Shown here: in pieces, positions 1 to 64,000 of the stretch
How the letters are laid out: each line of letters opens with the position of its first letter
How positions within the stretch are numbered: the stretch's first letter is position 1
DNA from: the human T2T-CHM13v2.0 reference genome, Homo sapiens
Length of the DNA stretch: 64,000 nt
NCBI RefSeq assembly: GCF_009914755.1
Contig: NC_060945.1
Reading direction: 5' to 3' (one strand)
Notes under the pieces: model-generated
What the model was told of the DNA's origin: nothing
Databases searched by the model: none
Seen by the model: only the letters and a program-made list of their open reading frames with translations
Program-made: the position numbers and the translations under genes

Positions 1-529
1 TGACTATGCCCTCCCTTGAAGATGGTGGCTTGCCTCTCTTTCTGTAAGCACATGTCATGTCATAACAATATTAAACAATTGAAAGTAATGTCCCCATCTT
101 CTTCTACACTGCCTTTGAATTATTATTTTAGATCTGCCAAAATAAATTGCAAACTCATTAACAAGAAAGGGGGGGTGCATGCATCCCTGCCTTCCCGAGT
201 AGTCTATTCACCCAAAGACAAAAGGGTGACCAGCCTCCATCTGGGATATTCAAAGACACAGTCACCTTGCCATGCAGCCTGAGGCCAATCCCCTTTTTAA
301 GAAGCTTGTTAGATGAGCTCCTTAAACATACAACCACAAAGGAAAAGCACAGCTGGTGTGAGCGAGGCTGATAAAATGGGCATTTTGTCTGCTTCAAGGT
401 TAGAATGCAACTTGTCTATCAAAATGTGGTTATCTGACCTCCACAATGCTGCAGTCCAGCTAAATCATGCAAATATTCATCCACCATTTACTATGGATAA
501 AACAATAATGTGCTGTGGGGAATCCAATT

Positions 530-575
530 ACACACACACACACAAAAGTGCACACACACATGCATGCACACACAC
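530..575. repeat. Interrupted (CA)n microsatellite
   Basis: cacacacacacacaaaagtgcacacacacatgcatgcacacacac. Confidence 0.9.
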
Positions 576-1367
576 TGCTCCTGCTGTCTCAGAGGTTCCA
601 GGCTGGCAAGGAAGAAGTGCAAACATTAGTAGGTAAGTCCACTAGCAGGAGGAATGTGATAAGTAGATCCAACAGGGTACAACACAGTATGATAGAAGCA
701 AACAAGGTAGAAATGAGTTCTGACTTCCTTTCACTTATGAAACTGATTATGGAATAGTGTATGAAAGGCTTGCCTGAATGAATCTCATATTTTCCAAGTG
801 TTTTCTATCCCAGCGATTGGAACTTTCATTCATTTATACCATTGTCCAAAAGGAAAATACAGGAGATTTTCCTAAGACCATCCTCTGTCTTATCGCTCAT
901 ATCATATCCCCAAACATCACCAAGCCCTGCCCACTTTTACCTACTCAGTTTCTCTCCAGTTGTTCTGTTTTCTCCATATGCACTAGTGGTACCTTGGCTA
1001 CATGAAGACCACCAGCAGCAGCTGGGACAACCAGCACCCTGTGGAACTGCACAGCATGCATAGAATACGTCCTCCCTTCAGTTGGCTTGGGTCAGCTTAG
1101 GTCATGGGCCACTTGGACTGATAGCAGTTTCCACAGAAATGCCTCAAGATGGTAGAATAATCCAGATCTCTTTGCATGGGGCATGGTGTGGCTATCTGAG
1201 AAAATCCTGGCTTTTATAGGAAGGAGAAAGAAGAATGCTTCTTGAGGGGAAGAAACCAACAGGAATGTGCCTCAGGGAAATGTCACCAGAGGAGAGTGAG
1301 CTGTAATAAGTATTTTGGCAGATTGCATGTTTCTTGTGTTCCTTGGCCCTGCACAGAGCTACCGTTT

Positions 1368-1690
1368 ACTCATTTGACAAATATTTGAGTAGTAGACTCC
1401 AGGGTTCAATAGTGAGCAAACATGCACAGAATTTCTTCTCTAGTGGAGCTGAGAGTCTAACAGAAAGAGCTGACATTAGTCACAGAATTATGTAATAAGG
1501 GAAAGTTCAGCAGACCCAGGGGTGCTACAAGAGCCTGGGAAGGCGGACTGACCCCAAGAGGGAGGCAGGAAAGGTTGCCCCCAGGAAGTAGCACTTGAGC
1601 TACAATCAGGGAGAAAACTAGGCAAAGACACAGCATTCAGGAGAAGGTAGAAGCTGGCCCATGAGGATGGTGGTGTGGAGAGGTGAACCA
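1368..1690 (-). mobile_element. L2 LINE 3' fragment
   Basis: actcatttgacaaatatttgag...agtgagcaaa...tagtggagctgagagtctaacag resembles the reverse of the L2 3' end. Confidence 0.55.
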
Positions 1691-1939
1691 ATACCCAGGT
1701 CTTGGATTTATTGTTGAGCTGCTGAATTAACCAGTGCTGGCTCTCTCCCAACCTCTGCACTTCTTTTTTGCAAGGTTATATATTTTTTTATTTAAAAGCT
1801 AGTATGAGTTGGGATCTGTTGCTTTTCTGAGACCCCATCCTGTGAGGTAAACAGGGGGCCTCACTGTACTCTGGGGAAGCTAAAGATGGAGAACAGTTTT
1901 AGAGTGCCTGGAGAAGAGGCCCTTTAATAGATCATTTAA

Positions 1940-2052
1940 GAAGAGGGTGCTACCGCTAGACTGCCCAGATTCACTTTCTGGCTTTGTGACCTTGGGCTCT
2001 CTGTGTCTGTTTTCCAATCTGAAAAATGAAATAATGATAGTATCTGCCTCTG
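1940..2052 (+). mobile_element. MIR fragment
   Basis: ctttgtgaccttgggc...ctgtgtctgttttccaatctgaaaaatgaaataatgatagtatctgcctc, MIR core. Confidence 0.6.
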
Positions 2053-2452
2053 CCTGCAAGACCCTGACCTATCAGACCAACTACCTTTTCACTAGAACTC
2101 TCTTCCTGCACTGTACCCCAACTGGACCCTCATTAACACTTAAAATGGGCATGTTTCCCTTTTCTAGATTTTGCTCAAGACATTTCCCTCATCAGAATTA
2201 ACTTTGGTCCATCTCCCTCTATTGAAATTCAACCCATTCTCCAGAAATCAGTTCAAATTTTATCACCAGAAAGCCTCTCTCAATTATACCAAGCCTCTTT
2301 TATACTTTGTGCCATTTCTGCCATGATTTCTTATGTTTTCCTTTTTCACTACATATTGGTATAGGTACATATGATCTCCACTTCCACTCAAATGTGAGGT
2401 TACTGAGGGCAATCCCTATGGGTATAGTCATATCCCAAGAGTCCTGGGCAGA

Positions 2453-2728
2453 GGGTGTCCCTCTTTCACCCAGGTTGGAGTGCAGTGGTGCGACCAGAGC
2501 TTACTGCAGCCTTGACCTCCTGGGTTCAAATGATCCTCTCACCTTAGCCTTTCCAGTAGCTGGTACTAAAAGGCGGGCACCACCATGCTTGGCTAATTTT
2601 CATATTTTTCATAGAGATGGGGTTCCACCACGTTGCCTTGCTTGGTCTCAAAGTTCTGAGCTCAAGCAATCCACCTGCCTCGGCCTCTCAACATCCTGGA
2701 ATGACAGCATGAGCTACCACACCTGGCC
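2453..2728 (-). mobile_element. Alu (AluJ-like), tail-less
   Basis: cccaggttggagtgcagtggtgcg...cttactgcagccttgacctcctgggttcaaatgatcctc...ccacacctggcc. Confidence 0.9.
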
Positions 2729-3429
2729 AAATGCCGAATACTTTAGTCATATATGCCTGACACTTCCAGGGCATGCAGAACTGCCTCGCTTACTTTTCTT
2801 TTGACACAGTTAATAAATTTTCTTAATTTAAATTTTAATTTCAACATGTATACATCTTTGAAATAAATAAAATAATCTCTTTGAATGTTTGGCATAATGT
2901 AGAAGAAATTGACAAATGGATATCTTTACTTCATTTTCCATCTCAAAATGTGGTAGAAATATGCTCCCCTAAAGTGATCCCAATTATTACATAGCCATCT
3001 TGCTGTGGTTAATGTAGAATCTTTTTGCAATATCACATTCATGACAGGGCACATCCAAGAAACATTTAAGTGAAGATAATACTAGATTCTTGAAAGTATC
3101 TAGACACTTAAGAGCAGGTAGTGATGATGTTAATTAACAGTAACAATGTCGAGGGACTGGCTTTTGCCCTTCCCTAATAAACATAAACAGCATAGAAACT
3201 CAGCAAATTTGCTCTTATTTTCTTCATTATTTGGTTGTTGAATCAGTAAATGCTTTCCACAGGGGTCATCTTGTTAGTCATCTTGTCATTTTGCTGTGTC
3301 CCTTCTTCATCCTTGCACTTTTTCCTTTCTCTCATTTTGGCATGTATTGAGAGGAGTGTTATGTTGATGGAATGCCCTATCCTGACTTGCCATCTGATTA
3401 GAACTTCCCTCAATTTTTAAAATGCTTCT

Positions 3430-3818
3430 TGAAATGGTTTGGATTTGTGCACCCCCCATCCCCAATCTCATGTGGAATTGTAATTGCCAGTGTTGGAGGA
3501 GAGGCTTAGTGGAAGGTGTTTGCATCATGGAGGTGGTTTCTAATGGTTTAGCCTCATCACCCTAGTGCTGTCTGATGATAAAGTTCTCCCAAGATCTGCT
3601 TGTTTAAAAAGTGTGTAGCACCTCCCCTGACTCGTTTCAGCCATGTGAATATGTGCTTGCTTCCTTTTCACCTCTGCCATGATCGTAAGTTTCCTGAGGC
3701 CTCCCTATAAGCATAAGTCTGTACAGCCCACAGAACTGTGAGCCAATTCAATCTCTTTTCTTTTTCAATTACCCATTCTCAGGTATGTCTTTATAGCAGT
3801 GTGAGACAGACTAATACA
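3430..3818 (+). mobile_element. MaLR solo LTR (MSTA-like)
   Basis: Starts tgaaatggtttggatttgtg, ends cagactaataca; flanks cttct/ctcct resemble a 5 bp TSD. Confidence 0.85.
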
Positions 3819-4141
3819 CTCCTCCTCAGAAAGCATTCAATTTAGCTGTGTCTAAAGGTATGCCAGCTGTCCTGGGGCATTATCTTAGCCAATCATTCTT
3901 CCTCTTCAGCAAGATCTATTTGCCTATCACAGCTTGACCTGCAGTTCCTGCCATACTTGTCAGTAACAAGTAGCCTATAATATCTGGAGGGATTTCATTG
4001 AAATCACAGAGGTTCCTTGGCTCTTTACTTTATTAACAGGCATTAGGAAAGCACATCGACTTTCTTATTTAATAAAATGCCTGTTGCTTTGAAAAATTGC
4101 TCAAAAGAAGAAAAGAGAGGGTTACTTAAAGATATCACTAT

Positions 4142-4459
4142 AGGCATGGCATGCTGGTCCACACCTGTAATCCAAGTACTTTGGGAGGCTGAGGAGAGAG
4201 GATCACTTGAGTCCAGAAGTTCAATACCAGCCTAGGTGACATGGCAAAACCCCATCTTTACAAAACAAAACAAAATAGAAAAAATATTCAGGCACAGTGG
4301 CATGTGCTTGTATTCCCAGTTACTCAGGAGACTGAAGTGGGAGAATCACTGAGCCCAGGGAGGTTGAGGCTGCAGTGAGCCATGATCGTGCTGCCCCTCT
4401 CCAATCTGGGTGACAGAGCAAGACCCTGTCTCAAAAAAAAAAAAAAAAAAAAAAAAAAA
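4142..4459 (+). mobile_element. Alu (AluJ-like), full length
   Basis: Both arms, long A tail, TSD aaagatatcacta / aaggctatcacta. Confidence 0.95.
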
Positions 4460-5215
4460 GGCTATCACTATACTATCTATAACTATTCTTAATTAGGATA
4501 ACTAGGTATTTTCCAACAGTGGAAACTCCAAACAGACTAAATTGTTGTACATCAAGGTGAATTGTCATAGTTAATTCCTTTGCTTGCAACTGTCCAATAA
4601 ATGGATGAGGACTCACTTCACCAATAAATAAGAAATGTGAACAGCACATGGGGCCTGTAGATGCCTTTTGCAGGGCCCTCTTTTTCTCTTCCTAAAGTTG
4701 CAATTTGCGTGTTTCTGTAGATGGGCACATCATAGAAACTGTCATCCTAGATCAGAGCCTGGAGAGAGAGATACAAGTGTCATGCTTACATATGCAGAGT
4801 GGGAACAAGCCCAGAGAAATCAAGATGATTAAGCAGAAAGTTTCCATACTGGAGATAAACCAGCTGTGTAAAAAATCATGCTTATTGAACAAAAAAGCAT
4901 TGCACAGCTGAAATAACTGCTTTAACTAAGAAGTGAAGAACTGACACCTGAACAGAGCACAGATAGCCACACAGACAGGAGCTGCATTTCAAACAAGGTC
5001 ATTGCTGTTGTCCCCACTCCAAATTAAGTGTCTCTGCTTCACCCTTCCTTACCAAAGTTCTGCTTGATCATCCTTTTGTTTTGTTTTGTTTTGTTTTTTG
5101 TACTTCACTTCTTTGAGAAAATATAAACCAAAATTTTACATGAAACAGGAATTCGGCTTTTGACAATGTTAGCCATTGAAACAACAACAAAAAAAGTTTC
5201 TATTATTTCTCATCT

Positions 5216-5410
5216 CTGTGCTATCCAGTGCAGTAGCCAATAGCCACAGGTGACTATTAAAATTAAAATTAATTCAAATAAAACAAAATTTAACATTAGC
5301 TGGTCAGTTGTACTAGCCACATCTCAATTACTCAATAGCCACATGTGGCTAGTGGCTACTGAACTAGGCAGCATGAATGTAGAACATTTTCATCATCATA
5401 GCTTTCTAGG
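5216..5410 (+). mobile_element. MER3 hAT-Charlie DNA transposon
   Basis: ctgtgctatccagtgcagtagccaatagccac...ctcaatagccacatgtggctagtggctact...tagaacattttcatcatc; palindromic MER3 pattern. Confidence 0.8.
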
Positions 5411-6299
5411 TCATGGAAAAATTGCAGAACTCAATTTCCAGTGTGCACATTTATTTGCATGCCTAGGAGCTTTCTGACCCTGTGTTGAGCTGCCTAACCA
5501 GCTTCCTGATTGACCTCCTGATATTTCTGCAAATGTGGACTAAGAGGCCAGGAGTCCTCAGGGCCCAGGTGACTCAGGTTATTCAGTAATTATGTTTGGA
5601 CTAGCAGGCCTCTACTTAATTTGGGATGCAAAAGGGGACTTCTCTTCCTAATTGCTAAAATAGCTTTTCAAGGTTCACCTCTCATCGTGGTAAGAGTCTC
5701 ATTTCCTGAGACTCTTATTTCTTTCCATGACTTATGTTATATTCTGGAGAGAGTGGATTCACATGGAAAAGCTGGCTCTGTGCTGGTTTTCCAGGGGTCA
5801 GCCCTCTTGTGAGTGACAAGTCTGCCTATTTACATGATGTACATTGTGTCCCACTACTGGTAATAGAAGCTCAGCAGCTGATTGACTGTTAGGTTATTTT
5901 CAAAGCTCAATATTCACAATAATCTAACAGACACCCACACAACCACAAAGACAGACAAGGCTCTCATAACCTGCAAAAGACAAGGTGCACATTTCTTCTT
6001 TCCATCCCAGCAACAAATTGCCAACCCAGCCAGCACTTAAGTTGGGGTAAAAATTAATTAAAAGAAGAATCTACCAATGTAGATAAAAGAACAAAAAAGC
6101 TATTGCAGCTGTCTTCTCCATAACAGAGGCCTGTGATTTGAATTTTAATGTTTCAATCTACTTTCTGCTCTTGTGTTTATTTTATTATTTATTTTTTGTC
6201 ACTATCTCTTATTTGTAGATACAAATTTTTCACATTTAAAAGCTATTTTAAATATAATCTTTAAAAGGAGAAACATTATTTTTTTTAATTGCACAAAAT

Positions 6300-6960
<661 letters not shown>

Positions 6961-7177
6961 CTGTGTTACATGTCTGAAGTACAATATAATGCTGTATATA
7001 AAATGTGACCTCAACTCAGGCCCCAGTCTTTTCATCTGGAAAATTCTATTAATTATACTGCCCTTCCCCTTTTTAGATTTTCTGTAGGAGTTAAATACAA
7101 TACACTTTGTCAATTGCTTAACACCATGCTCAACACTGGTCAGAGAGATATAAATGTCAGCTATTGTACTATGTGCC

Positions 7178-7236
7178 AAAAAAAAAAAAAAAAACCACAC
7201 AGACAGACACACACACACACACACAAAGACACACAT
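7178..7236. repeat. A-run followed by (CA)n
   Basis: Direct reading. Confidence 0.85.
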
Positions 7237-7435
7237 GGAGGGAGAGGAAGTAAAGATTAGAAAGCAGCACATAATGTTATGGTAGGCAATGGGACCACTA
7301 ATGATTTTCATATTCTTTTTTATTTTCTTCTTTATACTGCTTACATTTTTCAGTGTATACAATGAGCATGTATTACTTCTGTAACCAGAAGAATGTGGTA
7401 TAAACCTCACCTTAATATAATAAAACAAAATTACT

Positions 7436-7775
<340 letters not shown>

Positions 7776-7811
7776 TTATTACTTAGATCCCACATGCTGT
7801 CTTGGAGCCAT

Positions 7812-8425
7812 TGTAGCATTGCAGGATTCAAGAGACTGGAGAGACCAATGGATGAGACAGGAGGATTTTATTAAAGTGGCCACTGGCCTAGTGGATTCGC
7901 ATCCAAAAGGCTGAGCTCCGAACAAAGATGGGGCCTGGTTTTTAAGCATGCAGCTGCGTGAAACTCACAGGGCGGGATGGCAAGCTTATAGAAGCAGAAC
8001 AAAGGCAGTTAATCAAACAGTGACAGGTGTATGACTCAAACATGCCTGGTGACCTCTGCTGGGCTGCCCAGCAGGCTCTCAGTGGATGGTCACTATTTTA
8101 GGCTTGCTCAGGCATGTCTTGTGACCTTCTCAGTGTTGCACAGATGGAAAACAGGAACTTACAAAATCCTTACAAACTTACAGAAATAGTTACAAAAATA
8201 ATTATGAGAGCAGAGCAAAGACATACTGGCCTAGGAAAGAATCTCAAAGGGGGAAGCTGATAAGAAGAACTTATTTTTCTCATCCCCGTTCCTGGAGTCC
8301 GTTCCTTCTGTGCTCTGCTTGACCTTGTACATAAAGTTAGCTTAGTCTTAGCAGGGCCTTGGAGTGAGTCAGCCTGGTACAGGCAGGAATTTAGGTTTTT
8401 CTCCTTTTAATTTCTGCTTTTGTAA
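7812..8425 (-). mobile_element. ERV solo LTR (LTR18-like)
   Basis: ggattcaagagactggagagacc...acaggaggattttatt...catccaaaaggctgagctccgaacaaaga; reverse-strand AATAAA and TATA-like layout; family from recall. Confidence 0.55.
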
Positions 8426-9429
8426 GCCAGGGTTCTGATTGTCACTGCTGAGAAAGTAAAGTGTGTTCAGGCTGTCCATGGTTCTGGGCTCCCTTGGGTC
8501 TCTGAGGAGGATTGTCCCCTCCATCACAGAGAATATCAGGACACTAGCCTGTTCCTAGTTATACTTACACACTCTTCTCATGTTGTCTATGGAGTGGAGG
8601 CTGCAGGGAGGGTGACATCCTAGTTAGTCCCAAGTGCCAGACTGCCTGAAGCTCACTGTTAACAAGTCCTGCCTTGGAGAAGAAGGAAGGGTGTCTTTGT
8701 GAACCTCCCACCTGGGCCAAAGGGAGGCCACTCTCTCCTCTGCTTCTCCCCAACCTTGGTCTTCTGCACTCCTAGTGAACCTCTCACCCCCTGCCTACAG
8801 GCCTGGAATCTCAAGACCATGATGGCCTCTCATCACCCCTGAATCCAGAGCTTTCCCTTTACAAAGGGGAAACTGAGACCTGGAGCAGGGCTGATGTTCA
8901 GCCAGTGCACAAGGGAATAGATGAATTGGTGGTGAAATACTGAAATAGTTCCAGGGTGGATGGAAAGGGGCCGCTGCCCTGAACATCTCTACCCCCCACC
9001 TCAGCCCGTCCTCCAGGACCCTGGGTCAGCACCAGGAGCATCAAAGTGGCCAGGATTGGCTGAAGCCCATGCTAATGGCTCTGCCAGCTCTTCTCCCCAC
9101 TAGAGAGGGCAGGGGAATTCAGGCCATCTGGAGGTAGCGCTGTGACCGTGTATGCAGTAGTCAAACCTTGTGTGCCACCATCCCTGACTTTGTTGATAAG
9201 GGCATCAGGCTACATCCCTCGGGTACTCAGTGGTAAGCATCTAAAATCTTAAAGAAAAAATTTAAAAAGCTTTCAAAATATAGGACTTAACATATAAGCC
9301 TGCATAAACATCTCTTTAGCAGTTGTCCAACTGGTGCTTCTGGTTCTGCCTCCCCAGAGAGTGGATGACCTGGGCCACCCTCCACCACTGCCCCGTAAGG
9401 CCACTGGACACGCAGCCCATCAGTTCTCT

Positions 9430-9590
9430 TCACGTGGTCATCCCCCTTTAGATGGGAGAAAATACACCTGCCTCATTTTTGTACCTTCTGTGTGGACATT
9501 CCATGACAGAGCTTCACTAAATGTATGATGAAGAACTGAATGAATGAATGAATGAATGAATGAATGAATATGAGAGCAAATGAATGAATG
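9430..9590 (+). mobile_element. L2 3' end with (TGAA)n tail
   Basis: cactaaatgtatgatgaagaactgaatgaatgaatg... Confidence 0.6.
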
Positions 9591-9684
9591 GCTCAGATCC
9601 TGGGCTGGAAGGCTGTGTATGAGGATGGTGGGTAGAGGAGGGTCTGTTTTTCTTGCCTTTAAGTCATTACTTGTCATTTTGGGG

Positions 9685-9895
9685 CAGGAGCACAGGCTTT
9701 GAATGCCGACTGACTGGACTTTAATCCTGGCTTTACTAGCTGTGATTGTGTGACCTCGTACATGTTACTTAAACCCTCTGTGCCTGTTTCTTTATCTGTA
9801 AAATGGAGACAATAAGATGACAAAGGACTGTGGTAAGAATTAAATGCTTTAAAAAAATCGCAGTTTGTATTAAGTCCTCAATAGATTGGGTTTAG
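9685..9895 (+). mobile_element. MIR
   Basis: ggagcacaggctttg...aatcctggctttactagctgtg...gtttctttatctgtaaaatggagacaataa. Confidence 0.8.
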
Positions 9896-10357
9896 CATCA
9901 TGAGTGCATGTGTTTCTGCAGCAATGCTCATCTTGGGCTGGATGGTACCTACACAGAGAAAGACTCTGGCCTCTTCTCACCCACATGTATCTGTCTTATG
10001 CCTGGTTCCCATTCCCAGATCCTTGGAAGATCCATATTGCTGAAATGGTGAAGGGTGATGGGCACCTCAGGACAACTAAGCGGCTCCCCAAACATCTTCC
10101 CCCTCCCAAACTCTCCTGTGGTCTTTAGCATTTAACAGGAATCTCTCGACACTCTCAAGGGGTGATCTTCTCATGGAAGACCAGTGGGGAGGAGGCTGCA
10201 GGAAAGGTCAGGCACTGTGCACTTACTTCCCTGACAGCTGCAAGTGGTTCTGTTTCCAAGCCCATGGGTCACTATGAATAAGGCAAGTTATATGACATAA
10301 TAATGTGATTCTTTGGTGCCTCAGTCCACACTGGCACTTTAATACTCCTAGAGTGGA

Positions 10358-10524
10358 TTGCATGGTGGTCTATCAAAAGATATGTCTACCTGGAACTTGT
10401 GAATGTGCCTTTATTTGGAAAACAATCTGCAGATGTAATTAAATCCAGCACCTTGAGATGAGGGCATCTCATCTTGGATTAGGATGGGCCCTAAATCCAA
10501 TGACAAGTATCCTTATAAGAAAAG
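10358..10524 (+). mobile_element. MLT1 (MaLR) LTR, 5' part only
   Basis: aaaagatatgtctacctggaacttgtgaatgtgcctttatttggaaa...gggccctaaatccaatgacaagtatccttataaga; the 3' part does not resume after the Alu. Confidence 0.75.
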
Positions 10525-10527
10525 CGG

Positions 10528-10803
10528 CAGGTAGGGCAGAGTGGCTCAAACATATAATCCCACCACTGAGGAAGGTCAAGTTGGGAGGATCGCTTGAACT
10601 CCAGGCGTTCAAGACCTGCCTGGGCAACATGGTAAGACCCTGTCTCTCCAAAATATATATAAAATATAACAGCCAGGCATGATGGCACCTGCCTGTAGTC
10701 CCAGCTACCAGCTAATCAGGAGGCTGAGGTGACAGCATACCTTGAATCTGGGAGATTGAGGCTTCAGTGAGCTGTGATCATGACACTGCCCTCCAGCCTG
10801 GGT
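10528..10803 (+). mobile_element. Alu (AluJ-like), 3'-truncated
   Basis: Both arms up to ...ctccagcctgggt, then no 'gacagagcgagac' end, no A tail, no TSD. Confidence 0.9.
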
Positions 10804-13800
10804 GGCCCCTGGCCCCTCCACAACCTGCGCTAGAAGAGCTGGGCCCTGGCTCTGGGCACCATGCAGCCTCTAAGGTGGGGCTGAGCGCCAGTTCCTGCCC
10901 TCCTGCAGCTGGGGACCAATACCCTGACTTAGGCGCTGTGGAGGCTTCTGGCCCAAGGGTCCGCACTGCTGGTGGCACTGGCAGGGTCAGAGTTTGCCAC
11001 AGCTGCTGCTGCGCGCCTTGTGCAGGTTACCACTGCAGCTGAACCTACAGCAGAAGCAGGCAGGGCTGGTCCCAGACAGCCTGGGGGTCTCTAAGTGCAG
11101 GGCCCTTTCACCCTAGAGTCAGCTCTTTCTTGCCGGCACCCATAGCGGGGTGTGCAGGCGCTGGGTACAGGGCAGCAGCCAGGAAATGGCTGAGCGGCCT
11201 GTTCCCGCCCTCCTGCAGCTGGGGCCTGACCACCTGAATTAGCCGCTGGGCGAGGTCTGGCCCTGGGATCCGCCTGGCTGGTGTAGGAGCACGGTCTGGG
11301 GTTGCCTCCAAGGCTGCTGCGCGCGCCATGTGCAGGCAAGGGTTTCCCAGACAGCCTCAGGGTCATGGAGTGGACCACTGTCCCAGCCTGGAGTCCGCTC
11401 TTCCTTTGCCTGCTCCCAGAGTTCCGGGTCGCGGGCACTGGGAACTGTGCCGCCAAGGGGACTGGGCCGAGGGCAAAGGTTTCTGCCCTGCTGCAGCTGC
11501 GGGGCTGACTGCCTGAATTAGGCGCTGAGGCGGCGTTGTCCCTGGTGTCCTGGCTCTTGGTGGTGCAGGCAAAGTGCCCGGTTGCTCTGCTGCTGCGGCG
11601 CCGTTGTACAGGTGGCAGCTGTAGCTGAGTTCTCAGTAGGGGCCGGCAGGGTTGGTCCTAGAAAGCGTGAGGATCGCCGAGTGCACTGCCCTCCCAGCCT
11701 AGGGTCCACTCTTCCTTGGCCCGAGCCCAGAGCTCGGGGTTTCAGGCGCTGGGCCCTGTGCAGCTGCCCAGAATAGGCTGAGCGGCAGGTTCCCGCCCTG
11801 GCAAGGGATCCAGCAGTGGAATCCTCACTGCTGTTGGCTGCGGGCAAGGTCAGCGGGGTTTCCATCGCTGCTGGTGGGAGCCACCTGGCGGTGGTAGCTG
11901 CAAGTGAGCGCGTGGCAGAGACTGGCAGGGCTGGTCCCAGACACCCTGAGGGTCTCTGGGTGCATCGCCCTACCACCCTAGGGTCTGCTCTTCCTTAGCC
12001 TGCTCCCAGGACGCGGTGTACGAGGGCTAGACTCTGAGCAGCCTCCAGGATGGGGCTGAGCAGCGGATTCCTGCCCTGCTGCAGCTACAGTCTGAATTAG
12101 GCGCCACCGCAGTATCTGGCCCTGGGGTACGTGCTACTGGGTGGCATGGACAGAGATGGGGGCTGCCACAGCTGCTATGGGGCTGAGCAGCCGATTCTCG
12201 CCCTGCTGCAGCGGGCGACCGCTGCAATCCCCAGCGCTATGGGACCGACCACCTGACTTAGATGCCTTGGAGGCATCCGGTCCTGGGGTCTTGCTGCTGG
12301 TGTCTGCGGGCAGGGTCACGGCTGCCACTACTACTGCTGTGCGCCATGGGCAGGTGCCAGCTGCAGCTGAGTCCGAGGCAGATGCTGTCAGGGCTGGTCT
12401 GAGGTTGCCTAAGGGTGGCTGAGTGCACCACGCTTCCACCCCAGGGTCCGTTATTCCTAGGCCGGCTCCCAGATTGCAGGGTTGTGGGCGTTGGACACTG
12501 TGCAGCCATGAGGATCTGGTTGGGTGCAGATTCCCGCCCTCCTGCAGCTGAGAAGCCAATCTCATAACAGGCGCTGCAGTGACCTCTGGCTCTGCGGTCC
12601 GCGCTGCTGCTGGAGCTGGCAGAGAACAGAGCTGCCACCGCTGCTGCTTCCAGGAGTGTGCAGCTGGCAGCTGCAGCTGAGCCCGTGGCGGAGGCTGGAA
12701 GGCCTTATTCCAGAAGCCTTGAGGGTCCCCGAATGCACCGCCCTCCCACCCTAAGGTCCAGTCTTCCTTGCCCGCGCCCAGAGAGTTGGATTGCAGGCGC
12801 TGAGCACAGTGCAGGTGCTGGGATGGGGCTAAGCTGAAAGTTTCCGCCCTCTGGCTGCTGCGGGGCCGACAGCCTGAGTTATGCGCCGCGGCGGCTTTTG
12901 GTCATGGGATCCGCACTGCCGGTGGCTTGCACAGGGTCGGGGGCTGCCACAGCTGCTATAGTTCACCGTGTGCACGTGGCAGCCGCCCCTGAGCCCACCG
13001 CTGAGGCTGCAGGGCTGGTCCGGTCCCAGACGGCCTGAGGGCCATTTGCCCGCGCCCAGATCCGGGTGGCTGCGCTGGGCACTGTGCAGCCTCCCGGAAT
13101 CCGCTGAAGGGCACGTTCCCGCTCTCCTACAGCTGTGGGCCGACTGCCTGATTTTGGCCACTAGGTGGAGTCTGGCTCTAGGGTTTCGAGGCCGCTGGTG
13201 TTGGTGGGCGGAGTCCGGGTTTGCCACCGCTGCGCTCCATGAGCAGGTAGCAGCTGCAGCGGAGCTTTAGACCGAGGCTGGCAGGGCTGGCCCCAGACGG
13301 CCTGAGGGTCAGGGAGTGCAGGGTCCTCCCACCCTAGGTCCGCTCTTCCTTTGCCCTTACCCAGAGCGGGTTGTGCGGGCTCTGGGCTCTGTGCCGGCGC
13401 TGGGCTCTGTGCAGCCGCCGAGATGGGGCTGAGCAGCGGATTTCCTCCCTGCTGCAGCTGGAGGACGATTACCTGCACTAGCCGCTGAGGCGGCATCTGG
13501 CCCTGGGTTACTGCAGCTGGTGACGCGGGCAGGGTCAGGGTTGGTTGCAGGTGGCAGCTGCTGCTAAACCCATTGCGAGCCTCAGGGTCACCAAGTTCAC
13601 CGTCCTTTCATCATAGTATCTGATCTTTGGCCCGCGCCCAGAGTGCGGACTGGCCTGCGCTGGGGACTGCATAGCTTCTGGGGGCCGGTCAGCGCCAGTT
13701 TCACGTCCTCCTGCAGCTGCGTGGCCTAAGGTCTTAGGCGCCGCGGCGCTATCTGGCCCTGCTGTCGACGCTGCTGGTGGTGGGGACAGGGTCAAGGGTT

Positions 13801-14150
13801 GCCACTGCTGCTCCCGTGCGCCATCGGCAGGTGGCAGTTGCAGATGAGCCCACAATTGAGGCTGTTGGGGCTGCTCCCAGGTTGTTAGAGGGTCGCCGAG
13901 TTCACCGACATGCCACCCTAGGTTACGCTCTTGGCCCGCACCCAGAGCGCCGGGTTACGGGTCCTGGGCCCTGTGCAGCCACGGGGATGGTGCTGAGTGC
14001 AGGTTCCCGTCTTCCTGAGATGCGGGGCGACCACTGGAATTAGCCTCTGTGGTGGTATCTGACCCTAGGGTCCGAGCTGCTGGTGGCGTGGGCGGGGTCG
14101 AAGTCGCCTCTGTTGCTGCGGCGTGCCATTTGCACCGTCCTCTGGTACAG
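10804..14150. repeat. Diverged GC-rich tandem array, ~260-335 bp unit, about 11 copies
   Basis: Anchor motif (g/a)ttcccgccctcctgcagctg recurs near 10891, 11201, 11480, 11790, 12068, 12195 (partial), 12530, 12841, 13115, 13440, 13698, 14003; shared motifs ggcagggctggtcccagac and accctagggtccgctcttcctt. Confidence 0.9.
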
Positions 14151-14724
14151 GCTGGTCTGTGCTGTGCATGGTCAATGTAGTCTTCTCTGGGCATTCTTCA
14201 CAGATATCTGCTGGCATGGCTCATCTTCTCTTTGATTTTGCATGTATTGTCACCCACTGATGAAGTTTCTGGTCACCTGCCATTTTCCTCTAGCCACCAA
14301 GACCTCACATTCTGAGGCCAGCATGTCCCACCAGGGGCCCCCACTGGCCCTGTCAAACCAGTTGTGAGTCCCCCTCCCACCAAGCTTGGAGAGACTGGCT
14401 TTTCAGACAGCACTCACAAGCTGAGAGTAAGGGAATTGATCTCTTAGGCACTTCCCCCTGTCCTGCCACTCTGTCATTCCTGGAACACCCTATGTGCACT
14501 AGAGAAGTAAGACATCAGCCTGCATATTTTCTCATCTTTCTTTAACTGTCTATTTTTTCCTATCTATCTGTATGAGTGAGTCCCAGGAAGATGTTGGGGC
14601 TGAATACCTGATCAGAGACACAGGCAGAGCCATAGTCACATCTCCTGGGAACTTTCTTCTTCCTGTGTAATTAAAAGCTCTTCTCTTCCTCTTGTTCATA
14701 GAAATTCCCCTTACACTAAACCTT

Positions 14725-15261
14725 TGAAACCATCCCCTCAGCTTGATAAAATTTTAGACAGGATTATTTCTGATTCTTGGCTCCTGGCCTCTTTTATTAG
14801 CATATTTTAGAAATGTTATCATTGTAAATTCTCTCTCTGCCTCTTTGATATATAAATCTTTTTAAGAGCCCATCTGCCAGTTTTACACTTCAGAAATGTC
14901 CATTTCAAGGACCTCAGAGCCATTCCTTTGAAATGTAATCCTCAAGAAAGATAACACCATTATCTCCCAGACTCCATAAGAGAGTAAGAGCCAAATTATG
15001 GTGGGCATATTGCTCTGATTTGTAAAATTACCTTCTGTCATAAAGATAAGATAGTTTAATGTTCCTTTGGAAAAAGACAACTGTCAAAAACAAGTGGCCT
15101 ATGATCACCCCCTCATCCCAGCTCTTAAAATCTCTACTGCTGTTTGTTTCAGTGGAGCTGAGTTCAGACTAAGTTCTGGCCTCTTTGTCCTTTTGCAATA
15201 GCCTTCAATAACAGCTTTTTTATGTGTTTAACTTTGTCTGGTGCAATTGTTTTCTTTGACA
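14725..15261 (+). mobile_element. ERV1-class solo LTR (MER67-like)
   Basis: gagccattcctttgaaatgtaatcctcaagaaagata...gctgagttcagac...gcaatagccttcaataa...ttctttgaca. Confidence 0.65.
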
Positions 15262-18200
15262 CTTTCCACCCTAACTAGAACTTCCATTAAAGTCATAGTA
15301 GGATTCAAGGCAGCCAAACTCGACTCACATACGTAAAAAAACTTCTTAGGATGTAGAAACCCATATTCTCTTCAATAAATTGTTTCTTCAGACCATTGCC
15401 TTATTAAAAGTTTCTAGTTCTTATTTTGGCATTGAAAAGCAGAACACCAATTTTTAAATAAGTCTCTGCTCACTTTTAATTTCTGCTATAACAATTTTAT
15501 TGCTTTCCATGGCTGAACAACGAGAAGACCAGAACACAATTTTAAATTAAATTTTATTTAATTTTTACTATTACAATTTTATTTCTTTCTCTGACTGAAA
15601 GAAGAAAACTCGAATAAAGTAGTCTAGTGTATAAAGTGAAGACTAGAACAAAGAATAATGTCTTATTAATACATTTCAGAAAGTTACCTCCATTTAACAT
15701 CAATGGTGTCATTTAATATTCTTAACTTTCCTATCAAGTAGATGCTATTATTATCTCTATTTTATAGGATATTAAGTCTTATATATTATACATAACCAGC
15801 TGAAGGTCATGTAGCATGTAGATATGATAGGAATACAAAGAAACAATGACATTAGAAGCAGAGGAGGGAGAAGGATTACAAGGCTAAACCTAGGTCAGTT
15901 AAGAGAAAAAGAAAAACTAGGAGAAGACAAATTCTTGTTAGAAAAAAAAAAATGATTGAGGCAGAGCAAGACAGTGGTGCAGACCTCTCCAGCTATCGTA
16001 CCCCTATAGAAACATCAATATGAACAACTGTCCACATGTGAAATTACCATTACAAGAGCCAACAGAACCTCAATACATGAACAAGGTTATGAAGCACCTT
16101 TAGCCTGTGAAGATGGGTGAAACCATGGCTTATGCAGTGAGAGAACCAATACTCTGTGACTGTGATACTCTTCCCTCAGGCCGTTATGGTACCATCTGCA
16201 GAAACTCCCACAGGGCTTATAGTTTTTACACTGAAGAAAGTGAGCAGGAGTTTGATATTTGTTTTTTCCACTATATTGAGTTCTTTCACAGTAGCCTCAC
16301 TCCTGTATCAGCCCACAAGTGGCACCATGAGTGCCAAAAGGGATGAACCACCTGAGGCATGTTAATGACATAAGAGGAGGTGGGGCCAGCGACAGCCACC
16401 ATGTGAAACATAATACACAGACTCTACAGGCTTGACGGCCTGACTTGTTCTCCCCCATAGCCAGGGGCTCCCTGTGGATCACCCATGGGCCCAGCCAGCA
16501 AATGTTGCATCAGTGGAGCCATTGGAAGACTTACGTCTAACATGGGATTTGGGCTCTCTCTAACGTTAAACTGGAATACGATGATAAGTCCACTCAAAAT
16601 TTCTTAATAGGCCCACTTAAAAGTAGTCACAAGCAAACCCAGACTGAGAAGACTCAAATAAACATCTAATTCATCAATGTGTAGACAGAGATGTATATCT
16701 ACATATAATAATGATAGCTTAGGAAAAGTTCCCTCTCCAAATGGACAAAACAAGGTGTCAGCAACTGAACTTAAAGACATACAGATGAATGATCTGGCAG
16801 GCAAATAATTCAAAATGGCTGTCTTAAGAAGAGCCTGAACACTGAGAAGCAGAGACACAATTCAGAAATTTACCAGAGAAATTCAACAAAGAAATCAAAA
16901 TAATGGGAAAAATCACATGTAAACCCTGGAGCAGGAAAGTTCAATGAACACATTGAAAATCCAACGGAAGCCATCAACAGAAGGAAGAACTGATCAAGCA
17001 GAAGAAAGAAACATTGAGCTCAAACAACAGGCTCTTTGAAAATACATGGTCAGAGTAAAATGAAAAAAAAGAATGAAAAGAAACAAAGAAAGTTTATGAG
17101 ATTTGTGGGACACCAACAAAAGAGGAAATCTACATATCATTGGTGTTAAAGTGGAACTAAGAATGAAAAAGAGATAGTTTATTCAAAGAAATAACAGAAA
17201 ACTTTTTAAACCTGGAGAAAGATTAAAATGTTTAGGATGGTCAAAGTGCCCAATCATATTTAATCTGAATAAGACAACCAAAGACATATTATAATTAAAC
17301 TCTCAAAGGTCAAAGACAAAGAGAAGACCCTGAAAGGACTAAGAAAAAGGAAACAACACATAAGAGAATTCCATTATGCCTGGCAGCAGACTTCTCAGCA
17401 GAAGCACTACAGGCCAGGAGAGAGTAGGATAATAGATTCAAGTGCTGAATTAAAAAAACTGTCAACCATGAATAAAGTATCCAGCATAGCTATCATTTAG
17501 AAATAAAGGAGAGATTGAAACATTCTCAGACAAACAAAAAGCAAAGGAATTCATTGTAATCAAACAAGCCTTACAAGAAATGCTAAATATTGTTCTTCAA
17601 ACTGAAAGGAAATGGCAGCAATATGTAGCACAAAAAATCTGAAGGTATAAACCCACAGATAGAAGTGAGGATTCAGACAAATTTGGAATGCTCTAATACG
17701 GTAATAATTGGATGTAAACCACTTATATATCCTTAGTAGGAAGGTTAAAATACAATACAAATAAAATAATAATTACAATAATTTGTTAAGGAATAGAATT
17801 ATACAAAGATGTAAATTAAGACATCAAAAATGCAAAATGTGAGGGAGTGATGAAGTTAAAGAGTAGAGTGGTTTCTTTTCCCCTTTTTTTGAATCAAAAT
17901 TAAGTTGCTATCTCTTTAAAATAACTTACTGTAACCATAAAATGTTCTTTGCATGCCTTGTGGTAACCACAAAGCAAAAACTTTTAATAGATACTTTAAA
18001 AATTAAAAAAAAAAGAAACCGAAACACACTGATAGAGTAAATCACTTAATCACAAAGGAAGATAGTGAAATCAATCAATCAATCAAAGTATAAATTTTTA
18101 AAAAACATGAAAACAAGTAATAATATGGCAGGACCAAGTCCTTGCCTATGAATAATTATCTTGTATGTAAATGGATTATCCCATTTAAGACATATAATGG

Positions 18201-19480
18201 CTACACTGATTAAAAACAAGACCTAACTATAAACTTTCTACAGGAAATTCACTTCATCTGTAAATACACACATAAATTGAAAGTGATCAGATGGAAAAAT
18301 ATATTTCATAAATATGGAAACCAAAAGAAAGCCGGTATAGATATATTTATATCAGATAACATATACTTCAAGCAAAATCCTATAAAAACAGACAAATATG
18401 GCCATTATATAATGATAAAGGGGTCAATATCACAAGATAATATAATTGTAAATATATATGCCCTCTATATTGAAGCCCCTAAATATATAAACCAAACATT
18501 AATAGATCTAACAGGAGAAACAGCAAGCAATAAAATAATAGTAAGAAATCTAAACATTCCACTTTCAGCAATAAACAGATTATCAAGACAGAAGATCAAC
18601 AAAGAAACATCATATTTAAAATGAACTCTAGACCAAATAACTTAGTAGTCATTTACAGAACATGTTATCCAACAATTGCATAATTCAGTCTTCTCTACTG
18701 CGCATGGAACATTTTCCATGATGGATCATATATTAGGCACAAAATGAGCCTTAGCAAATTCAAAAAAGATCAAAATTATATCACGTCTTTTCTGACAATA
18801 TAGAATAAAACTAGAAATAAACAACAAGAACTTCAGAAATTGTGCAAATACATACAAATTAAACAATGTGTCCTTAAACAATGGGTTAAAAAATAAATTT
18901 TGTTTCATTTTAAAATTTCTTAAGACAAATGAAAATGAAATCAGAACATATAAAAACTTAAGAAATACAGCAAAAAAAGTCCTCAGAGGGAAGTTTGCAG
19001 AAATACATTTCTATATGAAAAAAAGAAAACTCTCATTAATAACTTAAGAATGTATTTCAAGGAATCATAGAAACATGAACAAACTAAGCCCCAAATTGGT
19101 AAAAAAGAATACAAATAATAAAGAATAGAGCACAAATAAACAAAATGGAGACAAAAATATGAAAGATCAATGAAATGAAAAGTTATTTTTTGAAAAGATA
19201 AACACAATCGATATGTATTTAGTCAGATTAAGAAAAAGAGAAGATTCACATAAATAAAATCAGATGAAAAAAGACATTGAAATGGTTACTACAGAAATAC
19301 AAAGAATCATGAGAAAGTACTACAATTATATGCCAATAAATTAGAAAACATAGAAGAAATAAATAAGTTTCTGAACACATATAACCTATCAAAATTGAAG
19401 AATGAAGAAACACAAAATGCAAACAGACCAATAACAAATAATGAGATTGAAGCATTGTCTCTCAATACAAGAAAATCTGG

Positions 19481-19780
19481 AGGGCCTGTCACAGTATCTC
19501 ACACATGTAAACTCACACTTTGGAGGCCATGGCAAGAGGATTACTTGAAGCCAGAAGTTCCAGATTAGCCTGGGGAACATAGTGAGACCCAGTCTTTACA
19601 AAAATAAAAATAAAAATTAGCCAGGTGTAGTGGTGTGCACTTGCAGTCCTAACAACGGGAGGCTGAGGCAGGAGGATCACTGAAGTCCAGGAATTTGAGG
19701 CTGCAGTGAGCTATGATTGCACCACTGCACTCCAGCCTGAGTGACAGAGGAAGACCCTGTCTCTAAACCAAAAATATTTA
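19481..19780 (+). mobile_element. Alu (AluJ-like) inserted in L1 ORF2
   Basis: Two arms; L1 sequence resumes at ~19920. Confidence 0.92.
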
Positions 19781-19782
19781 AT

Positions 19783-19839
19783 AAGAAGAAGAAGAAGAAA
19801 GAAAGAACAAAAGAAAGAAAGAGAAAGAAAGAAAGAAAG

Positions 19840-19874
<35 letters not shown>

Positions 19875-19918
19875 GAGAAAGAAAGAAAGAAAAAGAAAGA
19901 AAGAAAAGAAAAGAAAAG
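19783..19918. repeat. (GAAA)n/(GAA)n tract grown from the Alu tail
   Basis: Direct reading. Confidence 0.95.
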
Positions 19919-21084
19919 TAAAGTTCAGGATCCGATGCTTACACTGCTGAATTCTTCAAAACATTTAAAGAGGAACTTATAGTAATTATTTACAAATTAT
20001 TACAAAAAAAGTGAAAAGGAGGAAACTCTTCCAAACTCATTCTATGAAGACACAATTACCATATTCCAAAATGAGACAAGAACAGTAAAAAACTAAACTA
20101 CAGGCCAATATCACTGATGAACATGAATGCAACAATTCAAAACCAGCAATGCTAGCAATCATAATTTGGAAGTGCATTAAAAAGATGATTCACCATAATC
20201 AGGTTGTATTTGTTCCAGGGAGGCAAGGAGGGCTTATGATATGTCAATCAATAAATGTGATACACCACATTTGATAAGGGAAGATAAAAAAATAGTCATT
20301 TAAATAGATACAGAAAAAGTATTTGACAAAATTCAATGTTTTTTGTAAACATAAGATCTCTTAACAAATTAGTTATAAAAAGAACATAGCTCCATAAAAT
20401 AAAGGCCATATATGATAACCCACAGCCAACATGATACTGAATAAGGAAAAATTGAAAACTGTGTCTCTAAGGTCTAGAACAAGACAAGGATGTTCACTTT
20501 AATAACTTCTCTTCAACATAGCACTGGAAGTCCTAGCCAGAGCAATTAGGCCAGCAAAAGAAAAGACATCCAAATTGAAAAACAAAAATAAAGTCAAATT
20601 GTCCCTGTTTGCAGATGACATGATCTTATGTATAAAAAACCCTAAATACTCTACTGAAAAAACAGAAATAGTAAATGAATACAGTAAAGTTTTAGAATAC
20701 AAAATCAGCATAGAAAAATCAGTCGCATTTCTATACCCAACAGCATACCATCTGAAAAAGGAATCAAGAAACCAATCCCATTTAAAATAGCTATAAAAAA
20801 ATGCCTGGGAATAAACTAAGCCAAATAAATATGTCTAAAATGAAAACTATAAAACATTGATAAAAATCAATTGAAAAAGATACAAATAAAGGGAAAGTTA
20901 TCCCATTTTTATGAATTAGAAGTATTAATACTGTTAAAATGACCATCATACTCAAATCAGTCTATAGGTCCAATACAATCTCTAACAAATTTCCAATGTA
21001 ATTCTTCAGAGATGTTAAAAAAGGTTTTAAAAATCGTTCTGCGGATGTTAAAAGGATTTTTAAAACGCTTTTTTCGTTCTGCAG

Positions 21085-21855
21085 GCGAAGGCTGTGGCCG
21101 TGCTCCCGCCGGCCAGTTCCCAGCAGCAGCGCATTGCCCCTGCTCCACGCCTTCGCTCCAGGCCCGCAGGGGCGCAGCCCCGCGGGAATCAGCACTGAGC
21201 CGGTCCCGCCGCCGCCCCAGTGTCCGGGCTGCGACTGCGGGGAGCCGATCGCCCAGCGATTGGAGGTGGGCGACGAGGCCTTCCGCCAGAGCGAGTACCA
21301 GAAAGCAGCCGGGCTCTTCCGCTCCACGCTGGCCCGGCTGGCGCAGCCCGACCGCGGTCAGTGCCTGAGGCTGGGGAACGCGCTGGCCCGCGCCGACCGC
21401 CTCCCGGTGGCCCTGGGCGCGTTCTGTGTCGCCCTGCGGCTCGAGGCGCTGCGGCCGGAGGAGCTGGGAGAGCTGGCAGAGCTGGCGGGCGGCCTGGTGT
21501 GCCCCGGCCTGCGCGAACGGCCACTGTTCACGGGGAAGCCGGGCGGCGAGCTTGAGGCGCCAGGCTAGGGAGGGCCGGCCCTGGAGCCCGGCGCGCCCCG
21601 CGACCTGCTCGGCTGCCCGCGGCTGCTGCACAAGCCGGTGACACTGCCCTGCGGGCTCACGGTCTGCAAGCGCTGCGTGGAGCCGGGGCCGAGCGGCCAC
21701 AGGCGCTGCGCGTGAACGTGGTGCTGAGCCGCAAGCTGGAGAGGTGCTTCCCGGCCAAGTGCCCGCTGCTCAGGCTGGAGGGTCAGGCGCGGAGCCTGCA
21801 GCGCCAGCAGCAGCCCGAGGCCGCGCTGCTCAGGTGCGACCAGGCCCTGTAGCTG
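21085..21855 (+). pseudogene. LONRF2P: Unprocessed partial pseudogene: LONRF2 exon 1 copy (TPR-like and first RING region)
   Basis: Translates to (I)STEPVPPPPQCPGCDCGEPIAQRLEVGDEAF...DLLGCPRLLHKPVTLPCGLTVCKRCVEPGP..RVNVVL..CFPA..QRQQQPEAALLRCDQAL, the LONRF2 N-terminus as I recall it. Start ATG>ATC at 21188, TAG at 21566 and 21850, 1 bp frameshift near 21690; followed by intron-like sequence, no exon 2 and no poly(A). Paralog number unknown. Confidence 0.9.
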
Positions 21856-21920
21856 TGACTTGGCTGTGGGGCTGGCCCGCCTCCCTGACCCCTGTCAGGC
21901 GGAGCAGCTGGAGCTGACCC
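21085..21920. promoter_or_regulatory. CpG island over the LONRF2 exon 1 copy
   Basis: Very high GC and CpG density against AT-rich L1 on the left. Confidence 0.8.
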
Positions 21921-23325
21921 ACGGGCCTGGGCTTTCGAGCGCTTTGTCCAGGCGCTAATGATGGGAAGGTGAAAGGTGGGGGTGGCCACACCCTGCAGTC
22001 AGGGTGGCAGGTGTCAGAGGCCACATGCAACCCACTGGTTTTGTCTTTTCCAGGATGCTGATAAGTTTCCCGCGGCCCCCGGAGCAGCTCTGTAAGGCCC
22101 TGTAATTGCCTTTCGTTCCCTTCTGCTCTATTGAGGAGTGGGAAGATGACAAAGTGTTTTTGCTCAACCCGAAGGAAAATGCACATGGGAGGACACACCG
22201 GGTTACTATTTGAGTAGCCCAGACAGGAGAGCAGCGGTCTGCTTCAGCCATGAGACCACCTCAGGCGAAAATAGACTTGTGGTTGTTTTACTTCTTTTCA
22301 CCAAATGGGTCTTTTTGGGGTTTGTGGTGTGTCCCATGTAACGATGATCTCTTGGTTCCCCTTTCTCATTCACACCCGGGAGCTGAGGTGGGGGGTGGGG
22401 GGCAGGGAGTGGCCACCTGCGCCAGGTGTGAGAGAAGCCACACCTGAGACCAGCCCCTCTGTCCTCCTGCCTCTGCATCGAGCGTCCCTGCAGGAGGCAG
22501 AAGGGGTGAAAAGTAGCCTCGATATTAAAGTGCTTGTGTGTCCCTGAGGGGGTAAGCAAGTCACAGTCGGGACACTGGTTCCTGTCATCAGGTGTAGCAC
22601 AAAGAAGGACCCCAGGACATGGGGTGCAGAAGGGAGCACAGAGAGGGTGGGTGCTACTGGGGTGCACAGGCAGCTTGAGGAGGATGCAGATGGCAAACTT
22701 CCCTTTGTCACGCCAGGTGCATGTTTAGGGCCGGAGGACCACCAGATCCCCAAAGCCTCCGGTGCTTCTGAGGCAGAGGAGAGGCAAGGCCAGTGGCTAC
22801 CGGTGTCCAGGGACCTGGCAGCCACCACTGAGGCCTATCTGCTTGTCCCTCAGCCCACTGGCGGCCACACTCCAGGTCTCTGGGCTCTGCCTAGGACGTG
22901 TGTTTGGGCTTCTCTCCCGAGCAGAAATCATCTGCGTACCCTCTGCATCCCATGGATTTGCTTTGTTTCTGAGGGAATAATTAAGGAATGTTAGTATGAC
23001 ATCCGAAAATAGCTAATTATGGTGAAGAGCTAACAGGGCGATCTGGGAAGTTGTGGAGCTCTAGTTAGTGATGACAGAAGAGGAACATATTTGACTGTTT
23101 TGTGCTACACCCAGGTTCTCAGGAGGTGGCAAGGGAGGAGACTTGGCACTGTGCCATGCTCAGAGCCCCTGGTCCCAGGGACTCTGTTTCCCTGTGGGAG
23201 TTTGGATGAGAGACAGTTGGCTGGGAAGCTCAGGGTGGAGTGAGGAAGAACAAGTTGAGGTTCTTGGGTTGGAAAGATCTAGTACCCCAGGAGGGGCTGG
23301 ATGTGGCCTGCGCCCACCCCAAACT

Positions 23326-23632
23326 CACACACTCTGTCATGCTCACACAGACACACACACTCACACACACTCATAGGCCCAAGCTCACACACCACACTTA
23401 CATGGCTTATTCACACACTTACACACATTAACACACATACGCACTCATATTTACACATCCACACGCAGTTATATTCCACATACACACTCATACTCCCAAG
23501 TTCAAACACCATTATTTCTTCACAAACATTCACACAATAACTCACATACACACTCTCACACATGTACACACTCACCCACACACTCTCCATTACACACATT
23601 TACCTGTCTGTTCTCACACACATGCACAAACA
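23326..23632. repeat. Degenerate (CA)n-rich low-complexity tract
   Basis: Direct reading. Confidence 0.9.
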
Positions 23633-24639
23633 CAAAGCCAAATTAGAGCCATTTTCCTGGTCCCACACAAAGAAAACTGATACCTCAGTTTCTTGGTCTT
23701 GACCAGAACTGGGTGCATGATTCCATCCAACCACAAGGTGGGGTGGGAATGAAATCCTATCACGTCCTCAGGCCGTGGAGAAAAAAAAAAAAACTATGTC
23801 AGGCCTCTCTAATGCCTCCCACAAATGAGCAGGAGGGATTGAAACAGAAAAGGGGTTCCTCCTGACATGTGGCATTGATGGAGCCCGGTTCTGCCTCATG
23901 CCAAGCCCTGCCTTGCCCCTCGATGATGGAAAATGGTTGTGTGTCTTGTTTCCTGGCCCCCATCTCTGTCTCGGTACAGAGTAGAGATTTGAGTCTCAGT
24001 TTCAAAGACAGGAGTCCCACTAAGCTGACCCACCCACTGACAGATGAAATCTTGCCATCTGCTGACCAAGTTCCCCAAGGCCCCTTGAGACTCAATTTCT
24101 GAAGAGGGTCTGCTCAGAATTCCCCGTCCCCATGATCTGCCCGGCTGTCGGGACACTGGTGAGCCTGCTCAGTGGGGAGTCCCTTTTCAGCTCAGTCAGC
24201 AAGCGGCTCTTCTCTATAAAGAGGCAGGGGATGAACCTCCTCTCTAGTTTTAGCAGCAGAGGCCATGAGACCCATGGCAGAGGCCAGAGCTGTGCAGGCT
24301 GTAGGAGGTACCATGTCAGGGATTTCAAACGGAGGAAGGTACTTTCCAGAGAGTACTGCAGGGAACCAAGCCATATCCACCGTAGCTGCAATAAAGCCTC
24401 TGAGGCTCAGCTTAAACTCAATCTTAGAAATGAAGTCCCAGCACAAGCTTTGCAGGATAAGCAAAATCTAGAGAAGAGAAAATGCAGACCCAGTCAATGA
24501 TAAATATAAGTCATCTGGACCAGCACAGAGCAGATACAGTGCCTTCTCCACATGCAGTGAATGAGGTTCTCACGTCTGTTAGTGTGTGGAATTGAACATC
24601 AGTATCAGAATCATTCTGTGTTACCTACAGCTGGTTTTA

Positions 24640-24850
24640 TGTTGTTATGCCTGTCACCTGATGAATGTGTATCTTTAGCCAACCCTTTCACCCCAAAGCT
24701 CCTGCCCCAACCCCTCCTCCTGGAAGTGCCCATCGCTGGTCTCGGCAGGAGGCTGTTCTTCCCAGCCTGTGGGGTGGCCACCTTGCAGGCTGTAACCCTC
24801 TACAAGAAATAAAGTCTTCTCTCCTTTTCCAAATTTCGATATTCACTTAA
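24640..24850 (+). mobile_element. ERV1 LTR 3' fragment (MER34/MER39-like)
   Basis: gccaccttgcaggctgtaaccctctacaagaaataaagtcttctctccttttccaaattt. Confidence 0.55.
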
Positions 24851-26849
24851 TCCTTAGCTTCTATTTTTCAAGATTTTAAACTGCTTTTAGGTCATGGCCT
24901 CTTCTCTGTAGGGTCTGGAGGCTGAGAGATGTTCAGCAGGAAAGAGCTGCTAACTAATTCCAGTAGCACTGCTCTTCTGCCTAACGGAGGTGTTTAAATG
25001 TTGATTTTGGCAAAATCTATGAGCAGGTTGCTCCCCATCTCCCGAGATCTCTCACAATACTTTGTAAAACCCAATTTAGCGCATCGTCTGTGAGAGCAGC
25101 TTTTACTGGTTCTGCAGCGATCTTCCTTACTCATAATCTATTGAAATATTGTAAAGCGATGCAGATTTGTGGCATGTGAGGAGAGCATGTAGACACACAC
25201 TCCGCTGTGATTCAAAGTGCCCTAACACCTTCCTCTTCCCTACAGGCTGTGATAGGAGGGTGCTCTGGGTCACTGAAGAAGGGGAGTCATAAAGGAGCAG
25301 AGGCCCCACGTCGTGAGTGCCATCTCTCCTTGAGTGTGGCCTCTTGTTCTAGCCCACAGGCCCACCATGGTCTGACTAAATGCTGGCACTGCTCATACAT
25401 CCACTTTTAAAAATTGAGTTGAACATGAGAACATGATCATTCATATTTTATCCATTTGCATGTATTCAATAACATCCTTTCCCTGTTCTCATCTCTGCTT
25501 TACTGCCTTTTTCTTTAAAGAATGAATGTTTCCATGTTTTATATCCACAGAATTTCTGGCTTTTCCCTTTGGAGTCCAAGGAGCAAGGGCAGAATGAGGA
25601 ACAGGATGTTTCTTACAGACTCATGAGGCCGCAGCACAGAAACTGCAAGAAATGTCAGTCATAAAGTGTCCCAGTGCATTTTAAATTGATGATTATTAAA
25701 ATCCTTCTTTATCTATAGGGGATCTAAAAAATTAAACAACTCATAATTTAAACACGGTTGCCAGTAGCCTGAGTCAAAAATCAGGAGAGGCTCTGTGGTC
25801 TGAAGTCTCCTATTGCTCACCTTGATGAGGGTCTAGTTGCCTAATGGGTTGGTGTAATGATGTCATTCAACACAAGCAAAACACAACTCCCTTGGAGTTG
25901 TTCAAAAAATCAGGAAATAGAAAAAAAATAAGGGAGAATAAAATATTGACAGGAGAGAAAAATGAAGAGTTACTTGGAGATTTGAAGGAGGTGAAATGGG
26001 CAAAAAGTAAATTTAGCAACTAGAATTTAAAGTCAGTGGATAATTAAGTCGAATAATTTATTCTTATGTCCATGTACTTTGGTTTTAAAGTTTTGATTAA
26101 TACTCATTCAACACTAATTTCTAACAAATTAGAATATTTCCACATTGTCTATTTTTACCAGTGAGCTTGTAATAAAGATCCGCTAGTAATTTTAGTACAT
26201 CATAACCTTTCAAAAGAAGCCCATAGAATAAACTAATTTTTAAAGAGTCACATTTTATTCAATGTCTATTTATACATGTTACTAGCAATAAACTCTTTTA
26301 TCTTTAATTTTGAGAAGCTTTACAAATACAGAAAAGTAGAATGACTAATACTCCCGGTAGCCAGGACTCAGATTGGAAAAATAGGTCTAATCGGTTGTTA
26401 CACTGTGTTTATGTCATACATTTCACTTATTTTTATCAAATAAAAATTAGAATTTATAAAATGTTGATTAAAAGGAAAACAGTAAAGTTTAGTCCCATGT
26501 TTCTTCCTCCAAATCTCTTTGTTCTACATTAACAGGTCAGGAGAAGTATGGATGGGGAGGCTGGAAAAGGGGCATCCTTCCCCATGCGGTCCCCAGAGCC
26601 ACCTTCTCCAAGCAGGACTTGGGGAACATCCTCCTCCATCCAGGACCTAAGGGGTGTCCTTTTCTGTGCTTCCTTGGATGGCAGCCTTTCCTGTGCAGTC
26701 ATTCAGAAAGTCAGGCTGACACATGTTGTCGTCTTGAACTCTGGGTGAATCCCTTCATGTTTATAGTGATTTACCATTAAATCACTGTGCCGTTTTTTCC
26801 TAAAATATATGGGGCGTGTTTTTTGTTCTGAGTTATCTTAGTCCTTTGG

Positions 26850-28885
<2,036 letters not shown>

Positions 28886-31800
28886 TTTGACTTTGAACAG
28901 CATCTCTGGGTACCATCTAACATATTATTATATCCAGTTGTGTCAAATCTGTCATCGGCCATAGAACCCTTTGACAGGTGCTTCTTGTTGCTTCAGTTCT
29001 AAGTATTTCATAGTCTTCAGAGACATGGAGAAGTAGCAGTGCTAGTAACAGTACTAGTGAAACCAGGTTAAGCCCTAAAATAATTAAGAAGCCATTGCAT
29101 GCACACACGTGAACGTTTGACTTCAGCTAAAATGCTTTCAAATGTACTATTTTATCTTTATACAAGGCCATAACACAAATTACAATTTTAAAAATACTTT
29201 CACTTTACATATGTGAAAACTGCAGCTCAAAGAATTTAAAAGACAAGATTGAAATCCCATGAGTAGGTAAAGATGGTCAAGTCTGGAGCCCGCATGTCTT
29301 GGTGCCCCCCACACCCTGTTACAGAGAGTGCGAGGCTTCACCAGAAAGCTCTTTCGGCTCAAGGATTAGCTCTGGGGAAGTGCAGCAGGCAGGCCTGCTT
29401 TGCAACCTTTTTTCCAGCAGAAATCCAATGTTTGTTCACGTTTCTAGTTCTTTTAGTTTTGTTTTGTTTCTTACCAGTATGGCTCTGGGAGTTATTTACA
29501 AAATTTAATTTTAAAAGAGACACTCCCCATCATTAGGGTTCCTTGGAAACTTATAAAAAAATAAATAAATACTGGTAGATGAGAAACTTCTGCAAAATTG
29601 TTAGTTATATGTGTAATACATCTAATTGTAACTAAAGAAATGTGTATTACGGTAATAATTTAATTTATTATTGTCATTTTCTTGCCAGATTTGAGGGCAT
29701 TTTTTTAAGCTCTCCACATGTGGTTTACTGTGGACCAAACACTGGCAGCTTCAGGCTTACAATCTGCTGACAAATCCTTCTTAGTTCGTTCACTTTGAAG
29801 AATGTGAGCATGCACTGCTCATGTGCGTGGCAAGCATGCAACCTGATCAGGAGAAGGACAGTGACCACTCACGTCATCAGGTGAACTTGTGACGAGGCCA
29901 TCAAGAGGCTGCACATGTGCTCCAGAAAATGAAATTCCCACTATCAACCTATTTTCCATTTCCACCCAATGGCCCACCCCTGCTCCAAAGCCGTGTCTCC
30001 ACCTCTTAGGAATGCTTGATTTTCAGTATTGCTGAACAGGGGTCAAAGAAAACAAACTGAACAAAGAAACAAATAAAGCCTTTAACCCGGGAGCAAAGAC
30101 ACAGCACCTCCCCACTCCGCAACAGCTCCAGAGCTGCACAGCTGCTGCCAGAGCCTGAGCACAGGCCTGAACTCTGGCCCATGGATCTCACCAATGCATT
30201 TCTTCCCTCTGTGCCAAAAAAAGTATCGATAAATGGGATTCATTTACTTGGGACATAAAATAATGTATACCTATAGTTTTCTCCCAGAACTGTGTAAACC
30301 GGCATGCTGTCTGCCACAATACAGTCCTCACCCTGCATCAGGAGCTCAGATGGGGGAAGCCAGCAGGGCTGGATGCCTGAGAGTCACAGGTGCTTGGAGG
30401 GGAGAGAAAAGCACCACGGAGAGCCAGGCCCTGCCTACAAGTCACATTTCTAGGGGTCTAATGGTCTGGGCAGGCTGGGAGATGCTCTCTAAAGGAAAGG
30501 CAAGAAATATTGCCCCACGTCTCCCACCACCAAACAGAAAGTGCAGGTGGTCAGCCCCAGGGCTCACCTGCCCTTTGCCAGGGTCATGAGTCAGGCCCAG
30601 GCTGCGCCCTCCACACAATCCTCAAGGAGAGTTCCTGCCAGGCTGGGACAACTGCACTGGGACCTGATGCCCTGGGAAGGACAGGGTTGCATTTAACAGA
30701 AACAGCTAAACCTGAAGGGATGAGTTTGCCTTTCCCCGGGGCCATGGGATGGTTTATAGAAAGTTCTACCCATCAGGACAAGACCTCACATGACACCATC
30801 AGAGGAACTGATTTCACGCCACAGAGGGAGGAAGAGGGCACATGCCATAGGTCCACTGGTCACAGCACACACATGCTCCTGGGAGCTTCAGACCCAGCAG
30901 TGTGGCTCAGGTGCCAGGTCAGGATGTGGGAGGACACAGTGTCTGCATGAATCTGTCACCTTTGTTAGCTGCCTTGTCCCACCAGGTAGAAGATGTGGCA
31001 ATTGGAGCACAGCAGTAGGAAGCCCAGTGTCCCCCAACCTTCCACATCATACCCAGGACCTCTGAGGTGCATCTATATCCTGCACATCTAGGCTCTGAAA
31101 AGCAGGAGGTCCTGGTTTCCACAGCTGTGGGGCTTCTAGCCAGGGCAGGGCCAGGTTCTCTGAAAAAAACAAGCTCTGGGTGCTGCTTTGTCCTCAGGCT
31201 GCTCCTCCATGGGACCTGCGGGCAGAAAAATGGGTACCACCTGGACCATGGTGTCAGCAGGAGCAGGGCTGCGCTGCCTGGGGAAGAAAGGGCTCCACGC
31301 AAGTACCTCCTGGTACACAGCACTTGATGGCATGTGGACAAGTGCGGGAGCCCTAGACCAAGGACTCTGTGGTGGGCAAGGCTGAGGGCCCCTTAGGGGT
31401 GAGGGCCTGGGTTACACCACCAGGGGGTCACCAGGACCCTCAGCAGAAGGTGGAGGGGGTGGTGATCATTACCTGTGCAACCCTGAGATGGGTGGCAGCC
31501 ACAGAACCTAGGGTTCATTGAACCCCCCTTTTGTAACTAGTGCCCAGGAAAAGGCCTAGAATTTAATAAAGACAAGGCCCCTGTCAGTGGAGTGCTGGAT
31601 GGGGCGCACCCCCTGGGGCACACCTGAACCTCCCCCAGGGCCTTGGCTGTGAGCTTTGATTGTAGACACACCTATGCCACGGCCCCTTCAGACTGCTCCC
31701 TTCACCTCTGAAAAACCAAACAGGATGCTTCTGTTCCTGGAAACGTGAATGCCCTTCGTGTGTTTTTTACTTTGACTAGAAACTCATCTGCAGCTGAAAT

Positions 31801-34474
31801 ATATGCAGAGACCTCGTGTGCTCCCAAGATTTCCAGGCATCTCTGAGAGTTTGCTTTTCAGTTCCCAGAAGGTGTGAGAGCTCCAAAGCATGTGCTGCTG
31901 GTTTCTCAACTTAGTGTATTTTAGCTCCCTGTGGACAGCATGTTTCTAGCCCCCTTGCACACGCTTGGATCGGATTTTTGAAAAAGCCAAGGGTGGGAGG
32001 CAGAATGATGTGGAATGGGCAGAAACTATGACTAAAGGCTGGCCTCATCCCAGGAGGAGATAGAATGCATTAGCCCAGTGACAGTGCCAGGGAACCCATG
32101 CAGCAGCCTAGGGAAGGTCATGGAATGGAGCTGGGGTTTCGGCTGTCACCATCCCAGGGTTAGACTCAGCCAGGTGAACAGCTGATTCTCCTCCACAGAA
32201 CCCTTGGGCTGGCACAAAACATGCAATTCACAGTGAGAGAAAGACCATTCCTGTCCACCCCTTGTAGCCTCCACACACCTGAGCCCATACCTGACATATC
32301 CCAGAACAAGACTCCACAGCTATGCATCTGTTCTCTCCAGGGCATTTTATGATGAGAGAGGGATTTACTTAATATGATGAAAATAGAAGAGGAAATGACC
32401 TTGACAAGTACATAGTTCCACACCCGCCATCCAGAGCCTAGGAATAGTGCTCAGCCAGGGCCCGGCCCTTCTAGGGCTCTGGGAAGCTGCAGTGAAGGTG
32501 GGGTTGGGACAAGCAAGAGTGGCCATTTGCAGGCAGTGTGGGCACCAGGCCATCTGCAGGGGAAAAGCCCAGTGGGAGGATGAGACGACAGCAGAAACCT
32601 CGCAGGGGCTATGCACCCCCTCCCCGTGGGAAGGGGATACCCTCCCAGGTGGAGCCACTGTTTACATTGAAATCACTCAAGTCCATCACCAGGAAACACA
32701 AAGAGGACTGTCTTGCCAGAGATTAGTGATCTGGGACTTAAACAAAATGCCAGTCAGCAAATGAGAGGATTCTTAGTTCCACAGGCCTCATGTCTATAGT
32801 TGCAGTAAGCAAGACTGAACTCAGCCATGCTCACCTGCAGACACTGAGATGCTTGCTAGGAGGCTGTGGGGTGGAATACAAGACACGAGGGCTGACAAGG
32901 ATGGGAAGAGCATCCCTTTCCTGGCTAGGGGCCTTGGCCAATTCAAAAATAGATAACATGGGGTCTCAGAGCTCCTGAGGCAAGAGCTACGTAGGCATTC
33001 AGAGATACCTGGATGATGGCATTGTCTTCAGTAGAACCTTGAAAAAGCACCAGGGACTCCCAGGCAACTTAGCTTAAATCTGTCTTGAGTAGAGCTGGTC
33101 TTTGGGATCTCCATCAAGTGGGTGATGCCTTTACCACCATGATAGCACATTATAAAGTTGGCCTTGCTAGCAGCAGGGACAGGCCTGATGTCACTGATCC
33201 TGAGGCAAGCATCTTATAAACCCATATAATTTAATTTTGCATAGGCTCAAGCTCATCACTGAGATCATCCTTTGTATGATGATCCATGAGGCCACCGTGA
33301 ACAGCATGGATGGACCCAGGCCATGGAGGGGCCCTCTTCATCCTGGATGAGGAGCCCACAGTGGCCATTGCCCCTCAGTCAGAATAAAATCAAGACAAAA
33401 GCAATCAGAAGACCCATACACCATGAGGCTGAGCCATTTTTCAAAGATGTCAAAATAGGAAAATACTAAAATGGAAGAAAACCCAGAATCCCATCCCCTG
33501 ACTTGCTCCAGAGGCCTCCCCAACTCCAGGCCACCAGGAGCAGGGGCCCTGCAGAGGAACTCTCCCTGGGTAGAAATTCGCTGGTTTTTGCCTTCCACCA
33601 GATGTTGGCAACTTCAATTTCATCTTTTTTGGCATTAGAGCTAATGTTAAAATGACTCAGGTCAAAAAAGAGTGATGTGCTGCAGCCCTGACAATGCTCC
33701 CAGTGAGAATTTGTGCAAAACTCTTCCCTGGATCTACAAAACCAGGTCCAGGCAGGGTGTTGGGGCTGTGACGACTGCATCTCTGCCTCCTCCTCTCTGC
33801 AGTGCGGCCTCTTCACAGGCAGAGCATTCATTCCTCTTTAGCTTCTCACCAGCCCAGGATGCAGGGAAGAAGTAGCTTATCAGCACAGTCTTGGAATATT
33901 TTTACCTTACCAGCTGGGCTCCTATGAACAATGTGTCCAGCTATAGGTAAACAATGTGTGCAAATAATGTGAGAGTGACAGCACCATGTCAGAACCATGC
34001 AAGAAGCTGGCCAGAGGCACAAGCAGCAGATGGGATGCTGATGGGGGTGACCAAAATACAGTATGGGGCAGCTGCGTGCCATGATCAATCTGCAGGGGTA
34101 GGGAAAAAAATAACTCTCGGCCTGGCTAACATTTGCGTGGGGGAACAGTGACCCAAGTCCCCAGGAGAACGTTGAAGAGAACCACGGTTTATTGTGAAAG
34201 GGAAAAGTAACCGCAGAGGCAGAGTTTTCTTTCTGCTTCTAAGCAGATGGGAGGGGTGTAGCCTGCAGAACCAAGGGTGTGGGGGTCCTAGAATGTTGTT
34301 GGTGGTTGTTCAGCAAAGGGCTTCGCTTCTCGGCCTGCAGAACTTTCCGCCCGTGAGTGTGGGTTACATCTATACATACACAGGAAATCATATACTCCCA
34401 CTCAGCCACCCACATCTAAACATGGTAGTATTAGGAAAAATAGGAAAGCAACATCCTACTAGATTACATTGTTT

Positions 34475-34805
34475 ACAGTGAAACCATTTAAGCCCCTGAG
34501 CCTCTGTGTCACCAATTAACACTGTGTGTAAGGAGAATGCCTGCCCCGTGGGGGTTTGTAAAGACAAAATGTAAAAATAAAATGTAGGCTGGGTGCGATG
34601 GCTCACGCCTGTAATCCCAGCACTTTGGGAGGCCGAGGAGCACGGATCACGAGATCAGGAGATCGAGACCATCTTGGCTAACATGGTGAAACCCTGTCTC
34701 TACTAAAAAAATAAATAAATAAATAAATAATAAATTATAAAATAAAATGTAGTGTGCTTGGTAAACTAAAGTTCTAAATAAATATTAGTTGTTACTATTA
34801 CTATG
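34475..34805 (+). mobile_element. MIR split by an Alu monomer
   Basis: ccatttaagcccctgagcctctgtg...gtttgtaaagacaaaatg / tgtgcttggtaaactaaagttctaaataaatattagttgtt. Confidence 0.55.
34587..34737 (+). mobile_element. AluY-type left arm only, with (TAAA)n tail and TSD
   Basis: ggatcacgagatcaggagatcgagaccatcttggctaaca; aaaataaaatgtag on both sides. Confidence 0.9.
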
Positions 34806-37107
34806 TCAGAAGTACTAGTCACAAGACTGGAATACTTCACTTGAATAAGAACTCAGTGCAAAGAAGTTGGACAAATCGGTGAGTTTGAAACTGCAACAGG
34901 ACTAAAAATATGCCAATTAATTTATTAATGTATTCATATTTATTAACTTATTTATATTCAAATGAATTAAATATTTAGTGCATGCTTGGACCTGGGAACA
35001 CACAGCCATCAGTGCCACACGAACTCTGTCCTCACTGCAGTTGTTTTCAGATGACCTCAGAGGAAAATAAGAGGGAAACCACTGGCAATTTCCTTCCGTT
35101 GATACCTTAGCTGACTACATAGCTCATGTTAGGTCGGTCTTAATGAGGAAATCAGAATATTCGGGGCTTCAGTATTAAAACTACAAATCTCTATAGCAAG
35201 CATTCAGAGCTCTTTGGATTAGACATCAGTGGCTGCAGTAATGTTACCTGAGAAACCCACACACTTTCTGAACACTGGCATGAGTATCCTTTCCTTTCGG
35301 TCCACTATATATGGAAAAACACTTTCACCCATCACCCTAAGTGTCCCAAACTGCAGAAGAGGCAGATAGTAGCCAGCTAGTCCCTGTCAAAGGCCCATTG
35401 CCTTTTTCTGGGTCAGCCTGGTCCACCCAGCCTGAGGTGCTCTCTGAGACAGCCTAGCCACCACGCCACATGCCCTTCAGCCTAATCAGAGCATCAGGAT
35501 GCTGTGCACGGCCATTAGCTGGGGTGACTCAGAATTATCTGCTGTAGAACAGGGCTCTGAGTGAAGGATGTGGTCACTCAGACCACATAGATGGTTCAAG
35601 CTCTTACTCCTCTGTCAGCTCAGAGCCTGCACAGTGGAAAGGAAGTGCATCTATTGATTTCTTGGCCAAAAGAACTAGTTAATACATTTTTAAAAACTTT
35701 GACATTTTGTTTTAAAGCAACAGTGGGCCTTGTTTAACTAAAATCTCATTTCTCCAGCCTAATTTTGCTGGAAAGGCCCCAAACCAAGGCAAGCCCCTGG
35801 AGGAGAGAGAGCAGCTAGGATGCTGGCACCAGATGGCTTTGTTCCCCAGCCTTCAATATACTCAGTTAGAAAATAACCACATCAGAGGTTTGATAAGATT
35901 ATCCCCCAGGCCATTTTTCAGGTCTAAATGTTACCATATTTTATACGAGAATACGGTATTTGAATCAACTCTCAGGGGACCCAGCCTTCAGGAGACACTG
36001 AAGGAATACAGACATTTTTTCTAGCTTCAAAAGCATGGTTTGCAAACTGGCTTGTTCTTTGCCGGAGAAAACCACACACGTGGCCATTGACGCCCTTGAT
36101 TGGCAGAGTTGATGGGATTTTCTCTGGCTCTCACCTTGAGGGCATCATCAGCATCCTGAAGTCACTTGCAGGCCTCTGTGCAGATGTCCTTTCGAGGGGC
36201 TTCAGGCTGTGGAAGTGACCAGTGAACACAGGACCTGCCTGGACTCCCAGCCTCACAGCACAGCACCACAGCCTGGACTGCCCTCTGCCTGATACTTGCT
36301 TGGTTTGGAACTTTACTCCATCAAAGCATCCAAATAAAAATATGTAGACTCCCCACCCTATCCCATCTGCTATAGGGTTCTAATTCCCCCACAGCCATCC
36401 CATCACAGTGCTTTCCCCCATGACGGGGGACCCCTGCCCTGGACTCCATCCCTCCCCTACTGGAAAAGCACAGGTGCTGTGGCATGAGTTCAACCGACTG
36501 AAATTCCCTGATCTTCACAGTAATAATTCTAAAATAGGGCAACAATACCCCTGTCAGTGTTCTTGGAAGAACCTCTCATTACTTGAGGCCCCAGAAATGC
36601 AAACACCCTCCTGTTTTCCAGTGTGCTGTCAACCCTGGCATCAGAGCTGTTCCTGCCATGGACACTGGTAATTGACTTACTGGAGAAAGTCAAGCTTTTA
36701 AGTCCCAGGAATAAAGGGTTCCTATTTCCTTAAGCTGTGTTTATTTTTACACCATTGCTGGTAGAGTCAATGTGTACTGAGTGAAGATGAGGCAAAAGTG
36801 TCAAAGAGTGATTTCCAATAAGATGAAAAGTGATCTGCAGTTTCCACTTCCTTAACCAGCAGGAAACGTCTCTCCTGTAGCAACGGACAGTGGAGGCAGT
36901 GGCGCTCAGTGTGGGGCCTCCTGGCTGAAGGAGGGGACAATATGGTGTCCCATCTCCCGAGATGCTGTATGCACCTCACCTGGCTGGTGATTTACTTGAA
37001 AGAAACCCATGTGTGGAGTAGGGAGTGCTGCCTTTGGCATCTACCCATGTCCTGCTCTGGACTCTGCCTCTTAGCAAGGGTGACTTGTGGGCCCAACTCA
37101 CCTGGTG

Positions 37108-37190
37108 GCTGTGAGCCACTGCACTCCAGCCTGGGCAACAGAGTGAGGCCTTGTGTGAAAATAAAATAAAATAAAATATAAAAATAAAAA
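37108..37190 (+). mobile_element. Alu 3' fragment with A-rich tail
   Basis: gtgagccactgcactccagcctgggcaacagagtgag...aaaataaaataaaa. Confidence 0.8.
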
Positions 37191-37191
37191 T

Positions 37192-37492
<301 letters not shown>

Positions 37493-37804
37493 GACTTTAA
37501 GTCATTCATCAATTTTATGTATCTACTATTTCTTCTCCCATTCCATAAAGCCTACAGTCATACAACAGAAAGGGAAAATCAGGACAGCCACATATAAATA
37601 AAGGTGCAAAGTTGAGGCAGGAGTGGACCTTAAGGGCCAAGCAGAGGTCATTGCTGAGCCCTGGTCATTTAGCCCTGGGCTTTCTGGAAGCCAGAGTGAA
37701 AAGAGAGACACAATCAGCTGCATAAGAGTTATCAAAAAGCAGGAAGCGCGCTGGTTTTCCTGGTAGTAAAGCAAGGGCTTTCCAAGAATTTACCTCTAAA
37801 GTAA

Positions 37805-38099
<295 letters not shown>

Positions 38100-38144
38100 T
38101 AAAGTAATTTCTTACTTGAGATTTTATTTCAGGCTACTGTGTCA

Positions 38145-38830
<686 letters not shown>

Positions 38831-39094
38831 AACTTTACAACAGATGCAGGAATAGATTTCATTTGACTAGTTCTCCCAGTTTCCAGAAAAATCAAGGGTA
38901 GAATGTTAAAAGGCAACTCAGAGGTGAATCTGTTAGGGCCTACGGTAATGCAATCCTGGTTTGTGGAATTCCGCAGGCTAGTGTGGGTAGGTTACAATTT
39001 TGGGGGGAGGGCTTTATTTTGTTTGAAAATTCACTTCTTCCCGCTAAGCTTTTGATTAGGAGCTGAAGTTGAATCAGTTTGAAATTGTATTCTG

Positions 39095-39412
39095 GATCGA
39101 GTGCGGTGCTTCATGCCTGTAATCCCAGTGCTTTGGGAGGCCGAGGTGGGTGGATTGCTTGAGCCCAGGAGTTCGAGACCAGCCTGGACAAAATGGCAGA
39201 AACTCCATGTCTACAAAAAATACAAAAATTAGCCGGGCATGATGTTCTGCGCCTGTAGTCCCAGCTACTCAGGAGGCTGAGGTGGGAGGATCGCTTGAGC
39301 CCAGGAGGCGGAGTTTGCAGTGAGCTGAGATGTCACTGCATTCCAGCCTGGGAGACAGAGCCAGACTCTGTCTCAAAAGAAAAAAAGAAAAAAAAAAAAG
39401 AAAAGAAAAAAC
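39095..39412 (+). mobile_element. Alu (AluJ-like), full length
   Basis: Perfect 14 bp TSD gaaattgtattctg (39081-39094 and 39413-39426). Confidence 0.95.
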
Positions 39413-39639
39413 GAAATTGTATTCTGAATACATCTTCTAAAACACTACATTTACTTGCACTATATTAAACTGGTTTTATCCTGACCACAATTGCAGGTGA
39501 AAGATACCACTGTTGTTCTATTTTTCTGGTAAGTAGAGTGAGCCATGTCTTCCCCAGGGAAAGACGCCTCCTAAAAATTTGTAGGACCACCTTTGGTTTT
39601 CTTCCAGATATTTTTTTTGTCATCGCTTTTCCTGCGCCC

Positions 39640-40560
39640 AATTCCCATCTGTCTAGCCCTTCTGCCTCCGCTCGTCTTTTTCGCGAGCCTCTCCCCAGCC
39701 GCAGGTATTCGTCTGGGCTGCAGCCCCTCCCATCTCCTGGGGCGTGACCACCTGTCCAGGCCCCGCCCCCGTCCAACCCGCGGAGACCCGCCCCCTTCCC
39801 CGGACACCGGGTTCAGCGCCCGAGCGTGCGAGCGCGTCCCCGCTCGTCGCCCGGCTCGGCGTCGGGAGCGCGCTCTGTGTGGTCGCTGCTGCAGTGTTGT
39901 TGTGGCTGTGAGAAGGCGGCGGCGGCGGCGGAGCAGCAGCCGGACCAGACTCCCTAGTAGCTCAGGCGCTGCCCTGCGCCGGCCCTGGCAGGGAGCCTGG
40001 TGAGATGGTGGAGGAGGAGGCTGTGCCGTGGCTGGCCTTGCTGTGTCCTGCTGCCTGGTTAGAACCCCATCCCCGTCCCCCGTCTCCTCCGGGGGGTGAG
40101 GAGGAGCTGGAAGAGGGGCCGGCCTCTGTCCGGCCCGGCCAGGCGGCCGTCACCCTCTGAGGAGGCAGCGCCCGGGGAGGGGCCTCCCAGGCGGCCGCCG
40201 CCGCCAGGGGGAGGCGCTGGGAGTGGGAGTGGGAGCGGGACCTCAGCTGCCAAGCTCGGCCCGGACCCTAGGTGCGGGGGAGGCGGGGTCCCGGGCTCGG
40301 GCTGCCTGCCCGGACCTGGCGGGGATGGGCCCGTGCGGCTCCGGGTGTGGGACGTACCCTCAGAGCGCCCGGGGTTATTCCCACTGACTCCAGGGAGGTG
40401 AGTGTGCGCCCTTCGCTCCCTGCCGTGTCTGTGAGGGTCCATCGTTGCCGGAGACTGGAGGTCGGGGGCCATGGGAGCCCCGGGGCGAACGGTGCGGACA
40501 TGGGCCTTGTGGAAAGGAGGAGTGACCGCCTGAGCGTGCAGCAGGACATCTTCCTGACCT
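39640..40560 (+). promoter_or_regulatory. CpG-island promoter and probable first exon of a non-coding or pseudogene transcript
   Basis: Dense CpG, GC boxes (ccccgcccc at 39761, cccgcccc at ~39787), (GGC)5 at ~39915, consensus donor GAG|GTGAGT at 40398; no recognisable protein frame. Confidence 0.75.
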
Positions 40561-41059
40561 GGTAATAATTAGGTGAGAAGGATGGTTGGGGGCGGTCGGC
40601 GTAACTCAGGGAACACTGGTCAGGCTGCTCCCCAAACGATTACGGTGTTATTTCTCCGGTAGAAATTTTGCTTGGTGTATGGCACTTCCGGACCCATAAG
40701 ATGATGTCAGTTGTATTTTGGGCTGGAAAAATTATGTCAAAATTATGGGGTAGATTTTATGGCCACATTAATAGACTCCCCTGGAGTTTGATAATCTCAC
40801 TTGTGAGTTTTGGACATGAACTACTATTACATATTGATGTTCGAATGTCGTTTCCAGACCCAGACCTAAATTCTTACTGTTCTAGTATCTTGATATCCAC
40901 TTTGTTTTCTGACATCTATTTTTCCACAACCCAAACAAACAAAACCCCAAAACCATATACTTTTCCAGTTGAGGTTCAACTTTCTCACAGTAAATCCCTT
41001 CCCATCTGGGATTACAGGAGTAATAGCAACACAGTGTGTGTTTATAGATAGCAGCAATA

Positions 41060-41270
41060 ATACATTTATTATATATAATATAATAAATGTATTAATATTA
41101 TATATTTGTATATATACAAATATATATAATTACATATATTTATTAAATATATAAGTAAAAATTTATTATATATAAATTTTAATTTATATATAAAATTACA
41201 TATATAGTAATATGTATTGAAATACATATTACTATAAATGTAATATGTATTTCATTTGTGTATATGTCAA
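41060..41270. repeat. AT-rich degenerate (TA)n tract
   Basis: Direct reading. Confidence 0.85.
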
Positions 41271-41312
41271 TATACACAAATGGAAGCAATGACTACGTAA
41301 TAAGTGCTAAGT

Positions 41313-41496
41313 CTTTTTTGTTCTTGTTGTTTTGAGATCAAGTGTCACTCTTGTTTCCCAGGCTGGAGTGCAATGGTGCAATCTCGGCTACTGCAACCAC
41401 TGCTGCCCGAGTTCAATCGATTCTCCCCTCAGCCTCCCAAGTAGCTGGGATTACAGGTGTGTGCCACCACACCCGGCTAATTTTTGTATTTTTAGT
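41313..41496 (-). mobile_element. Alu right arm plus linker only (AluS-like)
   Basis: Ends at aatttttgtatttttagta and joins directly to L1. Confidence 0.85.
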
Positions 41497-42080
41497 AATT
41501 TTCCCCAGTGTGTGGCTTGGCTTTTCACTCTCTAAATGGTGTCTTTTGATGAACAGAAATTGTTAATTTTATGAAAGTTTAATTTATCAATTATGGTTAG
41601 TTATAGTTATGTACAATTTGGAAAATCATTGCCTATCCCAACATTATAAAAATAATGTCCTACATTCTTTTTTAAGAGGTTACATTATTTTACATTTCTC
41701 AGCAGGGTCTCAGATCTAGTTGATGTGATTTTTTCAAATCACAAACTCACTTTTGTATAGGGTTTGAGGAGGGGTCAAAATAAATTTTTCCTCATAGATA
41801 TCCAGTTGATCCAGCACCTTTTATTGAAAAGGCCATTCCTCACACTAAATTGTAGTAGTGCTTTTGTCAAAAATCAGGTGACTGTATATAGAAAGGTCTG
41901 TTTCTGATCTGTTTTCTGTTTTATTATTCTAGGTGTCCATGCTTGTTCTAATACCTTACTATTTGATTTACTTTAGCTTTATACCAAGTTTTGATGTTTA
42001 ATCATGTAAATCCTCAACCTTTGTTCTTTTTCAAAGTTATCTTGGCTATTAAATTCTTGGTATTTCTAAATATAGTTTTA
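41497..42080 (-). mobile_element. Old L1M ORF2 fragment
   Basis: gatatccagttgatccagcaccttttattgaaaagg...cttttgtcaaaaatcaggtgactgtata. Confidence 0.75.
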
Positions 42081-42203
42081 AAACAGTGTCAGACAATGCT
42101 TTTTTATTATTTAAAGATGAGATACTAAGTACCTGAACACAATGACAAATTCTGTGATCTTCTGAAACTAACCTCCGGGTGTGAGAATTTGAAGGTTAGT
42201 GGA

Positions 42204-49415
<7,212 letters not shown>

Positions 49416-49772
49416 CAAATTTAGTGGACAAAGTGAGTAGCTATCTTTTCTGCTTTCATCTCACTAAATCTAGTTTAATAATCAGATTGCAATAACATAA
49501 TAAATTTTATAGTAAGATTGTATATAATTACCTATATATTGGAAGACAAGGGAAAATTTATAACTGTGAGTGCTGATGAAGCTAACATATTACCTGCATT
49601 TTGAAGTGTGAATGAACATTCAACAGGAATGCACTTATTTCATGGAATAAGATGTAAGATGTAAGAGATATGAAAGAAAAATATGAGTAATGTAATAAGT
49701 AATGCTTTAAAAAAAAGTAGGGAAGCCATTAATGTACTGTGACTGTTACATTATGTTCAAAATGAGAACTAA

Positions 49773-50127
<355 letters not shown>

Positions 50128-50271
50128 TTAGATCTGTACTTTCTAACAGAGCAACACAACCAGCATTTCTAACAAATGCTGCAAATCTTAAAGACGATGG
50201 TGTTCAGCATAATCTAAGAATACAGAGCATAAAAACCTATTTTGGAAAAAATATTAAAAGCATAATGGTAA

Positions 50272-51380
50272 AATTCAACACTTATTTTTAGAACCTACTG
50301 TGTGCCAGGCACTTTAAAAAATGTTTTTAATACAAGGATGAGCAAAATTGGTGAAATCTCTGCCCCTGTGGAGTGTCCAGTCTAATGAAAAAAACAGCAA
50401 GTTAAGAAGCAAATGCATAATATAGTGTTAGGTTGTGATAAGGGCTATGTGGAAAAAATAAAGTGTGGTTGAATATAGAATGACACAATGTGTGTGTGTA
50501 GAGAGTATTGTTGGAGAGAAGGCTCAGAAGTGAAAGAAATGATGAAAGAACCACACCAATATCTGATGCAAGAGGGAATAGCCAATCAGAAGCCTTAAGG
50601 CTGCAAGAGCTGGGAGGTTTAATAAACAGCAAGAAAAATAGTGCCAAAGTGATATAGAGTGGCAGAGGGAAAAGTAGTAAGTAACAGATACAAAAGATAA
50701 GCAGGGCCTAGATTCCCTGTGGCCTGGGAGATAATGGTGAAGACTTATGGATTTGTTTCATGTGGTGAAAATCTGTTGTAGAATTTGAGCAGGAAATGAT
50801 GTGATCTGATCTACGTTTTTGAAAGAATCATTCTGGCTCCTGTTTGGAAAATAGCTGGGATTGGGTTGGAAAAAAAAAAAGTAATGGAAATAGAGGGAAC
50901 AATCAGAAATGACTGCTGTAATTTAGAAGAGAGATAACGGAAACATGGCCTCGGGTAGTATCTACAAAAAAGGTGAGAACTCGATTTAGGATGTGTTGTG
51001 AAGGTAAAGTTGACAGGCTTTGCCAATAGAATGGATTTGGAGTGTGTAAAACATAGGGAATCCAGGCTGATTTTTAAATTGAGGGCCAGAGCCACTGGAT
51101 AGTTAGAGATGATATTTCCACTAAGACTGGAAGTGAGGGGGAGCATCATATTTGGGGCAGGGAGGAATCAAAGTTTCTGTTTTGAGTGGTTTAATTCAGA
51201 ATGCTTCTCAGATATCCCAGAGGAGGTGTTAATTTGGCAGTCAAGTATCTGAATCTGGACACAGAGGGGAGGTCAAGGCTGGATGTGTTAGTTTAGAAAT
51301 AACCAGCATTTGGGTAAGATTAAAACCTATGATATAGGATAAAATTATCTAGAGAGAGCATTTACTCAGAGAACTCTCAA
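50272..51380 (-). mobile_element. L2 LINE, ~1.1 kb 3' portion
   Basis: attcaacacttatttttagaacctactgtgtgccaggcac...gaaagaatcattctggctcctg...gaaggtaaagttgacaggctttgc. Confidence 0.85.
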
Positions 51381-51759
51381 TATTCAGGAACACAAGCCTA
51401 TCCAGACTGGCTCAGGATAAATAAAGTTTTATGTAGAAGACAAATAGTTGCCCATGTAGAACCAAAGAAAAGGCGCAAATAAATACAAGCCCATCATCTC
51501 TCTTGGTTACATAGAATACATGAGGCAGTAAAGGATAAGGATTAAACTTTCAAGATGTGAATGTCTTGAATTCAGATGTCAAACAGAACTGAATTTGAAT
51601 CTGTTTCCCACCAGCCAAATGAGTGTTTGATGAAGATGACCATGATGATGATAATGACTTACATTTCTTAATGTTTCCCGTATGTATGTAGGACTTTTAA
51701 ACTTGTTCCAGTACAGGTAGGGAAAGAAAATTCACATTAGTTTATTCACACACATATAG

Positions 51760-51884
51760 AGAGAGTTGGGGTATCTGCGTGCTGCCCAGGCTGGGCATTT
51801 GAGCCCATTCCTGGGCTCAAATAATCCTCCTGCCTAGGTCTCCCAAAGTGCTGGGATTACAGGCATGATCCACTGTGCCCTGCC
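51760..51884 (-). mobile_element. FLAM / Alu left monomer
   Basis: cctgggctcaaataatcctcctgcct...ctcccaaagtgctgggattacaggcatg. Confidence 0.8.
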
Positions 51885-52094
51885 CTAAATATATTTTATA
51901 TATAGCAGGTAATAAAACAAGAACATGAGGATTACAATTTTTAATCACAGAGGGAAAGATTTTGTGAGAATAACATAATTTCATATTCAAACAGCAAGTC
52001 TTTAGCTAATTCTTTGATTAAAGTATTGACAAAACCATTTTGAAAAATGTTTCTGAGGCACTTTTACCTGTGAAGTTTTGAAAGATCTACACTT

Positions 52095-52679
52095 TTTTTT
52101 TTTTTAATGTTTTTTTTTTTTATTATACTCTTAAGTTTTAGGGAACATGTGCACATTGTGCAGGTTAGTTACATATGTATACATGTGCCATGCTGGTGCG
52201 CTGCACCCACTAACATGTCATCTAGCATTAGGTATATCTCCCAATGCTATCCCTCCCCCCTCCCCCGACCCCACCACAGTCCCCAGAGTGTGATATTCCC
52301 CTTCCTGTGTCCATGTGATCTCATTGTTCAATTCCCACCTATGAGTGAGAATATGCGGTGTTTGGTTTTTTGTTCTTGCGATAGTTTACTGAGAATGATG
52401 GTTTCCAATTTCATCCATGTCCCTACAAAGGACATGAACTCATCATCATTTTTTATGGCTGCATAGTATTCCATGGTGTATATGTGCCACATTTTCTTAA
52501 TCCAGTCTATCATTGTTGGACATTTGGGTTGGTTCCAAGTCTTTGCTATTGTGAATAGTGCCACAATAAACATACGTGTGCATGTGTCTTTATAGCAGCA
52601 TGATTTATAGTCCTTTGGGTATATACCCAGTAATGGGATGGCTGGGTCAAATGGTATTTCTAGTTCTAGATCCCTGAGG

Positions 52680-52680
<1 letters not shown>
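52095..52680 (-). mobile_element. Young L1 3' end (L1HS pre-Ta-like), inverted part of a composite insertion
   Basis: Near-consensus L1HS 3' UTR and ORF2 C-terminus; diagnostic site reads ATGAC-ATG-TTAGTGGG (ACG with CpG decay) and ...AAGAGTATAATAA. Confidence 0.9.
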
Positions 52681-52712
<32 letters not shown>

Positions 52713-53398
52713 TAGGCACAGAAGTGAATTTGCCTTGTAAACTTGACTTCTGAGCTGCATAAATATTTTACGTAATTACAAAACAAAAAATAAAAAAGCA
52801 ATTTTTACAAATCTTGTGTGTTCAGTTAGGAGCACACCTTCACAGAGAGGAACTCTTCCCAATGGCTTTAAGGCACAATTGTTGTTGTTTTTAAAAATAT
52901 CTTAAATAAATTTTTATTTTTATAGATTTAGAGGGTACAAGTGCAGGATTGTTACATGGATAAATTGTGTGGTAGTGAAATCTGGGGCTTTTAGAAGACA
53001 CAGTAATTTGACTCTCCATCCCTAGTGCACAAAAAAGAATTAAACAATTTCCAGTATTCAGGATCCAAATGAAGTTCATACAGTGATTGTTTGAAATAAC
53101 TTTTAAGTCTCTTATAATCCATATTTCCACATTTCTTTCTTTCTTTTTTTAATTTATACATTTTTCTGCTTATTGAAGAAAACTAGTTATCCTGTAGTTT
53201 TTCCTACAGTCTGAATTTTGCTGTTGCATCACCATAATATAGAAATAAAAATGATGTATGATATTTATGAGCTAATTGGAAATGTGAACATAGACTGGTT
53301 ATTTAATGATATTAAGAAATTATTGTTTATTTTGTCAGGTGAGACTATACTGTGGTCTTATTAAAATGAGATATATACTGAAGAAAAAAAAAAAAAAA
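52681..53398 (+). other. 3'-transduced segment: poly(A), ~675 bp non-L1HS DNA, ATTAAA, poly(A)
   Basis: Lies inside TSD gaaagatctacactt (52080-52094 and 53399-53413); ATTAAA at 53360, A15 at 53384-53398. Confidence 0.85.
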
Positions 53399-54010
53399 GA
53401 AAGATCTACACTTGGTAAATTTAGCATCTTTTAATTTTTCTTCCCCTACAGTAATTACAAAATTCTGGAGGGGGAAAAATGTAATATTCTCCAGGAGTGA
53501 GAATGGAAGACAATACTTTGAGCTATACTAGACATAATCATTTTTGTACATGCACTTTCAGAAGAGGTCCCATGCTGTGGACTGAACTTGAAACGAAATA
53601 CAGTAATTGTCTCTGGCATTAAATACCCATAGGCATATTTTTACAAGAACATACATTAGTATATGCCTGCTAGATACATAACAATGTGTGAGTATATTTT
53701 AAGAGAATCTTAATGTGACTAACAAATAGCAATCAAATTGTTCACAATTTCAGGCTCAAAATTGAAAAGAAGAGGAATTTTTTTTACTAAAAAATTATAT
53801 ACACAGAAAGAGTGATTCAAAGTTGAGCATTAATGCAAATTAGGATGAAATACGAGAAGTAATCCTTGCCAACCATCTGCCTAGCTTCTCCCCACTTCTA
53901 CCCTTCCCTAGCAGGGGTGAGCTATTTTACCTCCTGGGGAGATGGGAAATGACAGAGAGTGAGAGGCTAATCAGAAGTTTCAAGCACCCCCTTCTCTAAA
54001 AGCAGGAGGC

Positions 54011-54922
54011 TGTTGGTGAGTACTGGAATTTTGTTTTTCTAATTTGGTCTTGAGGTTTCTCTCTGGAAAATGGCTGTGAATTCTAACCCTGCACTGAAAG
54101 GGCTCCAGTATTTGGGTCATGGATGTCTACAGTGACTTCTTTATCCTAGTGGATGGCCTAATGCCTAAGTGTTGCCTAGTGCCTAAGCGTCCAACCCATG
54201 ACCAGGTGTCCCACTCACAGGAAACATGCTTATACCAGCAGGCACCCTCGTGGCTCTTGTCTGACCTATGTCCAGTTTATTTCTACCAAGATATCCATTG
54301 TCTAGGAGAGCTTTCCCTTGGAAAGAAACTAGGTTCAGGTGTGTCAGTCAGGTGAGATGCAGAGGAGGCGATGCAACAAAAACCACACAATAATAGGAGG
54401 AGTTTATTACTTACAGATTAGAGAAAAGGGCAGCACTCCTTGCAGAGCTGATGGGAAAGCAGAGCCATTCCAGATATACATGCTCTACCAGAACCACAAA
54501 GTGCAGAGCAAAAGAGAGAGTGAGGGACCTGTGTGCTAAAGCTTTTATTGGAGTCCAGGGTATTATTAGGTGGGTTTCCATGGGAGTTCTAATTTGCGAG
54601 TTTAAAGCAAGCTGTTCCAAGTCCTATGTGGCCACGCTGTTACTGAGAGGTTGTCGCTGCAGCATATCTGTACAGTCTATGGGGGATGGAGGAGTCAGTG
54701 GGGTAAGCCAATAGGTGGTACCTAACTGTCCCTTAGGAAAGGTGGTCAACAGCAGACAATTGTATAAGGGAGATATCTGGATTGACCATATTAAGGAACT
54801 GGGATGAAATAGAGAACTGGAAATTGTGCCAAGGGTGACTAAACCATGTTTCTTGTATGAGAAAGTCCAACTTATATTCAAAATGAATGCCAAGGCAATA
54901 TAAAATTACAGGAATTCACTAC
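54011..54922 (-). mobile_element. ERVL-class LTR (MER54-like)
   Basis: tgttggtgag...ctaatttggtcttgagg...ggatggcctaatgcctaagtg...catgaccaggtgtccc; reverse AATAAA at ~54403; family from recall. Confidence 0.6.
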
Positions 54923-57900
54923 CATGCACCCCCATGCTCCTGAATTTTCAAGTCCAGACTCCCTATATGTAGCTGATAATATGGGTGCCAAGTAATCTGG
55001 AAATTCCTGGAATTTCTGCTGCTAATTGGAAATCCCAGCCCATTTCTTTCAAGGTAATCTGTCTTTGGGTCCAAAGTCAGCATTTTATGACACTTAGGTG
55101 CTCTCATCAAAGGTGTGTGTATGAAATGGCTTAAGGAAAAAATAGACACAGAACAGCTTGCCTTTGCCCTGTAGAGCTCTCAGGTAGGTTCAACCCATCC
55201 TGGGAATTGGAGTGATTTCAGATACTCTGAATGCCTTTGGTTCCCAAACTGCCATGGGCTTGCTGGTGGAACAAAAACAGACCTTGATACCCTTACTATG
55301 AATTATATATATGATTGGCTAACTGAAAGCAAAACCATAATGGAACATGACTGCAGACACGTATATATTCTCCAGGGGTTCCATGTTTTGTTGGGGAAAA
55401 CATATCTCACCAGGTGAATGGCCTCAATGGCTGAAGGCAGCATGAACCCTAAACTCTTAGATACTTGGATAATTCATTGGGAACAACAACAGACAGAGTT
55501 GAAGCTAGTCTTTAAGAATATTCCCTACAAGCCAGCACAGGCAAAAATCTTTCAGGTATAAAATTCTCTTCTTTCTTACTGTAGTGTATCTTTGGCAACA
55601 TGGGTATACAGACTATGGAAAGCTTAAGAATGTAAGTTACATTTTAGTAGCTCTGTTGGTGGAATATATATGTGTCCAAAGAGCTTTCTTAATTGGATGT
55701 GGGCTTACCCTGTTCTACTTTAGTCCAGATTCCTTGTTATTAAGCTTTTTATTGCTGCAGCATATTCTCTAAATATAATTTACTCCTGATAATAATTAAT
55801 CAACATTACAGAAGAAAGCTATAAATATAAGGTGATAATATAAAATATATATTTATATGTCATATATTACATAGTAAATAAAATACATGTTAAATCAAAA
55901 TAAAATAGTATTATAGGCTAAAATATATATGTACACATAAACATTTAGTGTAAATGTGCATATAAAAGGAGAAAAAAGGAAATACATTAAGATGATAATA
56001 CTGTAGGTAGGTAGGGAGATTTTGGTAGTTTACTTTTTCACATATTCCAAAATATTTAATTACTATTTTATAACTTACATAAATTGTAGAATAACTTCTC
56101 TTGTTTAGTAACAGCATAGAGAGGGGTAAAACTGGCAGAAATGGATATGTTTGATCAATGTTGATCCTTCAAACTACAGTGATCCACTTCTGAGAACAGG
56201 GACTCATATTTAATGAGGGAGTAAGCCAGGTTCTTACAGAGCGTGAGATTCAGCTTCTCCTGTCATGAGATGGGGTCAGGCTCTGGGCCAGGAGAGCAAT
56301 GGCCAGCTTTGGAAGCTATATCTCAGGTCACATTCAAAAGCACACATTTCCAACTCTTTTCCCAACGCTGCTTTTGTCACATTAGAATGAAATTTGCCCT
56401 CTGTGTTGAAATATTCTATAAAAAACACAATCTTGCTTAAGTTAAAATTTAAAGTTAGCTTGTCTGACAGCTGGGATGTAAAGAGACAGTGAAAGGATTC
56501 TGACTTTTGGCATTGTCAGCAGTTTCCCTTGAGAGTGGAGCCCTGTCTTTCTGCAACCTGCAGCTCTCGCTTTCCTGCTGTGACTGAGCCAGTGGGATCG
56601 TCGGCCAGGAGAGGGCGCCTCACTCAGTGAGACATAAATCCAACGCACCCTATGAGGGCACTAGGAAGGTGAAACGCAATCCTCACCTACACTTGCTCTG
56701 CTCTCTGCCGTTTCAGCATTCCACCTTAGGGCGTCAGGCTTAACTTTGCAGGTGTTAAATCTCCGTGTGTCCATGAAACACTTCAAGTACTATTTCAGCA
56801 GCTTGGAGAAATGCCAAACACAAGTCAGGAAGTTATCTCCGTCAGAGGCTTGCCGCCTCACCCCTGCATGGCTCTCAGAGAAAGCTTCCTTTCTGTAAGA
56901 CACATTCCAATCATCACACTGTGGCTAAAAGGCTAAATATAGGAGAGACATTTGCCAAGATATAGCAAAGCCGATGTTGGTTTGCCTAGGCAATTTGATA
57001 AATGATGATTGTGTGCAGGTGGTGCCTAAATAGACCATAGACTACATATTAAGATAACTTATGAGGTCTGCTGGAGAGAATGGGAAAGTGGGTGTGTGTG
57101 GATGTTTGGCACAGCCTGGGGCTATGGCTATAAGAACCTGAGTCTAGGATTTGCCATAGAATATTCTGTGAGCAAAAAAGACACCTACTTCTCAGTTATA
57201 ATCCTCATAAGAATTTTTATAATATTTTTTAAGCTGTGCAATCCACAGCTGTGTAACTGAGAAAAATCACTTAACCTGTCTGAACCTAGGTTTCCTCAAA
57301 TATATTCAGTCTGCACTCCCAGGACCTCACTTTAAGAGAAACCTGAATCTCTTGAGCACGAGCATGTGGATGGGTGTTATTCCCTTCCTGCACACCTTCT
57401 GTGCTTCAAAGAGAGAACTTATGTAACCTTTTTCCTCATGTATCCCTGCTTTGAAACCTGTAAATTTCTATCTTTCTCTGCCCCTTTCTGACTTCTTTTA
57501 TTATTATTTTCAACCTCATCGATTTCTTCAAATTACTTTCCATCCACTAAATATTTCTAATGAGCCCTGTACATTTTTCTGTACCACTGTGGAAAAAAAG
57601 TAAAATAATTTCTGTCTTAACAAAGGATTGCCGCACCCATCTGGCATTAAAAGGAAGAAGAAAAAGCGGGACACATTAAAAACAATAAGCATTGATTTCT
57701 CTGGCTGTACCTACAGACCTGTTACTGTGAGGCCTTTAATCCATCTTCACCGCCGCTTTCTTCCCTTGCTTTGTCTTTTAAAGTTTCAGGGGACTGTCAC
57801 AAACAGGGTCTTACTCAGGGCCTCCTGCTGCTGCTCTGTGGCCTTGTTGAGCCCGTGGGGCTGGTTCCTGTGGCTCCTCCTGGCCAGTTGTCCACCGCAG

Positions 57901-58149
57901 GTGCCATGGATCCAAGAATTACCTCTGCTGGGCACCTCCCTCCCACACAATGGCACCCTGCTTCCAGGACATGCTGAGTCCTATCTCAAGGCATTCTTGG
58001 TCTTCCCTCAATGTTGCAGAGTAATATTATTTTATCTAGAACATTCCTGTGTTGAAGCTCAGTAAATGTCAGCACAAGTAGGCAAAAGTGTATTGCTTTG
58101 GGTGGTAAACTTTCTCCATGCTCTCCCCGGACCCCTTCTTATCCACTTT

Positions 58150-58540
58150 ACCAGCCATGTGAATGCATCCTATAGCTTCTCTGTGCTTTGTTCCAAATGG
58201 CCTGCCCCTGTGACCTTCTTCAGAGGCTGACCATGGGCCAGTCCCTCCCTCCCAGAGAGAGCCTGGAATGCCTGGTAGTGTAGTTCTAGGGAAGCCTATA
58301 GCCAATGACTGTGCAAGATTCTGAAAGCCTGACTCCCTTTCCTCAAAATGGGGCAAATTCTGACATAATTTATGGTCTAGAGCTCCCCAAAGATCTGGCT
58401 AAGGCCAGGGAGTTGGCTAAAATTGTGCCTTTCTCTGTTCTTCATTTCCTTTTCTCTTGTGTTCTTCTCCTGGCCCTTAATAAATACCCTGTTCATGATC
58501 TGTGTCTCAGAGTTGGCTTCTGGAGGTCCAGCCTTAGGTA
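58150..58540 (+). mobile_element. ERVL LTR (LTR16-like)
   Basis: gagagcctggaatgcctgg...tagccaatgactg...cttaataaatacc...tgtctcagagttggcttctggagg. Confidence 0.65.
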
Positions 58541-58721
58541 TTTGGTTAGGAGTGCAAGGATGATTTTTGGAGGCAGATTCTGAGGATGGGATTCTAGAGT
58601 TAAGTCACCAGCTAAGTGGCAATAAATACCCCATCACAGGGGGTATGTGGAGCCCAGAGGGGCCCTGACACACTAGAGCATTGCAGTTGCTAAAACTTTT
58701 ACCTGGAGCGAATTAAGATGA

Positions 58722-59134
58722 TGTCATGGGTTGAATTATGTAACCTCAAAAGATGTTGAATTTCACCCCCAGTACCTGGGAATGTGATATTACTGGGAAA
58801 TAAGATATTTGCAGATAATCCAACTAGAATGAGATCATTAGGGTGGGCCCTAATTCAATATCACTGTTGACCTCACAAAAAAAGTGAAATTTGAACATGG
58901 AGACATACATGCTTAGAGGAAAGATGGTGTGAAGACACAGGGCATCCACAAGAACAATTTGAGGCCAACAGGGAGGTCATGGAACAGATTCTTCCCTACG
59001 GTTCTCAGAACCAACCTTGCCGACACCTTGATTTTGGACTTCTAGTCTCCAGAACTGTGAGATAATAAATTCCTCATGTTCTATGCCACCCAATTTATTG
59101 TATTTTGTTATAGAAGCCCTAGGAAACTAATACA
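58722..59134 (+). mobile_element. MLT1B-like MaLR solo LTR
   Basis: tgtcatgggttgaatt...gggtgggccctaattcaa...ccagaactgtgagataataaat...ctaggaaactaataca. Confidence 0.85.
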
Positions 59135-59384
59135 GAAGGGATTCTGACAGAACAGGTATGCTAGATTGTGCAATTTTCTTTGGCTTTTGATGGTACAAGG
59201 TAAATGGTCATTACAAAGGCTGTGGATGGGTTCCATGATAAATAGACTCCAGTTGGTCAGCATAAGGCAAAGTGAGAAAGTCAAAAAGTCCCTTGGCAGC
59301 TCTTAAACAAACCCCCTTTTTCTATAGCCAAGGGAGACCATGCTGAAGACCAGGCCAGGACCAACTATAAGAACAGTGGACCTT

Positions 59385-59680
<296 letters not shown>

Positions 59681-60460
59681 AACAGTGGACCTTCAGGGAC
59701 ACCCAGTTTACATCCTCAGCAATCCCATGCAACAGCCAGGAACTTGGTAAGGAAGAAATGGCTTCTTAAGACTTGGAATCAGAAAATGTGAATAGATGTC
59801 ATTGATAAATGTGAAACTGCAGCTGTCCCTGAATCCTCTGGGCCTGCAGAATGGGCCCACATCTTCTTTCTAGAGGGCAGAGCTCTCTTGCTTGAAGATT
59901 GGAAGCAAGTGTACAAATGTAAGCAGAGAAGCCTAACAAGAGATTAATTTTATGGCTTATATCTTTATTAGAACTTAAATCCAATATGTTTATTAGACCT
60001 TACAGTTCTGTCTGAGAGAAAAGAGGGATATGTTAAAGTCCTCACTCCACAAGATTTGTAACCATAGGCATAAAACCTTTAAAGGATATACTTTATGGCA
60101 GTGCATTCCAAATTTACACGTAAAACAGATTTCTGCTATTGCATTTCAAATTCAGACATAAAACAGATTTCCAACTTCTTTCACCTGTTGGGCTGGTCCC
60201 ATGTCATATACTCAATGTGCAGTACTCACTTCTTTGAGCCTCAGTAACATGTGAGTAGAAATGGGATCATTGTAATAAATCTACTTGCATCAACATATGT
60301 TCCTTGTCTCATAACAGCCATTTATCCCCAACCTTAATTAAATATTTCTGAGGGGTAACTAAAGAATACTGGATTGCTGTTGGTTTCAGATGAAATCTGT
60401 GCAGAGTCTGTGCCATGAAGGGCTCTGCCTATATTTTGGTTACAAAAGTTATCTTATTTT

Positions 60461-60600
60461 GGCAGGGTGCAATGGCTCATACTTATAATCCCAGCACTTT
60501 GGGAGGCAGAGGTAGGAGAACTGCTTGAGCCCAAGAGTTTGAGACCAGCCTAGGAAACATAGAGAGATCCCATTTCTACAAAAAAAAATTAATTAAAAAA
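60461..60600 (+). mobile_element. FLAM_C / Alu left monomer
   Basis: Single arm with gcttgagcccaagagtttgagacc and A-rich end. Confidence 0.85.
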
Positions 60601-60639
60601 ATTTTATAAATTTGTAAAGCTCTTTGTGCATATATTGCC

Positions 60640-61330
<691 letters not shown>

Positions 61331-61336
61331 TGCTAT

Positions 61337-61682
61337 TACTGTGAATGAATATCTGTGTCCCCCCAAAATTCATATATTGAAGCCTAACCCCCAAGTTGAT
61401 GATATTTGGAGTTGGGGCCTTGGGGAGGTGATTAGGTCATGAGTGTGGAGCCCTCATAGGTGTGATTCCTGCCCTTATAAGAAAAGATGATCTCTCTCTC
61501 CGCCATCTAAGGATACAAGAAGACAGCATCTGCAAACCAGGAAGGGGGTCTTCACCAGTCACAGTCTGCTGACACCCTGACCCTGGACTATCCTAGGCTC
61601 CAGAACTCCAGAAATCAATCTCTGTTGTTTAAATCGCTCAGTCTATGATATCTTGTTATAGCAGCCCAAACTGACTAACACA
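61337..61682 (+). mobile_element. MLT1A-like MaLR solo LTR
   Basis: tgtgtccccccaaaattcatatattgaagcctaaccccc...gttatagcagcccaaactgactaacaca. Confidence 0.85.
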
Positions 61683-62048
61683 ATTATACATGTCAAAATC
61701 CTTTCTAATCTGTGGATCTGGGCTTTGCAACTTTGCATGTCTCACAGCCAGCAGAGGATTCTATTATTAATGGTAATCCATGTCAAATTTAATACTATAA
61801 GAATTTTTCATAAAATCAATTTGTTTTTAACCTTTTGGCTATCAAACTAGTTGTAATTTGAAATCCAAGACAATTAAATCTTTGTAAAATGTGGGTCTTT
61901 TTGTAAGATGACTTTAACCACAGAGAAAATGTAAAATTTTAGGAAGGGTAAGACATGTAGTTAGCACTGAGATTACTATGTGAGGCCTAATGTTATCTAT
62001 GTGTAAGGCAATCATCAGTGTTACATTTCATTAGAAAGATGGCTTTTA

Positions 62049-62326
<278 letters not shown>

Positions 62327-62712
62327 CTAGCCAGCTTCACAATGGAGGCAGTTCCATAATTTGTTGGGATTTTGGAATGGCAGTGAGCTACATATCTTTT
62401 CTTTCATGTTCTAACATATAGAAAACAAACTAAGTCTTTGTATATTAGCTAACTCAGCAGAACAGTCTGTGGGAGATTATATTGATCTTGAATACACAGT
62501 GCACATGTATTGGATATTGATGCATAATTTGGGTCTAATTTCTTCTCGTATCTAAATACTCGTAAACATTTAGAATGGTTTAAATGTACAGGCTCAGAAT
62601 GACTTTAATAGGACCTTTAAAATTTATATTTATATATTTAAATAACTGCTGATGGCACTGTTGTTTATAATATTAGGTTTCTTGCTGACCTCTCAGAATT
62701 TTCCTTAGAGCC

Positions 62713-63249
62713 TGAGACAGGCCGACTGGTTGGTTCCCTATCTTAAGATTGTCTGAAGGAAAAGGATAAAAGCCCCTCAACTCAAACTCTAGCTTGTCTA
62801 ACTCTCAGCCAATCAGCAATAAAAGACCAAGGAAGCTATTAATTGCAAATTTCTATTTCAGGGGGCTAGAGGCTTTCCCAGAGTCCCATATGTGGAGTCA
62901 GACTTAAACTCCAACCTAAAGTTATCTTTTCCTCATTTCAACACTAAAGTTCATGCCCAGGGGTGGAGATTTAAAATTCTAATGCTACATGCAATGTATG
63001 AAGAAACATGTTGAGCCATTGTGCAGGTGCTAGCAAAACTCTCCCTATACATTCCCTGAGGGAATCCTTCCCTATGGAAAGACCCTATACCTAACCGAAC
63101 CACACAGTATCTTTGGGGAACAGCCCACTCCTTTTTGCTCTCTCATGGCTGGCTCCCTGAGAGGTAATAAACTCTCTTCATTGCTGCCTCTGGTGATCTC
63201 TCTTGATTTCTATCCTGAGAAATCACAAGATCTCAGGGCACTGGTAAGA
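62713..63249 (+). mobile_element. ERV1-class solo LTR (family unresolved)
   Basis: tgagacagg start, agccaatcag box, gtaataaactctc poly(A) signal, U5-like ttctatcctgagaaatcacaaga. Confidence 0.6.
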
Positions 63250-63285
63250 AGCTTGTCACAGATTCTTTGAATTTCCTCAATGGTT

Positions 63286-64000
63286 CTGAAACAGGAGTGT
63301 TCCCTTGACCCCTTTGCAGGACTTGTGACATGAGTGACTTGTTTACTTGTTTACCATGCTGAATCCCTTATGGAAGGAAGCACATGAGTGGATGGGTGTG
63401 GGAACCAGAGCAAATGAATGTGGAACTGGCCTGTGGCTCCTCTCCGGCGGGAGCAAGCTTTGTGTGGGTTCTGCAGCAGTGTCAAAGTGTGTTACAATAG
63501 TCTTTTAGCTCTGCGGTCTGGGAGGGGCTGTCTGCGACCCCCAGAGCCCCAGAGGGCATGTGTTACAATCAGTGCTCCTTTAACATTTGCTGTCTGTGGA
63601 TGGCTAAGTGTTAACCAGCTCAGTGGAAGGTCAGGGTGACAGCCTTTTACACTTTGCTGTCTTGGTACCTGAGTTCTGATCCAGCGTCCAGGAAGAATCA
63701 GGTCACATGAACAAATTGAAGGTGGTGAATGTGGAGGACTTTATTGAGTGGTAAAAGTGGGCCTCAGTGGGAAAGGGAGCTGGAAAGGGGATGGAGTGGG
63801 AAGATAATCTTCCCCTGGAGCCCGGGTGTCTCCAGCTGAACTCCTCTCTGACCATAGTTTCTGACCTCCAGCTGCTTCTTCTCATCTCAATATCCAGACA
63901 CTTCTCTCTTCTGTGTGTGTGTCCACTGAGTCTGGGGCTTGGGGTTCTTATGGGCACAGGATAGGGGGTGGTGTGGGGTGGGCCAAAAGGCAACAATCAG
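63286..64000 (-). mobile_element. ERV1 LTR of the LTR1/LTR27/LTR28/MER52 group, runs off the window
   Basis: tgaaacaggagtgttcccttgacccc...tccagcgtccaggaagaatcaggtcaca...actttattgagtgg. Confidence 0.7.

What the first reader, a model, noticed from the sequence alone, without database searches (positions are those of the whole stretch)
52080..53413. Young L1 insertion combining a 3' transduction with twin-priming inversion at the source L1's own poly(A)
Seen: a perfect 15 bp direct repeat gaaagatctacactt at 52080-52094 and 53399-53413 encloses, in order, a T-run, ~560 bp of L1 3' end on the minus strand, a 28 nt A-run on the plus strand, ~675 bp of unrelated DNA, ATTAAA (53360) and A15. The left flank tttt|gaaa reads 5'-TTTC/AA on the bottom strand. 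Established: this fits L1 endonuclease preference, and twin priming and 3' transduction are both known L1 behaviours. Inference: a read-through RNA (L1-polyA-flank-polyA) was primed once at its terminal poly(A) and again at the internal L1 poly(A) by the TSD's terminal TT. The whole L1 part therefore faces away from its transduction, and the internal poly(A) appears on both sides of the inverted piece. A repeat masker would show only a short minus-strand L1 without a TSD.
Basis: partly seen in the sequence, partly recalled or inferred. Interest (0 to 1): 0.8.

Follow-up and report, generated by a model that had tools for sequence, protein, structure and literature searches.

The report
Inverted L1 with chr8-derived 3' tag
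This is one young human L1 retrotransposon insertion that carried along a 680-base piece of chromosome 8 and had its L1 part flipped during integration; it is a tidy example of known L1 behaviour rather than a new kind of element.

Summary
A perfect 15-nt repeat (52080-52094, 53399-53413) encloses T11-AATG-T12, 558 nt of minus-strand L1 3' end, A28, about 680 nt of non-L1 DNA, ATTAAA and an A-run. It is a true target-site duplication: 3 of 3 paralogous copies (chr13, chr18, chr2) lack the insert, and chr13 shows exactly one copy of the 15-mer.

The non-L1 part has one parent in the assembly, chr8:74,859,960-74,860,640, with 2 differences in 681 nt. The copy ends 20 nt after the parent's ATTAAA, so it came through a polyadenylated RNA. 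The L1 piece encodes ORF2p residues 1161-1275. It belongs to a pre-Ta-like lineage whose 3' end reads A-run, (C)ATT, A-run.

A read-through L1 RNA was primed at its terminal poly(A) and again, from the top strand, at the L1's own internal poly(A).

The main gap is that the chr8 parent has no L1 upstream in this haploid assembly. The source element is therefore inferred, either polymorphic or lost. Second priming inside a poly(A) tail is already in print (Meyer et al. 2010). Interest is modest.

The parts
52080..52094 (.). Left copy of the 15-nt target-site duplication, GAAAGATCTACACTT. Its terminal TT is the presumed second (top-strand) primer.
   Evidence: There is a single copy at the empty chr13 site.
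52095..52121 (-). Inverted L1 tail. T11 is the complement of poly(A). AATG-T12 is the complement of the lineage-encoded A12-CATT 3' end.
   Evidence: All 20 of the 20 closest L1 copies end A-run, (C)ATT, A-run.
52122..52679 (-). 558 nt of L1 3' end on the minus strand. It holds ORF2 codons for residues 1161-1275 (52331-52678), the stop codon (52328-52330) and the 3' UTR. It is pre-Ta-like, with ATG where 16 of the 20 closest copies have ACG.
   Evidence: PDB sequence search, E 2.1e-74 to LINE-1 ORF2p residues 1161-1275. It is 98.4-98.9% identical to 20 dispersed copies. The triplet definition comes from PMC12350158 methods.
52680..52707 (+). A28, read as the part of the source L1's internal poly(A) copied by the first cDNA. 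The first 2 A could be L1 sequence and the last 3 A could be chr8 sequence.
   Evidence: L1 copies continue ...GGCGATT 5' of CCTCAGGG. chr8 reads T AAA GAGAATAGG.
52708..53385 (+). Non-L1 DNA copied from chr8:74,859,963-74,860,640 (the 3' transduction). Five AATAAA/ATTAAA hexamers lie inside it and the last one was used.
   Evidence: One search gives one other full-length match. There are 2 differences in 681 nt, at 52834 and 52932.
53360..53365 (+). ATTAAA polyadenylation signal, also present in the chr8 parent. Cleavage falls 20 nt downstream.
53386..53398 (+). Terminal poly(A) not templated by chr8 (13 A; the run is 15 A from 53384). This is the site of first-strand priming.
   Evidence: chr8 continues tttatgg after GAAGAA.
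53399..53413 (.). Right copy of the target-site duplication.

Best explanation
This is a single L1 integration event in a human ancestor. It postdates the chr21/chr13/chr18 duplication.

**Inferred source RNA.** A pre-Ta-type L1 once sat in + orientation at chr8:~74,859,960, directly before AAAGAGAATAGG. It was transcribed past its own weak poly(A) signal. The transcript was cleaved 20 nt after an ATTAAA about 680 nt downstream. The resulting RNA read: L1, A12CATT, A(n), chr8 flank, poly(A).

**First-strand priming.** L1 endonuclease nicked the chr21 bottom strand at 5'-TTTC/AAAA. The terminal poly(A) was primed there. The first cDNA copied the chr8 flank and about 28 nt of the internal poly(A).

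**Second-strand priming.** The top strand was cut 15 nt downstream. Its ...CACTT-3' end annealed to the same internal poly(A). From there it primed a second cDNA through A11, CATT, A12 and 558 nt of L1.

**Joining.** The two cDNA ends were joined at a 2-nt AA/TT overlap.

**Result.** The structure is duplication, inverted L1 tail and body, A28, chr8 tag, poly(A), duplication.

**What is shown.** One duplication pair, an empty ancestral site, an RNA-mediated copy from chr8, the L1 identity and orientation, and the junction sequences.

**What is inferred.** That an L1 ever sat at the chr8 site, and that both cDNAs used the same RNA molecule.
For: 1. One pair of 15-nt duplications encloses everything, and 3 of 3 paralogs lack the insert.
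2. The non-L1 part has one parent locus in 3.1 Gb. There are 2 differences in 681 nt. It ends at a poly(A) added 20 nt after the parent's ATTAAA.
3. A pure A28 sits exactly where chr8 homology begins. It is absent from chr8, which has AAA there. This is what an L1 tail followed by its flank would give.
4. The chr8 boundary T|AAAG matches 4 of 5 positions of the endonuclease motif. Only 3.5% of positions in the chr8 16 kb match that well.
5. The endonuclease-like nick is on the strand that primed the chr8-tagged poly(A). That RNA was therefore the primary template, as L1 cis-preference would predict (established knowledge, recalled).
6. The L1 piece is a complete 3' end with its lineage-specific tail abutting the duplication's TT.
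7. Ages agree. The triplet context is pre-Ta-like. The chr8 tag has diverged by 0.3%.
8. Twin priming with the second primer inside a poly(A) tail is documented (PMC2837659).
Against: - The chr8 parent locus in this assembly has no young L1 upstream of the copied stretch. It shows only old L1-like remains, plus a 92%-identical minus-strand L1 fragment 1.3 kb away.
- No second offspring carrying the chr8 tag exists in this genome.
- I found no record of a polymorphic L1 at that site in the few supplements I could open. Those were not the right catalogues, so this is weak.
- The terminal poly(A) is short (13-15 nt) for a young insertion.
- The subfamily call rests on one triplet whose position I placed by sequence context, not by a numbered reference.
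Confidence: 0.72

Rival explanations
1. Dual priming with two RNAs. The bottom strand copied an L1 read-through RNA from chr8 and stopped inside its internal poly(A). The top strand was primed on the poly(A) tail of a second, ordinary L1 mRNA of the same lineage.
For: Meyer et al. proposed this and could not separate it from twin priming. The inverted tail (A12CATT plus 11 A) looks like any tail of this lineage. It therefore need not come from the chr8 RNA.
Against: A single RNA explains why the first cDNA stops inside the internal poly(A): the second primer occupies it. Nothing in the sequence requires two RNAs. This rival still needs the unseen chr8 source L1.
Confidence: 0.12
2. There was never a source L1 at chr8. 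An independent polyadenylated chr8 transcript was mobilised in trans. The reverse transcriptase then jumped from its 5' end onto the poly(A) tail of an L1 RNA, giving A28. The same L1 RNA was primed from the top strand.
For: The chr8 locus lacks an L1 in this assembly. Template switching and antisense RNA/L1 chimeras attributed to twin priming are described (PMC13174262).
Against: It needs three uncommon steps instead of two common ones. The homology starts at an endonuclease-like T|AAAG, which this model does not predict. The primary, endonuclease-nicked strand used the chr8-tagged RNA, which goes against cis-preference. I have no evidence for a transcript start at that position, and I could not test for one.
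Confidence: 0.1
3. Two nested, independent insertions. Either a retrocopy of the chr8 RNA and a later minus-strand L1 landed at its 5' junction, or the events came in the reverse order.
For: L1 is abundant, and A- or T-rich tails attract new insertions (noted for interrupted poly(A)s).
Against: There is only one duplication pair. No second repeat flanks 52095-52679 or 52680-53398. The top-strand site CACTT/GG is a poor endonuclease site. A28 at the 5' end of a retrocopy would be unexplained. All three paralogs lack both parts.
Confidence: 0.03

Closest known systems
Poly(T)-headed L1 insertions: twin priming with both primings inside the poly(A) tail, or 'dual priming' (Meyer, Srikanta, Conlin, Batzer 2010, Mob DNA 1:7; PMC2837659; outline and the whole Results section read)
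   Same: - The whole L1 body is inverted relative to the poly(A) that was primed first.
- The endonuclease-like site lies at the poly(A) end.
- In 11 of their 39 loci, tail sequence lies on both sides of the L1.
- The top-strand primer anneals in a poly(A).
- Duplications of 7-20 nt flank the insert.
   Different: - Here the poly(A) used for second priming is internal to the RNA. About 680 nt of traceable chr8 sequence and a second poly(A) lie between it and the first priming site.
- Their 22 loci with extra non-L1 sequence could not be traced to a parent, and they state that none was a transduction.
- This chr21 locus is not in their Table 2.
Classical twin priming (Ostertag and Kazazian 2001). 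The original paper is not held. The mechanism is taken from passages of PMC2837659 and bioRxiv 10.1101/2024.08.27.596794.
   Same: - Two cDNAs are primed from the two nicked strands.
- The inverted 5' part lies upstream in the RNA of the direct 3' part.
- There is short complementarity at the internal primer and at the cDNA-cDNA junction.
- One duplication pair flanks the insert.
   Different: The inversion breakpoint normally lies inside the L1 body (median about 5.15 kb), so part of the L1 stays in direct orientation. Here it lies in the poly(A) after the L1, so no L1 sequence is in direct orientation.
Partnered L1 3' transduction (as described in passages of PMC13009371, and bioRxiv 10.1101/2024.08.27.596794)
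   Same: - Unique downstream DNA was copied together with L1 through a read-through RNA that ended at a downstream poly(A) signal.
- A single parent locus can be identified by the tag.
   Different: - The cognate L1 faces away from its tag.
- The parent locus carries no L1 in this assembly, so the progenitor is inferred.
Antisense mRNA/L1 chimeras attributed to twin priming (Law and Burns 2026, PMC13174262; passages read)
   Same: Non-L1 RNA-derived sequence and L1 lie in opposite orientation inside one duplication pair.
   Different: In those chimeras the L1 occupies the primary (poly(A), endonuclease-site) end and the foreign RNA the other end. Here the foreign sequence holds the primary end and is preceded by an A28.

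Membership tests
Endonuclease-dependent L1 (TPRT) insertion | Target-site duplication flanking the whole insert | tested here: met
   Perfect 15-nt repeat, present only twice in the window.
Endonuclease-dependent L1 (TPRT) insertion | Empty pre-insertion site with one copy of the duplicated sequence | tested here: met
   chr13 is an exact match, chr2 has one mismatch, and chr18 is empty with a 41-nt deletion beside the site. That is 3 of 3 paralogs. Alleles and ape orthologs could not be tested.
Endonuclease-dependent L1 (TPRT) insertion | TTTT/A-like first-strand nick site next to the 3' poly(A) | tested here: met
   The bottom strand reads TTTC/A, a 4-of-5 match. The background rate is 3.6% of window positions.
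Endonuclease-dependent L1 (TPRT) insertion | L1 sequence reaching the element's 3' end, with tail | tested here: met
   ORF2p residues 1161-1275. It is 98.4-98.9% identical to 20 L1 copies and shares their tail pattern.
L1 3' transduction | Unique non-L1 sequence between the L1 poly(A) and a second, terminal poly(A) | tested here: met
   The order is A28, then 678-681 nt, then A13-15. The L1 itself is inverted.
L1 3' transduction | Single parent locus whose sequence ends at a poly(A) signal where the copy acquires its tail | tested here: met
   The parent is chr8:74,859,960-74,860,640, with 2 differences in 681 nt. ATTAAA lies 20 nt before the tail.
L1 3' transduction | Progenitor L1 directly upstream of the parent sequence, in the same orientation | tested here: inconclusive
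   It is absent in the one haploid assembly available. Other alleles cannot be seen here. The boundary is endonuclease-like, T|AAAG. Membership therefore remains inferred.
Twin priming | Inverted upstream segment and direct downstream segment of one RNA inside one duplication pair | tested here: met
   The order in the RNA holds only if the RNA was the read-through transcript.
Twin priming | Complementarity between the top-strand 3' end and the internal priming site, and microhomology at the cDNA junction | tested here: met
   The duplication ends in TT and runs into the T-run. There is a 2-nt AA overlap at the L1/A28 junction.
Twin priming | Both cDNAs copied from the same RNA molecule | not testable with these tools
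   It cannot be told from dual priming by sequence, as Meyer et al. also state.
Meyer et al. poly(T)-headed L1 loci | Homopolymer lying directly between the duplication and the L1 5' end (with L1 viewed in sense) | tested here: not met
   The A28/T28 abuts the L1 5' end. It is separated from the duplication by the chr8 tag and a second poly(A). This locus works like their Fig. 1d variant but does not fit their search definition.
L1 pre-Ta subfamily | ACG at positions 5,929-5,931 (definition quoted in PMC12350158 methods) | tested here: inconclusive
   The piece has ATG. Of its 20 closest copies, 16 have ACG and 4 have ATG at the aligned place. ATG is one CpG transition from ACG. I placed the position by context, not by a numbered reference.

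The most novel reading that the evidence does not exclude
Internal L1 poly(A) tracts in read-through RNAs may be preferred landing sites for the second (top-strand) primer. This would produce a recurrent, under-annotated class. Repeat maskers would report such loci as an antisense L1 stub without duplications beside an apparently orphan retrocopy. Some of the 22 'filler'-bearing loci of Meyer et al. 2010 may belong to this class. Such loci would also record extinct or rare source L1s, like the one inferred at chr8:74.86 Mb.
Probability: 0.25. Interest if true: 0.45.

Novelty: new member of a known kind. Interest (0 to 1): 0.3.

Why it matters
The locus shows that the poly(A) between an L1 and its transduced flank can serve as the second priming site. 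The L1 then ends up facing away from its own tag.

Annotation pipelines that expect L1, poly(A), tag and poly(A) in one orientation would split such events. They would miss the duplication, the transduction link and the source element.

The locus also points to a pre-Ta-type source L1 at chr8:~74.86 Mb that the complete reference haplotype does not carry. That is directly checkable in pangenome data.

Beyond this, the locus is an ordinary intronic or intergenic insertion in pericentromeric 21q. No functional effect is evident.

Tried and rejected
- **Pfam.** A scan of the L1 ORF2 C-terminal translation gave 0 families. The PDB sequence search settled identity instead.
- **Other offspring of the chr8 tag.** Searches with the first 178 nt and the last 388 nt found only chr21 and chr8 at full length. 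That was 4 of 4 and 40 of 46 candidates scored.
- **Siblings sharing the piece's private changes.**
  - The CAT-triplet variant occurs at 2 other places, which are 95.5-95.9% copies and so older L1s.
  - The +A/A-to-T 39-mer occurs nowhere else exactly and at 3 places with 1 mismatch.
  - None is a close relative.
- **The 92%-identical minus-strand L1 fragment 1.3 kb upstream of the chr8 parent.** It is too diverged to be the origin of a 98-99% young piece.
- **Hunt for a recorded polymorphic L1 at the chr8 site.**
  - The supplements of PMC12350158 held as text contain only review text for 8q21.11.
  - The PMC9311842 archive was unreadable.
  - The PMC4862182 tables had no source near my rough hg19/hg38 estimate.
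  - The 8q21.11 source L1 discussed in PMC12350158 produces only 5' transductions there. I have no evidence that it is this site.
- **Alternatives rejected.** Nested insertion and DNA-level rearrangement are rejected for the reasons given under rivals.
- **Ostertag and Kazazian 2001.** The paper is not held. What I say of it comes from citing papers and from recall.

Full report
**Observation.**
- GAAAGATCTACACTT lies at 52080-52094 and again at 53399-53413.
- Between the two copies, in order, lie:
  - T11, AATG, T12 (52095-52121)
  - 558 nt that are the reverse complement of an L1 3' end (52122-52679)
  - 28 A (52680-52707)
  - non-L1 DNA up to 53385
  - ATTAAA at 53360
  - an A-run up to 53398
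- The 15-mer occurs twice on the + strand and never on the - strand of the 64-kb window.
- The repeat finder reports it as the only long direct repeat framing the region.

**The repeat is a target-site duplication from one insertion event.** The window's own genome could be searched (window = contig 21:12,028,001-12,092,000). A query of 50900-54600 found three paralogous places whose two flank matches abut:
- chr13:17,852,931-17,855,308, flanks 97.5% and 98.3% identical
- chr18:14,580,931-14,583,265, flanks 97.2% and 97.9% identical
- chr2:138,330,354-138,332,808, flanks 87-93% identical (flank identities)

In chr13 the junction reads ...gtgaagtttt GAAAGATCTACACTT ggtaaattt... with one copy of the 15-mer and nothing inserted. 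chr2 is the same with one mismatch. chr18 has no insert and a 41-nt deletion immediately right of the site. So 3 of 3 paralogs are empty. The insertion is younger than a duplication whose copies differ by 2-3%.

**The non-L1 part has one parent, and it was copied through RNA.**
- A search with 52708-53383 listed 40 scored matches out of 732 first-look candidates. Two were full-length: the window itself and chr8:74,859,963-74,860,638. The other 38 covered only query positions 176-295, which is a dispersed old repeat.
- Searches with the first 178 nt and the last 388 nt found no further copy.
- Over 681 aligned nt (52705-53385) the two copies differ at 2 positions, 52834 and 52932.
- At the 3' end, chr8 continues ...ATTAAAATGAGATATATACTGAAGAA tttatgg, whereas chr21 has A's after GAAGAA. 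That is a poly(A) tail added 20 nt after a genomic ATTAAA.
- Four earlier AATAAA/ATTAAA hexamers in the stretch were bypassed.
- At the 5' end, chr8 reads ...agtagggt AAA GAGAATAGG, whereas chr21 has ...ccctgagg A28 GAGAATAGG.

The direction of transfer is therefore chr8 to chr21. The template RNA carried a long A-tract immediately 5' of the chr8 sequence, and chr8 itself does not encode that tract in this assembly.

**The L1 piece.**
- Its minus-strand translation matches residues 1161-1275 of human LINE-1 ORF2p in solved structures (E 2.1e-74). There is one extra Asp from a CAT triplet duplication. Pfam gave no hit.
- The 20 best genomic copies that I fetched are 98.4-98.9% identical.
- At the triplet that PMC12350158 uses to define subfamilies (ACG = pre-Ta, ACA = Ta; methods passage), 16 of the 20 copies have ACG and 4 have ATG. 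The piece has ATG, one CpG transition from ACG. I located the triplet by sequence context, so the pre-Ta call is probable rather than proven.
- All 20 copies end in A-run, (C)ATT, A-run, and 7 of the 20 have CATT. The window's T12 and AATG are therefore the complement of an inherited 3' extension of this lineage. Only the 11 T next to the duplication (13 counting the duplication's own TT) represent tail proper.
- The piece's private changes are the extra CAT, one extra A and one A-to-T. Elsewhere they occur only singly, in older or unrelated L1s. No sibling was found.

**Mechanism.**
- The bottom strand of the empty site reads 5'-...GATCTTTC/AAAACTTC. That is 4 of 5 matches to TTTT/A, which 3.6% of window positions reach.
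- The nick lies next to the terminal poly(A) of the chr8-derived sequence. The top-strand break, CACTT/GG, is not endonuclease-like.
- First-strand synthesis therefore began on the poly(A) that follows the chr8 tag. It ran through the tag and ended 25-28 nt into an A-tract.
- The top strand, ending ...CACTT-3', continues without a break into T11, AATG, T12 and the L1 in reverse complement. This is what extension of that end on an L1 poly(A) would give.
- L1 copies read ...GGCGATT just 5' of CCTCAGGG. The first two A of A28 could therefore be L1 sequence. That gives a 2-nt overlap where the two cDNA ends were joined.
- This is the geometry of twin priming as summarised in PMC2837659 and bioRxiv 10.1101/2024.08.27.596794. 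The difference is that the internal primer landed in the poly(A) that separates an L1 from its read-through flank.
- The two cDNAs are about 720 nt and 585 nt long.

**The gap.** In this assembly the chr8 parent has no young L1 upstream. The 10 kb before it contain old L1-like ORF2 remains in + orientation and a 92%-identical minus-strand L1 fragment 1.3 kb away. Neither can be the origin of a 98-99% piece. The source L1 is therefore inferred to be an allele that this haplotype lacks, or one lost from the population.

In its favour:
- The A28 sits exactly at the homology boundary.
- The boundary T|AAAG is endonuclease-like. This has a 3.5% background per position, with four possible positions because of the AAA.
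- The chr8-tagged RNA was the primary template.
- Read-through transduction is common: about 25% of insertions according to PMC13009371, and 35% of somatic events in the bioRxiv cohort.

Against it:
- No L1 is seen at the site.
- There is no second offspring carrying the tag.
- The few supplements I could open record nothing there. None of them was a suitable catalogue.

**Rivals.**
- **Dual priming** (two RNAs; Meyer et al.). It cannot be excluded and would still need the chr8 read-through RNA.
- **Trans-mobilised chr8 transcript with a template jump onto an L1 poly(A).** This fits the absence of a source L1 and the antisense chimeras of PMC13174262. It needs more rare steps and does not predict the endonuclease-like boundary.
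- **Nested independent insertions.** These are rejected because there is one duplication pair, no second pair, a poor top-strand site, and all three paralogs lack both parts.

**Comparison with what is known.** The closest description is Meyer et al. 2010. They report 39 primate loci where the whole L1 is inverted relative to the first-primed poly(A). For 11 of them they propose that a long poly(A) tail hosted both primings. They state that none of their loci carried transduced sequence, and that the parents of their extra sequences could not be found. This chr21 locus is not in their table.

Partnered transductions with twin priming are mentioned in the 2024 bioRxiv paper. Conformations combining twin priming and transductions are catalogued in a figure of PMC12350158 that I could not see. 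In four literature searches and the passages read, I did not find the specific case of second priming at the internal poly(A) of a read-through RNA. I cannot say it is absent from print.

**Verdict.** The source L1 is still unseen. The locus is a new, well-resolved member of known L1 behaviours (3' transduction plus a poly(A)-primed twin-priming variant), not a new kind of system. Confidence in the stated mechanism is 0.72. Interest is 0.3.

Noticed in passing
Loci L031-L050 (20 L1 3' ends across the genome); window 52095-52121: All 20 closest L1 copies share a tail of the form A11-16, (C)ATT, A-run (CATT in 7, TT without C in 13). This looks like an inherited few-base extension beyond the canonical L1 end that marks a sub-lineage with the ACG/ATG triplet.
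   Followed up: partly
L014:1420-1600 (chr18:~14,582,000): The chr18 paralog has a 41-nt deletion that starts 13 nt into the sequence equivalent to the target-site duplication. This is the same spot where chr21 took the L1 insertion.
   Followed up: no
window 52883-53002: Inside the chr8-derived stretch, about 100 nt form a dispersed repeat. There are 38 partial genomic hits at 80-88% identity. From recall, it resembles an old L1 3' end in antisense. NCBI's mask does not cover it.
   Followed up: no
L019:8150-8632 (chr8:74,858,150-74,858,632): An older minus-strand L1 3' fragment lies 1.3 kb upstream of the chr8 parent stretch, in the same relative orientation as in chr21. It is 92% identical to the chr21 piece and is judged coincidental.
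   Followed up: yes
L055 (chrX:~106,049,000): An L1 3' end whose tail is followed by about 20 nt of other sequence and a second A16 run. This may be a very short 3' transduction.
   Followed up: no
window 10897-13041: A cluster of G+C-rich exact direct repeats of 15-21 nt at many spacings. This suggests a degenerate tandem or minisatellite-like region.
   Followed up: no
window 52080-53413: According to the hub's gene table, the insert lies inside the span of predicted lncRNA LOC112268283 (39806..70694, +), past its listed exons. The chr8 tag brings five sense-strand AATAAA/ATTAAA hexamers into that transcript's orientation.
   Followed up: no
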